Shown here: piece by piece, positions 1-43,864 of the stretch | Layout: every line of letters starts with the position of its first letter | Position numbering within the stretch: position 1 is the first letter of the stretch | Origin: a virus | Taxonomy: Duplodnaviria > Heunggongvirae > Uroviricota > Caudoviricetes | DNA length: 43,864 nucleotides | Direction: 5' to 3' (one strand) | Virus record (IMG/VR): IMGVR_UViG_2698536620_000007 | Position numbers and translations under genes: made by a program | The notes under the pieces: generated by a model | The model's input: the letters and a program-made list of their open reading frames with translations, nothing else | Databases searched by the model: none | Told to the model about the DNA's origin: nothing

Positions 1-140
1 CATTGAGATTTTCTACAATCGTCAGCGTCGTCACTCTCGTCTGGGGAATATCTCCCCGGCAGCCTTCAGGGAAAAATATCATCAGATGGCTGCTTAAAAA
101 AAGAACAAATGGTAGTGTCCGCTATTGCCAGTACACCTCA
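1..140 (+). mobile_element. Right end of an IS3-family insertion sequence (transposase 3' end plus terminal inverted repeat); the element body lies left of the window
   Basis: Frame 2 (2..97) reads IEIFYNRQRRHSRLGNISPAAFREKYHQMAA*, the typical C-terminus of an IS3-family DDE transposase OrfB. The element ends ...CCTCA at 140; its reverse complement TGAGGTGTACTGGCAATAGCGGACAC resembles the IS3 terminal repeat. 1-140 is the exact reverse complement of 43725-43864. Confidence 0.8.
2..97 (+). CDS. IS3-family transposase OrfB, last 31 codons (5' part outside window)
   Basis: Open frame from the window edge to TAA at 95-97 with the conserved FYN..R.HS.LG..SP..F C-terminal motif. Confidence 0.75.
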   Translation: MEIFYNRQRRHSRLGNISPAAFREKYHQMAA

Positions 141-141
141 G

Positions 142-339
142 CTATTACCTTCTTCAGAGAGCCCCCAGCTACTTCCTGTGACTCTCGATGCAGCTGCCGA
201 ACAGCCAGAATCGCTCGCAGAGGACCCGAAAACCCTCAGTATCAGCTGTGAGGTAACGTTCCGGCACGGGACGCTCCGCTTCAATGGCAATGTCAGCGAA
301 AAGCTCCTGACTCTGCTGATACAGGAACTGAAGCGATGA
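142..339 (+). pseudogene. IS66-family orfA (TnpA accessory protein) 3' fragment, truncated by the IS3-family insertion
   Basis: Open frame begins exactly at the IS3 end (the first 10 codons of track ORF 109..339 are IS-derived). It ends with an ATGA overlap onto the IS66 orfB start at 336, the usual IS66 orfA/orfB coupling. Confidence 0.6.
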
Positions 340-659
340 TCCCGTTACCTTCCGGGATCAAAATTTGGCTGGTTGCCGGTATCACCGATATGAGAAATGG
401 CTTCAACGGCCTGGCTGCGAAAGTACAGACGGCGCTGAAAGACGATCCCATGTCCGGCCATGTTTTCATTTTCCGGGGCCGCAGCGGCAGTCAGGTTAAA
501 CTGCTGTGGTCCACCAGTGACGGACTGTGCCTCCTGACCAAACGGCTGGAGCGTGGGCGCTTCGCCTGGCCGTCAGCCCGTGATGGCAAAGTGTTCCTTA
601 CACAGGCGCAGCTGGCGATGCTGCTGGAAGGTATCGACTGGCGACATATAACCAGGTGA
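336..659 (+). CDS. IS66-family Orf2/TnpB protein
   Basis: 107-aa ORF with the IS66 Orf2 signature (IWLVAGITDMRNGFNGLAAKV...DPMSGHVFIFRGRSG..VKLLW...GRFAWP). Confidence 0.85.
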   Translation: MIPLPSGIKIWLVAGITDMRNGFNGLAAKVQTALKDDPMSGHVFIFRGRSGSQVKLLWSTSDGLCLLTKRLERGRFAWPSARDGKVFLTQAQLAMLLEGIDWRHITR

Positions 660-661
660 AT

Positions 662-820
662 CATTTGATACCGACAAGGGGTTTAGTGAAAGGAGGTGAA
701 ATCACCTGTAAGATACTGAAATAAAACAGGTGATGGCTAGATGTGCGGATAAGGTCTATTTGATACCGATTGTGCAATAATTAGTCATTTATTATAAAAT
801 CGGCAACTCATTTGATACTG
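662..820 (+). repeat. Left-end (attL-like) array of putative transposase-binding repeats
   Basis: CATTTGATACCGA at 662-674, TATTTGATACCGAT at 757-770, CTCATTTGATACTG at 807-820; the same core is found inverted at the right end. Confidence 0.55.
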
Positions 821-892
821 TGGTTTTAGTCTTTTAAGGCGTTCCAAACAATGCGAAATACTCGATATAGTGCAAAATGCGGGCTAATGCTA

Positions 893-1438
893 TTAACCCG
901 CTTTTGGTTCTACCGCGTTAGATTTGCGACTTCTCTCAGTTTCTTCCAAAATCTCTCTGACGCGTTCGTCAGACATACCTTCAAGCTGTAATGCAGCTAT
1001 TCTTTTCCTTCCTTCTAAGCGGATTAGATCTTGATTTTCAGGCTCTAACAACCGAGCTAAGTACTTGGCTCCATTCAGAACCAAATTTTTCGATAGCTGC
1101 TCTAAGTCTTTTTCATCAAGTGCGCTGATAATCGTCATAATTATCTTCTTGCTTTCATCTTGATTTTCCTTGATCTCACACCGATTCACTTGTGATGCAT
1201 CACTGAATCCACATAGCCACTCAACACTTACTCCTTCGATAGACGCAATCTGAAGGGCGACACTTAAGGATGGCTCAGTGCCACGAGACAGATAATTGTT
1301 TAGTGTTGAAAATGAAAGCCCCCAATCTCTTGCTGCAGCTCTGACGCTGCGGGAGCCAATCAGCCTTTTCAGACGCTCAGCAATGCTTTCTTTTCTACCA
1401 CCAGGAAAAGAAAGAGATGTTGTTGTTTGCTTGTTCAT
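893..1438 (-). CDS. Prophage repressor (Mu c-like, HTH)
   Basis: 181-aa minus-strand ORF at the left end, divergent from ner, as in Mu. HTH-like segment AARDWGLSFSTLNNYLSRG. Confidence 0.65.
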   Translation of the reverse strand: MNKQTTTSLSFPGGRKESIAERLKRLIGSRSVRAAARDWGLSFSTLNNYLSRGTEPSLSVALQIASIEGVSVEWLCGFSDASQVNRCEIKENQDESKKIIMTIISALDEKDLEQLSKNLVLNGAKYLARLLEPENQDLIRLEGRKRIAALQLEGMSDERVREILEETERSRKSNAVEPKAG

Positions 1439-1570
1439 TTTCTTTTCTTCCTATCAATTTGAAATTATTAACTTTTAGTGTTGTCAGCAACCATTGATCC
1501 ACAATAGACAAAAGAAAGATGTTTTTTTTGCTTTACATGAAGCAGAAGTGGATCAATACTTATATCAAAC

Positions 1571-1594
1571 TTGATAACTAAGTTTAGTTATCAA
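1571..1594. promoter_or_regulatory. Perfect palindromic operator candidate between repressor and ner
   Basis: TTGATAACTAA-GT-TTAGTTATCAA (11-bp arms). Inverted half-sites TTGATCCAC (1494-1502) and GTGGATCAA (1548-1556) lie upstream, each containing a GATC. Confidence 0.4.
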
Positions 1595-1623
1595 ATTTCG
1601 TAACTTTTTAGGATAGATGAATC

Positions 1624-1854
1624 ATGGCGAGAAATGAAGTTAAGCCTGATTGGCATCCTCAAAGAATTTTGGGGGAAGTCAGAGCCAGAGAAGGAAGCAT
1701 GAGGGCGCTGGCCCGTAAAGCTGGCGTGGGTCAGAACAATCTGTACAACGCGGTATACCGCCATGTTCCCAAGTATGAGGGGATTATCGCGGAATGCCTG
1801 GGGGTGCCGCCCGAGGAGATTTGGCCCAGCCGCTACATTCGTAAGGTCGCGTAA
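1624..1854 (+). CDS. ner: Ner-like DNA-binding early regulator
   Basis: 76 aa directly upstream of the transposase; C-terminal EEIWPSRY matches the Mu Ner family. Confidence 0.8.
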   Translation: MARNEVKPDWHPQRILGEVRAREGSMRALARKAGVGQNNLYNAVYRHVPKYEGIIAECLGVPPEEIWPSRYIRKVA

Positions 1855-1856
1855 TT

Positions 1857-3944
1857 ATGTTTGCTTCAGTTAAAGAACTGGTTGGATTACCGGGGATGCC
1901 GGGAACGGAGCAAGGCGTTCGCTATTCAATCAGGAAGTATGCAACCAGCGAAACCAGCAGACGCCGCAAGAAAGGCGCTAAAGGTTTTGAATACAGCATT
2001 GACTGTTTACCTGAAGTGACACAGCAGGCATTACGCGAACGTTATGCCCTGCAACTGATGACGCAAAAAGCCGATGAATCACCGGCTCCGGTGGTGACAA
2101 AGGCCAGACGCTCGTCTGCCGTGGTTGATGCGGTGGAGGCATATCGCGGATCACCACAACTGATGGTCGAACGCCTCAATGCCCTGACTGAAAACCAGCG
2201 CCAGGTGGCAGACGCACGCATTGCGATCGTCAGTGAGGTGCTGAAATTCACGCAACAACCCGGTTTCAGCTGCGCTAAAGCTATCCGGTTCCTCGTTAAC
2301 AGCCTGGCACGATCACAACTGGACGAGCGCATTGTGGCAATGGTTGAGACGGCGAACGCCAAAAAGGGAAACAGCCGCGCGTTGAGTGAAATCACGCTGA
2401 AACGCTGGATTGCGGCCTTTAACAAGGCACAGAACGCCGCTGAACGCCTGCTTTTACTGGCACCGGGTAAACGCCAGGAAATAAAAGCCGAAGATATTAA
2501 CTGGCTGCCCGAATTTCTGGCGCAGTATCGCCAGTCAAACGGCCGACCAATGACCGAGGCTTACGAGGATTTTGTTGCTGAATGGCAGCACCGGCACGCT
2601 GATGAGCCTTATATGCTCGATATCATGCCCTCTTATGACACCATTCGCCGCGCAATGAAGAAACTGCCGGAAGTGGTGAAACAAAAAGGCCGGGTAACTG
2701 GCAGTGAATACCGTCAGCTTGAGGGATTCACGCGCCGCGACTGGTCCAGAATGCCGGTGAATTATGTCTGGATTGGTGACGGTCACGGCATGAAGCTGAA
2801 ATGCGCGCACCCGGTTCACGGGCGGCCATTCGCACCGGAAGTGACCTTTGTTATCGACGGTGGCACGCGCTTTGTGGTGGGCTGGAGCCTTGACCTGGCT
2901 GAAAATGTTTTCGCCGTAGCCGGTGCCATACAGCACGGTATTCGCCATCATGGCAAACCGTTTCTGTATTACTCGGATAATGGCTCCGGGGAAACCGCCG
3001 ACGTCCTGGATAAGGAGATTGTGGGGATACTGCCACGACTGGGGATTAATCACCCGACAGGGATTGCCGGTAATCCGCAGGGACGGGGCATTATCGAACG
3101 GCTTAACCGCACATTACCGATGCGCATAGCCCGTAAATACCGCACCTATTTCGGGAAAGGAGCAGATCGCGAGACGTTACGTAAAACCAACCGCGATTTA
3201 CGCTCGGCATTCAGTGCCCTGCAACAGGGCAAACGGCTGAACGCCCGGCAGCAGTCAGCGATGCGTGATTTACCGTCCTGGTCTGAACTGATTGATGCCA
3301 TTCGTGACGGTGTTGAGTGGTACAACAACCGGCCGCACGATGAATTACCCATGAAGCCGAACGGTAAACATTACAGCCCGGCGGAGTTCAGAAAAAAACG
3401 CCTGGCGGAAGAGGACACGGAAATTGAATGGCTGTCCGATGTTGAACTGCGGGATATGTTCCGGCCGATGGTGGAGCGCCCTGTAAGACGCTGTGAAATA
3501 CGCTGGCTGAATAATATTTACTACGCGCCCGAGCTGCGTGACGAGCATGGCCGTAAGGTACTTATCAGCTATGACATTCATGATGCCGAACGAATTACCG
3601 TGCGCCGCCCGGATGGCAGCGTGATTTGCGAGGCGGTATGGGACGGCAATAAACGCGAAGCCTTCCCTGTCAGCGCGGAATACTACAAACAGCAGCAGCG
3701 CCTTAAAGGCATGCGTAAACGCGCAGAGGAAAAAATCCGTGATGCCGAGGATGAGGTTGTCAACGTGCTGGAGCACAAGCCGCAGGAGCCCTGGCTGGAA
3801 AACATATACCGCCCTGTGGGTAATACGGTGACCGTTCAGCAACCGGTCGCTGACGATGAACCTGATGAAGAATACGAGCGTAATTTCCAGCGGGGATTGC
3901 AACTGCTCGAAGCGAAATTAAAAGAAAGTGATCCGCTGGCCTGA
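1857..3944 (+). CDS. Mu A-like DDE transposase
   Basis: 695 aa, position after ner, size similar to MuA; 4-nt gap after ner. Confidence 0.9.
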   Translation: MFASVKELVGLPGMPGTEQGVRYSIRKYATSETSRRRKKGAKGFEYSIDCLPEVTQQALRERYALQLMTQKADESPAPVVTKARRSSAVVDAVEAYRGSPQLMVERLNALTENQRQVADARIAIVSEVLKFTQQPGFSCAKAIRFLVNSLARSQLDERIVAMVETANAKKGNSRALSEITLKRWIAAFNKAQNAAERLLLLAPGKRQEIKAEDINWLPEFLAQYRQSNGRPMTEAYEDFVAEWQHRHADEPYMLDIMPSYDTIRRAMKKLPEVVKQKGRVTGSEYRQLEGFTRRDWSRMPVNYVWIGDGHGMKLKCAHPVHGRPFAPEVTFVIDGGTRFVVGWSLDLAENVFAVAGAIQHGIRHHGKPFLYYSDNGSGETADVLDKEIVGILPRLGINHPTGIAGNPQGRGIIERLNRTLPMRIARKYRTYFGKGADRETLRKTNRDLRSAFSALQQGKRLNARQQSAMRDLPSWSELIDAIRDGVEWYNNRPHDELPMKPNGKHYSPAEFRKKRLAEEDTEIEWLSDVELRDMFRPMVERPVRRCEIRWLNNIYYAPELRDEHGRKVLISYDIHDAERITVRRPDGSVICEAVWDGNKREAFPVSAEYYKQQQRLKGMRKRAEEKIRDAEDEVVNVLEHKPQEPWLENIYRPVGNTVTVQQPVADDEPDEEYERNFQRGLQLLEAKLKESDPLA

Positions 3945-4017
3945 AATAAAAAAATAACCCGAGGGGTGACTCAGGTTATTTGAGGTTTCAGTCTCGGAGA
4001 ATGCTGTCTCAAGCGAG

Positions 4018-4959
4018 GTGAATAATATGACCGATATTAACGATGTAATCAAGACCATTGATGAACTTATTGATGGCGGCGTACTGACGCAGTATGCCAT
4101 CGCCAGAGAGGCGGGAATTTCCGACGGCACATTATCGGCTTTCCGTAAGGGAAAATATAAAGGCGATAACGCTGCTGTGGCTGCTTCCCTGCGCTCCTGG
4201 TATGAGAACTGGAATAAACAAAGCGCACTGCCGGAACCGCCGCAGTTTGTGGAAACTCAGACAGTCCAGGAGCTGCGCGCACTGTTTCAGGCGGTTCGCC
4301 TGATGGGCTGTATTAACGTTATTGTGGGCGTACCGGGTGTGGGTAAAACGGCCACTGCCCGTAATTACTGCCAGGAGCAACCAAACACCTGGATGATCAC
4401 CCTGTCACCCGCGCACTCCAGCGTCACGGAGTGTCTGCTGGAGCTGGCCGATGCGCTGGGGATTGATTACACCCGCGCGAACAAAGGGGCATTATCCCGC
4501 GCCATCCGCCGTCGCCTGATGGGAACGCGTGGACTGGTGATTGTGGATGAGGCGGATCATCTTGGTATTGACGGTCTGGAGCAACTCCGGGCAATTCAGG
4601 ACGCCACGGGGATCGGGATGGTGCTTATTGGTAACCCGCGCGGATTGTTTAAAGGTGGACGCCGCGCCTTTGATGATTTATCGCGCCTGTTCAGCCGTCT
4701 TGCCCGTACAAAACAACTTCGCAAGGCCAAAAAGGCGGATGTGCTGGCCATTGCCATGGCGTGGGGGATCAGTGGTGAGGCCGAGCTGGCCGTCATGCAG
4801 GCTATCGCTGAAAAGCCGGGAGCGTTACGCGTTCTGACACATACGCTTAACCAGGCGTGGCTCACCGCCAGCGGTGAAGGCGCGGCGCTGACAGAAAAAC
4901 ATATTAATGCGGCCTTTAAAGAGGTTTATACCAACCCTGAATTACTCTCACAGGTGTGA
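4018..4959 (+). CDS. Mu B-like transposition ATPase / target DNA activator
   Basis: 313 aa with Walker A GVPGVGKT and Walker B VIVDEADH; follows transposase A. Confidence 0.85.
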   Translation: MNNMTDINDVIKTIDELIDGGVLTQYAIAREAGISDGTLSAFRKGKYKGDNAAVAASLRSWYENWNKQSALPEPPQFVETQTVQELRALFQAVRLMGCINVIVGVPGVGKTATARNYCQEQPNTWMITLSPAHSSVTECLLELADALGIDYTRANKGALSRAIRRRLMGTRGLVIVDEADHLGIDGLEQLRAIQDATGIGMVLIGNPRGLFKGGRRAFDDLSRLFSRLARTKQLRKAKKADVLAIAMAWGISGEAELAVMQAIAEKPGALRVLTHTLNQAWLTASGEGAALTEKHINAAFKEVYTNPELLSQV

Positions 4960-5183
4960 TTATGGCGGTATTTAATATTCCTGATATTTACGGACGCTTT
5001 TACCTGGTTAATTTCGATAACGTGAAGGTGATTTCACTGGCCGAAAATAAAGAATGTGGCGATTTACTTTTTGAATTTAATGACCGCACACGAATGGTGA
5101 TATCTGCCGGACTTGATCGCGAAGGTGCGACAGAAGTTTACAGCGGAATATGCCGTTCTGTTGGTGCGAAACAAGTCAGCTAA
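4956..5183 (+). CDS. Small early protein (Kil position in Mu), hypothetical
   Basis: 75-aa ORF overlapping the B stop (ATGA); the position corresponds to the Mu semi-essential early region. Confidence 0.4.
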   Translation: MIMAVFNIPDIYGRFYLVNFDNVKVISLAENKECGDLLFEFNDRTRMVISAGLDREGATEVYSGICRSVGAKQVS

Positions 5184-5450
5184 ATGAGGTGTTATATGAA
5201 TATGCAATCCTGCGGTAACAAAATGAATTTATTCGACTCCCTGAACAGCGCGCGCCGTCTGACCGAACTTGCCGGTGCGGTACTGGAACGCAGTAAGCGC
5301 TATCCGCAACGTTTTGCACTGAAAACCACGCCGCCGGTAGGCAACGTGCAGGGAACCGGTGAAATTGAAATCACCATACAGACCAACGGCCTGCGCCGCC
5401 GTGTGAAGGCCACCCGCATCAGCGGCTGCACGGTTTACTGGGAGGTGTGA
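5184..5450 (+). CDS. Hypothetical early protein
   Basis: 88-aa ORF, tightly packed in the early operon. Confidence 0.4.
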   Translation: MRCYMNMQSCGNKMNLFDSLNSARRLTELAGAVLERSKRYPQRFALKTTPPVGNVQGTGEIEITIQTNGLRRRVKATRISGCTVYWEV

Positions 5451-5451
5451 G

Positions 5452-5733
5452 GTGAAAAAAAATCTCATTGCATGGGCGTGGTCGAGTGGTCTTATTGAGT
5501 TTGGTTACGTCCTGCCGGAAGGTGCATTGCCGATAGTTGCCGGAAAGCCTGCCACGGTACGGCATGTGATTGAGGTTATGGCGCGTCATGGACGTGATGA
5601 ACAGGAGCAGTTACTGGTTCCGGGGATACCGGAAGCGGTGACGGAGGAAGAAGCCTTTAATGCCATGATTCGGTTCTGCCGTGAGGTTAGACGCCGGGTC
5701 AGTTATCCAAACAGAACGAGGACCAGAGGATGA
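5452..5733 (+). CDS. Hypothetical early protein
   Basis: 93-aa ORF, start overlaps the previous stop. Confidence 0.4.
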   Translation: MKKNLIAWAWSSGLIEFGYVLPEGALPIVAGKPATVRHVIEVMARHGRDEQEQLLVPGIPEAVTEEEAFNAMIRFCREVRRRVSYPNRTRTRG

Positions 5734-6002
5734 GTAAAGTCGTACGCATTATTTTCGAATACAAGGAAGATGTTATCTGCAAAAACTCTGATGGCAGCAC
5801 GCACAGAGGGGTAAGTCTGGATATACGTTCAACCGGAATAAAGAAGAAAGATAATGGACCCGCCATGATTTTTGGGGTGGTTATGCTGGCAGAAAGCAGA
5901 AACTTCGCAGAGTTTGTGGCAATGAAAGCCAGTGCATTCATGAAAGACAGAGGCATGGCTTCCGGGGTTATTAACGGTAATGAATTTAATCAACAGGGGT
6001 AA
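5730..6002 (+). CDS. Hypothetical early protein (paralog 1 of a tandem pair)
   Basis: 90 aa; N-terminus MSKVVRIIFEY and C-terminal A..F..A.F.A.A...G pattern are shared with the next ORF. Confidence 0.45.
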   Translation: MSKVVRIIFEYKEDVICKNSDGSTHRGVSLDIRSTGIKKKDNGPAMIFGVVMLAESRNFAEFVAMKASAFMKDRGMASGVINGNEFNQQG

Positions 6003-6006
6003 TTCC

Positions 6007-6300
6007 ATGAGCAAAGTACGCGTTATTTTTGAATTTAATCATGTTTCGCATGACGAAAAGTTGGCAGGCAATGACTGTGTTGAAGTGCATGAAAAGATTG
6101 GAGTGGATGTGAAAACAGAACGTGATACGGATAACAGGCCGACGTCACTCTGTGACGTTTATGCAAGTATTCTCCAGTATCACAGTCCTGCAATTATTCA
6201 GTTTCTCTCAGCGGAATTTCAGGCATCTGCACAGTCTTTTGGAGCGGATGCCATCATTAAACGCCACCGCGTGCATAAAGCATCAGGCACACTGCAATAA
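6007..6300 (+). CDS. Hypothetical early protein (paralog 2 of a tandem pair)
   Basis: Starts MSKVRVIFEF at the internal ATG of track ORF 5980..6300; similar to the 5730..6002 product. Confidence 0.45.
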   Translation: MSKVRVIFEFNHVSHDEKLAGNDCVEVHEKIGVDVKTERDTDNRPTSLCDVYASILQYHSPAIIQFLSAEFQASAQSFGADAIIKRHRVHKASGTLQ

Positions 6301-6311
6301 GGAAAAACAAA

Positions 6312-6842
6312 ATGGCTAAACGCGTTACAAAATTAAAGGCCGCAGCCGAGGCGGCACCGCAGACCCGGGAAGAAGTCAGCCGTGATATCCGCACCCTGGG
6401 AGATATTCAGCGAGAGGCGCTGCGCCTGGAAACGGCGATGAATGACGAAGTGGCAGAAATCACCGCCCGTTATACGCCGCAGATTGAAAATCTTAAAAAG
6501 CAAATCAAAGTGCTTTTTAAAGGGATTCAGGACTGGTGCAAAACCAACCGTGATGAGCTGACGAACGGCGGCAAAACCAAAACAGCCAATCTGACCACCG
6601 GAACGGTGTCATGGCGGCTGGGAACGCCATCATGCAGCGTCAGCCGTGATGTGGAAGGTGTGATTGAAATGCTGCGCCGTATGGGGCTTGAGCGTTTCAT
6701 CCGCACGAAAGAGGAAGTGAACAAGGAAGCCGTCCTGGCGGAGCCGGATGCTGTGAAAGGCATTGCCGGTATCAAGGTGAATAAAGGCGCTGAAAGTTTT
6801 TATGTCGAGCCTTTTGAACAGGACGCCGGACTGAATAAATAA
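6312..6842 (+). CDS. gam: Gam-like DNA-end-binding host-nuclease inhibitor
   Basis: 176 aa with the Mu Gam family signature (RLETAMNDEVAEIT, CKTNRDELTNGGKTKTANL, SWRLG, FIRTKEEVNKEA). Confidence 0.85.
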   Translation: MAKRVTKLKAAAEAAPQTREEVSRDIRTLGDIQREALRLETAMNDEVAEITARYTPQIENLKKQIKVLFKGIQDWCKTNRDELTNGGKTKTANLTTGTVSWRLGTPSCSVSRDVEGVIEMLRRMGLERFIRTKEEVNKEAVLAEPDAVKGIAGIKVNKGAESFYVEPFEQDAGLNK

Positions 6843-6987
6843 CACCGCATTAATCAATTAAATATCACTTCATTTTAATTATGGCGCTCGCGTCAGGGGA
6901 CTGCTTGCGCCTGAAAACAGAAAATAAGGGTTAAGAAATATGAAATACGTTTATATCGTCATTAATAATGTGGTGGGGAAATAAATC

Positions 6988-7521
6988 ATGATTGATGCAA
7001 AAGTGCTTGAAGGGGTTAAAAACTGGCTGTGTATTTATGGCCGCCTGACCTGCGGTGTACTGGCTGAAAAAATGAATATGCCGCCATCCTCCATGGTTTA
7101 TTTTCTGCGTGATGCGGTTGATGCAGGCGTGCTGACGGAATGTAACGGTTTTTATGATATTCCGCGTCCCCGCCCGGTGCAGCCGGTTCGTCGCAAATGC
7201 AGCCAGGAATCTGCGGCTGATGATGTTCAGTGGTGCGGCTTCAGAAAATCCCTGCCATGGATTGAGGGGCATGATATTCCGTCGATGGCGTGGGAATTTG
7301 CTCAGGGCGTTCTGACCTGTGAAACCGTTTATGTGGTGGCTGAAGTTGATGAGCAGGCCATGAAAGAAGGCGTGCCCCAGTTTGTGATGGCGTATATCGA
7401 CATACGCCTGGGCGTCATTATCTGCGGTTTAAGCGGCTGGAATATCACTGAACATGTTCTGCGCTACCTGATTGTTGACCGGACAGCAGCGCCTGCCGGG
7501 ATATCTGCGGAGGTGGCGTAA
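6988..7521 (+). CDS. Hypothetical early protein
   Basis: 177-aa ORF in the rightward early operon. Confidence 0.45.
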   Translation: MIDAKVLEGVKNWLCIYGRLTCGVLAEKMNMPPSSMVYFLRDAVDAGVLTECNGFYDIPRPRPVQPVRRKCSQESAADDVQWCGFRKSLPWIEGHDIPSMAWEFAQGVLTCETVYVVAEVDEQAMKEGVPQFVMAYIDIRLGVIICGLSGWNITEHVLRYLIVDRTAAPAGISAEVA

Positions 7522-8036
7522 TGTTCTTTAAAACATCAAACCCTTCCGCGCTGGCTGCGTGGCAAAAATACCAGCAGGACTGCCAGAAAGTTAAGGATGA
7601 GGCAAAACGCCTTGAGGCCGTGCTGAATGTTGCGTGCCGGTCGGTATTTGTATCCGGTATCAGTGGATTTTACTTTAAGGGACTGCGTTTTACGGAGGAC
7701 AAATATCCTTTTCATCGCGACTTATGGCGAAAACCGACTGCGTCGAATGGCTGGAGCTGCACACCGCGCACATCACGTATCCCTAAAACCCTGCGTGTTG
7801 CCTCTGATGAACTGAACAGTCTGTGGCGTGAATATTCGCCCGTCACGTATGCCAGAACCGATGCGCTGTTGTTCTGGTTGGGTATTGATTTCTCGGCAAT
7901 CCTGTTTGGCCCTGTGAAGTGGTTCTGCGTTGACGATGTGATTTACCTTCAGTGCGGCGTAAAACCCGCAAAACAGAAAATGACCGAAATACTGTCTGAT
8001 GAGTTTTATGCTGCTGAAAAGCGAGTCAGGGGGTGA
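7521..8036 (+). CDS. Hypothetical early protein
   Basis: 171-aa ORF; stop/start overlap with the neighbour. Confidence 0.45.
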   Translation: MFFKTSNPSALAAWQKYQQDCQKVKDEAKRLEAVLNVACRSVFVSGISGFYFKGLRFTEDKYPFHRDLWRKPTASNGWSCTPRTSRIPKTLRVASDELNSLWREYSPVTYARTDALLFWLGIDFSAILFGPVKWFCVDDVIYLQCGVKPAKQKMTEILSDEFYAAEKRVRG

Positions 8037-8039
8037 TGC

Positions 8040-8591
8040 ATGATGAAATTACAACCCATGGGACTAAAAGGTCGCGCCCCCGCTCATGTCCGTCCGTGGA
8101 CACCTGAAGAAGATGCGCTGCTGATTGCGCTTTATTCATCCACCCCGGTTAAGGATATTGCTGCCAGAATAAAAAGAACTGTCTGGGCTGTATATAACCG
8201 GACTGGTGTATTGCGCAGTTCATACCCGGAGTTACTGAAATATAAACACCCAAGATTTACACCTGATGAAGATAAGTTTATTCGAAAAAATGCCAGAACA
8301 ATGACCTGCCAGCAAATGGGAGAATATCTCGGACGTAATAAAGATTCTGTCAGATGTCGGGCAGGAATGATTGGTGCTGGATTAACAAAGTGCGGAGAGT
8401 TACGCCCCGGCACGCGCATATCTGATGATGATGTACGTCTTATACGTGAGCTGCGTGATTCCGATTACCCACGCCGTCTGTCATTCCGGGAAATTGGCGA
8501 AAAGTTTGGAATATCTGAACATTCTGCTCACGCAGTTTATTACCGTCGCCGGACTGCCGAGGACGCTGTATTACGGGAGTTAACGCCATGA
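8040..8591 (+). CDS. Putative DNA-binding protein with two Myb/SANT-like repeats and a C-terminal HTH
   Basis: WTPEEDALLIALY and FTPDEDKFIRKNA repeat units plus a C-terminal HTH-like LSFREIGEKFGISEHSAHAVYYRR. Confidence 0.45.
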   Translation: MMKLQPMGLKGRAPAHVRPWTPEEDALLIALYSSTPVKDIAARIKRTVWAVYNRTGVLRSSYPELLKYKHPRFTPDEDKFIRKNARTMTCQQMGEYLGRNKDSVRCRAGMIGAGLTKCGELRPGTRISDDDVRLIRELRDSDYPRRLSFREIGEKFGISEHSAHAVYYRRRTAEDAVLRELTP

Positions 8592-8920
8592 TAACGACCT
8601 TATTTGTTGAATCAGATGAACCTCTTGTGTGTGCCGCCGGAATGCCGCTCTGTGGCGGAACGCTGACCGGCGTTTATTTCGGGGATTTGCGCGGTTATCC
8701 CTGGCATTCACTGGATGACGCATTTCCGCCTGATATGGAGGCTGTCGTGCTGATTGTTCAGTATGGTGACCAACAGGAACTGCGCATCGGCCATATGGGG
8801 TATGAAGGCTTTTTTATTGATGAAGAAACCGGAGCCTGCCTTGAAGATGAGGACGGACAGGTGACGCACTGGTGCCATCTTTCGGCCTTGCCGGAATTAC
8901 AGGGGATACATAATGGATGA
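8588..8920 (+). CDS. Hypothetical early protein
   Basis: 110-aa ORF overlapping the previous stop. Confidence 0.4.
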   Translation: MITTLFVESDEPLVCAAGMPLCGGTLTGVYFGDLRGYPWHSLDDAFPPDMEAVVLIVQYGDQQELRIGHMGYEGFFIDEETGACLEDEDGQVTHWCHLSALPELQGIHNG

Positions 8921-9056
8921 GCAAATTGTTGAATGTCCCACCTGTGGAAATGAGGACCCGGAGTATCTGAAAGAGTGCCCACATTGTGGTGAGATAAAAT
9001 GTAACCACTGCGATATGGGCGACGACACTGCATGTATAAATTGTGAGGATGAATAA
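8913..9056 (+). CDS. Small zinc-ribbon protein (four CxxC motifs), not in the ORF track
   Basis: ATG at 8913; 47 aa MDEQIVECPTCGNEDPEYLKECPHCGEIKCNHCDMGDDTACINCEDE; stop overlaps the next start (TAATATG). Confidence 0.45.
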   Translation: MDEQIVECPTCGNEDPEYLKECPHCGEIKCNHCDMGDDTACINCEDE

Positions 9057-9057
9057 T

Positions 9058-9345
9058 ATGGAAAAAGAAATCAAATTTGCGCCTAAATCTATCGACGAAG
9101 AACTGGCTAAAATCGGCATGCTTGAACGTATGCGGGACATTATCGAATATGCGATAAAAGAAAATCTTGCAGCCAGAGAAGCCCTTTTGATAATGGAGCG
9201 GGAGATTAACCTGATTAAGGATGCTGTATCTCTGGATAATAAAATAGCCCGCGAGGAATACGTTCGCCGTAGGCTCGGTGTTGATGGTTCAGCAATTCTT
9301 ACATCTGAACATTATGCAAAAATTTTTAATCTTTTTCAGCGGTAA
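9058..9345 (+). CDS. Hypothetical early protein
   Basis: ATG at 9058 overlapping the upstream stop; 95 aa, predicted helical. Confidence 0.45.
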   Translation: MEKEIKFAPKSIDEELAKIGMLERMRDIIEYAIKENLAAREALLIMEREINLIKDAVSLDNKIAREEYVRRRLGVDGSAILTSEHYAKIFNLFQR

Positions 9346-9565
9346 TCCCCATACAGGCCCGGAGATTGTCGAAATGCCAGTCGGTATTAATATATGAGCC
9401 ATCCTGGATATCTTCTGCATTTTCCGGGGTAGAGTTTTTTTGAGCGAGATTGATAATATGTATTGCCTCCTCACGGGAAATCAGCCCCTTATCGAACAGG
9501 GTTACCATAAGATTTCCAGCCATTGTGAATGCGGCAACATCAAGTGCATTTTTTATATCTGACAT
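9326..9565 (-). CDS. Reverse-oriented small protein inside the early region (moron-like)
   Basis: 79-aa minus-strand ORF, convergent with the 9058..9345 gene; the only minus-strand gene in the early operon. Confidence 0.4.
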   Translation of the reverse strand: MSDIKNALDVAAFTMAGNLMVTLFDKGLISREEAIHIINLAQKNSTPENAEDIQDGSYINTDWHFDNLRACMGITAEKD

Positions 9566-9593
9566 AGATTTTTCCTTTTATGTTAATTGACAT

Positions 9594-9621
9594 GGCGGTG
9601 CGGTAACACCGCCCATTTTTT
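9594..9621 (+). terminator. Intrinsic terminator-like hairpin with T tract
   Basis: GGCGGTG-CGGTAA-CACCGCC followed by CATTTTTTAT, immediately upstream of the gp16/GemA start. Confidence 0.45.
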
Positions 9622-9635
9622 ATGGAGCCACGATA

Positions 9636-10148
9636 ATGAATCGCGCTTCCCTGATTACCTTAATACATGTCGCAAAACGCGATCTACAGCTTGACCATGA
9701 TACCTATACATCCGCGCTGCTGGCAGCCACCGGCAAATCCAGTTGCCGTGATATGTCACCCGGTGAGTTATCCCGCGTGCTGGATGTTTTCAAAAAACGC
9801 GGTTTTAAAGTGCGTCAGAAGCCGGTTAACCGGGCCTTAAAACCGGGTACGGTGACCGCCAAAATTCGCGCCATCTGGAAAGTGATGCACCGGCAGGGAT
9901 TTATCTCTGATGGCGGGGAAACGGCCCTTAACCGCTGGGTGAAATCGCAGACGGCCGCGCAGAACGACGGCGAAGGTGTGGCTAACTGGCAGTGGCTGGA
10001 GCAACAACCCGCGCTGGCCTCTGATGTGCTGGAGCGTCTCAAACGCTGGCACCGCCGCAAAATGCTGGCAGCCCTGGATATGTCGGAACGTGCAGTGATG
10101 AGTTATGAGCGTGTTTGCAGGCTGTATGAAAAATCATTCCCCCGTTAA
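9636..10148 (+). CDS. Mu gp16/GemA-like protein
   Basis: 170 aa at the position of Mu gemA just before the Mor/C-family gene. Confidence 0.65.
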   Translation: MNRASLITLIHVAKRDLQLDHDTYTSALLAATGKSSCRDMSPGELSRVLDVFKKRGFKVRQKPVNRALKPGTVTAKIRAIWKVMHRQGFISDGGETALNRWVKSQTAAQNDGEGVANWQWLEQQPALASDVLERLKRWHRRKMLAALDMSERAVMSYERVCRLYEKSFPR

Positions 10149-10152
10149 CCCC

Positions 10153-10184
10153 AAATCCCGCCACAGCGCGGGATTTTTATTTTA
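10153..10184 (+). terminator. Rho-independent terminator after the early operon
   Basis: AAATCCCGC-loop-GCGGGATTT followed by TTATTTT. Confidence 0.6.
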
Positions 10185-10218
10185 AACTTGCCCTGTGTAA
10201 TGATGACCGGAGGCGGGT

Positions 10219-10641
10219 ATGGCTGAAACACAGATGAGCATGTTTGGTGACAGCGAACAGCTGCACGCGCTGATTGACCGTCTGGATGATATTCCTGATG
10301 ATGAGCTGAAAAAGAACTGGCCCGGCACGCTGCGGGACCTGGTTGATGTGATCAGTGCTGAACTGCACCGTCAGGGGATTGAACCTGCTCAGGCGGGAAT
10401 GCTTGCCCGTAAGGTTGCAGCCGCACAGGCCGGGTACATGGGCGGGCGTGGTTATTATCTCCCGGTCGGTGAATCCCTTTTCACCGAACTGCGCAATAAT
10501 GAAATTTTTTCCCGCTGGAGCCAGGGCGAAAAAATTGAAACCCTGCGCCGCCACTACCAGATGTCAGAGACGCAGATTTACTCCGTTATCCGCAACCAGC
10601 GTCGCCTGCATCAGGAACGCACGCAGCCACGGCTTTTCTGA
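10219..10641 (+). CDS. Mor/C-family transcriptional activator
   Basis: 140 aa with the Mor/C C-terminal pattern (GG..YLP.G......R...IF..W..G......R.Y..S...IY.VIR..RR); good RBS GGAGG. Confidence 0.75.
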   Translation: MAETQMSMFGDSEQLHALIDRLDDIPDDELKKNWPGTLRDLVDVISAELHRQGIEPAQAGMLARKVAAAQAGYMGGRGYYLPVGESLFTELRNNEIFSRWSQGEKIETLRRHYQMSETQIYSVIRNQRRLHQERTQPRLF

Positions 10642-10712
10642 TATTCCGCAAATCCTGCCCCCTTTTCCTCACGGTTACGCTGACTCAGAGAACACCATGA
10701 GACAGCGTAACA

Positions 10713-11213
10713 ATGCCAAAACTCCCCGCACCCCTGCGTAAAAAGCTGATTGCCCTTGTTCTGGCCGGAGCCGGGACGTTCACCATTGCCACGCACTACA
10801 CCGGCTACTGGGAAGGGAAAGAAAACACCACGTACATTGATCCCACCGGCACCCCCACCATCTGTTACGGCCATACCGGCCCGGATGTGAAACCGGGGAT
10901 GACAAAAACTGATGAAGAGTGTCTGGAGCTGCTGGAAAAGGACATGAAATGGGCCTTTGCGGCTATCGATCGTCATGTTCAGGTGCCGCTTACCCGTGGT
11001 CAGACGGTGGCGCTGGCCTCCTGGATTTTCTGGGCCGGTGAAACGAACTTTCGCAACTCCACGCTCCTGCGCCTTATCAATGCCGGGCAGATGCCCGCGT
11101 CCTGTAAGCAGTATATCCGCTGGATTTATTCAAAGGGGGTAAAACTCCCCGGTCTTGAGGCCCGCCGTTCGGCGGATGAATGGTTATGTCGTTACGATTT
11201 GCCGAAAGTCTGA
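10713..11213 (+). CDS. SAR endolysin (GH24 lysozyme with N-terminal signal-anchor-release domain)
   Basis: N-terminal weakly hydrophobic LIALVLAGAGTFTIA, then catalytic E-x8-D-x5-T (EGKENTTYIDPTGTPT) typical of T4-type lysozymes. Confidence 0.8.
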   Translation: MPKLPAPLRKKLIALVLAGAGTFTIATHYTGYWEGKENTTYIDPTGTPTICYGHTGPDVKPGMTKTDEECLELLEKDMKWAFAAIDRHVQVPLTRGQTVALASWIFWAGETNFRNSTLLRLINAGQMPASCKQYIRWIYSKGVKLPGLEARRSADEWLCRYDLPKV

Positions 11214-11286
11214 ACCGCTTCTGGCGACCGCTCATGATTGCGCTGCTGTGTGCCGTTGTGCTGCTGCGGGGTGTGCTGTGTCTGCG

Positions 11287-11676
11287 GTGAACAATCCCTT
11301 ACCGGCCCTGATTGCCGGAGGCTGTATGGCGGCGCTGGGGGTGATGAGCGTGCTGGCTGCCGTGGTATGGGGAATGCACCAGAAGACGCAGCGCCTTGAG
11401 GACAATAATCATGTGCTTGTGCGTGAACGGGACGAAGCCCGTCTGGTGCTGGCAAACCAGCAACGCACCCTGCAACTCATTTCACAAATCAGCAAGGCGG
11501 CCACGAATGAAAAACAGCAGAACATGCAGCACAGCGAGGAACAGCAGAGCATTGTCCGCCGGTCACTGGCAACGGTGCCTGCTGCCGCTGTGCCTGTGCC
11601 TGATGATGTGGCTGACCGGGTGCGGCGGGCCGTCTGTGAAATACGTGCCGGTGAAGCCGGTGCCGATCCCCGCTGA
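11287..11676 (+). CDS. i-spanin (Rz-like), start uncertain
   Basis: N-terminal TM segment (LPALIAGGCMAALGVMSVLAAVVWG) then a charged coiled-coil region; follows the endolysin. Confidence 0.55.
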   Translation: MNNPLPALIAGGCMAALGVMSVLAAVVWGMHQKTQRLEDNNHVLVRERDEARLVLANQQRTLQLISQISKAATNEKQQNMQHSEEQQSIVRRSLATVPAAAVPVPDDVADRVRRAVCEIRAGEAGADPR

Positions 11677-11878
11677 ATGGCTGGCTGACTGCCTGGTCCC
11701 TCCCGCGCCGCAGCCGTTCACGTTTGGTGCATCGGTCACTTACAACCTGCAACTGCTGGCGGTGATTAAAAACTGCAACGTGGACAAGGCCAGCATCCGC
11801 CGTCTGGAGACACAGCGACAGCATGAATTTACTGATATGGCCGGAACGACTGCTGTTCCGGCAGGAAAGACGAAGTAA
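11507..11878 (+). CDS. o-spanin (Rz1-like lipoprotein), start uncertain
   Basis: Lipobox LTGC in the +1 frame overlapping the i-spanin 3' region, followed by a proline-rich segment. Confidence 0.5.
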   Translation: MKNSRTCSTARNSRALSAGHWQRCLLPLCLCLMMWLTGCGGPSVKYVPVKPVPIPAEWLADCLVPPAPQPFTFGASVTYNLQLLAVIKNCNVDKASIRRLETQRQHEFTDMAGTTAVPAGKTK

Positions 11879-11888
11879 GGAAAAAGGT

Positions 11889-12116
11889 ATGGATGATTCA
11901 GATTGTGCTCAGGCAGTCATGGAGCGTGCAACAGAACGCGCCCTTTGTGACCGGCTGACACGTAAGCGCCGGGTGGCGGAGACACCGGGCAGGCGTGTAT
12001 GCGCGGACTGCGGGGGTGACATTCCGGCTGCCCGTCTGGTTGCCGTGCCGGATGCCATCCGTTGTGTGAACTGCCAGAACATCATGGAGGCCGGTCATGT
12101 GGGTCAGCATCGTTAA
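11889..12116 (+). CDS. TraR/DksA-family C4 zinc-finger protein
   Basis: CADCGGDIP...CVNCQ paired CxxC motifs; ATG at 11889 with an upstream AAGGAAAAAGG RBS. Confidence 0.65.
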   Translation: MDDSDCAQAVMERATERALCDRLTRKRRVAETPGRRVCADCGGDIPAARLVAVPDAIRCVNCQNIMEAGHVGQHR

Positions 12117-12408
12117 AGATTATGTCGTGCCGATCCTGTCGGCAACGGCCACAGCCGGGGGGATCTTCATGGCGCTGATGCGCAAAACCTTTGTCCCCCG
12201 CGAGGCCTTTGAAAAACTCTCCGACCGGGTTGAGCGGGTGGAGAGCCGGATTTCCGGCCTGCCCACGCAGCAGGAGGTGAACAGACTCAATATCGAAATC
12301 ACCACCCTGCGCGGTGAGCTTAAGGCCACCAATGCCACCCTGAAATCCGTCTCCCATCAGAACGAACTGCTGCTGGAGCAGGCTGTAAGGAAAAAACACA
12401 ATGAGTGA
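12097..12408 (+). CDS. Small membrane protein (Mu gp25 position)
   Basis: One N-terminal TM helix, C-terminal coiled coil; sits between the lysis genes and the terminase region. Confidence 0.45.
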   Translation: MWVSIVKDYVVPILSATATAGGIFMALMRKTFVPREAFEKLSDRVERVESRISGLPTQQEVNRLNIEITTLRGELKATNATLKSVSHQNELLLEQAVRKKHNE

Positions 12409-12691
12409 TTTCATTACTGAAGATCAGCGTCTTGTCATTCTGCGGTCGCTGGCGGATTACAACGGCGAACTGGGCGAATCCGTGCTTCAGGACTGCCTGG
12501 ATGATTACGGTCACCGCGTGTCCCGCGACACCGTTCATACCCACATTGCCTGGCTTGCCGAGCAGGGACTGGTGCGTAAGCGCACGCTTGTTAACGGTTA
12601 TTTCATCGCTGAACTGACCGGCCGGGGTCAGGATGTGGCGGAAGGCCGCGCCACCGTTCCGGGTGTGAAGAAACCACGCGCAAGGGGGTAA
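12401..12691 (+). CDS. Mu gp26-like protein
   Basis: 96-aa ORF, position upstream of the terminase genes. Confidence 0.45.
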   Translation: MSDFITEDQRLVILRSLADYNGELGESVLQDCLDDYGHRVSRDTVHTHIAWLAEQGLVRKRTLVNGYFIAELTGRGQDVAEGRATVPGVKKPRARG

Positions 12692-12693
12692 CG

Positions 12694-13275
12694 ATGGATA
12701 AGCCAGCGCGTGGCCGTGTACGCAAGGTGGATTTGCTCCCCGACAGCATCCGTAAGCCGCTGCTGGAAATGCTGCGTGAAAAACGTCTGACGCAGGTCCA
12801 GATCCGCGAGGAAATCAACCGTCTGATCCGTGAAGCAGGTCTGCCGGAAGAGCAGCAGCTCTCACCGGCGGCCATCAGCCGGGAAGCCTCCCGTAATGAG
12901 CTGATTGCCCGTAATCTGCGTGATTTACGCGAGCAGACAAAAGCCATGATGGCCGAACTGGGGGATAAGCCGACCGGTGAAACCACGGCACTGATTCTGG
13001 AGATGTCCCGTGCCCTGATGTACCGCCGTCTGCGTGCCGCCACCGAATCCCTGAACAGCGACAGCGATGTGGATATGCGCCTTATTAAGGACATCCTCCT
13101 GTCGGCACAGCGTGCAGAAAGTGCCGCCGAGCGCAGCATTAAGCGTGAAAAAGAAATCCGGGCCGCATTTGCTGAAGAGATGGCGAATGCGGTCACCGAT
13201 GAGTTGCGCGGCGTGGATGGCATGAGCGAGCAGATCGAATTCCGTATCAGGCAGATGCTGCTGGGTAAGGCGTAG
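12694..13275 (+). CDS. Mu gp27-like protein (putative small terminase subunit)
   Basis: 193 aa immediately upstream of the large terminase. Confidence 0.55.
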   Translation: MDKPARGRVRKVDLLPDSIRKPLLEMLREKRLTQVQIREEINRLIREAGLPEEQQLSPAAISREASRNELIARNLRDLREQTKAMMAELGDKPTGETTALILEMSRALMYRRLRAATESLNSDSDVDMRLIKDILLSAQRAESAAERSIKREKEIRAAFAEEMANAVTDELRGVDGMSEQIEFRIRQMLLGKA

Positions 13276-13285
13276 GAGGTGAATC

Positions 13286-13534
13286 ATGGCAACAGATAAC
13301 CGCTCACTGATGAGCAGTGCCCATCAGAAAGCATTCAGTCTTGCAACACAGTTACCTCCTGAAACCATAAAGGTATGTCGTGAGTTGACTGAACTCAGCA
13401 TTGCCGGGGAAATATCCCTGGAACAACTGCATTCGCTGCTGGCAGAGGCTGCCACTGATGAGTTGAGCGGCGTGGACGTGATGACTGAAGAGCTTGAGTC
13501 CCGAATCAAAAGCATTCTGACAGGTAAAGCATGA
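13286..13534 (+). CDS. Small protein sharing its C-terminus with gp27-like
   Basis: 82 aa; ...TDELSGVDVMTEELESRIKSILTGKA parallels gp27 ...TDELRGVDGMSEQIEFRIRQMLLGKA. Confidence 0.45.
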   Translation: MATDNRSLMSSAHQKAFSLATQLPPETIKVCRELTELSIAGEISLEQLHSLLAEAATDELSGVDVMTEELESRIKSILTGKA

Positions 13535-15198
13535 TGAACAAAGCCAGAGAAACGTCGCCTTCACTGATGCAAATGACGCCTCCCCGCAAAATTGATCTGT
13601 CAGGTGAAAAAGCCCTGCTGGGCGTGGATGTGCCGGACAGCCTTGATTTGCCCGGTGATATGCCGGTGTTTCTGGATTATCAGGCCCGCTGGTTTGCAGA
13701 TGAAAGTCAGGTCTGCATCGCGGAGAAATCCCGCCGCACCGGTCTTACCTGGGCGGAAGCCGGGCGTAACGTCATTACTGCTGCAAAACCGAAGCGTCGT
13801 GGTGGCCGCAATGTGTTTTATGTGGGATCAAAGCAGGAGATGGCGCTGGAATATATTTCTGCCTGCGCGCTGTTCTCCCGTGCCTTTAACCAGCTGGCAG
13901 ATGCTGATGTGTATGAGCAGACATTCTGGGATCGGGATAAAAAAGAAGAAATTTTGACCTACATGATCCGCTTTCCGAACAGTGGATTCAAAATTCAGGC
14001 ATTGTCTTCCCGTCCGTCAAACCTGCGCGGCCTTCAGGGGGATGTGGTGATTGATGAAGCCGCGTTCCACGAGTCACTGGATGAGCTTCTCAAGGCGGCA
14101 ATGGCGCTCACTATGTGGGGCGCGCGCGTGCGTATTATCTCCACGCATAACGGCGTCGATAATCTGTTTAATCAGTACATTCAGGAAGCCCGCGAGGGGC
14201 GCAAGGATTACAGCGTCCACCGCATAACCCTGGATGATGCCATTGCGGACGGGCTGTACCGTCGTATCTGTTACGTCACCGATCAGGAATGGTCACCGGA
14301 AAGCGAGCAGAAATGGCGTGATGATCTCTACAAAAACGCCCCGACCCGTGAGGATGCCGACGAGGAATACGGCTGTATCCCGAAAAAATCCGGCGGTGCC
14401 TATATCCCCCACGCGCTTATTGAAATGGCGATGATCCGCGACATCCCGATTCTGACGTTTGAAGCCCCGGACAACTTCATCAGCCGTGCCGCATGGCTGC
14501 GTGAATCGGAAGTTTTAACCTGGTGTGAAGAACATTTAAAACCGCTTTTAGAGAAATTAAATCCCCGTTCCCGCTTCAGCTTCGGGGAAGACTTTGCCCG
14601 CACCGGTGACCTGTCCTGCTTTGTGCTGCTGGAAATCACCGAATCCCTGGCAAAGCGCGAGGTGTTTCGCGTGGAGCTGCGCAACCTGCCGTATGCCCAG
14701 CAGGAACAGGTGATGATGTACATCCTGACCCGCGTTCCGGCGCTGGTCGGTGCGGCGTTCGACGCCACCGGTAACGGCGGCTATCTGGCAGAGGCCGCAC
14801 TGCTGGCCTTTGGCCCGGACATCATCGACTGCGTGATGTTGTCGCCGAAGTGGTACGGCGAGTGGATGCCAAAACTGAAAGCCGAGTTTGAAGATCAGAA
14901 TATCCTCGTCGCCCGCCATCAGACCACGCTTGATGATTTGCGCCATGTGAAGGTAGTGAATGGTATCCCGCAAATCGACAAGGGGCGCACGAAGGACCAG
15001 AACGCAACGGCTGCGAACGCCCGCCGCCATGGTGATTTTGCCGTGGCGCTCTGTATGGCAAACCGGGCGTCATACATGGAGGGCTTCATCCTGGATGAAT
15101 CAGCCTGTCAGGCGCTACAGGAGCGGTCGCGGGCAATGGAGGGCGGTTATCGTGATGACGATGAGGCATATCATGAATTTGATCGGGGGGGCTGGTAG
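13531..15198 (+). CDS. Terminase large subunit (Mu gp28-like)
   Basis: 555 aa, position before the portal gene. Confidence 0.8.
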   Translation: MMNKARETSPSLMQMTPPRKIDLSGEKALLGVDVPDSLDLPGDMPVFLDYQARWFADESQVCIAEKSRRTGLTWAEAGRNVITAAKPKRRGGRNVFYVGSKQEMALEYISACALFSRAFNQLADADVYEQTFWDRDKKEEILTYMIRFPNSGFKIQALSSRPSNLRGLQGDVVIDEAAFHESLDELLKAAMALTMWGARVRIISTHNGVDNLFNQYIQEAREGRKDYSVHRITLDDAIADGLYRRICYVTDQEWSPESEQKWRDDLYKNAPTREDADEEYGCIPKKSGGAYIPHALIEMAMIRDIPILTFEAPDNFISRAAWLRESEVLTWCEEHLKPLLEKLNPRSRFSFGEDFARTGDLSCFVLLEITESLAKREVFRVELRNLPYAQQEQVMMYILTRVPALVGAAFDATGNGGYLAEAALLAFGPDIIDCVMLSPKWYGEWMPKLKAEFEDQNILVARHQTTLDDLRHVKVVNGIPQIDKGRTKDQNATAANARRHGDFAVALCMANRASYMEGFILDESACQALQERSRAMEGGYRDDDEAYHEFDRGGW

Positions 15199-16787
15199 TG
15201 GGACGCATCATTGATACTGACGGAAAACCTTTCTCCTTTGACCCGGAGATGCAGAGTGCCGCGCTGGATATTCCGCAGATTGCCAGCCGTTATATTGAAC
15301 ATCCGGCTTCGGGTATCACCCCGAACCGGGCGGCGCAGTGCCTTCGCGGGGCTGAACGTGGCGATCTGATTGCCCAGTCCGATCTGGCCGCTGATATTGA
15401 AGAAAAGGACACCCACCTTTTTGCGGAGCTGGGCAAGCGACGTCTTGCCATTCAGGGGGTGCCATGGAGTATTGAGCCGCCACCGAACGCCAGCGCGAAT
15501 GAGAAAAAGGACGCGGAAATGCTCGACGAATATCTGCATTCCGCAGACTGGTTTGATGCCATGCTGTTTGACGCCACGGATGCCATCCTGAAGGGCTATT
15601 CCTGCATGGAAATTGAGCACGGGATGCTCGGTAAAATGCACATCATCCGCGCCATCCGCTGGCGTGACAGCGGGCATTTCTGCCTTAACCCGGATGATTT
15701 GAGCGAACTGCGGCTGCGTGACGGCAGCCATGCCGGGGTGGCGTTTCAGCCCTTTGGCTGGATAGTGCATCAGTCGCGTTCACGCACCGGCTACGGTGGT
15801 GCGACGGGGCTTGTCAGAACGCTTATCTGGCCGTTCATTTTCAAAAACTATTCCGTGCGCGATCTGGCGGAATTTCTGGAGGTGTACGGCCTGCCAATGA
15901 AGGTCGGGAAATACCCGTCCGGGGCAACACCGGAGCAGAAAAGTGCCCTGATGCGGGCGGTGATGGATATCGGGCGACGTACAGGCGGGATCATCCCGGC
16001 CGGGATGTCGCTGGAGTTTCAGGCGGCAGCGAACGGTCAGGCCGATCCGTTTGAAACCATGATTTCGTGGGGTGAGCGTTCCATCTCCAAAGCAATACTC
16101 GGCGGCACGCTGACCACAGAAGCCGGAGACAAAGGCGCGCGCTCGCTGGGTGAGGTGCATAACGAGGTGCGCCGGGAAATCAGGGATTCTGATTTACGCC
16201 AGCTGGCTGCAACCCTGAACCGCGATCTGGTGTATCCGCTGTATGCCCTGAACACCGCCCACGCCATTGATATCCGTCGCCTGCCGCGTATCTGTTTCCA
16301 GACCAAAGAACCGGGGGATATCACCAAAATAGCCAGTGCGGTGATGCAACTCAGTGCGGGGATGGATATTCCTGATCCCTGGGTACGGGATCAGACCGGT
16401 ATTCCACAGCCCACGCCCGGTGAAGCCATATTCCGTGTCCGTCAGAGCAGTAATGAACCGGCCATGCCTGACAGGGAAACGCTACCGGAAAAACAGGAAA
16501 AGACAGAACAGACGGCGCTTTCAGCCCGACTGCCGGAAGCGAAAAACACGCCGCGTGATGAACTGGACGACATGGGGGACGCGGTGCCTGCCCGCCGCTT
16601 ACAGGAGGCCATCGATCCGGTGCTGGAGCCGGTCATTGATGTCATCAGAACGCGGGGGCTGGCGGAGGCACTGGCAGACCTGCCTGCCCTTTACCGTGAA
16701 ATGGATGATTCCCGCCTGATGACGCTGCTCAGTGATGCCATGTTTGCTGCGGAAATGAAGGGGATGCTGGATGGCTCAGGGGATTGA
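15198..16787 (+). CDS. Portal protein (Mu gp29-like)
   Basis: 529 aa following the terminase. Confidence 0.8.
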   Translation: MGRIIDTDGKPFSFDPEMQSAALDIPQIASRYIEHPASGITPNRAAQCLRGAERGDLIAQSDLAADIEEKDTHLFAELGKRRLAIQGVPWSIEPPPNASANEKKDAEMLDEYLHSADWFDAMLFDATDAILKGYSCMEIEHGMLGKMHIIRAIRWRDSGHFCLNPDDLSELRLRDGSHAGVAFQPFGWIVHQSRSRTGYGGATGLVRTLIWPFIFKNYSVRDLAEFLEVYGLPMKVGKYPSGATPEQKSALMRAVMDIGRRTGGIIPAGMSLEFQAAANGQADPFETMISWGERSISKAILGGTLTTEAGDKGARSLGEVHNEVRREIRDSDLRQLAATLNRDLVYPLYALNTAHAIDIRRLPRICFQTKEPGDITKIASAVMQLSAGMDIPDPWVRDQTGIPQPTPGEAIFRVRQSSNEPAMPDRETLPEKQEKTEQTALSARLPEAKNTPRDELDDMGDAVPARRLQEAIDPVLEPVIDVIRTRGLAEALADLPALYREMDDSRLMTLLSDAMFAAEMKGMLDGSGD

Positions 16788-18102
16788 TTTAGGTTATGCC
16801 GCCACGCTTCCCTCAAAAGAGACGGTGGCATACTTCCGCGCCAAAGGGGCGCATATCAGCTGGAACTGGTTCGAAACAGACGCGGATGTTCATGCCCGCT
16901 CATTCACGGCAGCAAAAACGGCACGGCTGGATGTGGTAACCACATTACAGGCCGAAGTGCAGCGGGCCATTGATGAGGGGATTTCACAGAAAGAATTTAT
17001 CCGCACACTGACGCCACGCCTGCAAAAGCTGGGATGGTGGGGAAAGCAGATTGTGGTGGACAGCGACGGTAACGCGGAAGAAGTGCAGCAGGGCAGTCCC
17101 CGTCGTCTGGCGCTGATTTACAACGTGAACACCCGTGTGGCTTACAATGCCGGGCGTTACACGCAGATGATGAACAACACGGACACGCATCCGTTCTGGC
17201 AGTATGTGGCGGTCATGGACAGCCGTACCCGCCCGTCGCATTCCGCCCTTAACGGTCTGGTATTCCGCTATGACGATCCGTTCTGGAAAACACACTACCC
17301 GCCCAATGGCTGGAACTGCCGCTGCCGTGTGCGGCCATTGTCTCAGGCCCGTCTGGATGCAATGGGGTTATCCGTTTCATCCGGTGAGGATCATCTCTCC
17401 ACCCGCAATGTTGAGGCTGGCGTGGATAAACAGACCGGAGAAGTCAGAGAAATGCCGGTGACCACATATTCAGATGGCGCCAGAACCATGACACCGGATG
17501 TGGGCTGGTCATATAACCCCGGCTCGGCAGCGTTCGGCACAGACCAGGCGCTGATCCGCAAACTGATCGAGGTGAAAAGCCCGGCGTTACGGGAAATGGT
17601 GGTTCAGGAGATGAACAACAGCCCGGAGCGGCAGCTGGCGTTCCGCATCTGGGCAAAAAACATCATGCAGACCCGGCGAGGTGGTAACGATATCCGCACG
17701 CTGGGCTTTATGACTGAAAGCATTGCGCAGGCAGTGGAAAGCCGGACGGGAACGCCACCGGCCCGCCTGCTGGCGATGAGCGGTAAAAATGTGCTCCATG
17801 CGGACAGTGTGAAACATCAGAATGACGGCATCGCTCTGACGCCGGAGGACTTCGGGCGCTTACCGGCAATGCTGGCAAGGCCAAAAGCGGTACTGTGGGA
17901 CAAACGGCACAACAATCTGATGTATATCGTGGAAAATCAGGATGGCAGTGTGCAGATTGCCGTTAATGCACCGTACAGTCTGAAACGTCAGCCCGACAAA
18001 CTGGATGTGATTGTGAATGCTTACCGGGTTATCAATATGGATAAGCTGAAATCGGATATCCGGGGCGGAATGCTTGAGGTGCTGGAAGGACAAATTGATT
18101 AA
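16771..18102 (+). CDS. Head morphogenesis protein (Mu F/gp30-like)
   Basis: 443 aa after the portal. Confidence 0.75.
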   Translation: MAQGIDLGYAATLPSKETVAYFRAKGAHISWNWFETDADVHARSFTAAKTARLDVVTTLQAEVQRAIDEGISQKEFIRTLTPRLQKLGWWGKQIVVDSDGNAEEVQQGSPRRLALIYNVNTRVAYNAGRYTQMMNNTDTHPFWQYVAVMDSRTRPSHSALNGLVFRYDDPFWKTHYPPNGWNCRCRVRPLSQARLDAMGLSVSSGEDHLSTRNVEAGVDKQTGEVREMPVTTYSDGARTMTPDVGWSYNPGSAAFGTDQALIRKLIEVKSPALREMVVQEMNNSPERQLAFRIWAKNIMQTRRGGNDIRTLGFMTESIAQAVESRTGTPPARLLAMSGKNVLHADSVKHQNDGIALTPEDFGRLPAMLARPKAVLWDKRHNNLMYIVENQDGSVQIAVNAPYSLKRQPDKLDVIVNAYRVINMDKLKSDIRGGMLEVLEGQID

Positions 18103-18223
18103 CGGTCAGTGGCGGGGGTCGAACCCGCATACATGATCCACCCGGAGGCAGGCACCGACTTTACCAGTTAAGCGTACACTGACCGCCTGTTTATTTTATA
18201 TTCATCCTTTATGCGGAGGCAAT

Positions 18224-18697
18224 ATGTCATCCATTGATGCAGCTGTCGTTGTTGACGTTACGCGTCTCCAGCGAGTGTTTGCCCGGCTTCAGTTTGTGGG
18301 CGGCGGAAAAGACCTGGCCCGCAGTGTGGCGGCGAGTCTTCTGTCATCGTCAGAAATGGCGTTTGAGCAGGAAAAAGAGCCGGATGGTGAACGCTGGCAT
18401 GACTGGTCAGATCCTTACCGTGAGTGGCGTACCCGTAAGGGATACACGCCCGGCAAAATCCTGACGCTGAACGGCGATCTGGCCCGCCGCCTGACCACGG
18501 ATTATGGCGATACCTGGGCGCTGATTGGATCAAATGAACCTTATGCAGCCATTCATCAGTGGGGTGGCCTGCCTGGTATGCCACCGGGACCGGCGGCCAT
18601 TGGCGCACGTCCGTATATGGGCTTTGATCAGGTGGCAGAACAGGAGATCATGGACGAAATCAGAAAACGCTTTAAAAAGGCCACAGAAACGCCGTAA
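18224..18697 (+). CDS. Virion morphogenesis protein (Mu G-like)
   Basis: 157 aa at the Mu G position. Confidence 0.65.
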   Translation: MSSIDAAVVVDVTRLQRVFARLQFVGGGKDLARSVAASLLSSSEMAFEQEKEPDGERWHDWSDPYREWRTRKGYTPGKILTLNGDLARRLTTDYGDTWALIGSNEPYAAIHQWGGLPGMPPGPAAIGARPYMGFDQVAEQEIMDEIRKRFKKATETP

Positions 18698-18874
18698 TGG
18701 TTTAAGGTATGCAAACGTATTACCTTACCCCCTTCAGGCGCGTGTCGTGATTTTCTAACCTGTATTTAACGGGCTTTAAAATCTGCGTGAAGCGCCTTTC
18801 TCATTCCCCCCCTGTCAGCACTTTCTGAAGTCCCGCAAAACCAGCCCCAAAAATACCCGGCTTATGCTGCCGGT

Positions 18875-20008
18875 ATGAAGACAGAAAATCACCCAAAAGA
18901 CGCAAATCGCCCCTCCGGTTTAGCCGTGCTTTCAGCTTCGCTGACTGCATCCGGCGACGGATGGTGTCAGTTACTGCCAGCCGGTCGGGTAAAGGCCCGT
19001 GACGGTCGCCCGGAAAAACCGACTGAAGGCTGGCTGATTAACGAATCCGCCTGTAACCGGATGAAAGCCGGGCTTTCCGCCCTGCATCAGCCGTTACTGA
19101 TTGATTATGACCATCACTCCGTGAATGCGCAGAAAAACGGATTCAAGGCTATTGCTGCAGGATGGGTTAAGCCGGAAAACATCGAATGGCGTGAGGGTCA
19201 GGGGATTTTCATTAAACCTGAATGGACACCACAGGCACAAAAACATATTGATGACCGTGAATATGCCTATCTGTCTGCATATATGCATTATTTCGCTGAC
19301 ACCGGGGAACCCTACCTGTTGCGCATGGCTTCCCTGACGAATGATCCGGGTATTACGGGTATGAACCCTGTCGCGGCACTCAGTGCTGATGATCTCTATG
19401 TCGTTTCCCCTTCTCAGGAGCAATCCCCCATGAATGAGCAATTACGCCAGTTGCTGACGGCGCTCGGTCTGACCGTGGCTGACGGTGACGAATTTACACC
19501 GGAACTGGGCACGGCGGCGCTGTCTGCCCTTACCGGGATCAAAACCCGTGCGGATGCGCACGACACCCTGAAAACGCAGGTTGCCAGCCTGTCGGCAGAA
19601 CTGGAAACCGCAAAAGGCACACCAACTGGCGGCACTATTGATCTGACGAAATATGTGCCCGTTGAGACGTATAACGCCCTGCGTACCGAATATGCCGCGC
19701 TGTCGGCACAACACGGCAGCACCACGCTGGAGCAGTTGCTGGATAAGGCCGAGTCCGAAGGACGCATTTTCAAAAGCGAACGCGGATACATGGAAGGACT
19801 CGGACAACAGATTGGCGTCGCGGCACTTTCTGCACAGCTTGACGCCCGCCAGCCGGTTGCGGCTCTGACCACTCTTCAGACCGACACCGTAACCGTGCCG
19901 GATAAAAAGACCGCCACCGCTGTGCTGTCGGCTGAAGATATCGCCGCCGCACGTCTGTTGGGTAAAACCGAAGCCGAGTTCCTGAAAATGAAAGAGGAAA
20001 TGCAATAA
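18875..20008 (+). CDS. Head protease/scaffold (Mu I-like)
   Basis: 377 aa directly upstream of the major capsid gene, with an Ala/Leu-rich helical C-terminus. Confidence 0.7.
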   Translation: MKTENHPKDANRPSGLAVLSASLTASGDGWCQLLPAGRVKARDGRPEKPTEGWLINESACNRMKAGLSALHQPLLIDYDHHSVNAQKNGFKAIAAGWVKPENIEWREGQGIFIKPEWTPQAQKHIDDREYAYLSAYMHYFADTGEPYLLRMASLTNDPGITGMNPVAALSADDLYVVSPSQEQSPMNEQLRQLLTALGLTVADGDEFTPELGTAALSALTGIKTRADAHDTLKTQVASLSAELETAKGTPTGGTIDLTKYVPVETYNALRTEYAALSAQHGSTTLEQLLDKAESEGRIFKSERGYMEGLGQQIGVAALSAQLDARQPVAALTTLQTDTVTVPDKKTATAVLSAEDIAAARLLGKTEAEFLKMKEEMQ

Positions 20009-20955
20009 TGCCTACCCCGATTACACCGGCGATGATCACCGCCCTGATGACGGGCTACCGTTCTGATTTTCAGGCCGGGATGTCCATGGCTCCGTCGCAG
20101 TACCAGAAAATTGCGATGACCGTGCCGTCCACCTCGAAATCCAACACCTACGGCTGGCTGGGGCAGTTCCCGCAGTTCCGTGAGTGGATCGGCTCCCGCG
20201 TCATCGAGAAGATGAAAGCCTATGGCTACGCCATCGTGAACAAAACCTTTGAAGGCACCGTTGCCATTAGCCGCGATGACTTTGAAGACGACAATCTCGG
20301 CATCTACTCCCCGTTATTCCAGGAAATGGGTCGTGCCGCTGCGGCACAACCGGATGAACTGGTCTTTGCTGCACTGCGTGATGGTCTGAATGCGGCCTGC
20401 TATGACGGCCAGAACTTCTTTGATACCGAACACCCTGTTTACCCCAAAGTGGATGGCTCCGGTGATGCACAGATGGTCAGCAATATGTTTGTGGCAAAAA
20501 CCGGCTCTGTCGGTGCACAGGCGGATTACAGCGGCCCGGCCTGGTATCTGCTTGACTGCTCCCGCGCGGTAAAACCGCTGATTTATCAGGATCGCCGCAA
20601 AGCCGAACTGGTTGCCCAGACAAAAGTCGATGAAGGCCGTGCGTTTACTGATAACGAGTTTGTGTTCGGTGCTTCCGCCCGTCGCAATGTGGGCTACGGC
20701 TTCTGGCAGATGGCCTACATGATGCAGTCACCGCTGACGCTGGATGCGCTGTGGCACGGCTGGTCAGCCATGCGTGACTTTAAGGCTGACGGTGGCCGCA
20801 AACTCGGCATCAAACCCACCCATATTGTTGTCCCCACCTCGCTGGAAAAACAGGCGGTGCAGCTGCTGGAGCGCGAGCTGTTCGCAGACGGTAACGCCAC
20901 AGTCTCTAACGAGATGAAGGGCAAGCTGGAGCTGGTTGTCGCGGATTATCTGTAA
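20008..20955 (+). CDS. Major capsid protein (Mu T-like)
   Basis: 315 aa, ATG overlapping the upstream stop (TAATG); size and position as Mu T. Confidence 0.8.
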   Translation: MPTPITPAMITALMTGYRSDFQAGMSMAPSQYQKIAMTVPSTSKSNTYGWLGQFPQFREWIGSRVIEKMKAYGYAIVNKTFEGTVAISRDDFEDDNLGIYSPLFQEMGRAAAAQPDELVFAALRDGLNAACYDGQNFFDTEHPVYPKVDGSGDAQMVSNMFVAKTGSVGAQADYSGPAWYLLDCSRAVKPLIYQDRRKAELVAQTKVDEGRAFTDNEFVFGASARRNVGYGFWQMAYMMQSPLTLDALWHGWSAMRDFKADGGRKLGIKPTHIVVPTSLEKQAVQLLERELFADGNATVSNEMKGKLELVVADYL

Positions 20956-20998
20956 ACGGTGAGCCGGGCTTACGGCCCGGCCCCTGCGGAGGGCAAAT

Positions 20999-21358
20999 AT
21001 GAATGAACATCACACTGTGGCAGCAACAGATGATTCAGGCCTTCAGGTCAGTGGTGACAGTCCTGTCACGGTACTGGCAGAAGTGCGTTGCAGTCGTACG
21101 CATTTTCGTCGTGCGGGGTTCCTGTTCATGCGGGGACGCCAGCAGGTTGACGTCACCCCGGAGCAGCTTGCCCGACTGGAAGCGGAGCCATGCCTCACTG
21201 TACGAATACTACAGACGCCTGGTGATGATGCGGGAGCCGTGGCGGGTGTGGTTCATGCAGAGACCGGTGCAGATTTAGCCGAAGCCGAAACCGTACAGGA
21301 TGCTCCCCGGAAAAAGACCGGCAATAACGCCAGACAGGCGAAAAAGGCGCGCGCATGA
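20999..21358 (+). CDS. Hypothetical head-associated protein
   Basis: 119-aa ORF ending with an ATGA overlap onto the next gene. Confidence 0.45.
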   Translation: MNEHHTVAATDDSGLQVSGDSPVTVLAEVRCSRTHFRRAGFLFMRGRQQVDVTPEQLARLEAEPCLTVRILQTPGDDAGAVAGVVHAETGADLAEAETVQDAPRKKTGNNARQAKKARA

Positions 21359-21774
21359 ATTACGCCACCGAAACCGATATGCGGGCACGTTACCGCGAGG
21401 ATTTGCTCAGGCCATTACTGGCCGTGCCCCGTTCGGATGAACCGGACACGCGCAAGCTGAACCGGGCACTGACGGACGCGTCTGCCCTTATCGACAGCTA
21501 TCTGTCTTCCCGTTACACGCTGCCGCTGGCGGTGGTTCCGGCGGTCCTTGTTCAGCATTGCTGCACGATTGCCTTTTATTACCTGTGCGATCAGCGGGCA
21601 TCCGATCAGGCGCGTGACCGTTACCGTGAGGCGCTGGCCTGGCTGAAAGATGTCATGAACGGTAACGTGCCGGTCGGCGTGGATACAGACGGTGCGGCCC
21701 CTGAATCCGGGGATTTACCGCAGGTGCAGTCTGATGCGGCGGTGTTCGGGCGCAACCAGAAGGGCTTTATATGA
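21355..21774 (+). CDS. Mu gp36-like head-tail protein
   Basis: 139 aa, Mu-like position. Confidence 0.6.
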   Translation: MNYATETDMRARYREDLLRPLLAVPRSDEPDTRKLNRALTDASALIDSYLSSRYTLPLAVVPAVLVQHCCTIAFYYLCDQRASDQARDRYREALAWLKDVMNGNVPVGVDTDGAAPESGDLPQVQSDAAVFGRNQKGFI

Positions 21775-22334
21775 TTACGGAAACCGAGCAGGCGTACATC
21801 GCCCGTATCCGTGAGTATTTCGGGAATGAACTGGTGTCTGTTGACACACATCCCGGCGACTGGAGCGACAGCGTACTGCGCACCATGCTGATTAACGCCC
21901 CGGCTATCTATGTTGCCTGGCTGGGTGCCGGTGAAGGGCGTACCCGTGGGCGTCTGGTCAGTCACTGGGTGTTCTACGTCATCGGCGACATGCTCAATGG
22001 CCGTGAGGTCAGCCGTCCCGGGCTTTATCAGATTGTGGCCCGCCTGATTACCGTGCTGGACGGCTTCAGAGCAGAAAAAACCTCACCGCTTTACTTTGAA
22101 AAGGCGGTCAACGGTTACACCGAAACGCAGGCAGGCAGCGGTGCCGTGATGTACGCCCTGTATTTCTCATGCGAGGAAATGATCGACCCGCTGACGGATA
22201 TCAGCTCGCTGGATGATTTCCTGCGCCATTACGAAACCTTTACCGAACCGGAAGGCACGCCGGAATTTAAGGCACACATCCGTCTGCCTGGTGCAACTGC
22301 CGCCGGTGAAAACGCCGGACTGTCAGAGGAATAA
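21771..22334 (+). CDS. Mu gp37-like head-tail protein
   Basis: 187 aa, Mu-like position. Confidence 0.6.
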   Translation: MITETEQAYIARIREYFGNELVSVDTHPGDWSDSVLRTMLINAPAIYVAWLGAGEGRTRGRLVSHWVFYVIGDMLNGREVSRPGLYQIVARLITVLDGFRAEKTSPLYFEKAVNGYTETQAGSGAVMYALYFSCEEMIDPLTDISSLDDFLRHYETFTEPEGTPEFKAHIRLPGATAAGENAGLSEE

Positions 22335-22337
22335 CAG

Positions 22338-22616
22338 ATGACAACCATTTTTATTAAACCTGCGCCGGGATGCCTGATCCGCGATCCCGACACGATGACT
22401 CCGCTCTCTCAGGACGGGGAAGAGAAACCCTTCACTCCGTTCTGGTGCCGCCGTCTTAATGATGGCGACGTCATTGTGGTGGATAAAACGGCGGAGCCTG
22501 CCCCGGCTGCCACAACTGCTAATACCGGCGCGGCGGCAAAACCAGCGGGAGCGGTAGCAGAAAAAACTGCGGCGGTGGCTGAAAAAACCGCAGCATCAGA
22601 TAAGGGGACGTCCTGA
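22338..22616 (+). CDS. Mu gp38-like protein
   Basis: 92 aa with an internal AVAEKTAAVAEKTAA repeat, before the sheath gene. Confidence 0.5.
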   Translation: MTTIFIKPAPGCLIRDPDTMTPLSQDGEEKPFTPFWCRRLNDGDVIVVDKTAEPAPAATTANTGAAAKPAGAVAEKTAAVAEKTAASDKGTS

Positions 22617-24118
22617 TGATTAACTTTGATTATATCGGCGATAACAATCGCATTCCGCTGGTACAGATTGAAATCAATAATTCAATGGCCGTGACCGGCA
22701 CTCCACCACAGCGTCAGGCGGTACTGTTGTTTGGTCAGGCTGCAATGAAAGACACTACCATTCAGGGGCGCGGTCAGCTTGATGTACCAGTACGTATTAC
22801 CCGAGCTTCACAAGCAAGAGAACTCTGGGGGCGAGGTTCCATGATTGCACTGATGGTAGAGGAATTTATCGCCATTAACCCTGACACAGAGTTATATGCC
22901 ATTGCACAGGGGGCTGGAACAGGTCAGTCCAGGGCATGCGTGATGAATATCATTGGAACAGCATTGGCAGACGGGGTGTTAAGTGTTTACATCGGCGGTC
23001 GCCGTTACCTCCTGCCCGTCAGTAAGGGGAAAAAAGGTAAAGAGCTTGTGGAAGAGCTGGCTAAGGTCATTAACGCTGACACTGATGCGCCATTCACTGC
23101 TATCGCAGCTGAAGTCAGTGGTGATAATGCTGAAGGACTTAAAGGCAGCATGGGGGTTAACGCCCGCTTTATCGGTGAATGCTCAGCTCATGATTTACGG
23201 GTGAACTATTATGACGGTGAAACTACACCGGCCGGTCTTACGCTGGAGCTCGTCGCGCCAACACAGAAGGCAACAAACCCCGATATCACCCGTAGCGTCT
23301 CAGGGATGGGGAATCGTCAGTACAACTACATCGTCATGCCCTATAAGGATGCGGCAAATCTCAAAATTCTGGCGGATGAACTGCTGAAACGCTGGGGACC
23401 GGTAAAAATGTCGGACGGTATGGTCTGGATGGCGCATACCGGCACCTTCGGTACGGCAACCAGTTTTGGTGAATCCCGTAATGACTTCCTGTTTACCTGC
23501 ACTTCTATTCCTAAAGCACCAGAGCCGGATTATGTCTGGGCTGCCTCCATTTGTGCGGTCTGTGCGCCCTCCCTGTCAACGGATCCGGCCCGACCATTAC
23601 AGACACTGGCGCTGCCTGCCCGTATGGCACCTGAAGCACCGGATCGTCTGACGCGGGAAGAGCGAAACAGCCTGCTTTATACCGGCATGTCCACGGTGAC
23701 CGTCGCGGCCGCGGATGTGGTGCAGATTGAACGTCAGGTGACGATGTACCGTCAGAATGCATACGGCGAAATCGATCCCAGCTATCTGGATGTGGAAACC
23801 ATCTACACCCTGTCATATCTGCGTTATTCCCTGCGCACCTTTATCACGCAGCGTTTTCCGCGCCATAAACTGGCTGATGACGGGACGCCCGTTCGTGCCG
23901 GTCAGAATATCGTGACACCGGAGATCATGAAACTTCAGTTAATTTCGCTGGGGGAAGAATGGGTGGATCTGGGACTGGTCGAAAATCTGGACACCTTTAA
24001 AAAGAATCTGCTCGTGGAGCGCAACACAAAAGACCGTAACCGTCTGGATGTGATGTGTACACCGGATCTGGTTAACCAGTTCCGCTTCATGGCCGCGCAG
24101 ATCCGTTTCATTTTGTGA
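22616..24118 (+). CDS. Contractile tail sheath protein (Mu L-like)
   Basis: 500 aa, followed by the tube gene. Confidence 0.85.
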   Translation: MINFDYIGDNNRIPLVQIEINNSMAVTGTPPQRQAVLLFGQAAMKDTTIQGRGQLDVPVRITRASQARELWGRGSMIALMVEEFIAINPDTELYAIAQGAGTGQSRACVMNIIGTALADGVLSVYIGGRRYLLPVSKGKKGKELVEELAKVINADTDAPFTAIAAEVSGDNAEGLKGSMGVNARFIGECSAHDLRVNYYDGETTPAGLTLELVAPTQKATNPDITRSVSGMGNRQYNYIVMPYKDAANLKILADELLKRWGPVKMSDGMVWMAHTGTFGTATSFGESRNDFLFTCTSIPKAPEPDYVWAASICAVCAPSLSTDPARPLQTLALPARMAPEAPDRLTREERNSLLYTGMSTVTVAAADVVQIERQVTMYRQNAYGEIDPSYLDVETIYTLSYLRYSLRTFITQRFPRHKLADDGTPVRAGQNIVTPEIMKLQLISLGEEWVDLGLVENLDTFKKNLLVERNTKDRNRLDVMCTPDLVNQFRFMAAQIRFIL

Positions 24119-24126
24119 GGTAAGGC

Positions 24127-24492
24127 ATGAGCGGAAAACAGTATCAGGGCACGGCCACCATCCGTGTGAACGGGCAGGAGTACGACACCCTTGAGGGGGC
24201 CACGTTCTCCCCGTCCGGCTTTGAGCGTGAAGTGGTGAAAGGCGCGAAAGTTTACGGCTATCGCGAGAAACCCCGTGAGGCGACGCTGGACTGTAAATTC
24301 CCGGCGGGCGGAGAAGGTTCACCGGCTGCCGATGAAATCAACACCTGGACTGCGGTCACGATTGAGTTCGTGGCCGATACCGGTGAAGTCCACATGATGA
24401 CGAAGGCCTGGAGCAGTGAACCGGCCTCGCTTGACGGTGGTGGTGATATCTCCGCGAAGTTCGCCAGCGCCACCAGTACCCGTGTCCAGTAA
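24127..24492 (+). CDS. Tail tube protein (Mu M-like)
   Basis: 121 aa after the sheath. Confidence 0.8.
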   Translation: MSGKQYQGTATIRVNGQEYDTLEGATFSPSGFEREVVKGAKVYGYREKPREATLDCKFPAGGEGSPAADEINTWTAVTIEFVADTGEVHMMTKAWSSEPASLDGGGDISAKFASATSTRVQ

Positions 24493-24506
24493 TCAGGAAA
24501 AATGTA

Positions 24507-24983
24507 ATGAGCACACGTAAGAAAAAAACGGCGGTTTCTGACGAGGCCGTGATGGAGGCTATCCGGGATGCACTTGAAGACGGCGATCCCCGCACCGCCG
24601 GGCTGGCTGAACAACTGGCGAACGGCTATGTGGATCTGCTCGACGGTCTGCCGTTCGGGGAATCCCGTGAATACCGCGTCACCTTCCGCGAACTGACGGC
24701 AAAAGACAGCATTGATGCGGAGAGCGAGGCCGAGCGTCTTATGGAAACCCGAAACGGTCCGGTTCTTGTGGCCTCACCGGCACTGCGCGGCATTGCGCTG
24801 CTGCGCCGTCAGATTGCCGCTGTCGGCCAGATTGAGGGGCCATTGTCTCCGCGTCAGATAGGACAGCTCAGCGAGCGCGATCTCTCCCGACTGATGGCGG
24901 CAGTAAGCCTGCTTGATTCCGCGATGGCCGGAAAGCTGGTCGCTGAACGGGGGCGACCAGATGCAGTGCCGGGATCAGATTGA
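24507..24983 (+). CDS. Tail assembly chaperone (Mu gp41-like)
   Basis: 158 aa between the tube and tape-measure genes; an overlapping +1-frame ORF (24907-25107) runs downstream. Confidence 0.55.
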   Translation: MSTRKKKTAVSDEAVMEAIRDALEDGDPRTAGLAEQLANGYVDLLDGLPFGESREYRVTFRELTAKDSIDAESEAERLMETRNGPVLVASPALRGIALLRRQIAAVGQIEGPLSPRQIGQLSERDLSRLMAAVSLLDSAMAGKLVAERGRPDAVPGSD

Positions 24984-25110
24984 AGAAGCCGCAATTGTGC
25001 TGGGGATGGTGACAAAAAGCGGCCCGGAGTGGGCGCTTAACCTCCCCTTATCGCAGCTTTACCGGCACTGCCGACAGACCGAAAAAATTCTCAGAACGAA
25101 GCAGTAACCC

Positions 25111-27168
25111 ATGGCAAAAAACCTGAAAGCCTCCCTGATTGTCGATTTACTCGGCAATATTTCTGCCAAATCCCGCCAGTGGTCACAGGAGCTGGGGGCA
25201 TTCTCCCGTTCCGGCAGGACGGGGCTGGGTGGTCTTGGAAATGCAGCACGTCGTGCCGGTCAGGAGACAGAACTTGTCGGCTCCCGTATGCAGCGAACGC
25301 TTGCCGGTGTTCGTGGCAGTATCCGCACGGTGACGTCAGATTTTGACCGCCTTCAGGGCAGCATTACCGGCACCATCGGGCGGATAAGCAACCTTTACGG
25401 GATGCTGGCGGGAGGGGCTGCGGTCTACGGGTTTAATAAAGCCTTTATCCGCCCGGCCGCAGAGATGGAGAACTATATTCTGCGTCTCAACGCCATTAAT
25501 CATGGCGATACGGCAAAAACGGAAGCAGTGAAAGCCTGGGCGGTACAGAACGCCAAAGACACCACCTGGGGGCTGGCGGGGGTTATGCAGGAATACGCCT
25601 CCAGTCGCGGGTTCGGTATGAGTGACAGGGAAGCCCGTCGCTTTATTACCATGCTTCAGGATCAGGGCGGCTATCACGGCTGGTCACTGTCAGATGCACA
25701 GGGTGCGTCCCTGCAACTCAAACAGATGTTTGCCCGCCAGAGTATCCAGGCAGCGGACGCCAATATTCTGACCGGATACGGGATTAACGTTTACCAGTTG
25801 CTGGCCGATAAGCTGGGTGTAAACCAGAAGATCATCCGTGAGAAAGGCGAGAAAGGAAAACTGGGACCGGACAGCATTCGCCTGTTATTTCAGGTGATGG
25901 CCGAACAGGCAAAAGGTGCCCAGAAAAACGCCATGAATTCCTGGACGGGAATGACGTCCATGATGGGCGATGTCTGGGACGGATTTGCCCGCGAGGTGAT
26001 GGCAAAGGGACCGTTTGACAGCCTGAAAAAGAGCCTGAAAGGCTTTCTGGATTATGCTGATGCGGCACAGAAAAGCGGCTTACAGGATAAGCTGGCCACA
26101 CAGACGGCCTCAGCCCTGAATCAGGGATTTGAGTATGCCAGAGACGCTGCGACCGGCTTTTACCGGGTCATTCAGAAAGTCAGGGAAACGCTTCAGGCAC
26201 TGCGCGACGCCGGTTATGGCGATGCGCTGGATCGCATTGGTCAGGGTGCGCAGACCGCCGCAAAGTACCTGATGTATATGTATCTCGCCTCCCGTGCGCT
26301 GAAGGTGCTCAGGTTTGCGGGGACGGGGGCATTACGTCTCGGCGCAACCCCCTTACGCTATGGCATGGCGATGACCTCCGTGCTGACGTCGCCCTTCCGC
26401 AAACCGCAGACCACTGTACCGGGAACGCAGCCCGGACGCGCTGGCCGGTTCCTGAATTTCCTTACCGGGGTAAATCCGGCTGCCGTTCAGCCCGTGCTGG
26501 TCACCAATTGGCCTGCGGGTGGCCTGGCCTCAGGTGGCGGGGATGTGGTGGTCAGCGGTGACGGCAAAACCGTGCGCGGCCGTAAAAAACGCGGCCCCGG
26601 ACGTGGACGGGGTGTCACGACCGTCGTGACTGCCGGTGAGCAACTGGCGGAGAGTGCCGGTAAACAGGGCTTCTTCGGTCGTATGATGAGCCGTGCCGGT
26701 GGTCTGCTAACGGCGGCCGGAAACCGCATGGGGCTGGGGCGTTTTGCCGGGCTGTTCCGTGGTGCCGGTCGGCTGGGTGGTGGTGCCCTGTGGGCCGGTG
26801 CCATGGCGGCTCCTGTACTGCTGGACAGCAGCGCCAGTGCAGCCGATAAAGCCGGTGCCGTGGGTTCCCTTGCCGGAAGTATCGCCGGTGGCGCGCTGGG
26901 GGCGGCTGCCGGTCCGGTCGGGGTTGCCATTGGTTCCACGGTGGGCAGCTATCTCGGTGATTATCTGGGGGGCTGGCTGACGCAGGCCTGGCAGAAACTG
27001 CGTGGCGGCAGTGACGAAAACGGCGGACAGGCCACCGCGAAAACCGCCGCACGGGTGGAGCTTGTTGCCCCTGAAGGCTGGCGGGCGCGCAGTATTGATG
27101 TGGATGATACCGCACAGCATGGCCTGGATGTGAACGTCTGGAACGGAGGGAACTATGGCCTCTACTGA
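25111..27168 (+). CDS. Tail tape measure protein
   Basis: 685 aa, Gly/Ala-rich C-terminal repeats, position after the chaperone. Confidence 0.8.
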   Translation: MAKNLKASLIVDLLGNISAKSRQWSQELGAFSRSGRTGLGGLGNAARRAGQETELVGSRMQRTLAGVRGSIRTVTSDFDRLQGSITGTIGRISNLYGMLAGGAAVYGFNKAFIRPAAEMENYILRLNAINHGDTAKTEAVKAWAVQNAKDTTWGLAGVMQEYASSRGFGMSDREARRFITMLQDQGGYHGWSLSDAQGASLQLKQMFARQSIQAADANILTGYGINVYQLLADKLGVNQKIIREKGEKGKLGPDSIRLLFQVMAEQAKGAQKNAMNSWTGMTSMMGDVWDGFAREVMAKGPFDSLKKSLKGFLDYADAAQKSGLQDKLATQTASALNQGFEYARDAATGFYRVIQKVRETLQALRDAGYGDALDRIGQGAQTAAKYLMYMYLASRALKVLRFAGTGALRLGATPLRYGMAMTSVLTSPFRKPQTTVPGTQPGRAGRFLNFLTGVNPAAVQPVLVTNWPAGGLASGGGDVVVSGDGKTVRGRKKRGPGRGRGVTTVVTAGEQLAESAGKQGFFGRMMSRAGGLLTAAGNRMGLGRFAGLFRGAGRLGGGALWAGAMAAPVLLDSSASAADKAGAVGSLAGSIAGGALGAAAGPVGVAIGSTVGSYLGDYLGGWLTQAWQKLRGGSDENGGQATAKTAARVELVAPEGWRARSIDVDDTAQHGLDVNVWNGGNYGLY

Positions 27169-28513
27169 CACGCCGGGGCGTGGCTCCTTTCGTGGCGTAC
27201 CGTTCCTGGTTTATCAGGAGCAGCGGGAACGGGGCGGACGTAACATTGTGCGCCGTGAATACCCACTGCGTGAAAGCGGCGGTGCGGATGATCTGGGGCC
27301 AAAACTCCCGGAGTTCACATTCACGGTTCTGGTGACCGGAGACGATCTTCAGACACAGCGAAGCCGCCTGCGTGATGCGCTGCGTGCACCCGGTGCCGGT
27401 GAACTGATGCACCCGGATTACGGCACGTTAAACGTGCTGATAAACAGCTTTGAAAGCCGTTATAACGCCAGCGAGCAGGGAACGGTTGAGTTCACGATCA
27501 ACGTGATCCCCGCCAGTGACGATACCGCCCCTGCGGTGGCAGAAGATACGGCAGCTGCGCTGGAGCAGAAAAGCGGCTCAGCAATGAATCAGCTGTTTAA
27601 CACGCTTTCAGACGGCTGGACGGTGATTTCAGACGGTCTGCATGATGTACAGGCCATGACCGACACCATCAGCGATAAGATTGATGCACTGGAGAATGCC
27701 GTTTCGGGGATGGGGATTGTGCAGGATATCAGTGCCTTTACGGCCAGTTTTACTGCCCTGAAAGGCAATGCCGCCGCCCTGATTAATGCGCCCCGTCGCA
27801 TGGCTGAATCGCTGGCCGGAATGTTTGCCGTGCTGACCGGGCTGCCCGGCGATCCTTCCCTGTCTCTGACCGGAAAAGCCGGAACGCCGTCCGGCAGCCT
27901 GACCACAAACCGTGACAGCATGGCAGAGCAGGCCATGCCGCAGCTGTACCGCACACTTTCCTCCCTGCGTTACACCCTCAGCGAACAGGATGATCCACAG
28001 CGCCTGATTGGCCTGACGCCTGCGGCACAGAAAAATATCCGTCTGCTGCGGAGCGTGATGCAGAGTGCAACCCTGGTGTCGCAGGCACAGACGCTCGGAA
28101 AACTGCTGGATCAGGTCATCCGGCAGAATACGACGCACGTTCAGGATACTGACCGTTCGGGCGGACTGGCCTGGCTGGAAAGTTCTGCTGATGTGCAGCG
28201 TATCAACCGGGATTTGAGCGATGCCATGGAACAACAGGTGCTGGATCTGTCCGCACAGGGCTATACCGGGACTGCCCTTGCATTACGTGATGCAGGGCTT
28301 GCGCTGACAGAAGATTTAACCACACGGAGCGTGCATCTTCCCGGTGCTTTTCAGGTCATGGTTCGCACCACCGAACCGGCACTGGTCACGCTGTACCGTG
28401 CCACCGGCAACAGCAGTCGCTGGCAGTATTTTGTCCGCAGAAACAATATCCCCGATCCGGTTTTTGTTCCGGGTGGCCGCAGCGTGGAGGTGATCAGTGA
28501 GCAGCAGGATTGA
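27155..28513 (+). CDS. DNA circularisation protein (Mu N-like)
   Basis: 452 aa after the tape measure. Confidence 0.7.
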   Translation: MASTDTPGRGSFRGVPFLVYQEQRERGGRNIVRREYPLRESGGADDLGPKLPEFTFTVLVTGDDLQTQRSRLRDALRAPGAGELMHPDYGTLNVLINSFESRYNASEQGTVEFTINVIPASDDTAPAVAEDTAAALEQKSGSAMNQLFNTLSDGWTVISDGLHDVQAMTDTISDKIDALENAVSGMGIVQDISAFTASFTALKGNAAALINAPRRMAESLAGMFAVLTGLPGDPSLSLTGKAGTPSGSLTTNRDSMAEQAMPQLYRTLSSLRYTLSEQDDPQRLIGLTPAAQKNIRLLRSVMQSATLVSQAQTLGKLLDQVIRQNTTHVQDTDRSGGLAWLESSADVQRINRDLSDAMEQQVLDLSAQGYTGTALALRDAGLALTEDLTTRSVHLPGAFQVMVRTTEPALVTLYRATGNSSRWQYFVRRNNIPDPVFVPGGRSVEVISEQQD

Positions 28514-29621
28514 ACTGTATATCGGTGGCAGTATTTTTTCCGGCTGGCTGACGGTCAGCGTCCGTCGCTCGCTGGAGCATCTGGCCGGGTCGTTTGAACT
28601 GGGGCTGATGCTGCCCGGTGAGCGCATCCCCTCAGCCCTGCGAACCGGTCAGTCCCTGACGCTCAGAATTAACGGGCAGACGGTCATCAGTGGCTGGCTG
28701 GATCAGGTCAGTCAGCGGATCAGTGCAACCCGTCATCAGATCAGCATCAGCGGTCGGGATAAAACCGGCGACCTGGTGGACTGTGCCGCCATCCATCCCG
28801 GCAGCCAGTGGCGCAACCGGACGCTGGCACAGATTGCCGCAGATTTATGTGCGCCCTTCGGGATAGCCGTGCGCTGGCAGGTTAACGACGACACGGCTGC
28901 ACGCCCCTTCAGCTCTTTTACGCTGGAAAACTCAGAAACCGTGGCGGATGCGCTGACCCGTGCTGCCCGGCATCGCGGGGTGCTGGTGACCAGTAATGCT
29001 GACGGCGATCTGGTGTTCACCCAGGCAGGAAGCCAGCAGACGGACAGACTGGTGCTGGGAGATAACCTGCTTGATGCCGATTACAACACGGACTGGCGAG
29101 GACGATACAGCGAATACCGTGTCCGGGGACACGGGCGCGGTGGTGGCAAACGGGGAGACAGCGAATCCGCCGCCCGTCTGGCAGCACCTGTGGGCGTCAT
29201 CAGTGATGAGCAGATCGGCCGCTACCGGTCGAAAATCATCCTCGCCGATCAACAGACAGACACCACCGGTGCACGGCAGCGTGCCCTGCGTGAAATGCGC
29301 CGTGCGATTGCCCGTTCAGAACGGTTTTCTGCCACCGTGCGTGGCTGGTTCCGGGATGATGGCCGGTTATGGGATGTCAATCTGCTGACCGGTGTTTCAG
29401 CCCTGCGTTTCGGTATAGAACAGACTGAACTGCTGGTCTGTCAGGTGGAGTTTTTACTTGATGAACATAACGGGGAAGTCACCCGGCTGGTACTGGCACC
29501 GCGTGACGGCTTTATCGTTCCGGCAGAGCCGGACAGTAAGGGCCGGGGTGGTTCCGGTGACGATGTTGATGCCTTTATTCGCCAGCAGATGAAAAAACAG
29601 GGGATCAGCTTTGATGAATGA
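28497..29621 (+). CDS. Baseplate/tail protein (Mu P-like)
   Basis: 374 aa, Mu-like position. Confidence 0.7.
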   Translation: MSSRIELYIGGSIFSGWLTVSVRRSLEHLAGSFELGLMLPGERIPSALRTGQSLTLRINGQTVISGWLDQVSQRISATRHQISISGRDKTGDLVDCAAIHPGSQWRNRTLAQIAADLCAPFGIAVRWQVNDDTAARPFSSFTLENSETVADALTRAARHRGVLVTSNADGDLVFTQAGSQQTDRLVLGDNLLDADYNTDWRGRYSEYRVRGHGRGGGKRGDSESAARLAAPVGVISDEQIGRYRSKIILADQQTDTTGARQRALREMRRAIARSERFSATVRGWFRDDGRLWDVNLLTGVSALRFGIEQTELLVCQVEFLLDEHNGEVTRLVLAPRDGFIVPAEPDSKGRGGSGDDVDAFIRQQMKKQGISFDE

Positions 29622-30225
29622 TGAAGTGTTCAGCCGCCTGATTGCCCCGGTAACGCGCGGTATTCGCCTGTTGTTTGGCCGGGGCGTTCTGACCGGCACA
29701 CATGACGAACTGAAAATGCAGAATGTGCAGCTCACCGGCATGGACGGCGAAACCTTTGATGATGTGGAGCGTCCCCAGCAGTACGGGCAGATCAGCGTTC
29801 CCCTGCCGGGTGCGGAAACCTTTTTTGCCTGTCTGGGCGGACAGCGGGATCAGACTGTGGTGCTTGTGGTGGAAGACCGGCGCAGCCGCCCGACCGGACT
29901 CACAGCCGGAGATACGGGGGTGTATCACCATGAGGGGCACCGGATACGGTTAACAAAGGATGGTCGCATTATTGTGACATGCAAAATGCTGGAGATTTAC
30001 GCCGATGAGGGGATGCGGGTGGATACGCCGGAGGCCACCTTTACGGGCAATGTGACGGTGGATAAAAACCTGCATGTTAAGGGTAATTTCGTGCTTGATG
30101 GTACAGGTAAATCAGACGGGCTGTTCACGATGTCTGATGCCGTTATTGCCGGGATCACCTATTCCGGCCATGTGCATCAGGATAACGGCAAAGGCAGTAA
30201 GACAGGAGCGCCGGAGAATGGCTGA
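29611..30225 (+). CDS. Baseplate assembly protein (Mu gp45 / V-like spike)
   Basis: 204 aa. Confidence 0.65.
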   Translation: MMNDEVFSRLIAPVTRGIRLLFGRGVLTGTHDELKMQNVQLTGMDGETFDDVERPQQYGQISVPLPGAETFFACLGGQRDQTVVLVVEDRRSRPTGLTAGDTGVYHHEGHRIRLTKDGRIIVTCKMLEIYADEGMRVDTPEATFTGNVTVDKNLHVKGNFVLDGTGKSDGLFTMSDAVIAGITYSGHVHQDNGKGSKTGAPENG

Positions 30226-30655
30226 TATTGCAATTGTATGGGATCAGGGGTGCGGTTCGCTGCAACTGAACGGTGCCGACTTGCTGACGGATGACAGTCT
30301 GCTGACGGCCGTTCTGATTTCGCTGTTTACTGACCGCCGGGCGCTGGCATCGGATGAAATCCCTGACGGTACGCGCGACCGCCGGGGATGGTGGGGAGAC
30401 AGTTTTCGCCCGCGCCCCATTGGCTCCCGTCTGTGGCTTCTCAGCCGGGAAAAAACGCTGGCCTCGGTGATAAGCCGTGCCCGTGCTTACGCGGATGAGG
30501 CGCTGGGCTGGCTCAGTCAGGATGGCGTGGCGTCATCCGTGGTCTGTCATGCAGAACGTGTGGGACACGCGCGGCTGGCGCTTTCGGTGCGCATAACCCT
30601 GCCTGATGGTTCAGTGAGGCCCATGATTTTTTATGCTGATCTTAAGGGGGAGTAA
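30218..30655 (+). CDS. Baseplate protein (Mu gp46 / W-like)
   Basis: ATG at 30218 overlapping the upstream stop (ATGGCTGA); 145 aa; the track ORF 30074..30655 has a spurious upstream extension. Confidence 0.65.
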   Translation: MADIAIVWDQGCGSLQLNGADLLTDDSLLTAVLISLFTDRRALASDEIPDGTRDRRGWWGDSFRPRPIGSRLWLLSREKTLASVISRARAYADEALGWLSQDGVASSVVCHAERVGHARLALSVRITLPDGSVRPMIFYADLKGE

Positions 30656-31737
30656 TGCCTTATCAGCCTTTACCGCTGGCACAGTTAATCACGCAGACAC
30701 AGCAGGATATCAGCCAGCGCCTGCCCGGCTCGCAGCCGGGTGTGAATGAAACCACCCTGAATGCCATTGCTTACGCTCAGGCAGGGTTATCTGCTCAGGA
30801 GCATGAGCATCTGGCCTGGATTGCGCGTCAGATCATCCCGACCGAAGCCGATGAAGCCGAACTGCTGAAACACTGTGCATTCTGGGGCGTCATGCGTAAG
30901 CCTGCCTCTCGGGGGGACGGGCCGGTTCAGCTGATGCTGACCACGGATGCGGGGATCAAGGAAGGTGTGCTTCTCCAGCGAAGTGATGGCGTGGTTTACC
31001 GTATCACCACCTCCCTGACCGGTAAGGCCGGTACGCTGAATGTCAGTGTGGAAGCCGAAAGTGCCGGTCGTGCGGGGAATGCCCCGGCAGGGACAAAACT
31101 GACATTTATCACACCGCAGGCGGGGATCAACCAGACGGCCACGGTGACCGGAACGGGGATCACCGGTGGTGCGGATGTGGAAACCGTGCCGGAGCTGCTT
31201 TCCCGTCTGGTTTTCCGGGTGCAGAATCCACCGTCCGGCGGCACGCAGTATGATTTTGAACGCTGGGCGCGTGAAGTGCCGGGCGTGACGCGGGCATGGT
31301 GCCGCCCGGAATGGCCGCAGGCGGGCAGCGTGGGGGTAACGTTTGTTCAGGATAATAACCCGGATATTTTCCCCGGTGACGGTGATGTTCAGCGGGTGGC
31401 GGATTATATCCGCAGTCATGATGATCCGGCGACCGGCCAGCCTGTCGGACAGCCTCTGGGGCCGACGGTGACCGTGTTTAAACTGACCAATAAGCCGGTG
31501 CCCTTCAGCATCAGGATCATCCCGAAAACACCGGAGAATCAGGCGGCCGTAAAACAGGCGCTGACCGACCTGTTGTATAACGAATCCCGGCCCGGCGGTC
31601 TGGTTCTGCCGTCGTCTTTCTGGCGGGCGGTGGCAGGGGTGAAAAATCTGGAGGATTTTGAAGTGCGCAGTCCGCTGACGTCAGTTCAGGCGGGAGACAG
31701 TGAGCTGCTGACGGTAGGAGAAATCACATGGCTGTAA
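30655..31737 (+). CDS. Baseplate J-like protein (Mu gp47-like)
   Basis: 360 aa. Confidence 0.75.
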   Translation: MPYQPLPLAQLITQTQQDISQRLPGSQPGVNETTLNAIAYAQAGLSAQEHEHLAWIARQIIPTEADEAELLKHCAFWGVMRKPASRGDGPVQLMLTTDAGIKEGVLLQRSDGVVYRITTSLTGKAGTLNVSVEAESAGRAGNAPAGTKLTFITPQAGINQTATVTGTGITGGADVETVPELLSRLVFRVQNPPSGGTQYDFERWAREVPGVTRAWCRPEWPQAGSVGVTFVQDNNPDIFPGDGDVQRVADYIRSHDDPATGQPVGQPLGPTVTVFKLTNKPVPFSIRIIPKTPENQAAVKQALTDLLYNESRPGGLVLPSSFWRAVAGVKNLEDFEVRSPLTSVQAGDSELLTVGEITWL

Positions 31738-32288
31738 CCCTGACCCCGCATCAGCGCGCCCTGTTGCAGTTACTGCCTGACGGGCTGGCATGGGACAAGC
31801 GTCCGTCATCCGTACTGGCATCATTATGTCTGGGCCTCAGTCATTCGACAGCGCGTGTATCCTGGACGGGTAAACAGCTGCTTGCCGAGCGTTTCCCTGA
31901 CACGTCGCGCCTGCTGCTGGAAGACTGGGAGCGTTATCTCGGGCTTCCCGAGTGTGATATGGCCGGAGCCACCCTCACGGAGCGACAGCGTTATGCCGGA
32001 AATAAATACCGGATGAAGCCCTCGCTGAACCGTGAATTTTATATCCGGTTTGCGGCGGAGTTTGGTTATCAGATTGACATTCAGCCCTCACCGGATTCGC
32101 AGTGGGTCAGTATTGTCACGATTAACAGTGAAACCGGCTACCGGAATATGAATGTGCTGGATGATATTCTCACGCCGCTGCGTATTTATGAAGGCGGTGC
32201 GCTGGAATGTATTCTGAACCGTTATAAGCCTGCATGGCAGACGTTTATTTACGTTTATGCAAACAGCCATGAAGAGGAGACTATTTAA
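31728..32288 (+). CDS. Tail protein (Mu gp48-like)
   Basis: 186 aa immediately before the tail fibre. Confidence 0.7.
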   Translation: MAVTLTPHQRALLQLLPDGLAWDKRPSSVLASLCLGLSHSTARVSWTGKQLLAERFPDTSRLLLEDWERYLGLPECDMAGATLTERQRYAGNKYRMKPSLNREFYIRFAAEFGYQIDIQPSPDSQWVSIVTINSETGYRNMNVLDDILTPLRIYEGGALECILNRYKPAWQTFIYVYANSHEEETI

Positions 32289-33212
32289 TGTTTCATGTTG
32301 ATAATAATTCCGGCGTGGCGAATATGCCTGCGCTGGCACCGGCGCAGAGTAATACCACCACCTGGTTTACCGAAGGTGACGGACAAAAAGGTATCAGCTG
32401 GATTGGTCAGGACTGGCTGAATATTCTCCAGGCCGAACTGCTGAATATTCTGGCTGAAGCCAGTATTCAGCCGGATAAGGCGCAGTTAAACCAGCTTACG
32501 CTGTCCATTAAAGCCATTATCGCTGCGAATGCCTTTTCCCGGAAAAATAACCTGAAAGAAATTGCTGATGCCGGTGCGGAGGCCCAGCGTCTGGCCCGTG
32601 GTTATCTTGGTCTGGGGACGCTTGCCACAAAAAACAGTCTTGGTCCCGCTGACGTTAATGCCCTGGCGAAGGATCAGAATCTCGCCGACCTGGAGAATAA
32701 GGGAACCGCCCGTAATAATCTGGATGTTTACAGCAAAAGCGAAGGTGATAANNNNNNNNNNNNNNNNNNNNNNNNNNNNNNNNNNNNNNNNNNNNNNNNN
32801 NNNGCGCAGGGAGCAGAACGGCGCAGACATTCCGGATAAAGGGGCTTTTATCGATAACGTCGGTTTACGGGAAACGGTAAACAGGGCGGCGAATGCCCTG
32901 CCATCGGACGGCACCGCCGTTGCCGCGAACAGGCTGGCAAATGCCCACACAATTAATGGTGTTCCCTTTGACGGGACGCAGGATATCACTATCTCATCAG
33001 GAACAGTAACCGCCATAAGACTGGGGTCGGTGACCGCACATATGCCCGGAACATGGGAAAGCTGGGATCTGAATCTGGGGGGCGGCAATGTTCTTACCGG
33101 AATTAAAGTACAGGATGTCGGTAAGAATACGGCAGATAACGTCGGCGGCGTGTATTACCGGCCGTTGCAGTATCTGTTAAATGGAGCATGGGTGACGGCT
33201 GCAAGTATATAA
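32288..33212 (+). CDS. Tail fibre protein (constant N-terminal part plus currently joined variable C-terminus); interrupted by the N gap
   Basis: N-terminal part 32288-32751 is in frame 2, post-gap part 32805-33212 in frame 0; fibre-like Gly/Asn/Thr-rich sequence; the gix-like site at 32848-32873 lies inside the gene. Confidence 0.7.
32752..32803. other. Assembly gap / masked bases (52 N)
   Basis: Run of n characters in the input. Confidence 1.
32848..32873. other. gix-like recombination site, left boundary of the invertible tail-fibre segment
   Basis: TTATCGATAACGTCGGTTTACGGGAA resembles the 26-bp Mu gix site (recalled from memory) and is the inverted partner of 34165-34190. A roughly 107-bp inverted repeat runs inward from the core. 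Confidence 0.65.
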
Positions 33213-33220
33213 TGATATTC

Positions 33221-33240
33221 AGAAGGCCTTCCGGCCTTCT
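33221..33240. terminator. Bidirectional hairpin between convergent fibre and assembly genes
   Basis: AGAAGGCC-TTCC-GGCCTTCT perfect hairpin. Confidence 0.5.
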
Positions 33241-33243
33241 TTA

Positions 33244-33765
33244 TTACTGTGGCTGCTCAGGCCATTTAATGGCGTTAAATTCAGCTTCTGTTTTAATGGC
33301 GGGTAGTTCCATTTTCTTCACCTGACTGATGTATGCCATCCATTGGGTAAGTGCTGCTCTGTCTTCATCGCTGATGGTGCCCAGTTGTAGCTCCGTTCTC
33401 CAGTCATTAATTTTTTCATATGCCTGATTAAGATATGACTGGCGCATTGCTTCCAGTTTTCTTGCGTAGTTAACCGGAATACGGGAGATTATGCCATTAT
33501 CAAACTTCCAGTTTCCTGAAATATCCGTGCCTTCAGGGAGTTCATCGACCTCAACCACAGAAAACCCCGCAGGATACAGCGCCGAGGCGTCCTGTGATAT
33601 TGAGCAGATAACGCCGCTGTCAGGTGTTATGCAAAGTTTATATTTTTTGGTGAATAATGGCAGGGATTCGTAGAAATCCTTACCATCTTCACTCTGGAAA
33701 TACTGAACATTATTACCATATGGCATATTTTCAGGATAATAACGGGTTATATTTTTTAGTTCCAT
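33244..33765 (-). CDS. Tail fibre assembly protein (Mu U-like)
   Basis: 173 aa with the conserved Tfa C-terminal region (DEDRAALTQWMAYISQVKKMEL...WPEQP). Confidence 0.75.
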   Translation of the reverse strand: MELKNITRYYPENMPYGNNVQYFQSEDGKDFYESLPLFTKKYKLCITPDSGVICSISQDASALYPAGFSVVEVDELPEGTDISGNWKFDNGIISRIPVNYARKLEAMRQSYLNQAYEKINDWRTELQLGTISDEDRAALTQWMAYISQVKKMELPAIKTEAEFNAIKWPEQPQ

Positions 33766-33816
33766 AAAATCCTCCTGGAAATAAATCTGTTTTAAAATAT
33801 ATTATTTACTGACTAT

Positions 33817-34177
33817 TTATAACTGAGATACCGTAATCCATGTACCTCCGACTAATTTTTGCAGGGGTCTGAATGCTATAAAATCGTTTGAAGCATCAAC
33901 TTTACTGTCAATCTGCAGGCCTGCCATAACATTACCGTACGCAGAGTAATATGCCCCACCGTACATTACCTGCCTGTTCTCTGCTCCCAGCCTGATATCC
34001 TGGATATATCGGGAATCCGCATCCTGCTGTGTTATACCAGAAGTGATGTTTATGTCCTGCGTCCCGTCAAAGGGAACCCCATTAATATTTCTTGGGGTGG
34101 CGAGTCTATTCGCGGCAACGGCGGTGCCGTCCGATGGCAGAGCATTCGCCGCCCTGTTTACCGTTTCCCGTAAACCG
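33817..34177 (-). other. Alternative tail-fibre C-terminal segment (Sv'-like), no start codon of its own
   Basis: Minus-strand frame open from the right gix site to TAA at 33817-33819 (...VPFDGTQDINITSG...GTWITVSQL*). Its first roughly 35 codons match the left inverted repeat inside the plus-strand fibre gene. Confidence 0.55.
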
Positions 34178-34190
34178 AGGTTTTCAGGAA
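34165..34190. other. gix-like recombination site, right boundary of the invertible segment
   Basis: TTCCCGTAAACCGAGGTTTTCAGGAA; its reverse complement matches the left site from the central TC core inward. Confidence 0.65.
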
Positions 34191-34255
34191 AGCCAGGATT
34201 AACTCTGTTTTATTCCTCATGCGACAATTCCGGCTTTTTATAATAAGGAAATCGT

Positions 34256-34828
34256 ATGCTGATTGGGTATATCAGGGTGTCAACAAATGACCAGAATACG
34301 GCGCTACAAAGAAATGCGCTGGAATGTGCAGGATGTGAGCTGTTTTTCGAAGACAGAATAAGCGGTAAGACAAGGGAGCGTCCCGGACTTAAACGCGCAT
34401 TAAAGCGACTCCGGCCAGGGGATACCCTGCTGGTCTGGAAACTGGATCGCCTTGGACGCAGTATGCAGCACCTTGTCCTTTTAACAGAAGAACTCCGGCA
34501 ACGCGGCGTTAACTTCCGCAGCATTACGGACAATATTGATACATCCACTCCCATGGGACGTTTCTTTTTCCATATAATGGGCGCGCTGGCGGAAATGGAG
34601 CGGGAACTCATTATTGAACGTACACGCGCGGGTCTTGCTGCTGCCCGTGCTCAGGGGCGTCATGGCGGCAGACCTCAGAAACTGACAGAGAAAGAGCGGG
34701 AGCAAATCGCCCGTTTGCTGGCTAATGGCGAGTCCCGTAAACAAATCGCACTGATATTTGATATTGGCCTTTCCACCCTTTATCGTTATTTTCCTGCCTC
34801 ACCAGCTCCGTCACCAAAAGTACCGTGA
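34256..34828 (+). CDS. gin: Gin/Hin/Pin-family serine DNA invertase
   Basis: 190 aa; N-terminal GYIRVSTNDQ with the catalytic Ser and a C-terminal HTH; adjacent to the invertible segment. Confidence 0.9.
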   Translation: MLIGYIRVSTNDQNTALQRNALECAGCELFFEDRISGKTRERPGLKRALKRLRPGDTLLVWKLDRLGRSMQHLVLLTEELRQRGVNFRSITDNIDTSTPMGRFFFHIMGALAEMERELIIERTRAGLAAARAQGRHGGRPQKLTEKEREQIARLLANGESRKQIALIFDIGLSTLYRYFPASPAPSPKVP

Positions 34829-34913
34829 CGCTTTTTTGAATTTCCGCAAAACACATATTTTTCAGCGGTCGCTATTCTGACTCTGTTTAATTCAGAAACA
34901 GGCAGAAAAGACG

Positions 34914-36968
34914 ATGTCAGACTCCAAGTGGAAAATGCTCTCCGCCATGCCCGGAGAGTTTTCAGTCAAGGTTGCCGGTGGCACGGTGGCATTTATTGAA
35001 AGCCCTTTCCGCCCTTCGGGTAATAAAGGGGGGATCACCTTCGCAGACTGCGTGATCCGCTTCAGCACGAAAGAGCCATTATGGGTAATGCCGGTATCCG
35101 GTAATCCCAGTGCAGAAATCACCAGTTCAGGCGTGACTGGCATCATTCCAATCACATCTGACGTGGCCGGAACGCTCACGCCCTCCGACTGGAATGCACC
35201 GGATAACGCCGGGCCTTCCGGTAGCACGAATGGCAGCAGTTCAGAGCCGGAATATTACTTTGTTGTCATTCTCGCGGGTCAGTCAAATGGCATGGCCTAC
35301 GGCGAGGGGCTGCCGTTACCGGATTCGTTTGACCGCCCGGACCCACGCATTAAGCAACTGGCACGCCGCAGTACGGTAACGCCCAACGGTACGTCGTGTA
35401 CATACAACGACATCATTCCGGCAGACCACTGCCTGCATGATGTTCAGGATATGAGCGGGATAAACCACCCGAAAGCTGATCTGGCAAAAGGCCAGTACGG
35501 GACTGTCGGTCAGGGGTTGCATATTGCCAAAAAACTGCTTCCCTATATCCCACAGAATGCCGGGATACTTCTGGTGCCCTGTTGTCGTGGCGGGTCAGCA
35601 TTCACCACTGGAGCCGACGGCTCATTCAGTGAGGCCAGCGGTGCTTCCGCTGATTCTTCACGCTGGGGGGCCGGTAAACCTCTGTATCAGGACCTGGTAA
35701 GCCGCACCAAAGTCGCGCTGGCGAAAAACCCGAAAAACAAACTTCTGGCTGTGGTCTGGATGCAGGGAGAGGCAGACCTTGCCTCAGGAAGCCAGCAGCA
35801 TAATAGTTTATTCACGGCCATGGTTCAGCAGTTCAGAACTGACCTGGCTCCGCTTGCTGCGCAGTGCGTGAGTGGAAATGCCACCACGGTGCCGTGGATT
35901 TGCGGTGATACCACGTATTACTGGAAAAACGCTGGCACCGATAAATATGAGGCAGTATACGGTGGCTACAAAGGCAAGGAAGCACAGAAAATTTTCTTTG
36001 TACCGTTCCTGACGGATGAGAATGGACAGAGCACGCCAACGAATGCTCCGGCGGAAGACCCGGATATTGTGGCTGTCGGGTATTACGGTGCAGCATCCCG
36101 AACCCAGGGCAGTTTTGTTTCGACACAGCGTGACAGCCATTTCAGCTCATGGGCACGCAGGGGCGTCATTTCAGACCGTCTGGCCTCAGCTATTATGCTC
36201 CATGCAGGGCGCACGGCTGAACTGATGCGTGGGCAGACCGTGACACCACCGGATGAGAAGCCGTCACCTGATACACCATCAAAACCGTCCACGCCACCCG
36301 CAGACACCACGACGATGAGTACGCTATTTGCTTACCGGGCATCTGAGTCTGAAGGACGGTTGACACCACAGGGTTGGGCTGCCGGAGGTGGCAAGGCTCA
36401 AATCGTGGATGATGCCGGAGCCAGCGGGGGTAAGGCAATGAAACTGACCAAGGAAACAGGAAGAGCCCCCTGGTACCTTGAGCATGATGCTGGTAATGGT
36501 GCGGACCTGCTGGGTAAAGGTGGTCTTGTCAGTTGTCGTTTTAAACTCGATGGCGCGCTTACGGCTAATCAGTACGCACTGGCGCTGTACTGGCCGGTTT
36601 CTGCCCTGCCGCAAGGGGTTACTCTGGAAGGAAATGCCGGTCATAACCTGCTGGCATCGTTCTACGTACAGAGCGATGCCACAGACCTTAACGTGATGTA
36701 TCACAAAGGAAACACGGCGCAGAACACGAAGCTGGGGTCATTCGGCGCATTTAATAACGAATGGCATACGCTGGGCTTCCGTTTTGCCGGTAACAACAGT
36801 ATTGAGGTGACGCCGGTCATTGATGGTAAGGACGGGACACCATTCATGCTGTCGCAGTCTCCGGTCGGCACGTTTACGGCAGACAAGTTGCGCGTGACCG
36901 ATATCACTAAAAATGCGACTTACCCGGTACTGATTGACAGTATCGTGGTGGAAGTGAATAACGCGTAA
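34914..36968 (+). CDS. SGNH/sialate-O-acetylesterase-like carbohydrate esterase with a C-terminal lectin-like domain (cargo)
   Basis: 684 aa; VVILAGQSNGMAYGE (GQSN block) and VVWMQGEAD block typical of the DUF303/sialate O-acetylesterase family; Pro/Thr/Ser-rich linker (PPDEKPSPDTPSKPSTPPADTTT) before a C-terminal beta-rich domain. Confidence 0.55.
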   Translation: MSDSKWKMLSAMPGEFSVKVAGGTVAFIESPFRPSGNKGGITFADCVIRFSTKEPLWVMPVSGNPSAEITSSGVTGIIPITSDVAGTLTPSDWNAPDNAGPSGSTNGSSSEPEYYFVVILAGQSNGMAYGEGLPLPDSFDRPDPRIKQLARRSTVTPNGTSCTYNDIIPADHCLHDVQDMSGINHPKADLAKGQYGTVGQGLHIAKKLLPYIPQNAGILLVPCCRGGSAFTTGADGSFSEASGASADSSRWGAGKPLYQDLVSRTKVALAKNPKNKLLAVVWMQGEADLASGSQQHNSLFTAMVQQFRTDLAPLAAQCVSGNATTVPWICGDTTYYWKNAGTDKYEAVYGGYKGKEAQKIFFVPFLTDENGQSTPTNAPAEDPDIVAVGYYGAASRTQGSFVSTQRDSHFSSWARRGVISDRLASAIMLHAGRTAELMRGQTVTPPDEKPSPDTPSKPSTPPADTTTMSTLFAYRASESEGRLTPQGWAAGGGKAQIVDDAGASGGKAMKLTKETGRAPWYLEHDAGNGADLLGKGGLVSCRFKLDGALTANQYALALYWPVSALPQGVTLEGNAGHNLLASFYVQSDATDLNVMYHKGNTAQNTKLGSFGAFNNEWHTLGFRFAGNNSIEVTPVIDGKDGTPFMLSQSPVGTFTADKLRVTDITKNATYPVLIDSIVVEVNNA

Positions 36969-37112
36969 GCAGGATAAAAAAATGCCGCCGGTAAGGGAAA
37001 ACAAGAAACCGGCGGCAAAAAGATCGTTATATCCAAAGCAAAAAATGCAGTGCACCTTTTTACCTAACAGATATTACCGGTGTCAACACCATGTCAATAA
37101 TTGGGAGGGATA

Positions 37113-37295
37113 ATGACATTTTTACAGCTTATTTTATTGTATTTCTGCACGGCAGTATGTGCGTTATATCTGGTGAGTGGTGGTTATAAGGCCATCAGAA
37201 ATTATGTTCGCCGCAAAATTGAGGACGCAGCAGCTGAAAAACTCAGTAAAACAGCGCAGGTAACTCCGCTCCCAAAAGACCCGACCCAGCCCTGA
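37113..37295 (+). CDS. Small single-pass membrane protein
   Basis: ATG at 37113 preceded by GGGAGGG; 60 aa with an N-terminal TM helix (FLQLILLYFCTAVCALYLV). Confidence 0.35.
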   Translation: MTFLQLILLYFCTAVCALYLVSGGYKAIRNYVRRKIEDAAAEKLSKTAQVTPLPKDPTQP

Positions 37296-37330
37296 TTGCA
37301 GGGCTTTATTCCCGCATAAGGAGGATATAC

Positions 37331-37585
37331 ATGCCAGAAATTAAAGGCACCGTCACTGAAGACCTGGTAAAACAGGCACTGTATTCCGGTGAAGTAAATA
37401 AGTTGCTGAAAGCGCAGGTCCGCAAGGATTTTGAGGCACAAATCGACACTTACGTTGATGAAGTGCTGGCAAAACTTATTGGGCCAGCAGTTGCGGCCAG
37501 TGATGCTGATAATGAGCCGAAAACCGACGCGCAGCCAGAGCAACCAGACCCGGCTCAGCCCGGAACTGACAGTACCATGATGTAA
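37331..37585 (+). CDS. Small acidic protein, hypothetical
   Basis: Strong RBS AAGGAGG; 84 aa with a D/E/P-rich tail. Confidence 0.4.
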   Translation: MPEIKGTVTEDLVKQALYSGEVNKLLKAQVRKDFEAQIDTYVDEVLAKLIGPAVAASDADNEPKTDAQPEQPDPAQPGTDSTMM

Positions 37586-37752
37586 CAATACAAACCGGTG
37601 GTGTCCTCTGCCGGTTTGACACTAATGAAAACATCTTTGCCGCTATCCAGCCATATGTAATCGCTGGATAGTATTTCGTATTCAGAAATATAGCTGCTTA
37701 TGGAGCAGTCAATCCTGCTTCCCCATCCGGGCAGGCAAATGAACCGGTATCA

Positions 37753-43864: not shown

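Follow-up and report, generated by a model that had tools for sequence, protein, structure and literature searches.

Two accessory genes in the early region of an E. coli Mu-like prophage: a protein with three Myb/SANT/GcrA-like repeats and an ortholog of Mu gp13

Do the small genes lying at positions 8040-9056 of a Mu-like prophage belong to the ordinary early gene set of Mu, and what might their products do? We addressed this in a 43,864-nucleotide stretch of viral DNA (IMG/VR record IMGVR_UViG_2698536620_000007; hereafter the window) that is 100% identical to a Mu-like prophage in an E. coli chromosome. From the letters alone, an initial annotation had described two products, a 183-residue protein with two Myb/SANT-like units followed by a C-terminal helix-turn-helix (HTH) and a 47-residue protein with four CxxC motifs. 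It had regarded both as candidate DNA-binding proteins and neither as a typical Mu early function. The two ORFs prove to be genuine early genes, conserved and part of ordinary phage content. The segment is best explained as lying in the long Pe (early) operon, within the 'semi-essential' accessory region, the functions of which are largely uncharacterised decades after discovery (see PMC3820752 on the SE-region genes of Mu). Searches of full-text literature turned up no functional work on Mu gp13/E14 or gp9/E8, the two Mu relatives identified below, or on Myb-like proteins of phages resembling Mu or P2. The 'gp13' of PMC12407980 was rejected as Mu gp13, as it is the Gam homolog of JBD30.

Gene order and an insertion relative to Mu

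Genes around the segment are ordered Gam-gp11-gp12-[183 aa]-[110 aa]-gp13-gp14-(gp15)-GemA-Mor, with tight packing and translational coupling (Table 1). The orthologs of Mu Gam, gp11, gp12, gp13, gp14, GemA, and Mor follow the same succession as in Mu. The gp12-like stop at 8036 is followed by the ATG of the 183-residue gene at 8040. This gene shares an ATGA overlap (8588-8591) with the 110-residue gene, which in turn overlaps the 47-residue ORF by 8 nt (8913-8920). The stop of the latter at 9056 precedes the ATG of gp14 at 9058, such that the coupling of the mini-gene to its neighbours, proposed at the outset, holds on both sides. Every start in the block has an upstream Shine-Dalgarno sequence of the GGAGG, GGGGG, GGGAG, GGGGA, or GAGGA type, and a scan for promoters and terminators within the block gave no signal above chance.

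Table 1. Features of the gp12-gp14 interval and repeats of the 183-residue protein (positions in the window)
Feature	Position	Strand	Evidence
Mu gp12 ortholog, 171 aa; left flank of the variable slot	7521..8036	+	55% identity to Mu gp12, E 4e-70; phrog_2314
183-aa basic protein, three Myb/SANT/GcrA-like HTH repeats (predicted) and C-terminal helix; RefSeq WP_000977059.1	8040..8591	+	
Repeat 1, aa 18-61, W20-TPEED; helices 22-31, 37-44, 48-61	8091..8222	+	Model and R1-R2 hhalign prob 98.8%
Repeat 2, aa 71-113, F73-TPDED; helices 75-84, 90-97, 101-110	8250..8378	+	Aligns with the first repeat of Mu gp9
Repeat 3, aa 125-171, I127-SDDD; helices 129-140, 149-156, 160-169	8412..8552	+	hhalign R2-R3 prob 93.6%
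110-aa protein, weak DUF551-like C-terminus; coupled on both sides; part of the insertion relative to Mu	8588..8920	+	phrog_6925
47-aa acidic eight-Cys mini-protein, Mu gp13/E14 ortholog	8913..9056	+	phrog_5584, E 3e-26
Mu gp14 ortholog, 95 aa; right flank	9058..9345	+	49% identity to Mu gp14, E 1e-30; RefSeq start

The gp12, gp13, and gp14 orthologs occur in order, with two genes between gp12 and gp13, and DNA homology between the window and Mu picks up again at 8931, within gp13. On sequence comparison, the 183- and 110-residue genes are an insertion at this point relative to Mu. Three architectures of the slot were seen in Mu-like loci (gp12-gp13, gp12-p110-gp13, and gp12-Myb-p110-gp13), the 110-residue gene being found with or without the Myb gene. 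The 183-residue gene is best explained as a mobile accessory cassette. The six proteins encoded in 7521-9565 matched none of the PADLOC defence models, and NCBIfam held no family for either the 183- or the 47-residue protein.

PGAP left the 47-residue ORF unannotated in the E. coli genome that is 100% identical to the window, in agreement with its reported omission from the ORF track. Comparison with Mu identified it as protein-coding. Of 22 nucleotide differences, 17 fall at codon position 3, codon changes are synonymous in 15 cases and non-synonymous in 5, and four Cys codons carry synonymous TGT/TGC changes. The ORF is thus real, with its four CxxC motifs as first described. An alternative is that it is not a gene and that the real gene is one of two longer minus-strand ORFs, 8758-9033 or 8814-9140 (91 and 108 residues). 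Besides their length, these could draw on a putative minus-strand 'E-82' placed across E14 in the old Mu entry M64097, and on the missing PGAP call. By coordinate arithmetic, however, the 17 of 22 sites that occupy position 3 of the plus frame occupy position 1 or 2 in both minus-strand frames. Furthermore, homologs of the plus-strand peptide in unrelated phages retain every Cys at identities as low as 42-55%, and the ORF has a Shine-Dalgarno sequence and coupled start and stop codons. The minus-strand ORFs were rejected on the substitution pattern across codon positions, and we assign them a negligible probability.

BLASTP aligned residues 7-47 with Mu gp13 (Mup13, formerly E14) at 88% identity (E 2e-27). 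The phrog_5584 profile, which recovered Mu gp13 itself at E 1e-43, also recovered the window protein (Table 1). The two have in common eight Cys, the CDMGDD motif, the place between the gp12 side and gp14, and the early operon. They differ in length (60 residues in Mu), and the non-conserved N-terminal 19 residues of Mu gp13 give way to MDEQIV, because the 183- and 110-residue genes are inserted upstream; the conserved core spans residues 7-47 (nt 8931-9053). These alignments identify the ORF as the ortholog of Mu gp13/E14 and, as such, a typical Mu early gene, contrary to the initial view. Annotations should be corrected to this effect, as automated pipelines omit the gene from E. coli prophages.

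Three HTH repeats in the 183-residue protein

Both W/F-TP-E/D-ED units that had suggested Myb/SANT repeats are present (W20-TPEED and F73-TPDED). AlphaFold (AF2) returned an all-helical model (pLDDT 87) containing three 3-helix bundles, a predicted arrangement of tandem three-helix HTH bundles as expected of Myb/SANT proteins. The C-terminal HTH of the initial annotation exists, but not as an element distinct from the repeats. Comparison of the repeats with hhalign (R1-R2, E 1e-16; R2-R3, E 2e-7; a further comparison, E 2e-5) revealed it to be a third copy, making the protein a triple repeat. Judged from these alignments and the model, the protein is composed of three homologous Myb/SANT/GcrA-like three-helix repeats with no effector domain.

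Support for a Myb-like fold also came from the family profile, which matched c-Myb R2R3 at E 9e-8. The protein itself did not reach the Pfam cut-offs for Myb (PF00249, 19.7 vs 24.4 bits; PF13921, 16.5 vs 22.9 bits), while 35 of the 44 family members matched Pfam Myb_DNA-binding at E<=0.01 (best E 3.6e-10). Other Pfam matches within the family were to Sigma70_r4 (32 of 44) and GcrA (6 of 44; best E 3.7e-7), and repeat 3 of the window protein gave weak AsnC-type, HTH_10, and Sigma70_r4 matches. A Foldseek search of the model against the PDB yielded no whole-chain match at E<=0.001, as expected of repeats arranged as beads on a string.

Comparison with known repeats revealed several differences. 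Of the three spaced tryptophans of eukaryotic Myb R2R3/SANT, the first alone seems to be kept: W20 does not vary, and F or W occupies position 73, while the second and third positions are aliphatic (e.g. the invariant L58 near the third position). Unlike its eukaryotic counterparts, the protein is phage-encoded and without other domains. The N-terminal DNA-binding domain of Caulobacter GcrA (PDB 5yiu) is a single unit, in contrast to three here.

RefSeq already names the protein a SANT/Myb-like DNA-binding protein. Residues 2-182 matched phrog_323 (E 5e-53), which was also matched by Mu gp9 (Mup09, formerly E8; E 5e-29) and by a 'DNA binding protein' of Citrobacter phage Shae_phiSM (E 3e-33). 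Common membership with Mu gp9 again runs against the idea of a function foreign to the Mu early region. The label carried by phrog_323 is 'transcriptional regulator, D5-like'. Mu gp9 is 27% identical to repeats 2-3, and both genes lie in the semi-essential early region. However, gp9 has two repeats in 99 residues and lies upstream of gam, whereas the 183-residue protein, encoded between gp12 and gp13, adds a C-terminal helix to its three repeats. The window gene at the position of Mu gp9 (6007-6297) is unrelated to the 183-residue protein, and no gp9 ortholog was found upstream of gam in the window.

The three relatives with examined gene context sit in early operons of P2-like prophages, where gene A for the replication endonuclease (Phage_GPA) lies downstream. 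In one of these, a Dam-type methyltransferase is encoded two genes upstream. In mycobacteriophages, stretches labelled as HNH endonuclease or DNA methylase genes align with the double-repeat part at ~35% identity, pointing to a possible module for DNA targeting. Many homologs bear the name 'AsnC family protein', which we rejected as a misnomer: the HTH_AsnC-type Pfam match is weak (18.8 vs 27 bits) and limited to repeat 3, and the model lacks the alpha/beta RAM (ACT-like) domain. These entries are better annotated as relatives of Mu gp9/E8 with three Myb/SANT/GcrA-like HTH repeats.

The eight-cysteine family of Mu gp13

The 47-residue protein contains four CxxC pairs (C8xxC11, C22xxC25, C30xxC33, and C41xxC44) and a CDMGDD motif. 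The initial annotation had proposed conservation of the Cys positions in homologs as a check, and all eight were retained in 33 of the 34 aligned members of the gp13/E14 family. C22, C25, C30, C33, C41, C44, D34, and G36 were invariant, and C8 and C11 were present in at least 90%. The domain follows the pattern CxxCG-x(8-16)-CPxC-x4-CxxCDMGDD-x2-CxxC and then an acidic tail, with length variation limited to the linker between knuckles 1 and 2. At E<=1e-3 the family comprised 121 representatives, in which the domain stands alone or is C-terminal. It is widespread in phages and without a Pfam model.

The 47-residue protein has a net charge of about -12 and a pI of 4.05, with 2 Lys and no Arg, and the family is acidic throughout (median pI 4.4), tails included. 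In distant phages, gp13-like genes adjoin those for exonucleases, SSB, DNA polymerase, SNF2, primase-associated domains, AAA_24, and ThyX. BLASTP clustering of neighbours at 31 diverse IMG/VR loci gave a heterogeneous set, with no partner common across lineages; an Rv2179c-like exonuclease recurred in one lineage only.

Assignment of a fold was less clear. The best Pfam zinc-ribbon match of the protein scored 16.8 bits against a cut-off of 25.7, and all its Pfam matches were below cut-off; 8 of the 34 family members matched Zn_Ribbon_1 at E<=0.01. Searched against PDB sequences, the family profile gave weak zinc-ribbon matches only (best E 0.02). The AF2 model was of moderate confidence (pLDDT 80), with one hairpin around C22-C25, and Foldseek against the PDB gave matches at E>1 only, to FYVE, GATA, RING, and PHD domains, from which neither a fold nor a cross-brace topology was assigned. 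The CPxCG...CPxCG knuckles and variable linker are shared with Zn_Ribbon_1, DZR, Zn_ribbon_LapB, and the CxxCxGxG zinc domain of DnaJ, while nothing in the zinc ribbon, DZR, or DnaJ families corresponds to the second half (KCxxCDMGDDxxCxxC). The name 'zinc ribbon' is therefore weakly supported for the first two knuckles and not for the whole protein. Like zinc ribbons and the DnaJ zinc domain, the protein packs four CxxC motifs into fewer than 50 residues.

Proposed modes of action and alternatives

We consider it probable that the two are accessory genes of the early operon, one encoding a triple-repeat DNA-binding protein and the other a gp13 ortholog that would hold two zinc ions and bind protein. 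The basic charge of the 183-residue protein (+12; pI 9.9) and its homologies are in keeping with putative sequence-specific DNA binding through helix 3. The protein would act as a monomer on double-stranded DNA, each repeat placing its third helix in the major groove in the manner of c-Myb R2R3 and of the DNA-binding domain of GcrA, and would thereby read an extended asymmetric site. It may act by occupancy, as an early regulator or a DNA-targeting accessory factor. For the 47-residue protein, binding of a protein partner rather than nucleic acid is the most likely mode of action, as the strong acidity of its family speaks against direct contact with DNA and in favour of binding to protein. 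A basic or DNA-metabolism protein of host or phage may be the partner. The initial suggestion that the mini-protein binds DNA accordingly fares poorly.

A different action for the 183-residue protein would be that of GcrA, passages on which (PMC4647560, PMC3667746) describe a sigma70 cofactor active at methylated promoters. The protein would then respond to the methylation state of DNA (in enterobacteria that of Dam GATC sites), redirect transcription through contact with RNA polymerase, or both, instead of simply binding a specific site. The GcrA matches within its family and the Dam-type methyltransferase near one P2-like relative are in keeping with this. However, the window protein lacks the sigma70-binding C-terminal domain and has no match to PF07750, so that it resembles GcrA in the fold of the DNA-binding domain without belonging to that family, and the other examined contexts contain no methyltransferase. 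We regard this action as quite improbable. The corresponding alternative for the mini-protein is a zinc-finger regulator binding nucleic acid, like Mu Com or the P2 Ogr/Delta-type transcription activators. Mu offers a precedent of a small Cys4-type regulatory zinc protein in Com, described in a passage of PMC6483171 as a zinc finger that binds mom mRNA. The first two knuckles also resemble zinc ribbons of the nucleic-acid-associated RadA, L40e, and Rpo12 (E 0.02-1), and one fusion class of the family carries a borderline ProQ-C-like N-terminal domain (26.6 vs 27 bits), which could hint at RNA-related roles. The charge of the protein and the acidic tails of its family weigh against such a regulator, as does the finding that neither matched any nucleic-acid-binding zinc-finger family significantly; we deem it improbable.

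Even less probable, in our estimate, is that the eight Cys hold iron, in rubredoxin-like sites or an Fe-S cluster, or form disulfides, with a role in redox or sensing. The rubredoxin signature likewise consists of paired CxxC motifs, and the protein or its family gave weak matches to the rubredoxin-type 'Zn_ribbon_LapB', rubrerythrin, and nigerythrin. All of these were below threshold, though, CPxCG knuckles are typical of zinc ribbons, and the surroundings of gp13-like genes are early and DNA-metabolism genes with no redox genes among them. Binding of zinc and of a protein partner remains our preferred account of the mini-protein. An extension of it, which is speculative and on balance unlikely, is that gp13/E14-like Cys8 proteins form a widespread unnamed class of phage early proteins, acidic modules with two zinc ions that act as nucleic-acid mimics or in some other way bind a conserved host protein of DNA metabolism or defence and block it. 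The size of the family, its lack of a Pfam model, its acidity, its exonuclease, SSB, polymerase, and primase neighbours in unrelated phages, and its position near gam in Mu are compatible with this reading. Short, very acidic, and with eight strictly conserved Cys across many unrelated phages, the gp13 family stands out as a cheap and well-defined target for pull-downs and toxicity screens. Candidate targets of blocking would include a nuclease, a helicase, or gyrase, and the Cys8 module may occur alone or fused to varied N-terminal domains.

Identity of the 47-aa ORF

The initial annotation had singled out a 183-aa protein with Myb/SANT-like repeats and a 47-aa mini-protein as early-region DNA-binding candidates. 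Both ORFs are present as claimed, and the mini-protein carries its four CxxC pairs at residues 8–11, 22–25, 30–33, and 41–44. A tblastn search of phage records revealed 88% identity between its residues 7–47 and Mu 7528–7650, with further matches in D108, SfMu, Mu-like Yersinia phages, and one Klebsiella phage. The Mu counterpart in NC_000929 is Mup13 ("gp13; previously called E14"), a 60-aa protein encoded between gp12 and gp14 (BLASTP E 2e-27). The window slot is flanked by orthologs of gp12 (55% identity to Mu) and gp14 (49%). The initial annotation was therefore wrong to set the mini-ORF apart from typical Mu early functions.

The possibility that the 47-aa ORF is not a gene was excluded by its substitution pattern. 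Over the 126 nt common to both gp13 genes, the window differs from Mu at 22 positions, 17 of them at codon position 3. Changed codons comprised 15 synonymous and 5 non-synonymous cases, and four Cys codons showed TGT/TGC swaps. By coordinate arithmetic, the variable sites correspond to codon position 1 or 2 of two longer minus-strand ORFs, which are thus not coding frames. By sequence comparison, the 47-aa ORF is a genuine gene, Mu gp13. It was fairly described as easily missed, since PGAP did not call it in the identical E. coli genome and the closest database proteins of 46–47 aa come only from Logan assemblies.

Table. Features of the window and of compared loci
Feature	Location	Strand	Annotation or context
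SgrR-family regulator pseudogene	L002 (E. coli locus identical to the window) 674–1747, ~window 1–646		host flank, left of prophage
Gam	6312–6842		Pfam
Gp11 C-terminal domain	6988–7521		Pfam
183-aa protein gene	8040–8591	+	Myb/SANT-type repeats
110-aa protein gene (p110)	8588–8920	+	between 183-aa gene and gp13
gp13 (47 aa)	8913–9056	+	four CxxC
79-aa gene	9326–9565	−	phrog_32893
Terminator-like hairpin plus T-run	9594–9613	+	just before gemA
GemA	9636–10148		Pfam
Mor	10219–10641		Pfam
tRNA-OTHER	~18104–18183 (L002 19205–19284)	−	RefSeq/PGAP
252-aa gp13 fusion	Mu-like IMG/VR loci L022–L025, 3368–4126	+	phrog_6418
Salmonella P2-like prophage genes	L006/L007, 4752–5687 and 6001–6564		Dam-type methylase / triple-Myb context

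Sequence, charge, and genomic company of the gp13 family

Searching 1.84 billion representative proteins with a gp13 profile returned 121 matches at E ≤ 1e-3. Members are either stand-alone proteins of 45–70 aa or C-terminal modules in proteins of ~80–316 aa, whose N-terminal parts are unrelated to one another. The expected conservation of cysteines was borne out across 34 diverse members: C22, C25, C30, C33, C41, and C44 are invariant, as are D34 and G36, while C8 and C11 are kept in at least 90%. Only the linker between knuckles 1 and 2 varies in length, with fixed spacings of 4 residues between knuckles 2 and 3 and 7 residues between knuckles 3 and 4. An environmental subfamily from IMG/VR metagenome phages (L066–L079) has a 10–15 residue insertion between knuckles 1 and 2, with the pattern '..CGAT..R..NKPN.PQGL.ECP.CG..KCCMCDMGDDVEC..'.

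The family is under-annotated. It has no dedicated Pfam model, generic zinc-ribbon matches there are all sub-threshold, no NCBIfam family matches it, and its PHROGs (phrog_5584 and, for the fused form, phrog_6418) are both labelled "unknown function". Searches against PDB sequences gave zinc-ribbon matches on the first half only, at E ≥ 0.02. The AF2 model is of moderate confidence (pLDDT 80) with one hairpin (19–21/28–30), and Foldseek found no significant match to it. The first half of gp13 resembles the proposed zinc ribbon, and gp13 is an eight-Cys, probably two-zinc module.

The mini-protein contains 14 Asp and Glu, 2 Lys, and no Arg, giving a predicted pI of 4.05 and a net charge of about −12. 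Acidity is family-wide, with a median pI of 4.4 across 80 members and a tail after the last Cys that is nearly always acidic. Two Zn(Cys)4 sites would contribute additional negative charge. One alternative has gp13 binding RNA or DNA as a zinc finger, in the manner of Com or Ogr; however, the charge of the protein and its family speaks against nucleic-acid binding, and with it against the mini-protein as a DNA-binding candidate. A module that binds protein, and possibly mimics nucleic acid, fits much better, which redirects the search for gp13 function. An iron or redox centre is a further rival reading of the cysteines.

Mu-like phages carry the gp13 gene after gam-gp11-gp12. In Klebsiella phage Kpn BU9, a gp13-like gene precedes an annotated exonuclease, Gp2.5-like SSB, and DNA polymerase. 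Neighbours in IMG/VR loci include an Rv2179c-like 3'-5' exonuclease (five loci), RNase_T exonuclease, SNF2 helicase, DUF5906 and PriCT primase-associated proteins, AAA_24, and ThyX; in a single exception, the gp13-like gene adjoins a Mu-type portal. No partner gene conserved with gp13 was found across the IMG/VR loci examined. The family is thus placed in early and DNA-metabolism modules, and its neighbours do not indicate a target. We propose that gp13 is a two-zinc acidic module that would bind a protein partner, plausibly a DNA-metabolism protein given this genomic company.

One gp13 fusion class has a borderline N-terminal Phage_ProQ_C_like domain (26.6 bits; cut-off 27). In some Mu-like loci, gp13 forms the C-terminal part of a 252-aa fusion with the upstream protein (E 2e-166 to its PHROG). 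These loci lack gp12, and the N-terminal part of the fusion matches phrog_2510 (function label: unknown).

The triple-repeat 183-aa protein

RefSeq names the 183-aa protein "SANT/Myb-like DNA-binding domain-containing protein" (WP_000977059.1). Its repeat motifs are W20-TPEED, F73-TPDED, and, in a third unit, I127-SDDD. An AF2 model from a 44-sequence alignment (pLDDT 87) contains three three-helix units (22–61, 75–110, and 129–169) and an extra helix (173–181), and the family profile aligned to c-Myb R2R3 over positions 18–106 (E 9e-8), providing fold support for the Myb-like repeats. Two Myb/SANT units and a separate C-terminal HTH had been described. The units hold, and hhalign of repeat sub-alignments related R1 to R2 (98.8% probability, E 1e-16), R2 to R3 (93.6%, E 2e-7), and R1 to R3 (76.7%, E 2e-5); this makes the "C-terminal HTH" the third member of one homologous repeat series.

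With a pI of 9.9 and a charge of +12, the protein is basic, and it has no domain besides the repeats. It would bind dsDNA as a sequence-specific monomer, with the recognition helices of all three HTH units contacting an extended asymmetric site, and by occupying this site it would serve as an early regulator or DNA-targeting factor; like the gp13 role, this is a proposal. Among 44 family members, Pfam matches (E ≤ 0.01) were to Myb_DNA-binding (35), Sigma70_r4 (32), and GcrA (6), and the window protein itself falls under curated cut-offs. A rival reading of the protein is a GcrA-like methyl-reader or RNA polymerase cofactor. The name "AsnC family protein", carried by many homologs, is a misnomer: the protein lacks a RAM domain and its fold is all-helical. 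One triple-repeat homolog (P0127; Salmonella, 280 aa) also contains PF14359 (source name "DUF4406 domain-containing protein") and may have arisen by fusion to an adjacent gene.

The protein belongs to phrog_323, "transcriptional regulator, D5-like" (E 5e-53), as does Mu gp9 (E8, 99 aa; E 5e-29), which aligns with repeats 2–3 (27% identity, pairwise E 2e-7). Judged from this alignment, the same region of Mu encodes a relative with two repeats at another position; no gp9 ortholog lies upstream of gam in the window. Family members come mostly from Salmonella and E. coli. The three relatives whose context was examined (Salmonella, Hafnia, and Citrobacter phage Shae_phiSM) reside in P2-like (Peduoviridae) elements, late in the early operon, with no more than a few genes separating them from the replication endonuclease gene gpA further downstream. 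In one such Salmonella lineage, a Dam-type (MethyltransfD12) methylase gene is found two genes before the triple-Myb gene, which immediately precedes gpA; a Fic-domain gene occurs two genes downstream of gpA in L007. The double-repeat part also aligned at ~35% identity to mycobacteriophage regions annotated as HNH endonuclease or DNA methylase, consistent with a putative DNA-targeting module.

Early operon and prophage setting

Nucleotides 7900–9400 match the chromosome of E. coli strain 600029 perfectly (100% identity); in two Stx-phage records, regions labelled "inserted Mu-like phage" reach ~89%. The surrounding RefSeq prophage is of Mu type, encoding a repressor, Ner-like HTH, MuA-type transposase, MuB-type ATPase, Gam, GemA ("gp16 family"), Mor, lysozyme, and portal, among others. 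Together with the Pfam assignments (Table), this places both ORFs among the "semi-essential" genes of the early operon, which are described as mostly uncharacterised in Mu (PMC3820752).

Genes are tightly packed, bearing out the claimed translational coupling: a stop at 8036 precedes the ATG at 8040, an ATGA overlap (8588–8591) and an 8-nt overlap (8913–8920) follow, and the stop at 9056 precedes an ATG at 9058. Every start has a purine-rich Shine-Dalgarno-like site 5' of it. The plus strand inside the block showed no promoter-like or terminator-like sites above shuffle expectation, and the first good hairpin, strongly terminator-like, lies 3' of the block.

DNA homology to Mu ends near 7562 and restarts at 8931, inside gp13, and the gene order of Mu-like loci takes three forms (gp12-gp13, gp12-p110-gp13, and gp12-Myb-p110-gp13). 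The slot is thus variable, with the 183-aa and 110-aa genes as accessory cassettes whose insertion replaced the non-conserved gp13 N-terminus. Window genes upstream of gam (5500–6300) gave no tblastn match to Mu gp6–gp9 (E ≤ 1e-3), and Mor is only ~28% identical to that of Mu, versus 55–68% for Gam, gp11, and gp12; the early region is therefore strongly mosaic. The Mu gp15 position is occupied by the 79-aa minus-strand gene, which has a convergent 20-nt overlap with the 3' end of the gp14-like gene; Mu gp15 itself had no tblastn match (E ≤ 1e-3).

At 90% identity, the 183-aa protein falls in a cluster of 447 member sequences, seen on 998 contigs. The 1.5-kb query 7900–9400 matched at least partially in 232 of 5426 complete E. 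coli genomes and was ≥80% covered in 14. With the RefSeq name, the PHROGs, and the Mu gp13 and gp9 families, both genes are therefore already known as sequence families.

The tRNA-OTHER annotation lies between head-morphogenesis and virion-morphogenesis genes, and ARAGORN detected no tRNA or tmRNA in the whole window. In the identical E. coli genome, the left end of the prophage adjoins an SgrR-family regulator pseudogene without an N-terminus, which suggests that insertion disrupted sgrR.

Follow-up and report, generated by a model that had tools for sequence, protein, structure and literature searches.

The early region of the prophage analysed here contains, between a gp14-like gene and gemA, a small leftward gene and next to it a GC-rich stem-loop with a U-rich tail, and both are common property of the Mu family rather than a new insertion. 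Judged from profile comparisons and gene order, the leftward gene is the orthologue of gene 15 of Mu (gp15, Mup15), which was already known but is uncharacterised, and the present locus adds a member that carries the family's hairpin. The hairpin is conserved and covaries among relatives, and it is best read, with moderate confidence, as a leaky intrinsic terminator, or attenuator, through which part of the rightward early transcription would pass into gemA-mor. Although Mu serves as a model phage, no function has ever been assigned to its gene 15 or to the sequence that precedes gemA. If the hairpin is a leaky terminator, it would set the amount of Mor that is made from the early transcript, and it would thus matter for when the phage switches from early to middle transcription and for the silence of mor in lysogens. 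The prophage taken alone is mostly ordinary, with a family-typical gene and a regulatory element.

The DNA that was analysed (the window) is a stretch of 43,864 nt; it is a Mu-like E. coli prophage. Of 5426 complete E. coli genomes, 21 were found to have the 361 bases surrounding the site, always on the chromosome, and most of this stretch is present in 13 of the 21; the NCBI label for the leftward ORF in these genomes is hypothetical protein. The features needed below are the following.

893-1438, minus strand: repressor, the left boundary of the early region in the scan
1857-3944: ORF of the size of MuA, from the ORF list
4018-4959: ORF of the size of MuB, followed by several small rightward genes
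9058-9345, plus strand: gp14-like gene (phrog_6075, E 5e-44; blastn similarity to genes 13/14 of Mu and D108)
9326-9565, minus strand: leftward 79-aa gene (ORF79) with an ATG start, matching phrog_32893
9566-9593: AT-rich spacer of 28 nt that separates the hairpin from the start of the leftward gene, read from the sequence
9594-9613, plus strand: GC-rich stem-loop GGCGGTG-cggtaa-CACCGCC, from folding and conservation
9614-9623, plus strand: tail CATTTTTTAT directly 3′ of the stem, with a U6 tract at 9616-9621
9624-10148, plus strand: gemA ribosome-binding site GGAG (9624-9627) and gemA coding sequence (9636-10148; PF06252, E 1.8e-28)
10153-10186, plus strand: second terminator-like hairpin AAATCCCGC-cacagc-GCGGGATTT with the tail TTATTTTAAA, in the gap between gemA and mor
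10219-10641: mor, Mor-family activator (PF08765, E 7e-31)
10713-11213: endolysin, directly after mor

The initial annotation had described a 79-aa minus-strand ORF as the only leftward gene of the early region, followed by a hairpin with a T tract in front of gemA. It was verified that the ORF is present at 9326-9565, that it begins with ATG and that a Shine-Dalgarno-like AAGGAA (9572-9577, minus strand) lies inside the spacer. Its 3′ end overlaps that of the convergent gp14-like gene by 20 nt. None of the five other ORFs on the minus strand in the interval from the repressor to mor had a PHROG match, and hence the 79-aa ORF is the only leftward gene of this region with family support. The hairpin, with its stem at 9594-9613 and six T at 9616-9621, was likewise found in front of the gemA ATG at 9636, and the Pfam matches listed above bore out the naming of gemA and mor.

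The leftward gene and its family

The homology search that had been proposed for the 79-aa protein led to phrog_32893, a PHROG without annotated function that was matched over residues 1-79 with an E-value of 1.3e-45, and with profiles it led to the Mu gp15 family. When sub-profiles that had been built separately were compared with hhalign, the ORF79 type was linked to the Mu gp15 group at 97.4% (E 1.4e-11) and to the D108-type group at 98.8% (E 4.5e-17). BLASTP linked ORF79 to the D108 type (E 2e-6), and a pairwise BLASTP of ORF79 against Mu gp15 alone was not significant; the identity of the two proteins is only about 22%, and they are alike over the N-terminal half only. The family shares the N-terminal motif FDxAAFxLAGNxLxxLxxKGxIS..EA, and the C-terminal DWHLDNL is found in the ORF79 branch. 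An exhaustive HMMER search of 1.84 billion representative proteins with the joint profile returned only 24 matches, one of which was noise; this 4745-aa match with 23 repeats is a spider spidroin and was discarded as compositional. The dN/dS values among close homologs of ORF79 were 0.17-0.39 (22 pairs), and the differences were mostly synonymous; by this measure the leftward gene is protein-coding and under purifying selection.

The AlphaFold model of the ORF79 protein (pLDDT 78) has helices at residues 2-25, 31-45 and 62-71, and the product is predicted to be small, acidic and three-helical. The gp15 family of three-helix proteins is small and Mu-restricted. Searches for a function of ORF79 in Pfam, NCBIfam, PADLOC, the PDB by sequence, and with Foldseek in the PDB and BFVD returned nothing significant, and the sole recognisable fold match, at a non-significant E-value, was Q38493, the left-end ORF of Mu itself.

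An observation on the side concerns frameshifts. A run of eight A lies within ORF79 on the coding (minus) strand (9434-9441), and in the homologs P0005, P0007-P0010 and L131 a frameshift follows about residue 43-52, with more than one site affected. These database entries may reflect decay, sequencing error or slippage.

In about 30 distinct family loci the gene is always leftward, lies in a Mu-type early region and is convergent with a gp14-like gene. The genomic context was read for 14 family representatives; in every one the gene was leftward with its 3′ end overlapping the gp14-like gene, in 11 it was directly divergent from gemA, and in the remaining 3 it was divergent from another rightward gene, with gemA further on. 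Because place and orientation were the same in all representatives, the gene is regarded as an old, conserved part of the family and not as a private insertion. In RefSeq Mu (NC_000929) Mup15/gp15 (NP_050619) is leftward at 7896-8162, between gene 14 and gemA, and it thus agrees with ORF79 in family, position, orientation, hairpin stem and the spacer to gemA, which is 70 bp in both phages. A leftward ORF at this site of Mu, 'F-134', was contained already in the 1991 left-end record M64097, and D108 has an unannotated leftward ORF of 119 aa in the same gap. The proposal that the gene had been inserted into the early operon is therefore not supported, since in Mu, in D108 and in all other family loci examined the orthologue sits at this position and points the same way.

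The annotations of Mu are in conflict at this point. NC_000929 has the leftward gp15, itself uncharacterised, while AF083977 replaces it by Mu_54, a rightward ORF of 55 aa on the opposite strand (L001 1397-1663). The rightward Mu_54 frame is open in some relatives and closed in L094. Family-wide conservation, synteny and dN/dS favour the leftward gp15, and not Mu_54, as the probable gene.

The site is also a variable slot. In some relatives a gp15-type gene is found there, in L007 a leftward gene unrelated to it, in L013 a deletion, and in 18 loci nothing. The unrelated gene in L007, from E. coli JE86-ST02, is a leftward gene of 136 aa (1045-1455) with a weak DUF2513 match below the Pfam cut-off, and this cargo gene has a hairpin of its own, CGGGCGGCG-ttgc-CATGCCGCCTG. 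In L013 this unrelated leftward gene is lost, and the hairpin is retained as a plain intercistronic element with a better T-run. Homology breakpoints between relatives and two IS1 insertions were found at or beside the hairpin. The IS1 copies lie in the spacer or hairpin between the gp15-like gene and gemA, at 1819-2516 of L004 (E. coli 2012EL-2448) and at 1792-2488 of L005 (2018-166), and homology to the window stops at 9603 and 9575, respectively. In L090, L094 and L095 another leftward gene was seen in the slot between gemA and mor.

The hairpin and its conservation among relatives

The stem of the hairpin has 7 bp, 6 of which are G-C, and the loop has 6 nt; as RNA it has a folding energy of -13.2 kcal/mol (z = -2.1). 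The stem is followed by CA, the six T and GGAG, and the distance from the end of the hairpin to the gemA ATG is 22 nt. RNA folding predicted the hairpin, a small adjacent hairpin and a hairpin at the gemA Shine-Dalgarno sequence and AUG, and no alternative pairing that would disrupt the stem was obtained. A scan of the region for terminator-like patterns found 15, compared with 14.6 expected from shuffled sequences, and thus no enrichment. Since this count matches the shuffles, the pattern alone proves nothing, and the case rests on conservation and covariation in relatives. A search of Rfam at the hairpin gave only sub-threshold chance matches. The stem motif occurs once in the window, and the idea of a repeated or REP-like element was discarded on account of this uniqueness.

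A GC-rich stem-loop was present at the same place in every gp15-type locus examined. The distances to both flanking genes were tabulated for 16 loci: in 13 of them the leftward ATG is 21-32 nt from the hairpin (50-66 nt in L088, L089 and L091), and in 13 the next rightward ATG follows the end of the hairpin at 16-22 nt (at 39 nt in L089 and L091); the automatic table behind these counts did not pick the GC hairpin of L089. Thirteen sequences of the GGCGG type could be aligned, and all 91 of their 91 pair cells were standard, with two pairs changed on both sides. Distant lineages have other stems at the same position, namely GACGGCGGC/GTCGCCGTC, AGGCCGCGC/GCGTGGCCT and TGGTGGCGG/CCGCCGCCA, and a 13-bp stem in L089. 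The window and Mu have the identical stem GGCGGTG/CACCGCC, despite GemA proteins that are only 44% identical.

The strand on which the structure acts could be read from the imperfect pairs. Each of the five non-Watson-Crick pairs inside the stem is G.U on the gemA-sense strand and would be an A.C mismatch on the other, a count from a small sample that leaves out the mis-registered row of L085 (one-sided p ~0.03). This favours an RNA structure on the rightward transcript over a DNA palindrome bound by a protein and over a leader of the leftward mRNA. The comparison with relatives as a whole shows that the hairpin is a selected RNA structure and did not arise by chance. The 8 nt after the stem contain 2-7 T in relatives, with a mean of 4.4 compared with 3.25 on the other strand. 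The tails are pyrimidine-rich in all loci and T-rich in most of them, for example TTTCTTTT, TCTTTTTT and TTTTTAAG. The tail of the window, with its U6, is among the strongest of the family, in contrast to Mu, where the tail CCCTTTCC is the weakest; L085 and L096 also have weak tails.

The occurrence of the hairpin was compared with that of the leftward gene at gemA-anchored loci. The hairpin is present in the 17 loci that have a leftward gene, whether of the gp15 type or the unrelated 136-aa gene, and absent from the 18 loci that have none and in which gemA overlaps the preceding rightward gene; the single further locus is L013, which has kept the hairpin and its T-run after loss of the gene. 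Most of the distant Mu-like prophages from other genera have neither the leftward gene nor the hairpin, and in a few of them an unrelated hairpin lies immediately in front of the gemA ribosome-binding site. The literature searched contained no account of the hairpin as an RNA element that is conserved and covaries; older papers lie outside this literature, and an earlier description is possible.

Several further structures were noticed near the hairpin. A small predicted hairpin at 9624-9650 of the window pairs the gemA Shine-Dalgarno GGAG with codons 4-5 and has the AUG in its loop; it is also predicted in Mu, D108 and L007, and in all four sequences it is inseparable from coding constraint. 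In several loci UCCUU, the plus-strand RNA complement of the leftward Shine-Dalgarno sequence, can pair with the gemA Shine-Dalgarno sequence around the larger hairpin. L088, L089 and L091 have an additional long inverted repeat, CTCCTGTTA...TAACAGGAG, over the Shine-Dalgarno sequence of the gp15-like gene, which could be an operator or a translational hairpin.

Possible roles of the hairpin

Three features of an intrinsic terminator are found in the window, namely a stable GC-rich stem-loop, a U-rich tract and selection on the RNA strand, and one part of the initial annotation, an attenuator in front of gemA, fits a conserved gemA-sense RNA structure with a U-rich tail before the gemA ribosome-binding site. 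Termination activity, leakiness and a physiological role are what we infer from it. Transcription from the early promoter would run antisense through gene 15 for about 290 untranslated nt, and the transcript would then meet the GC-rich stem and its U-rich tail 22 nt before the gemA start codon. A leaky attenuator or insulator at this point within the operon would lower and delay transcription into gemA and the lytic activator mor. The weak transcription of a lysogen would be stopped short of mor, and strong, derepressed early transcription would still read through. The hairpin cannot be a fully efficient terminator, as mor is located further downstream and the gap from the U tract to the gemA ribosome-binding site is too short to hold a promoter. 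Lytic growth requires mor, so that efficient termination would do harm, and leakiness is therefore assumed. Such gating of gemA-mor would not be universal, because Mu-like prophages that lack the leftward gene manage without a hairpin, and termination is possibly marginal in part of the family, given the weak U tracts of Mu, L085 and L096. In the literature searched no paper with term-seq or transcript 3′ mapping of Mu at the hairpin was found.

The same structure might instead be a 5′-proximal stem-loop that stabilises or processes a separate gemA-mor mRNA, which would either start at a gemA-proximal (semi-early or gem) promoter, situated within the stem or just to its left, or be cut from the early transcript, and which the hairpin would protect while keeping the ribosome-binding site open. 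AF083977 indeed annotates a semi-early promoter at 8151-8217, which covers the hairpin of Mu, and the gem operon is reported, as cited in PMC3820752, to be constitutively expressed in lysogens. The action on the plus strand, the constant distance of the hairpin to the Shine-Dalgarno sequence and the ATG, the weak U tract in Mu and an AT-rich stretch with -10-like hexamers that abuts the stem in many loci would also fit. However, no sigma-70-like -35/-10 promoter was found on the plus strand at 9300-9620, a consensus scan gave nothing usable as a promoter for either gemA or the leftward gene, and our own reading of 15 hairpin-anchored loci revealed no positionally conserved -35/-10 pair on either strand; a perfect TTGACA does occur at 9587-9592, but a -10 partner is missing and the hexamer is not conserved. 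Moreover, most members including the window have a canonical U-rich tail, which is not needed for stabilisation, and a stabilising role is thus considered possible but unlikely. Doubts are stronger for the other part of the initial annotation, an insulated moron, according to which the leftward gene would be accessory cargo with its own promoter in the prophage and the hairpin an insulator against the early operon. The polymorphism of the slot, with a gp15-type gene, the unrelated 136-aa gene or nothing, is as expected for a moron, and homology between relatives breaks at the hairpin. The gene has a G+C content of 41%, compared with 52-59% for gemA, but about 41% is found across the whole of 8920-9640, which includes the gp13- and gp14-like neighbours, and the value is higher only from gemA on, so that its composition is not distinct. 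The gene is orthologous and syntenic in Mu, D108 and distant Mu-like prophages, no minus-strand terminator follows 9326, where its 3′ end runs into the gp14-like gene, and the single promoter-like site found for it is weak (9726..9697, minus strand, inside gemA and 130 nt upstream). Since the hairpin is on the upstream side of the gene, it can neither end the transcript of the gene nor shield its body from early transcription. Searches with the PADLOC defence models gave no match up to an E-value of 1 for ORF79, Mu gp15, the D108-type protein or the DUF2513-like cargo. With presence/absence polymorphism on one side, and neither an own promoter and terminator nor a distinct composition on the other, we regard the moron as improbable.

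An inverted repeat between divergent genes might also be an operator, bound by a dimeric regulator such as Mor, the gp15-like protein or a host factor and serving divergent promoters of gene 15 and gemA. The dyad symmetry of 7+7 is perfect, and the stem has stayed identical in the window and Mu while the GemA proteins diverged; in distant lineages, however, the arms are unrelated in sequence and pairing alone is kept, and the imperfections are strand-asymmetric G.T pairs, as expected for RNA and not for a palindrome bound by a protein. The motif is present only once in the 43.9-kb window, structure and fold searches revealed no recognisable DNA-binding fold in the gp15-like protein, and the repeat is unlike the Mor site, which at Pm is a 16-bp element with 5-bp inverted repeats and a G/C-rich 6-nt spacer, centred at -43.5 (PMC4390567); by our own assignment it reads AGTAA-AGCCGG-TTAAT in Mu (L001 2674-2689). 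An operator is accordingly very unlikely. The more special case of a Mor-dependent promoter was dropped, as the GC-rich arms GGCGGTG do not resemble a Mor site and a start 43.5 bp from the centre would fall into coding sequence on either strand. Least credible of all is a role as leader, with the hairpin in the 5′-UTR of a leftward mRNA that would start inside the 5′ end of gemA, and with control of the stability or translation of that mRNA. The minus-strand fold of 9566-9650 is more stable (z = -3.6), the weak promoter-like site in gemA has the required orientation, and the hairpin accompanies any leftward gene in the slot. Yet the five internal wobble pairs would become A.C mismatches in the minus-strand RNA, and L013 has kept the hairpin without a leftward gene.

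A different candidate, an antisense sRNA or type I toxin-antitoxin system with a plus-strand sRNA ending at the hairpin, was rejected because there is no plus-strand promoter inside the gene and because the protein is soluble, acidic and not toxin-like.

In an extension of the leaky terminator, the leftward gene and the hairpin would form one conserved switch that sets the rightward passage into gemA-mor. It is tempting to speculate about such a switch, but we consider it rather improbable. It could operate by antitermination or termination at the stem, or by interference of convergent transcription; to our knowledge no antitermination factor is known for Mu. If it existed, it would be an unrecognised checkpoint of early/middle transcription in Mu-type phages, and it could explain the restriction of the hairpin to loci with a leftward gene.

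Comparison with known systems and the second hairpin

Intrinsic terminators and attenuators within operons are exemplified by the rpsU-dnaG terminator and the rplL-rpoB attenuator of E. coli and by lambda tR1. They consist of a GC-rich stem and a U tract between cistrons, and they lower distal expression while allowing read-through. The element of the window is similar to attenuators of the rpsU-dnaG type in having stem and U tract between cistrons, with the difference that termination is a prediction here, and that it follows an antisense-oriented gene whereas these attenuators follow a co-oriented one. Phage morons in the sense of Hendrix and Juhala include HK97 gp15 and lambda bor and lom. 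The leftward gene resembles them by analogy, being a small gene in a variable slot with plausibly independent expression, and it differs from them by the lack of an own terminator and of a promoter that could be found, by its neighbour-like composition and by its conserved position and orientation.

Within Mu itself, AF083977 annotates a terminator at 9179-9200 in the Pm region (t9.2). Like the element of the window, t9.2 consists of a hairpin and a T-run, is on the early strand and sits at one edge of the gemA-mor unit. In contrast to it, t9.2 is downstream of mor, ends the early transcript and overlaps Pm, whereas the element of the window is upstream of gemA. No hairpin or terminator was found after mor in the window (10641-10713), and the second hairpin is found between gemA and mor instead. 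The endolysin gene follows mor directly, whereas in Mu t9.2/Pm, genes 18-20 and C lie in between; the prophage may work with a single activator of the Mor/C type.

In the window gemA is thus bracketed by two plus-strand terminator-like hairpins (9594-9613 and 10153-10186). The second one may contribute, together with the first, to controlling entry into mor, and a hairpin related to it was found in L095.

Follow-up and report, generated by a model that had tools for sequence, protein, structure and literature searches.

The tail assembly chaperone gene of phage Mu is an established natural case of −2 ribosomal frameshifting, with about 2.2% shifting in vivo (PMC3498833; PMC5009743), and the shift has been known since Xu, Hendrix & Duda 2004, which PMC5009743 cites. 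In the GenBank record of Mu, the joined coding sequence Mu_56 carries the note 'verified -2 translational frameshift in PMID 15469818; tail assembly chaperone frameshift product'. A recent preprint (bioRxiv 10.1101/2025.10.02.679949) reports that in a purified system 14% shifting is obtained with no more than a 10-mer of the Mu site. For these facts on the Mu frameshift we rely on the GenBank note, on identity with a Swiss-Prot entry and on citing papers. The model for the paired products G and GT of phage lambda, as outlined in PMC5009743, has the tape measure protein coated by a short, abundant form, and the tube protein tethered by a long, rare form through its extension. In a 2025 cryo-EM study of Mu, gp41 is not resolved in the virion.

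We compared with these systems a locus in a viral DNA stretch of 43,864 nucleotides (IMG/VR record IMGVR_UViG_2698536620_000007; hereafter the window, to which all coordinates refer, with every feature on its plus strand). The window is a complete Mu-like prophage of Escherichia coli that encodes the MuA transposase, MuB, a Mu-type portal, MuF and the gpT major head protein. Its chaperone region is 100% identical to the chromosomes of E. coli JE86-ST05 and 600029; about 230 of 5,426 complete E. coli genomes, many O157:H7 strains among them, contain it at an identity of at least 80%. The contractile tail module comprises a tail sheath gene (22616–24118; Pfam Phage_sheath_1 and Phage_sheath_1C), a tail tube protein gene (24127–24492; Pfam Tail_tube PF10618, E = 3.4e-30), the tail assembly chaperone gene (24507–24983) and, as the downstream partner of the chaperone pair, a tape measure protein gene (25111–27168; Pfam TMP_3, E = 2.1e-17; 'tape measure protein' in RefSeq). 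This order of sheath, tube, chaperone and tape measure, in the contractile tail module of a Mu-like genome, is the position of the Mu-type cassette, and the tube protein, encoded directly 5' of the chaperone, is the presumed target of the chaperone's extension domain. An apparent gap of 127 nt separates the chaperone from the tape measure gene, while neighbouring tail genes are separated by 8 to 14 nt or share 14 to 17 nt. RefSeq annotates a 158-aa 'phage tail assembly protein' (WP_000107489.1) and the tape measure, and leaves the 127 nt between them blank.

The chaperone gene reads in frame 0 to a TGA at 24981–24983 and encodes 158 aa (16.98 kDa). The protein matches Pfam Gp41_Mu (PF23746; E = 3.3e-32, 111 bits against a cut-off of 27) and PHROG 508, a tail assembly chaperone family (E = 5e-45), and is 49.6% identical to Mu gp41; a weak match to Pfam Phage_TAC_7, 'E, or 41 or 14' (E = 5.5e-05), falls below the curated cut-off. 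Judged by these matches, the 158-aa chaperone is the orthologue of Mu gp41, and it would be the product of those ribosomes that do not shift.

An earlier reading of the letters alone, here called the sequence-only reading, had described a +1 frame open from 24907 to 25107, overlapping the last 25 chaperone codons and closing just before the tape measure start, and had proposed that a programmed frameshift near a G-rich run extends the chaperone into it. The coordinates hold. Relative to the chaperone, the +1 frame is stop-free for 66 codons (24907–25104) between a TAA at 24904–24906 and a TAA at 25105–25107; the overlap amounts to 77 nt, and 3 nt lie between its stop and the tape measure ATG at 25111. 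The motifs it named, CGGAAAG (24929–24935), the G-rich ACGGGGGCGACC (24947–24958) and an ATG (24961–24963), also lie where it had placed them. The −1 frame is closed, being open for 21 codons only (24947–25009). The open +1 frame is weak evidence by itself, because 27% of the +1-frame codons within the prophage genes fall in stop-free stretches of at least 66 codons. The octamer GGGGGCGA occurs three times in the window against 2.16 expected.

Comparison with Mu gives the G-rich run its meaning. The run of five Gs (24949–24953) belongs to the slippery site CGG GGG CGA (24948–24956), and the 12 nt GAA CGG GGG CGA (24945–24956; GAACGGGGGCGA) are identical to those of Mu (1497–1508 of the Mu locus, L001), in the same phase. 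The contexts read caa GAA CGG GGG CGA gtg in Mu and gct GAA CGG GGG CGA cca in the window, so that 12 identical nucleotides stand within genes that have otherwise half diverged. The proposal of a frameshift at this run is thereby borne out in its essentials: the comparison with annotated sites of Mu-like phages that it had suggested as a check finds the window's site matching, phase included, the site of Mu_56, where the −2 shift is recorded as verified. The direction, +1 or equivalently −2, had been thought atypical; going by the GenBank note on Mu and by Xu, Hendrix & Duda 2004, it is the norm of this family.

We gathered related loci: 9 from phages and prophages and, with an alignment of four sequences as query, 27 from a collection with one genome per species, 36 together, and a further 80 from IMG/VR. 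The site (GGGGGCGA, read as CGG GGG CGA) is present in phase in 27 of the first 36. The remainder comprise three metagenome-assembled genomes of Desulfobacterota with CGG GGG CGC, one locus (Citrobacter braakii) with AAG GGG CGA, two in which a four-G run fuses both frames, one with a run of seven Gs and two broken at contig ends. Of the 80 contigs from viruses, 71 carry CGG GGG CGA and 8 carry AAG GGG CGA, and one is apparently fused. Hosts of loci that combine the in-phase site with a +1-frame extension span Enterobacterales, Pasteurellaceae, Vibrio, Shewanella, Alteromonadaceae and Desulfobacterota, and both are kept at chaperone identities down to 34%. Across the tabulated loci, the +1 frame that leaves the site ends between −17 and +14 nt relative to the tape measure start, and the −1 frame closes early. 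The conservation of site and extension is far beyond chance.

Codon choice at the site is equally constrained. We counted codons in 31 loci with checked phase, taking the same codons elsewhere in the same genes as reference. The slip codon is GGG in all 31 loci, a codon that accounts for 19% of glycine codons elsewhere; the preceding arginine codon is CGG or AGG in 30 of 30 (14.8% of arginine codons elsewhere); and the following codon is CGA in 28 of 31 (5.9% of arginine codons elsewhere). Conservation of CGA is confounded, in that the overlapping +1 frame uses its GA for Asp or Glu. By way of the rare arginine codons, GG stands directly before the slip codon in 30 of the 31 loci. This GG is needed for re-pairing after a −2 slip and is dispensable for a +1 slip, and its retention fits the −2 direction.

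Selective constraint changes frame at the same point. We compared the window with a relative from E. coli (83–90% identical), with Citrobacter and with Mu. In the +1 frame of the extension, the dN/dS values were 0.14, 0.11, 0.29 and 0.25; the other two phases gave values around or above 1. On the 5' side of the site, frame 0 had 0.13 and the +1 phase about 1.8. This reversal between the 5' and 3' sides indicates that the coding frame changes at the G-run. The +1 frame that had been pointed out as a whole thus divides in two: the part 3' of the site is coding, and the open stretch 24907–24947, in which dN/dS in that phase is about 1.8, is not coding and is incidental. In several other loci the +1 frame opens just 2 to 6 codons 5' of the site. 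A chance open reading frame is ruled out by the conservation in related loci together with dN/dS.

The extension segment runs from a GGC to the TAA (24952–25107) and encodes GDQMQCRDQIEEAAIVLGMVTKSGPEWALNLPLSQLYRHCRQTEKILRTKQ, which would form the T-like domain of a fusion. By tblastn it is homologous to the same frame in Mu, D108 and SfMu (E = 3e-13, with 53.2% identity across 47 aa), and it matches PHROG 12783, a family of 'unknown function' (E = 3.7e-38). Pfam gave no match for the extension, and NCBIfam none for either the chaperone or the extension. The predicted frameshift product, join(24507..24953, 24952..25107), spans 24507–25107 and would have 200 aa (21.95 kDa) with the junction ...LVAERGGDQMQCR... 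The same −2 slip modelled on the Mu site reproduces, residue for residue, Swiss-Prot P0DJY4 ('Probable tail assembly protein FS-gp41') and GenBank UIW09302.1; for a +1 version of the Mu fusion we found no record. Neither the window's −2 fusion nor its +1 variant occurs in a protein collection of about 15 billion entries. A search with the fusion returned unfused chaperones only, plus a few in-frame fusions due to a missing G. Such natural in-frame fusions with four Gs read ...ERGEW..., a +1-type junction. A sequence search of the PDB gave no match. A single-sequence AlphaFold2 model of the fusion (mean pLDDT 54, with residues 1–109 almost all below 50) was too poor to use; the C-terminal 90 residues were predicted to be helical at a pLDDT of about 70, which we take as a hint only.

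We conclude that the extension frame is most probably expressed by a programmed −2 ribosomal frameshift of the Mu type within the chaperone gene of this Mu-like prophage of E. coli, and put the probability of this reading, argued from sequence comparison, at roughly 0.88. It is carried by the orthology of both parts to Mu, the identity and conservation of the site, and the switch of selective constraint at the site. Most ribosomes would read 24507–24983 in frame 0 and produce the 158-aa gp41-like chaperone. We infer that in this prophage, too, the shift occurs, in the −2 direction and at an efficiency that makes it a minority event: some ribosomes would pause with peptidyl-tRNA-Gly on GGG (24951–24953) and the rare CGA, presumably a slow codon, in the A site. 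The tRNA-Gly would then move two nucleotides back and re-pair on the overlapping GGG (24949–24951), and decoding would restart at GGC (24952–24954) to give a 200-aa fusion, ...AERGGDQMQCR...TKQ, that ends at the TAA at 25105–25107. We propose slippage in the P site on C GGG GGC GA on the strength of the sequence, of the codon statistics and of the precedent in Mu. By analogy with lambda gpG and gpGT, the short form may coat the tape measure protein and the rare form with the extension may recruit the tail tube protein, a fixed ratio of the two serving tail assembly.

A rare codon in the A site is the classic trigger of +1 P-site slippage, as in prfB and Ty1, and the same site could be read in that way. 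Peptidyl-tRNA-Gly on GGG (24951–24953) would move forward to GGC (24952–24954) with CGA in the A site, giving ...AERGDQMQCR... in a protein of 199 aa; the outgoing frame is identical to that of a −2 slip, and the product is nearly the same. The nearest sister clade, from Salmonella and Citrobacter (63–78% identity), has four Gs in AAG GGG CGA and its extension is under selection (pN/pS 0.11–0.24), so that perfect −2 re-pairing is not indispensable; a clade that keeps the extension without a perfect −2 landing codon speaks for a +1 slip, as does the junction of the natural four-G fusions. Against it, the shift on record for Mu, which has the identical 12-nt site, is −2, and Swiss-Prot P0DJY4 contains the extra Gly; moreover, the GG before the slip codon can be understood only if the tRNA moves backward. 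We consider a +1 shift in the window improbable.

We found no sign of a downstream stimulator in the form of a stable or conserved hairpin or pseudoknot 5–9 nt 3' of the site. The 121 nt around and 3' of the site fold like their shuffles (z-score of the minimum free energy −0.05 in the window, −0.23 in Mu), and Rfam gave no match at E ≤ 1. This absence of a stimulatory structure agrees with the 14% shifting obtained with the Mu 10-mer alone, and is consistent with a short, autonomous site. The CGGAAAG motif (24929–24935), which codes for Gly-Lys of the chaperone and is missing in Mu, had been pointed out near the overlap, and finds no support in either of two roles. It is rejected as a −1 slippery heptamer, not being an in-phase X XXY YYZ and with a −1 shift there meeting a stop at 24944, and as a Shine–Dalgarno (SD)-like stimulator, with anti-SD pairing of −4.4 kcal/mol (empirical P = 0.26).

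Upstream elements of the latter kind do occur in the wider family. Many distant relatives have an SD-like element (GGAG, GAGG, GGAGG or AGGTG) 8–13 nt 5' of the run, with an empirical P below 0.1 in 9 of 19 lineage representatives and a Fisher's combined P of 3e-9, to be read with the provisos that the lineages are non-independent and that a conserved Glu codon contributes. In relatives from Brenneria and Vibrio the element reads GGAGG. The Mu and E. coli group, the window included, is without such an element, and the Salmonella and Citrobacter clade has AGGTGA only 5 nt 5' of its four-G site.

The sequence-only reading had offered an alternative, a separate small gene that starts at ATG 24961. 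Such a gene would yield an unfused 48-aa protein, with the G-run acting as its Shine–Dalgarno sequence. The ATG (24961–24963) is the fifth codon of the extension, and the G-run, 7 nt ahead of it, has an anti-SD pairing energy of about −8.6 to −9 kcal/mol. In one genome PGAP calls the 48-aa open reading frame a hypothetical protein; 116 contigs have the 48-aa sequence on deposit under the label 'hypothetical protein'; and an ATG or GTG occupies this codon in about half of the lineages. The ATG itself is confined to the lineage of the window and L038. Its codon is GCG in the 83–90% identical E. coli relatives (L010, a Mu-like element into which an Stx phage has inserted, L039, L040 and L041), CTG in Mu, and one of CAG, ATA, ATC, AGG and AAG elsewhere in the family, yet purifying selection on the extension is maintained; a start codon and ribosome binding site conserved among the relatives were not found. 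The annotated starts are of three kinds: CTG for D108 gp41.5, ATG for the 48-aa form, and apparently TTG, 5' of the site, for a 60-aa form. Where the +1 frame opens a few codons before the site, as in several loci, no other start is left; moreover, Mu makes the fusion, and a Shine–Dalgarno role alone fails to explain the frozen G5 and CGA. On this comparative evidence a free 48-aa peptide from ATG 24961 cannot be the conserved mode of expression, and a separate gene in place of the fusion is very unlikely. Some independent initiation at ATG 24961 in the window's own lineage is physically plausible.

Transcriptional slippage, in which RNA polymerase would add two Gs or drop one on the G5 run and so join the frames in the mRNA, would yield the same proteins as the −2 or +1 ribosomal shifts and might draw on the four-G genomic variants seen in assemblies, but is extremely improbable, since known sites of this kind are runs of about 6–9 or more A or T, next to which five Gs are short and no long homopolymer is present, and since a run fixed at five Gs in 27 of 36 and 71 of 80 loci, followed by a conserved rare codon, points to decoding.

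With the −2 ribosomal frameshift as our preferred reading for the window, the relatives invite a wider and more speculative proposal. The recoding signal of this chaperone family may be evolving: a dnaX-type SD-like element in distant relatives would have been lost in the Mu and E. coli group, the four-G site of Salmonella and Citrobacter might have become a prfB-like +1 site, and the gain of an ATG in the window's lineage might add a free 48-aa T-like peptide beside the fusion. We hold this composite scenario to be unlikely as it stands; if true, it would make one orthologous gene pair a natural series of −2, +1 and re-initiation answers to a single stoichiometry problem.

The phenomenon itself has been known from Mu since 2004; what is new is an unannotated orthologue of Mu gp41/FS-gp41, and knowledge of how such chaperones work is unchanged by it. 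The main value lies in annotation, as RefSeq lacks the fusion for a prophage family that about 230 of the 5,426 complete E. coli genomes carry, and the extension either goes unrecorded, or is listed as a 'hypothetical protein' whose start is set arbitrarily, or falls into a PHROG of unknown function. The comparative series also amounts to a natural mutational map of one of the few natural −2 frameshift sites, made up of the frozen CGG GGG CGA, the three CGC variants, the four-G sister clade, the in-frame fusions and the upstream SD-like elements. The four-G clade, the in-frame fusions and the SD-like elements are modest leads.

Set beside lambda gpG/gpGT (as described in PMC5009743), the locus is predicted to be alike in having two products with a common N-terminus, encoded just 5' of the tape measure gene, with a fixed low ratio and the same presumed division of labour. 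The lambda shift is −1, by tandem slippage on X XXY YYZ (of the G GGA AAG type), whereas the window would use the +1/−2 frame, with single-tRNA slippage on a G5 run; an in-phase heptamer together with a −1 frame open to the tape measure, the lambda arrangement, does not occur here. We detected no sequence similarity to gpG/gpGT, and the Pfam families differ. With gpE/gpE+E' of P2, also a contractile-tailed phage, the locus shares a chaperone pair flanked by the genes for tube and tape measure, and the weak Phage_TAC_7 match. The P2 shift is in the −1 direction and uses another slippery sequence.

Two cellular genes of E. coli offer partial parallels. The proposed P-site slippage at a hungry A-site codon resembles prfB (+1), and the SD-like element 5' of the run in distant relatives resembles dnaX (−1), where a spacing of 8–13 nt favours backward slippage. 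Unlike both dnaX and prfB, the window has no significant SD-like element and no downstream hairpin, and its proposed shift is one of two nucleotides.

The closest system is Mu gp41/FS-gp41 (Mu_41/Mu_56; P0DJY4). The two share the Pfam chaperone family, the 12-nt site in phase, a homologous extension and the position between the tube and tape measure genes, and the extensions after the shift are of nearly the same length (50 residues in the window against 51 in Mu). They differ in that the proteins are only about 50% identical, with a 14-aa longer and unrelated N-terminus on the window's chaperone; in the fifth extension codon, which is ATG in the window's lineage and CTG in Mu; in the distance from the extension stop to the tape measure ATG, 3 nt against 14 nt in Mu; and in that the fusion with its extra Gly is on record for Mu, whereas here it is a prediction that RefSeq does not annotate. 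As far as sequence can define it, every defining feature of the Mu gp41/FS-gp41 cassette is present in this prophage.

The slippery site of the tail assembly chaperone (CGG GGG CGA, 24948-24956) takes variant forms in other relatives of the prophage. Three loci from Desulfosarcina and Desulfatiglandales MAGs (L015, L023 and L033) carry CGG GGG CGC, so that the A-site codon is CGC and not CGA. With this substitution the extension starts Gly-Gly-Ala, and the CGC variants indicate that CGA is not a strict requirement.

In the nearest sister clade (63-78% identity) the run is reduced to four Gs, in AAG GGG CGA, so that a -2 re-pairing would land on AGG. This form was found at 1630-1638 of L011, in the IMG/VR loci L067-L075 and in the genes of Salmonella, Citrobacter and Klebsiella oxytoca proteins P0065-P0091. 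Purifying selection on the extension persists in this clade (pN/pS 0.11-0.24). The GGG codon is preceded, at a distance of 5 nt, by AGGTGA, where the +1 frame also has a GTG. In place of the -2 shift, the AAG GGG CGA clade may use an internal start or a shift of the +1 type.

A different four-G run, CGG GGC GA, joins the chaperone and the extension in one frame in some assemblies (...ERGEWL..., ...DRGDQAQ...), namely L012 (Kluyvera genomosp. 3), L013 (Erwinia tracheiphila) and L101, and in proteins P0003, P0100, P0101 and P0108. These fused runs could be homopolymer sequencing errors, the products of decaying prophages (compare L012, which has an additional frameshift downstream of the fused run) or genuine fused-only variants. 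A Smithella MAG locus at a contig end (L035, 1201-1627) has a G7 run, CGG GGG GGA TGA, and an extension-like peptide (...LSLPLR) in the -1 frame. Here G GGG GGA would make a canonical -1 heptamer, and together with the -1-frame peptide this makes a switch of direction in a relative possible; the shift direction may have changed in L035, or the run may be an assembly error.

Annotation of the extension in public records is inconsistent (24984-25110 in the window; 665-811 in L038, which shares the window's lineage; protein P0115). For the genome that holds the window, RefSeq lists no extension feature; another E. coli genome is annotated with a 48-aa 'hypothetical protein' that starts at the ATG (24961), and other records give a 60-aa ORF with a start upstream of the slippery site. 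The extension ORF of phage D108, gp41.5, was assigned a CTG start, and the extension family, PHROG 12783, carries the label 'unknown function'.

Within the window, the slippery motif recurs in phase as a second copy, TGG GGG CGA (Trp-Gly-Arg), in the tail sheath gene (22826-22834, + strand). A -2 shift there would lead to a stop after four codons (GEVP*). The copy is not conserved, with CGC in an O157:H7 relative and no such motif in Mu, and it is probably fortuitous, though it might reduce translation of the sheath by a few per cent. A third GGGGGCGA copy (42729-42736, + strand) falls inside a gene on the opposite strand (41851-43566, - strand), placed beyond the prophage tail genes, that encodes a 571-aa protein with type III secretion LRR and NEL (novel E3 ubiquitin ligase, IpaH/SspH-like) domains. 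Elsewhere, a gene at 34914-36968 (+ strand) occupies the position of tail fibre or cargo genes in Mu. Its 684-aa product contains DUF6645 and a SASA carbohydrate (sialate) acetylesterase domain; given the gene's position, this protein may be a tail fibre or spike that modifies the receptor.

Folds of both the window and Mu contain a small GC-rich hairpin about 65-70 nt downstream of the slippery site (GGCCCGGAGUGGGCG, window 25019-25035; GGCCCGGAAUGGGCC, Mu locus L001 1572-1587), in a region that encodes the conserved GPEWAL motif. At that distance it is too far from the site to be a classical frameshift stimulator. Upstream, a Shine-Dalgarno-like element (GGAG, GAGG, GGAGG or AGGTG) is absent from Mu and the window at 8-13 nt before the G-run and is enriched at this spacing in non-enterobacterial and Brenneria/Serratia lineages, including L004, L005, L007, L008, L009, L018, L030, L036 and others (P < 0.1 in 9 of 19 representatives; Fisher's combined P = 3e-9, uncorrected for phylogeny). 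In these lineages, the element may be a stimulator of backward slippage like that of dnaX.

Follow-up and report, generated by a model that had tools for sequence, protein, structure and literature searches.

Re-targeting of a phage or tailocin is done by exchanging its tail-fibre tips and the Tfa chaperones that go with them, and as a rule a tip requires a cognate Tfa encoded just downstream. In the C segment of P1 (Cin) and the P segment of e14 (Pin), as in the locus described below, a serine invertase is combined with a fibre gene that is split at the crossover and has alternative C-termini. The G segment of Mu spans about 3 kb and carries two assembly genes, U and U'; the original prediction had attributed two Tfas to both Mu G and P1 C, and the part on Mu stood. 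The 40 other invertible loci of the Din family that were sampled from IMG/VR (L198-L238) likewise had two Tfas, provided that the contig was long enough, and their order was tip, U, antisense U' and tip'. Among known prophages, Sp18 of E. coli O157:H7 Sakai has the same gene order as the locus described here, namely gp47, gp48, S, antisense Tfa, antisense Sv', invertase and DUF6645 esterase, with the same one-Tfa layout. The Sp18 region was termed "atypical" in 2009, and Sp18 particles and packaged DNA were observed (PMC2669165). No analysis of the one-Tfa asymmetry was found in the literature that could be searched.

The DNA analysed here (hereafter the window) is the whole 43,864-nucleotide stretch of the IMG/VR virus record IMGVR_UViG_2698536620_000007. 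It encodes MuA- and MuB-type transposition proteins and has its late genes in the Mu-type order, as seen from matches to Mu-transpos_C, HTH_Tnp_Mu_1, Phage-MuB_C, GemA, DNA_circ_N, Baseplate_J and Phage_Mu_Gp48, and it also has a member of the Mom family. The constant part of the tail-fibre gene S (Sc, 32288..32860, plus strand) lies 3' of the Mu gp47 and gp48 homologues and ends at the left crossover; it is 47.5% identical to residues 1-198 of Mu S and 98% nucleotide-identical to its counterpart in Sp18. The gene for a gin-type serine DNA invertase (34256-34828, plus strand) encodes a 190-aa protein with an N-terminal resolvase domain (Resolvase, PF00239, E 2e-51) and a C-terminal HTH (HTH_7, PF02796, E 5e-15), and it was assigned to phrog_125 (DNA invertase). 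This product is 74% identical to Mu Gin, including the YIRVSTNDQ motif. Invertase genes of the Din family have a Fis-dependent recombinational enhancer in their 5' part; in the window the 5' 230 nt of the gene align well with Mu gin. Between gin and mom, unlike in Mu, there is a DUF6645/SASA esterase gene together with two small ones.

Two 26-bp crossover sites were located around the variable part of S: gixL at 32848-32873 (TTATCGATAACG-TC-GGTTTACGGGAA, with the central TC at 32860-32861) and gixR at 34165-34190 (TTCCCGTAAACC-GA-GGTTTTCAGGAA, with the central GA at 34177-34178). They are inverted relative to each other and their central dinucleotides match, GA being the reverse complement of TC. 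When aligned, gixL was identical to Mu IRL at 22 of 26 positions and gixR to Mu IRR at 21 of 26, and both occupy the same place in S as in Mu. The 1,315 bp flanked by the two sites constitute the invertible fibre segment. The inverted repeat extends past the 26 bp: its left arm (32853..33001), which codes for the N-terminal part common to both variable regions, is complementary to 34037-34185, with 86 nt at 93% (32853-32938 / 34100-34185) plus 50 nt at 84%. This repeat, of about 150 nt as compared with 34 bp in Mu, is far above chance.

The segment contains three coding elements. Sv, the class I ('alpha') tip (32861..33212, plus strand, 117 codons and a stop), is the one expressed in the orientation of the window (orientation A) and completes the 293-aa product of S (32288..33212, plus strand). 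Sv', the class II ('beta') tip (33817..34177, minus strand, 120 codons and a stop), is joined to Sc after inversion only (orientation B). The variable parts thus measure about 120 aa, versus about 320 aa in Mu. The sole tail-fibre assembly gene (33244-33765, minus strand) encodes a 173-aa Tfa, has an AGGAGG ribosome-binding site upstream and converges on Sv. A G+C-rich terminator-like hairpin (33221..33240, read on the plus strand, 8 pairs, T tail TTATTACTGT) lies between the two convergent genes; it is a palindrome. An A+T-rich leader of 51 nt (33766..33816, minus strand) separates the Sv' stop from the Tfa start. Sites, Sv, Tfa and Sv' were all found at the positions first given, and the original prediction was also right that S ends at 33212 with no co-oriented Tfa downstream. 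A second Tfa hidden in the gaps had been named beforehand as refuting evidence; the segment has only two gaps, of 31 nt and of 51 nt, and nine Tfa queries run by tblastn detected no second copy in them. The Tfa-like remnant at 41048-41781 lies outside the segment and is part of a flanking lambdoid fibre remnant.

The identity of these elements was examined by homology. The Tfa matched Pfam Caudo_TAP (PF02413, E 5e-19, 69 bits versus a cut-off of 22), phrog_136 (E 5e-56) and Mu U (5yvq_B, E 4e-16), and showed 49% identity to the Tfa of Rac-SA53, 32% to Mu U' and 28% to Mu U. The Sv tip matched the C-terminus of the short tail fibre of phiTE (9cuy_c, E 5e-11) and Mu S' (E 0.016), and the Sv' tip matched the tip of Mu S (5yvq_A, domain E 1e-4). 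Sc, both tips and the Tfa are thus homologous to their Mu counterparts (S, S', U and U'). As an experimental structure of the class I tip, 9cuy_c was considered and set aside: it matches in sequence, but the published model covers residues 3-92 only (PMC11972413). Class I tips showed dN/dS values of 0.05-0.2 across lineages, with dS up to >1, and class II tips gave the same result. Both tips are homologous receptor-binding domains under selection.

A run of 52 N within S (32752-32803), 45 nt from gixL, makes the gene look frameshifted, a point missed by the original prediction. In identical genomes this run replaces just 9 nt (CCGTTACCT), so S is an intact 293-aa ORF and the seeming frame change is an assembly artefact. 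The proximity of the gap to gixL, together with the many draft contigs of this family that break at the inverted repeat, might raise the suspicion that the whole arrangement was mis-joined by the assembler; yet 18 closed genomes match a 2,027-bp stretch at ≥99%, 13 of them at 100.0%, and the gap hides 9 nt. The closed genomes refute this explanation. The layout found here also accounts for the breaks or N runs in the fibre gene of draft assemblies.

Both orientations of the segment occur in nature. Among complete E. coli genomes the identical segment was found 26 times in A and six times in B, and four genomes (DLI.5a, TOE17, AST46 and CI5) carry one A and one B copy together. The sequences of gixL and gixR are the same in genomes of either orientation. 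In the natural B genome NCCP 13983 a 296-aa S' is followed by the Tfa, which agrees with the original proposal that Sv' and the Tfa form one transcription unit only when the segment is flipped. The crossover is in frame, both the 293-aa S and the 296-aa S' being intact in natural genomes. Gin recombines gixL with gixR at the central TC/GA dinucleotides and flips the 1,315 bp, and the last 117 codons of S (class I, orientation A, as in the window) are replaced by 120 alternative codons (class II, orientation B). Taken together, the sites, the gin homologue and the A and B genomes bear out the predicted invertible fibre segment with a single Tfa, which is a working Gin/gix inversion switch that exchanges the fibre tip in an Sp18-like transposable (Mu-like) prophage of E. 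coli. Exact matches to the fibre proteins of the window type were obtained on 997 contigs for the A-form versus 41 for the B-form, and those of the O157 type on at least 1000 contigs versus 32. Orientation A is therefore commoner than B, about 25:1 in public assemblies, counts that are phylogenetically dependent and in which consensus assembly gives the majority orientation only.

The single Tfa is not peculiar to the window. The same layout was present in every Sp18-like Mu-like prophage examined (>200 complete genomes and about 45 IMG/VR loci), including O157 Sp18-type prophages, CI5, STEC299, STEC2017-197, STEC2018-553 and IMG/VR loci. Throughout the family the Tfa gene sits behind the class II (Mu-S-like) tip and is convergent with the class I tip. 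One Tfa is thus a conserved design of the whole Sp18-like family. That the layout is family-wide, and already present in Sp18 of O157 Sakai, had escaped the original prediction. The tips of Sp18 (gamma/delta) differ from those of the window (alpha/beta) and its Tfa is 61% identical to that of the window. Another relative is the Mu-like prophage of Citrobacter braakii ATCC 51113 (L016), which has an Sc 75% identical to that of the window, a gin homologue, an invertible segment and one Tfa. It differs in that its Tfa is of the DUF4376 type (229 aa) and co-oriented with a class I-like tip, and in its assembled orientation it encodes a 472-aa fibre without Tfa. A third gix-like copy in this locus suggests multiple inversions.

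Outside the Sp18-like family the class I tip keeps different company. A co-oriented Tfa was found directly downstream of it in all 57 IMG/VR loci sampled (49 plus 8 further), and likewise in POP15 and Rac-SA53, the spacing in non-family loci being about 5-20 nt. From this universal downstream Tfa, class I tips look Tfa-dependent. Within the family, no class I tip had a co-oriented Tfa in any of >200 genomes or of about 31 IMG/VR loci, and scans found no promoter from which the antisense Tfa might be expressed. At 293-303 aa, versus 504 aa in Mu, the fibres are also very short, so that their folding may be simpler. These observations are what would be seen if the class I fibre of the family folded without Tfa, the Tfa served class II only and orientation A were truly chaperone-independent. 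Against this stand the 57 non-family loci, POP15 and Rac-SA53, and also the fact that the class I tips of the family could not be separated by any sequence feature from the Tfa-linked ones. The reversed Citrobacter braakii relative, with its sole Tfa beside a class I-like tip, and a gin-less lineage that lacks the class II tip but retains a constrained, intact Tfa, are further difficulties, and we consider a chaperone-independent class I fibre unlikely.

The gin-less lineage (L007, L029, L030 and L032-36) has one shared deletion of Sv' and gin and is consequently locked in A. Its Tfa is intact, and the neighbouring gin and tip remnants have diverged by 2-8%. When the Tfa genes of L007 and L029 were compared, 10.5 changes were synonymous and 8.5 non-synonymous (binomial p = 0.002). 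In L030 and L035 the flanks are identical and the Tfa differs at 22 positions; Tfa alleles recombine between phages, so part of the signal of purifying selection may have arisen outside the locked lineage. The conservation of an antisense Tfa in this A-locked lineage suggests that the Tfa is needed in orientation A. The chaperone-independent tip offered by the original prediction thus became less likely than first thought, with class I elsewhere always accompanied by a Tfa and the locked lineage keeping its antisense copy.

A different possibility is that the phage is defective or 'off' in orientation A, giving particles that are fibre-less or have misfolded fibres, and that B alone is infectious. 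Mu-type fibres require Tfa (cf. the 5yvq complex) and in A the Tfa is antisense, and Sp18 is known from particles and packaged DNA, not from infectivity. A dead state is difficult to reconcile with the constraint on class I tips, which equals that on class II over the same range of dS, and with the excess of A over B, the opposite of the outcome expected from B-only founders. Moreover, A-locked derivatives with gin deleted have persisted and diversified. Selection on the tip, predominance and persisting locked derivatives all argue that orientation A is not a dead state, and we regard the 'off' state as very improbable. As for the choice that had been left open between a one-chaperone switch and a chaperone-independent or non-functional fibre, the single Tfa was upheld and the non-functional fibre was not.

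The chaperone could also be supplied in trans in orientation A, either by the Tfa of other prophages or by a B copy of the same phage in the cell. Tfa genes are numerous in E. coli hosts, and the lambdoid remnant in the window includes a DUF4376 protein (41048-41671) and, at about 41614-41781, the C-terminal fragment of a Tfa. The Rac-type Tfa shares 49% identity with that of the window, and A and B copies reside together in the four genomes mentioned above. However, the late genes of other prophages are not expected to be active during Mu-type lytic growth. Reliance on chance co-residents would make for poor spread, whereas this family occurs widely and at varied sites, with 182 O157-type genomes in orientation A at varied chromosomal sites (PMC7430833). 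Supply in trans would also leave the conservation of the phage's own Tfa in the locked lineage unexplained, and it is accordingly quite unlikely.

The likeliest reading is that a single generic Tfa acts on both tips and is made whatever the orientation. Near-identical Tfas adjoin four different class II tips and face two class I tips, and no sign was found that the Tfa covaries with the class I or the class II tip, Tfa types being common to several tip types. The closest relative outside the family is the Tfa of Rac-SA53, and Tfas of this type partner class I tips. The variety of partners and the class I partner of this nearest relative suggest that the Tfa is generic, and the single Tfa would then act as chaperone for class I and class II tips alike. 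If it serves both, its expression in orientation A must come from the strand that opposes the fibre operon, through a promoter independent of the late fibre transcript. The account as a whole, with an active switch, one family-wide Tfa serving both tips and orientation-independent expression, has in our judgement about an even chance of being correct.

What counts against a shared Tfa is that no promoter was found on its strand and that the Mu late box is absent upstream of it. Sigma-70-like hits in front of the gene, on the Tfa strand, did not exceed shuffle expectation in the window, in the gin-less M3 locus or in the O157 locus, and no promoter-like site was scored in the 51-nt leader. The only minus-strand match in M3 (TGGACA-17-CATATT), which lies at the deletion junction, was examined as a Tfa promoter and rejected as being at chance level. 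The box of the C-dependent late promoters of Mu (CCATAACCCC), derived from four annotated Mu late promoters, had 52 matches in the window with ≤2 mismatches, versus 39 +/- 5.5 expected, and none of them was upstream of the Tfa. The leftward Mu promoter momP2 (PMC4287176) was also considered as a source of leftward transcription for the Tfa, but it was not adopted because mom lies 3.4 kb further right here and momP2 is down-shifted by C.

Copies of the switch in O157:H7 can differ from that of the window at the crossover sites. The O157:H7 gixL stretch with core TT had exact matches in 89 complete genomes, and in F1273 (L008), the only O157:H7 locus read, the gixR core is GA, mismatched to TT; the cores of the window match. 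A TT/GA mismatch may lock those O157:H7 copies that carry it. A crippled gixR with the variant outer half GGTTTCAGGGAT had been suspected of locking the O157-type segment, and this was rejected because the variant is present in two IMG/VR loci (L060 and L061) whose segment is in orientation B, and because the B-form fibre of the O157 type is encoded on 32 contigs.

The Sp18-like family, common in pathogenic E. coli including O157:H7, departs in a conserved manner from the rule of one Tfa per tip, having two tips and one Tfa, and its commoner orientation has that Tfa on the wrong strand. Neither the antisense Tfa nor the 'partial tail protein' should be taken as decay. We propose, tentatively, that either the class I tip of the Sp18-like fibres, of a class elsewhere always linked to a Tfa, became chaperone-independent, or one convergent Tfa in the invertible segment, with its own promoter that works in either orientation, folds two different fibres. 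Either would be a folding or regulatory solution not described for Din-type host-range switches, and would provide a minimal natural system (tips of about 120 aa and one 173-aa Tfa) in which to define the need for a chaperone. If one Tfa folds both tips, it would be a compact generic chaperone of use in engineering. Should the class I tip do without a Tfa, its comparison with Tfa-dependent relatives would show the determinant of chaperone dependence.

The window covers nearly all of a transposable Mu-like prophage, with genes for MuA, MuB, GemA, the sheath, the DNA-circularisation protein N, baseplate J and gp48. Directly 3' of the gp48 homologue, at 32288, begins the fibre gene S on the plus strand. 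Its variable part is bounded by gixL (32848-32873, TTATCGATAACG-TC-GGTTTACGGGAA) and gixR (34165-34190, TTCCCGTAAACC-GA-GGTTTTCAGGAA), inverted copies with matching central dinucleotides that are identical to Mu IRL at 22 of 26 positions and to Mu IRR at 21 of 26, respectively. The inverted repeat extends beyond 26 bp (86 nt at 93% plus a further 50 nt at 84%), and the first ~45 residues are common to both alternative variable regions. The 1,315 bp between the crossover dinucleotides contain, in this order, the tip Sv (plus strand, stop at 33212), a terminator-like hairpin (33221-33240), the 173-aa assembly gene Tfa (33244-33765, minus strand; Caudo_TAP, E 5e-19), which has a strong AGGAGG ribosome-binding site of its own, a 51-nt leader, and the alternative tip Sv' (minus strand, 34177 down to 33817). 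The gene that follows, at 34256-34828, encodes a serine invertase of 190 aa that shares 74% identity with Mu Gin. The original prediction had described this layout correctly, and a hidden second Tfa, which it named as the observation that would overturn it, was looked for inside the segment; none was detectable and there is no room for one. A run of 52 N interrupts S at 32752-32803, 45 nt from gixL. In identical closed genomes these N replace only 9 nt, CCGTTACCT, and therefore S is an intact 293-aa ORF. Many IMG/VR and NCBI draft contigs of the Sp18-like family (named after prophage Sp18 of O157:H7 Sakai) start or end at S residues ~169-221, the same place as the N run, suggesting that assembly breaks off at the invertible repeat, perhaps as a result of mixed cultures.

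The segment really inverts. The 2,027-bp region was matched in the window's orientation (hereafter A, with Tfa antisense to S) by 18 complete E. coli genomes at ≥99% identity, 13 of them at 100.0%, and the flipped segment (orientation B), with a 296-aa S' followed by Tfa on the same strand, was found in NCCP 13983 and FORC_043. The gix sites are identical in A and B genomes, which is what exchange at the central dinucleotide would be expected to give. Synthetic queries joining the constant part of S to Tfa placed 26 complete genomes in A and 6 in B; DLI.5a, TOE17, AST46 and CI5 each have the prophage twice, once in A and once in B. Among ~15 billion public proteins, the exact A-form fibre of the window type was present on 997 contigs, against 41 for the exact B-form, and for the O157-type alleles (those of Sp18) the A-form was on at least 1000 contigs and the B-form on 32. 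The resulting ratio by contigs, ~25:1, comes from genomes that are not independent and from consensus assemblies, which report the majority orientation. Of the O157-type complete genomes, 182 are in A, and no B example was seen among them. An 80-nt stretch around gixL with a central TT was matched exactly by 89 complete STEC genomes. In the one such locus read, that of F1273 (L008, sites at 5518-5543 and 6893-6918), the gixR core is GA, a mismatch with TT that, going by Gin and Hin, is expected to block inversion; in the IMG/VR locus L041 the cores are TT and AA, a matched pair.

One Tfa is the design of the family. The order S, antisense Tfa, antisense partial fibre, invertase and DUF6645 esterase recurs in several lineages, namely O157:H7 and other STEC (prophage Sp18), CI5, STEC299, STEC2017-197 and STEC2018-553, and in ~45 IMG/VR loci. 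The one-chaperone switch originally proposed was right. In contrast, Mu has two Tfas, U and U', as do 40 other invertible fibre loci (IMG/VR, L198-L238) wherever the contig allows. Asadulghani et al. scored the Sp18 region '(+) atypical' (PMC2669165); our literature search found no papers discussing the missing second Tfa.

Two classes of tip can be told apart, which are homologous to each other and to the tips of Mu. The class I tips, alpha (the window's Sv) and gamma (O157), share the motif ADN[IV]GGVYYRP[LV]Q and are always convergent with Tfa, whereas those of class II (beta, the window's Sv', with delta, epsilon and zeta) always lie immediately upstream of it. Beta matched the Mu S tip crystallised with U in 5yvq (domain E 1e-4), and alpha matched Mu S' (E 0.016) and the C-terminus of the phiTE short tail fibre (E 5e-11). 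One rival explanation is that class I fibres are chaperone-independent. A search of IMG/VR with the class I tip alignment recovered 80 loci: in all 31 Sp18-like loci an antisense Tfa lies ~40 nt downstream of the tip, whereas in the 49 loci of other phages, without exception, a co-oriented Tfa follows at 5-20 nt, an arrangement also present in L231-L238, Pectobacterium phage POP15 and Rac-SA53. By this association, class I tips appear to be Tfa clients. The nearest relatives of the window's Tfa are the Rac-type Tfas, partners of class I tips (49% identical, against 32% for Mu U' and 28% for Mu U). In the Sp18-like family, Tfas of almost the same sequence occur with four distinct class II tips and with two of class I, which points to a generic chaperone. 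The related Mu-like prophage of Citrobacter braakii ATCC 51113 (L016, 4001-7871) also has a single Tfa, of the DUF4376 type, co-oriented with a class I-like tip, its other fibre having none. To judge from a third gix-like copy at 7190-7223, this locus may be a multiple-inversion system; two Tfas are present in the related locus L064.

A second rival is that orientation A is a defective state. Pairwise Nei-Gojobori dN/dS of class I tips was 0.05-0.2 over dS from 0.1 to >1, and delta tips (0.11-0.12) fell in the same range. Were infectivity confined to B virions, the founders would be in B; the excess of A instead fits A virions founding E. coli lysogens followed by slow inversion, a logic described for Mu G(+) (PMC4406740). 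The O157-type prophages occupy many chromosomal sites, as also reported previously (PMC7430833). Sp18 yields Mu-like particles and packaged DNA (PMC2669165).

Sv' and gin are absent from the complete genomes of the mouse E. coli M1 and M3 and from IMG/VR loci L029, L030 and L032-36, and probably from M18, which matches the window's region partially. One deletion junction, common to M3 (L007, 3962-4267) and the seven IMG/VR loci, spares the last ~20 codons of Sv' and the last ~75 nt of gin. It fixes orientation A, with the class I tip, either alpha or gamma, as the only fibre. Between members of this diversified lineage, divergence amounts to 5-6.5% in the gin remnant and 2-8% in the tip remnant, and every member retains an intact antisense Tfa (dN/dS 0.11-0.23). 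In L007 versus L029, a pair whose flanks and Tfa are equally diverged (3.6%), Tfa shows 10.5 synonymous and 8.5 non-synonymous changes (synonymous site fraction 0.21; binomial p = 0.002), a signal to be read with the caveat that Tfa alleles are exchanged by recombination: the flanks of L030 and L035 are identical, yet their Tfas show 22 differences. Selection thus maintains Tfa even in a phage in which its co-transcription with the fibre gene is impossible.

Between gin and the Mom-family gene, a 684-aa protein with SASA/SGNH acetylesterase and DUF6645 domains (34914-36968) is encoded in those complete family members that were checked, in truncated form in 2014C-3011. The 83 nt upstream of its gene are invariant among the gin-less variants, whose adjoining remnants differ by 5-6%. 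The protein could be a tail enzyme that modifies the receptor, or it could act in lysogenic conversion. The motif (A/C)TCTGTTT(T/A)A recurs on the plus strand upstream of this gene (34880-34893), upstream of gin (34200-34215) and in the Tfa leader (33782-33794), and may be coincidental, the spacers being A+T-rich, or mark a regulatory element common to these places. The Mom-family gene (38262-39194; 310 aa by longest ORF, Pfam match from residue 96) exceeds Mu Mom (231 aa) in length by ~80 aa and is separated from gin by 3.4 kb, whereas the two are adjacent in Mu. The stretch to the right of the Mu-like prophage (39413-43566) is what remains of a different, lambdoid prophage: part of an IS66 transposase (39413-39871), a truncated tail fibre that includes the phage_tail_N domain (39925-41097), a DUF4376 protein (41048-41671), a C-terminal piece of a Tfa (~41614-41781; 53% identity to Mu U 86-145) and, on the minus strand, a NEL-type E3-ligase T3SS effector (41851-43566).

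The most economical explanation is that one generic Tfa would serve both tips and, in orientation A, would be made from the minus strand. Scans for a sigma-70 promoter for Tfa gave results at chance level, and no copy of the Mu late-promoter box, as deduced from the four annotated promoters of Mu, lies upstream of Tfa. In Mu a leftward promoter next to gin, momP2, is documented (PMC4287176), although the geometry around it differs from that in the window. The third rival is that Tfa is supplied in trans by other prophages. Because of the Tfa association of class I tips, the evidence bearing on the function of A and the locked lineage, we rank chaperone independence as the likeliest of the three rivals, supply in trans second and a defective A last. 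The suggestion that the assembled orientation is chaperone-free or non-functional is, on the same grounds (tip association, dN/dS of 0.05-0.2, excess of A, locked lineage), probably wrong. In every defining feature tested except Tfa number, the switch is typical of the Din inversion family, and the prophage belongs to the already catalogued Sp18-like group. The one-Tfa asymmetry, conserved and as yet unexplained, is a genuine variant and lends itself readily to experiment.

Follow-up and report, generated by a model that had tools for sequence, protein, structure and literature searches.

The window, the 43,864-nt stretch of viral DNA analysed here, probably carries a functional NanS-p-type sialate O-acetylesterase as an accessory gene of a Mu-like transposable prophage, with an N-terminal module that would dock on the Mu-type virion. 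This reading is carried by homology, by the conservation of catalytic and binding residues, and by the structure of the cassette, its context and its mosaicism, which together suggest a substrate, a benefit to the host and, most conditionally of all, an anchoring role for the N-terminal domain. Judged by its similarity to known proteins, the gene encodes NanS-p in intact form, a well-known prophage enzyme that removes acetyl groups from the sialic acids of gut mucus, and a further example of it is nothing unusual; the unrecognised N-terminus is the new part and the most interesting part of the protein. The NanS-p family is an established prophage-borne factor associated with fitness and virulence, through which EHEC can use the O-acetylated sialic acids of mucin. 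The family extends past the lambdoid Stx phages: in Shigella, E. coli and Salmonella it is also carried by transposable prophages of the Mu-like type, which insert at random and may be present in several copies per genome.

The open reading frame runs from an ATG at 34914 to a TAA at 36966-36968 and specifies 684 amino acids (72.4 kDa). In E. coli genomes with a 100% identical copy, PGAP calls the identical CDS of 2,055 nt, and the exact protein is already public under the name "sialate O-acetylesterase/YjhS", with a UniRef representative from S. sonnei. The first-pass annotation had described a 684-residue frame with GQSN and WMQGEAD motifs, a Pro/Thr linker and a beta-rich C-terminus, and both its coordinates and its motifs are correct: GQSN occupies residues 122-125, WMQGEAD residues 282-288 and the Pro/Thr-rich linker TPPDEKPSPDTPSKPSTPPADTTT residues 444-467. 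Pfam places SASA (PF03629) at residues 117-312 (E 1.5e-13, above the gathering score) and DUF6645 (PF20350) at residues 533-650 (E 7e-68), and the protein matches phrog_143 with an E value of 1.7e-296. Neither a signal peptide nor a transmembrane segment was found in the esterase, the hydropathy maximum being 1.03. The positions of the modules and of the neighbouring genes are collected in the table.

Table. Features of the esterase gene and of the surrounding cassette
Feature	Positions	Strand	Basis
gin-type serine invertase, left boundary of cassette	34256..34828	+	Pfam Resolvase + HTH_7; 70% nt identity to Mu gin
NanS-p-type sialate O-acetylesterase gene	34914..36968	+	ORF list; Pfam; phrog_143; PDB 3PT5, 6YP6
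N-terminal domain, residues 1 to ~85, small all-beta barrel (predicted) replacing DUF1737	34914..35168	+	predicted fold
Linker 1, residues ~86-112, predicted disordered	35169..35249	+	pLDDT <50 for residues 82-108
SGNH type II (SASA) catalytic domain, residues ~113-430	35250..36203	+	phmmer alignment to 3PT5
Pro/Thr-rich linker 2, residues ~431-468	36204..36317	+	sequence read directly
C-terminal lectin-like jelly-roll domain (DUF6645), residues 469-684	36318..36965	+	phmmer match to 6YP6
DUF1378 small membrane protein, second cassette gene	37113..37295	+	Pfam PF07125 E 9e-32; phrog_494
DUF826 protein, third cassette gene	37331..37585	+	Pfam PF05696 E 6e-16; phrog_311
com-mom operon, right boundary of cassette	38303..39194	+	Pfam Zn_ribbon_Com, Mom; PGAP annotation in L001

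Residues 110-428 of the esterase align with the crystal structure of NanS/YjhS from E. coli (3PT5; phmmer, E 1.8e-117) at about 60-65% identity, as counted from that alignment, and residues 469-683 match the C-terminal domain of NanS-p (6YP6; phmmer, E 7.1e-98). Both matches bear out the earlier description of an SGNH/sialate-O-acetylesterase-like enzyme with a lectin-like C-terminus. The full-length AlphaFold2 model, made from a 25-sequence alignment in which the homologues are all at least 78% identical, has a mean pLDDT of 36, and the SGNH fold is inferred from the end-to-end and highly significant alignment to the solved NanS structure. By alignment (3PT5 chain offset 11, NanS residues taken from PMC9063846), the nucleophile Ser124 of the GQSN motif, the oxyanion residue Gln123 and His409 of the RDSH motif correspond to Ser19, Gln18 and His301 of NanS, and these three residues are invariant in 25 homologues. 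The classical Ser-His-Asp triad (DxxH in block V) is absent from the esterase, block V reading RDSH. The first-pass annotation had proposed that absence of this triad would speak against its assignment, which is the wrong yardstick here, given that E. coli NanS relies on Ser19 and His301 for catalysis without an Asp (PMC9063846) and that the Ser124/His409 pair is kept. In Stx2a phages the corresponding block is RSSH or RASH (PMC10462455). On this comparison, the missing catalytic Asp is to be read as a trait of the NanS family and not as a sign of inactivity.

The protein would consist of three modules joined by disordered linkers. In the catalytic domain, Ser124 and His409 would act as a dyad and the oxyanion hole would be made up of Gln123 and a backbone Gly; as in NanS, no catalytic Asp would take part. 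The substrates would be sialic acids, free or attached to mucin, and the enzyme would hydrolyse their O-acetyl esters at C9 (and C7/C8). Four binding-site aromatics of the C-terminal domain are kept, Y554, Y559, Y584 and F654 corresponding to Y510, Y515, Y540 and F611 of vb_24B_21 (PMC10462455), and through these the jelly-roll probably keeps the enzyme on the glycan. The de-O-acetylated sialic acid would then be open to sialidase cleavage and to catabolism by the Nan pathway, to the gain of the lysogen population in the gut. Since the protein has no signal peptide, its exit would take place at phage-induced lysis or on virions. Those NanS and NanS-p members that have been tested remove O-acetyl groups from Neu5,9Ac2 and from the sialic acids of mucin, and allow growth on these substrates (PMC8065619, PMC8319020, PMC3658417), and the NanS-p of 933W is a demonstrated Neu5,9Ac2 esterase (PMC8065619).

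Given that SGNH/SASA domains also occur within phage tail proteins, it could be argued that the enzyme de-O-acetylates a bacterial surface polysaccharide, either the O-antigen of Shigella or E. coli or a capsule such as the K1 polysialic acid, and serves lysogenic conversion, superinfection exclusion or receptor processing. Two tail profiles, phrog_25867 'tail protein' (E 1.2e-6) and phrog_4201 'tail fiber protein' (E 0.018), match the protein weakly, and it also matches an Arthrobacter phage minor tail protein at 29% identity; its gene adjoins the host-range module (the G segment and gin), in the most diverged stretch of the prophage. Furthermore, de-O-acetylation of LPS by NanS-p has been raised as a possibility in the literature (PMC8065619) and phi24B has the enzyme on its virion (bioRxiv 10.64898/2026.04.10.717836). 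However, such a role is improbable on several grounds: first, the alignment with the sialate-specific NanS is end-to-end, and the protein is 65% identical to the 933W Neu5,9Ac2 esterase (PMC8065619). Second, lysogenic conversion acting on periplasmic or surface O-antigen needs a signal peptide or membrane anchor, and the protein has neither. Third, the N-terminus lacks tail-fibre-like or tailspike-adaptor homology, residues 1-112 giving no significant structural or sequence match to tail proteins or to tail-fibre or tailspike adaptors. Fourth, tail-fibre-assembly alleles reassort independently of the esterase lineage (loci L032, L036, L053, L056 and L057), and finally the cassette is present in hundreds of lambdoid phages, in hosts with many different O-antigens. 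The suggestion of the first-pass annotation that the gene acts on O-antigen, in lysogenic conversion or in superinfection exclusion found no support, the tested family members acting on Neu5,9Ac2 and on sialic acids of mucin (PMC8065619, PMC8319020). A role in anti-phage defence was likewise rejected, PADLOC models giving no credible match for the esterase or its neighbours.

The sialate O-acetylesterase lies in the right end of the Mu-like prophage, which ends at ~39328, where homology with the E. coli copies stops. The genes gin, com and mom have 70-72% nucleotide identity to those of phage Mu, and a GATC-rich operator-like sequence upstream of com is kept, as in Mu. From the gin stop (34828) to the com start (~38303) there are 3,474 bp in the window against 94 bp in phage Mu, in agreement with the extra ~3.4 kb reported earlier at this place; in the phage Mu record (AF083977), only Pmom lies between gin and com, without the esterase, DUF1378 or DUF826. 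The description of the esterase gene as non-Mu cargo holds in so far as phage Mu has no such gene here, but it is no one-off insertion, as the cassette recurs at the same position in the related Mu-like prophages that were compared. All 51 viral and metagenome loci with the N-terminal domain have a Mu-like setting with the fixed order tail-fibre-assembly gene, gin, esterase, DUF1378, DUF826, com(-mom), the order being that of the genes reached by each contig (gin is absent from nine of the 51 and several contigs stop early). Of the related loci that are long enough to include the next genes, nearly all have DUF1378 and DUF826 after the esterase, and a third lineage (30% identical), in a Salmonella Mu-like prophage, has the same setting.

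The same trio is found in Stx phage 75/02, in the order stxAB, SASA esterase, DUF1378, DUF826, holin; in the window no holin follows the esterase, which, unlike the usual NanS-p, does not lie in a lambdoid late region. DUF1378 and DUF826 normally adjoin lambdoid lysis genes. The three-gene cassette is thus common to the Mu-like prophages and the lambdoid Stx phages, between which recombination would exchange it, and its recurrence suggests that it is mobile as a unit between unrelated phage types; because it moves as a unit, DUF1378 and DUF826 may work with the esterase, as partners of this enzyme rather than of the lambdoid lysis genes. Beyond the cassette, an ipaH gene (NEL E3 ligase) at 41851-43566 and the S. 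sonnei origin of the UniRef representative agree with the Shigella-like host proposed earlier. Directly beyond the Mu-like right end there is a fragment of IS66 together with the remnant of a lambdoid prophage. A promoter and terminator consensus scan of positions 34100-39500 gave counts not above those of shuffled sequence, and a weak hairpin plus T-run, visible by eye directly after the gin stop, is without support from the terminator scan. The Mu C-activator site, the pattern of which we take to be TTAT-N6-ATAA, has one match, at 37306-37319 between DUF1378 and DUF826, which was rejected as it is equalled in 31% of shuffles.

Across linker 1, identity to DUF1737-type proteins passes from 12-16% to 84-93%, and by this alignment the recombination breakpoint between the two N-domain types falls in the linker. 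Relative to the DUF1737-type NanS-p of E. coli and Shigella, the SASA domain is 84-93% and the C-terminal domain 81-93% identical. Within the lineage of the window, the N-domain is 96-100% conserved and the esterase and lectin parts are 82-100% conserved, matching lambdoid alleles, and at one locus (L046) a 100% identical N-domain is joined to a SASA domain of 73% and a C-terminal domain of 39% identity. From these identities, the N-domain is seen as a module dependent on phage type: lambdoid copies carry DUF1737 and Mu-like copies the predicted ~80-aa beta-barrel, which would dock the enzyme to the Mu-type virion. Between lineages, linker 2 varies more than any other segment (34% identity, dN/dS 0.32), and dN/dS analysis places the N-domain under purifying selection. 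Given that pseudogenes and IS elements abound in Shigella genomes, and that the IS66 fragment and lambdoid remnant lie so close to the prophage, the gene might be a decaying, non-functional remnant, passive in a defective Shigella prophage. However, this is very improbable indeed, given that the 684-codon frame is intact with 100% identical copies in many E. coli genomes, that the catalytic and binding residues are conserved and that the folded domains, compared with the O157-type allele, have dN/dS values of 0.09-0.13.

The N-terminal domain of this apparently functional enzyme has few relatives. The first-pass annotation had recognised nothing in the first ~110 residues, and residues 1-100 indeed have no Pfam, NCBIfam or PHROG match. 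HMMER, run exhaustively over 1.84 billion representatives, returned fragments of the same protein and one credible distant relative, from Salmonella, at 30% identity; a second candidate proved to be spurious and of low complexity. DUF1737 (PF08410) finds no Pfam match in the esterase at E values up to 1, BLASTP of the N-domain against a DUF1737 N-terminus gives E = 30, and the predicted fold is all-beta, in contrast to the helix plus three strands (~54 aa) of DUF1737. Nor was a paralogue found by HMM among all ORFs of the window, of an O157 Mu-like phage and of the Salmonella locus, and because of this the N-domain does not appear to be duplicated from another virion gene. In all, the domain is present at 51 viral and metagenome loci, in 32 of 5,426 complete E. 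coli genomes and at one Salmonella locus; no locus was found among one genome per species (GTDB), and in a GenBank phage set of 50,697 records there are only two, as Mu-like inserts within Stx phage records. In these searches it was found only fused to a NanS-p-type esterase and only at the place after gin in Mu-like prophages. DNA similar to the 5.1-kb gin-to-mom stretch is present in 1,320 of the E. coli genomes, nearly all through the esterase cassette, and beside these the 32 genomes with the Mu-type N-domain make it a rare variant of NanS-p.

In the phi24B enzyme, DUF1737 docks on the capsid hexons, and gp84 is an abundant virion protein that is lost over time through proteolysis (bioRxiv 10.64898/2026.04.10.717836). 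The domain swap seen here sits exactly at this capsid anchor (2026 preprint) and bears on virion display in general. By analogy, the N-domain would be a Mu-specific virion anchor, the equivalent of DUF1737. It is tentatively suggested that the ~80-aa barrel represents a new type of virion-docking domain, by which the esterase-lectin unit is displayed on Mu-like particles, NanS-p being a plug-and-play enzyme through anchor swap at the linker. If true, the processing of mucus glycans by virions would be a trait common to several phage types in enteric pathogens, including Shigella. The barrel may instead be no virion anchor but an extra module for binding carbohydrate, or one through which a soluble enzyme dimerises or oligomerises, which is possible although not the expected outcome.

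With the same enzymology, the beneficiary could be the phage, the virion-displayed esterase-lectin binding and processing O-acetylated mucin sialoglycans and so concentrating the phage in, or carrying it through, mucus. The abundance of gp84 on the capsid hexons of phi24B and its proteolytic shedding with time point this way, as do the retention of the anchor-linker-enzyme-linker-lectin design in the Mu-like variant, the lack of an export signal in the esterase and the conserved aromatics of the lectin site. Nevertheless, this is somewhat doubtful: the growth benefit to the lysogen on Neu5,9Ac2 was shown experimentally for lambdoid alleles (PMC8065619), and the virion precedent, phi24B, is lambdoid. 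A benefit to the phage and a role in feeding the lysogen are not mutually exclusive.

Considered as a sialate O-acetylesterase on a Mu-like prophage, the protein can be set beside four known systems. With the phage-tail SGNH esterases that act on bacterial surface glycans it has in common the hydrolase superfamily, weak 'tail protein' PHROG matches and possible carriage on the virion, but it lacks a tail-fibre or tailspike architecture or adaptor and its closest characterised relatives target host sialic acids. The right end of phage Mu has homologous gin, com and mom and the operator-like sequence, but not the cassette. E. coli chromosomal NanS (YjhS, 3PT5) is homologous throughout the catalytic domain, with the SGNH type II assignment, the Ser/His dyad without Asp and the oxyanion Gln; it differs in being a single-domain protein of ~326 aa from the NanR-regulated nanCMS operon, whereas the protein of the window is phage-encoded with extra N- and C-terminal modules. 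Closest are the NanS-p proteins of the Stx and lambdoid phages (933W L0105/z1466; phi24B vb_24B_21/gp84), which have the same SASA and DUF6645 domains, catalytic residues, binding-site aromatics and downstream DUF1378 and DUF826, and likewise no signal peptide; the 933W protein is 65% identical overall, and the closely related 75/02 Stx allele is 70% identical in SASA. The lambdoid genes lie between stx/Q and holin, and that of the window lies between gin and com-mom in a Mu-like transposable, myovirus-type prophage. Finally, the lambdoid proteins have their own capsid-binding N-terminus, DUF1737 (~54 aa), in place of which the protein of the window has an unrelated domain of ~80 aa, predicted to be all-beta.

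Comparison with solved structures is decisive, at the level of homology, for the identity of the 684-residue protein as a NanS-type enzyme: residues 110-428 match the E. coli O157:H7 NanS/YjhS structure 3PT5 from end to end (E 1.8e-117), a 9-O-acetyl-N-acetylneuraminate esterase, and residues 469-683 match 6YP6, the NanS-p C-terminal domain of Stx phage phi24B (E 7.1e-98), which bears out the sialate-O-acetylesterase-like SGNH enzyme with a lectin-like C-terminus proposed in the first-pass annotation. Pfam places SASA (PF03629) at residues 117-312 (E 1.5e-13) and DUF6645 (PF20350) at residues 533-650 (E 7e-68), the PHROGs assignment is phrog_143 (E 1.7e-296), a large phage family without assigned function, and no NCBIfam model matches the protein. 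The GQSN and WMQGEAD blocks and the Pro/Thr-rich linker reported in that annotation are present at residues 122-125, 282-288 and 444-467, respectively. NanS is an SGNH type II hydrolase that uses Ser19 and His301, with an oxyanion hole formed by Gln18 and a Gly and without the Asp that completes a classical triad (PMC9063846). Corrected for an 11-residue tag offset in the 3PT5 chain, Ser19, His301 and Gln18 map to Ser124, His409 and Gln123, all invariant across an alignment of 25 homologues; the Ser-His-Asp triad initially anticipated therefore holds for Ser and His and fails for an Asp that NanS itself does not have. The aromatics proposed as the carbohydrate site of the phi24B C-domain (Y510, Y515, Y540 and F611; PMC10462455) correspond to Y554, Y559, Y584 and F654, all four conserved. 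Homology shows a putative Ser124/His409 esterase of NanS type whose C-domain is lectin-like. Already known are the enzyme family with its structure and activity and also the annotation of this exact sequence: public records name the protein "sialate O-acetylesterase", "DUF6645 domain-containing protein" or "YjhS", and the E. coli and Shigella sonnei contigs that carry it number at least 1,000.

The ORF list gives one long frame for the protein, as the first-pass annotation had it, and E. coli chromosomes matching the window at 100% identity across 34200-39300 have the same 2,055-nt CDS in their NCBI pipeline annotation. The gene begins 85 bp after gin on the same strand, and the roughly 3.4 kb of additional DNA claimed here measures 3,474 bp between gin and com, whereas the phage Mu reference record has 94 bp from the gin stop to com, holding the mom promoter only. 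The limits of the prophage were judged by colinearity with a Mu-like insert annotated in an O157 strain (backbone nucleotide identity 88-95%) and by where homology to E. coli copies inserted elsewhere stops. Upstream of com, the GATC-rich palindrome resembles the mom regulatory GATC cluster of phage Mu (ATCGATCGGTAATACAGATCGAT), indicating that the cassette went in after gin and left the mom control region intact. The orphan ORF has no match in Pfam, PHROG or PADLOC and is kept in some related loci and lost or replaced in others, as in a variable moron slot; promoter and terminator consensus scans around the locus gave nothing above chance. On the other side, a short G-like invertible segment containing the tail-fibre assembly gene adjoins gin, and this gene is found in either orientation among related loci, as expected of an invertible G segment. 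The DNA past the right end carries an ipaH effector gene as well as an IS66 fragment and the remnant of a lambdoid tail-fibre gene, a flank that points to a Shigella or EIEC-like host and so supports the host first suggested; the Mu-like phage is inserted into or beside an ipaH-bearing prophage remnant.

Features of the esterase locus and its flanks (window coordinates)
Feature	Position	Strand	Remarks
Mu-like prophage	~649-39328		
Run of 52 N	32752-32803		in tail-fibre gene, directly left of inverted repeat
Inverted repeats, ~150 bp	32853-33001 and 34037-34185		84-93% complementary; flank ~1.0-kb segment
gin	stop at 34828		Resolvase + HTH_7 (Pfam)
Esterase	34914-36968	+	ATG start, TAA stop; 684 aa
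DUF1378	37113-37295	+	second cassette gene; 60-aa membrane protein
TTAT-N6-ATAA dyad, perfect, TTATTCCCGCATAA	37306-37319		between DUF1378 and DUF826, overlapping DUF826 ribosome-binding site
DUF826	37331-37585	+	third cassette gene
Terminator-like hairpin	37708-37694		just downstream of orphan ORF
Orphan ORF, 97 aa	37753-38046	-	between DUF826 and com; low-GC patch (0.37-0.40)
Promoter-like sites	38067-38038 and 38009-37981		just upstream of orphan ORF
GATC-rich palindrome, AATCGATCGTTTTTGTCGATCGATT	38235-38259		just upstream of com
com	start near 38303		Zn_ribbon_Com (Pfam); mom follows
IS66 transposase fragment	39413-39871		
Lambdoid tail-fibre N-terminal remnant	39925-41097		
DUF4376 tail-fibre assembly-like gene	41048-41671		
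ipaH-type NEL E3 ligase effector	41851-43566	-	intact

The gene order of Stx phages is stxA, stxB, SASA esterase, DUF1378, DUF826 and holin, as PMC10462455 likewise notes. In the window this three-gene unit lies between gin and com with no holin behind it, a known cassette at a new location. By tblastn against 50,697 GenBank phage records the protein matches 349, almost all from Stx and other lambdoid phages and only from about residue 94-112 onward; residues 4-684 are matched only by Stx phage records holding an inserted "Mu-like phage", and the N-terminal 100 residues return two records, those same ones. DUF1378 and DUF826 (37113-37585 in the window, 4905-5397 in locus L003) always accompany the esterase, in lambdoid and Mu-like phages alike, while the lambdoid holin stays behind. 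That they travel with the esterase without the holin suggests a functional link with the enzyme rather than with lysis. The dyad between them is a single site in the window and not significant, given that 31% of shuffles have at least one.

N-domain scans identified 34 IMG/VR viral contigs and 17 metagenome contigs. Placing the window proteins on these loci by tblastn revealed a Mu-like setting in 51 of 51, with a constant order (baseplate J, tail-fibre assembly gene, gin, esterase, DUF1378, DUF826, variable slot, com, mom) as far as each contig reaches, several stopping short of com or mom and a few ending within or right after the esterase; gin is missing in nine. A C5 cytosine methylase stands instead of mom in some O157-type loci, an apparent exchange, in that lineage, of the DNA-modification gene that com controls. 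One such gene, at 8221-9472 of an O157-type Mu-like phage locus (L002, LC727881), follows com and encodes a 350-aa C-5 cytosine DNA methylase (PF00145, E 2e-42). The N-domain occurs in 32 of 5,426 complete E. coli genomes, in at most three copies per genome and always annotated as DUF6645 protein. For DNA resembling the 5.1-kb gin-to-mom query the count is 1,320 E. coli genomes and, given that just 25 hold most of the query, nearly all of these matches represent the esterase cassette. Among 1.84 billion representative proteins the N-domain has a single credible distant relative, 30% identical; it too is joined to a GQSN esterase, encoded directly after gin in a Mu-like prophage of Salmonella enterica with the Mu gp45, gp46 and gp48 families. 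Given its fixed position in all 51 loci, the esterase, although missing from Mu, is a stable accessory of an enterobacterial Mu-like prophage clade; the term "non-Mu cargo" in the first-pass annotation is apt for its absence from Mu and not for a one-off insertion.

Relative to the window protein, Mu-type proteins of its lineage are 96-100% identical in the N-domain (residues 1-85), 82-100% in SASA and 82-94% in the C-domain, and lambdoid DUF1737-type proteins 12-16% (unrelated), 84-93% and 81-93%, respectively. In the related locus L046 identity is 100% in the N-domain and drops to 73% in SASA and 39% in the C-domain. These domain-wise identities place recombination breakpoints in linker 1 (residues ~86-112), and the enzyme-lectin part swaps with co-resident lambdoid prophages while the N-domain remains with the Mu-like backbone. 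Two or three copies of the Mu-type N-domain occur in some E. coli genomes, which fits several Mu-like prophage insertions. Strain M1 has one Mu-type and one DUF1737-type copy of the esterase, each with ~90% identity to the window protein over the shared region, a co-occurrence that offers an opportunity for the observed shuffling. Against the O157-type Mu-like phage, 33310-37614 (tail-fibre assembly gene, gin and cassette) reaches only 67-78% nucleotide identity, and com, beyond this diverged stretch, 92%. Synonymous sites are saturated between the two alleles (pS 0.62-0.76), with pN 0.23 in the N-domain and dN/dS of 0.09 in SASA and 0.13 in the C-domain; by the low non-synonymous divergence all three modules, N-domain included, are under purifying selection, and the alleles are old.

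Tested NanS-p-family members hydrolyse Neu5,9Ac2 and mono-, di- and tri-O-acetylated mucin sialic acids, allow lysogen growth on Neu5,9Ac2 and are strongly induced together with late phage genes (PMC8065619, PMC8319020, PMC3658417). By analogy, the window allele would act on the same sialate substrates. Given that the protein has no hydrophobic segment fit for a signal peptide or membrane anchor, it would be released by lysis or carried on virions, with the surviving lysogen population gaining via the Nan pathway. The first-pass annotation had suggested O-antigen de-O-acetylation leading to lysogenic conversion, superinfection exclusion or receptor processing, and receptor/LPS processing stands as speculation in the literature (PMC8065619). 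However, this is improbable: the closest characterised relatives are sialate-specific, no Sec signal would take the protein to the periplasm, tail-protein architecture is missing, and the same cassette is spread over phages whose hosts have many O-types. The enzyme with its proposed sialate activity is ordinary, and it is the domain swap that leads to a testable prediction, namely that transposable phages display mucus-active enzymes on their virions; no description of the Mu-like context of NanS-p, or of DUF1737 replacement by a new domain, was found in the literature.

Residues 1 to ~110 match no Pfam, NCBIfam or PHROG model, in agreement with the initial observation that they resemble nothing recognised, and their BLASTP comparison with a DUF1737 N-terminus yields E = 30. 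AlphaFold predicts, from nine sequences, six beta-strands in residues 7-79 (pLDDT 70-87) and a disordered linker at 82-108. Foldseek returns only weak generic matches to small cupin/jelly-roll barrels, in the PDB (E >=0.057) and, for small uncharacterised phage proteins, in BFVD (E >=0.0076); the N-domain contains no histidine and thus no cupin metal site. It is possible that the domain is an additional carbohydrate-binding module or an oligomerisation module. A search of the prophage for a paralogue found none. According to a 2026 preprint, DUF1737 of the phi24B NanS-p (gp84) docks as a hexamer on central capsid hexons, and gp84 is plentiful on virions in its full-length form and is lost from them later through proteolysis (bioRxiv 10.64898/2026.04.10.717836). 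Unlike DUF1737, the Mu-type N-domain is never a stand-alone protein among the 1.84 billion representatives, which speaks against a general decoration protein. Nevertheless, like DUF1737 of lambdoid NanS-p, it fills the same slot ahead of the same kind of linker and, given that it also follows phage type as the remaining domains are swapped, it is tentatively suggested that the N-domain may be the equivalent adaptor to Mu-type particles.
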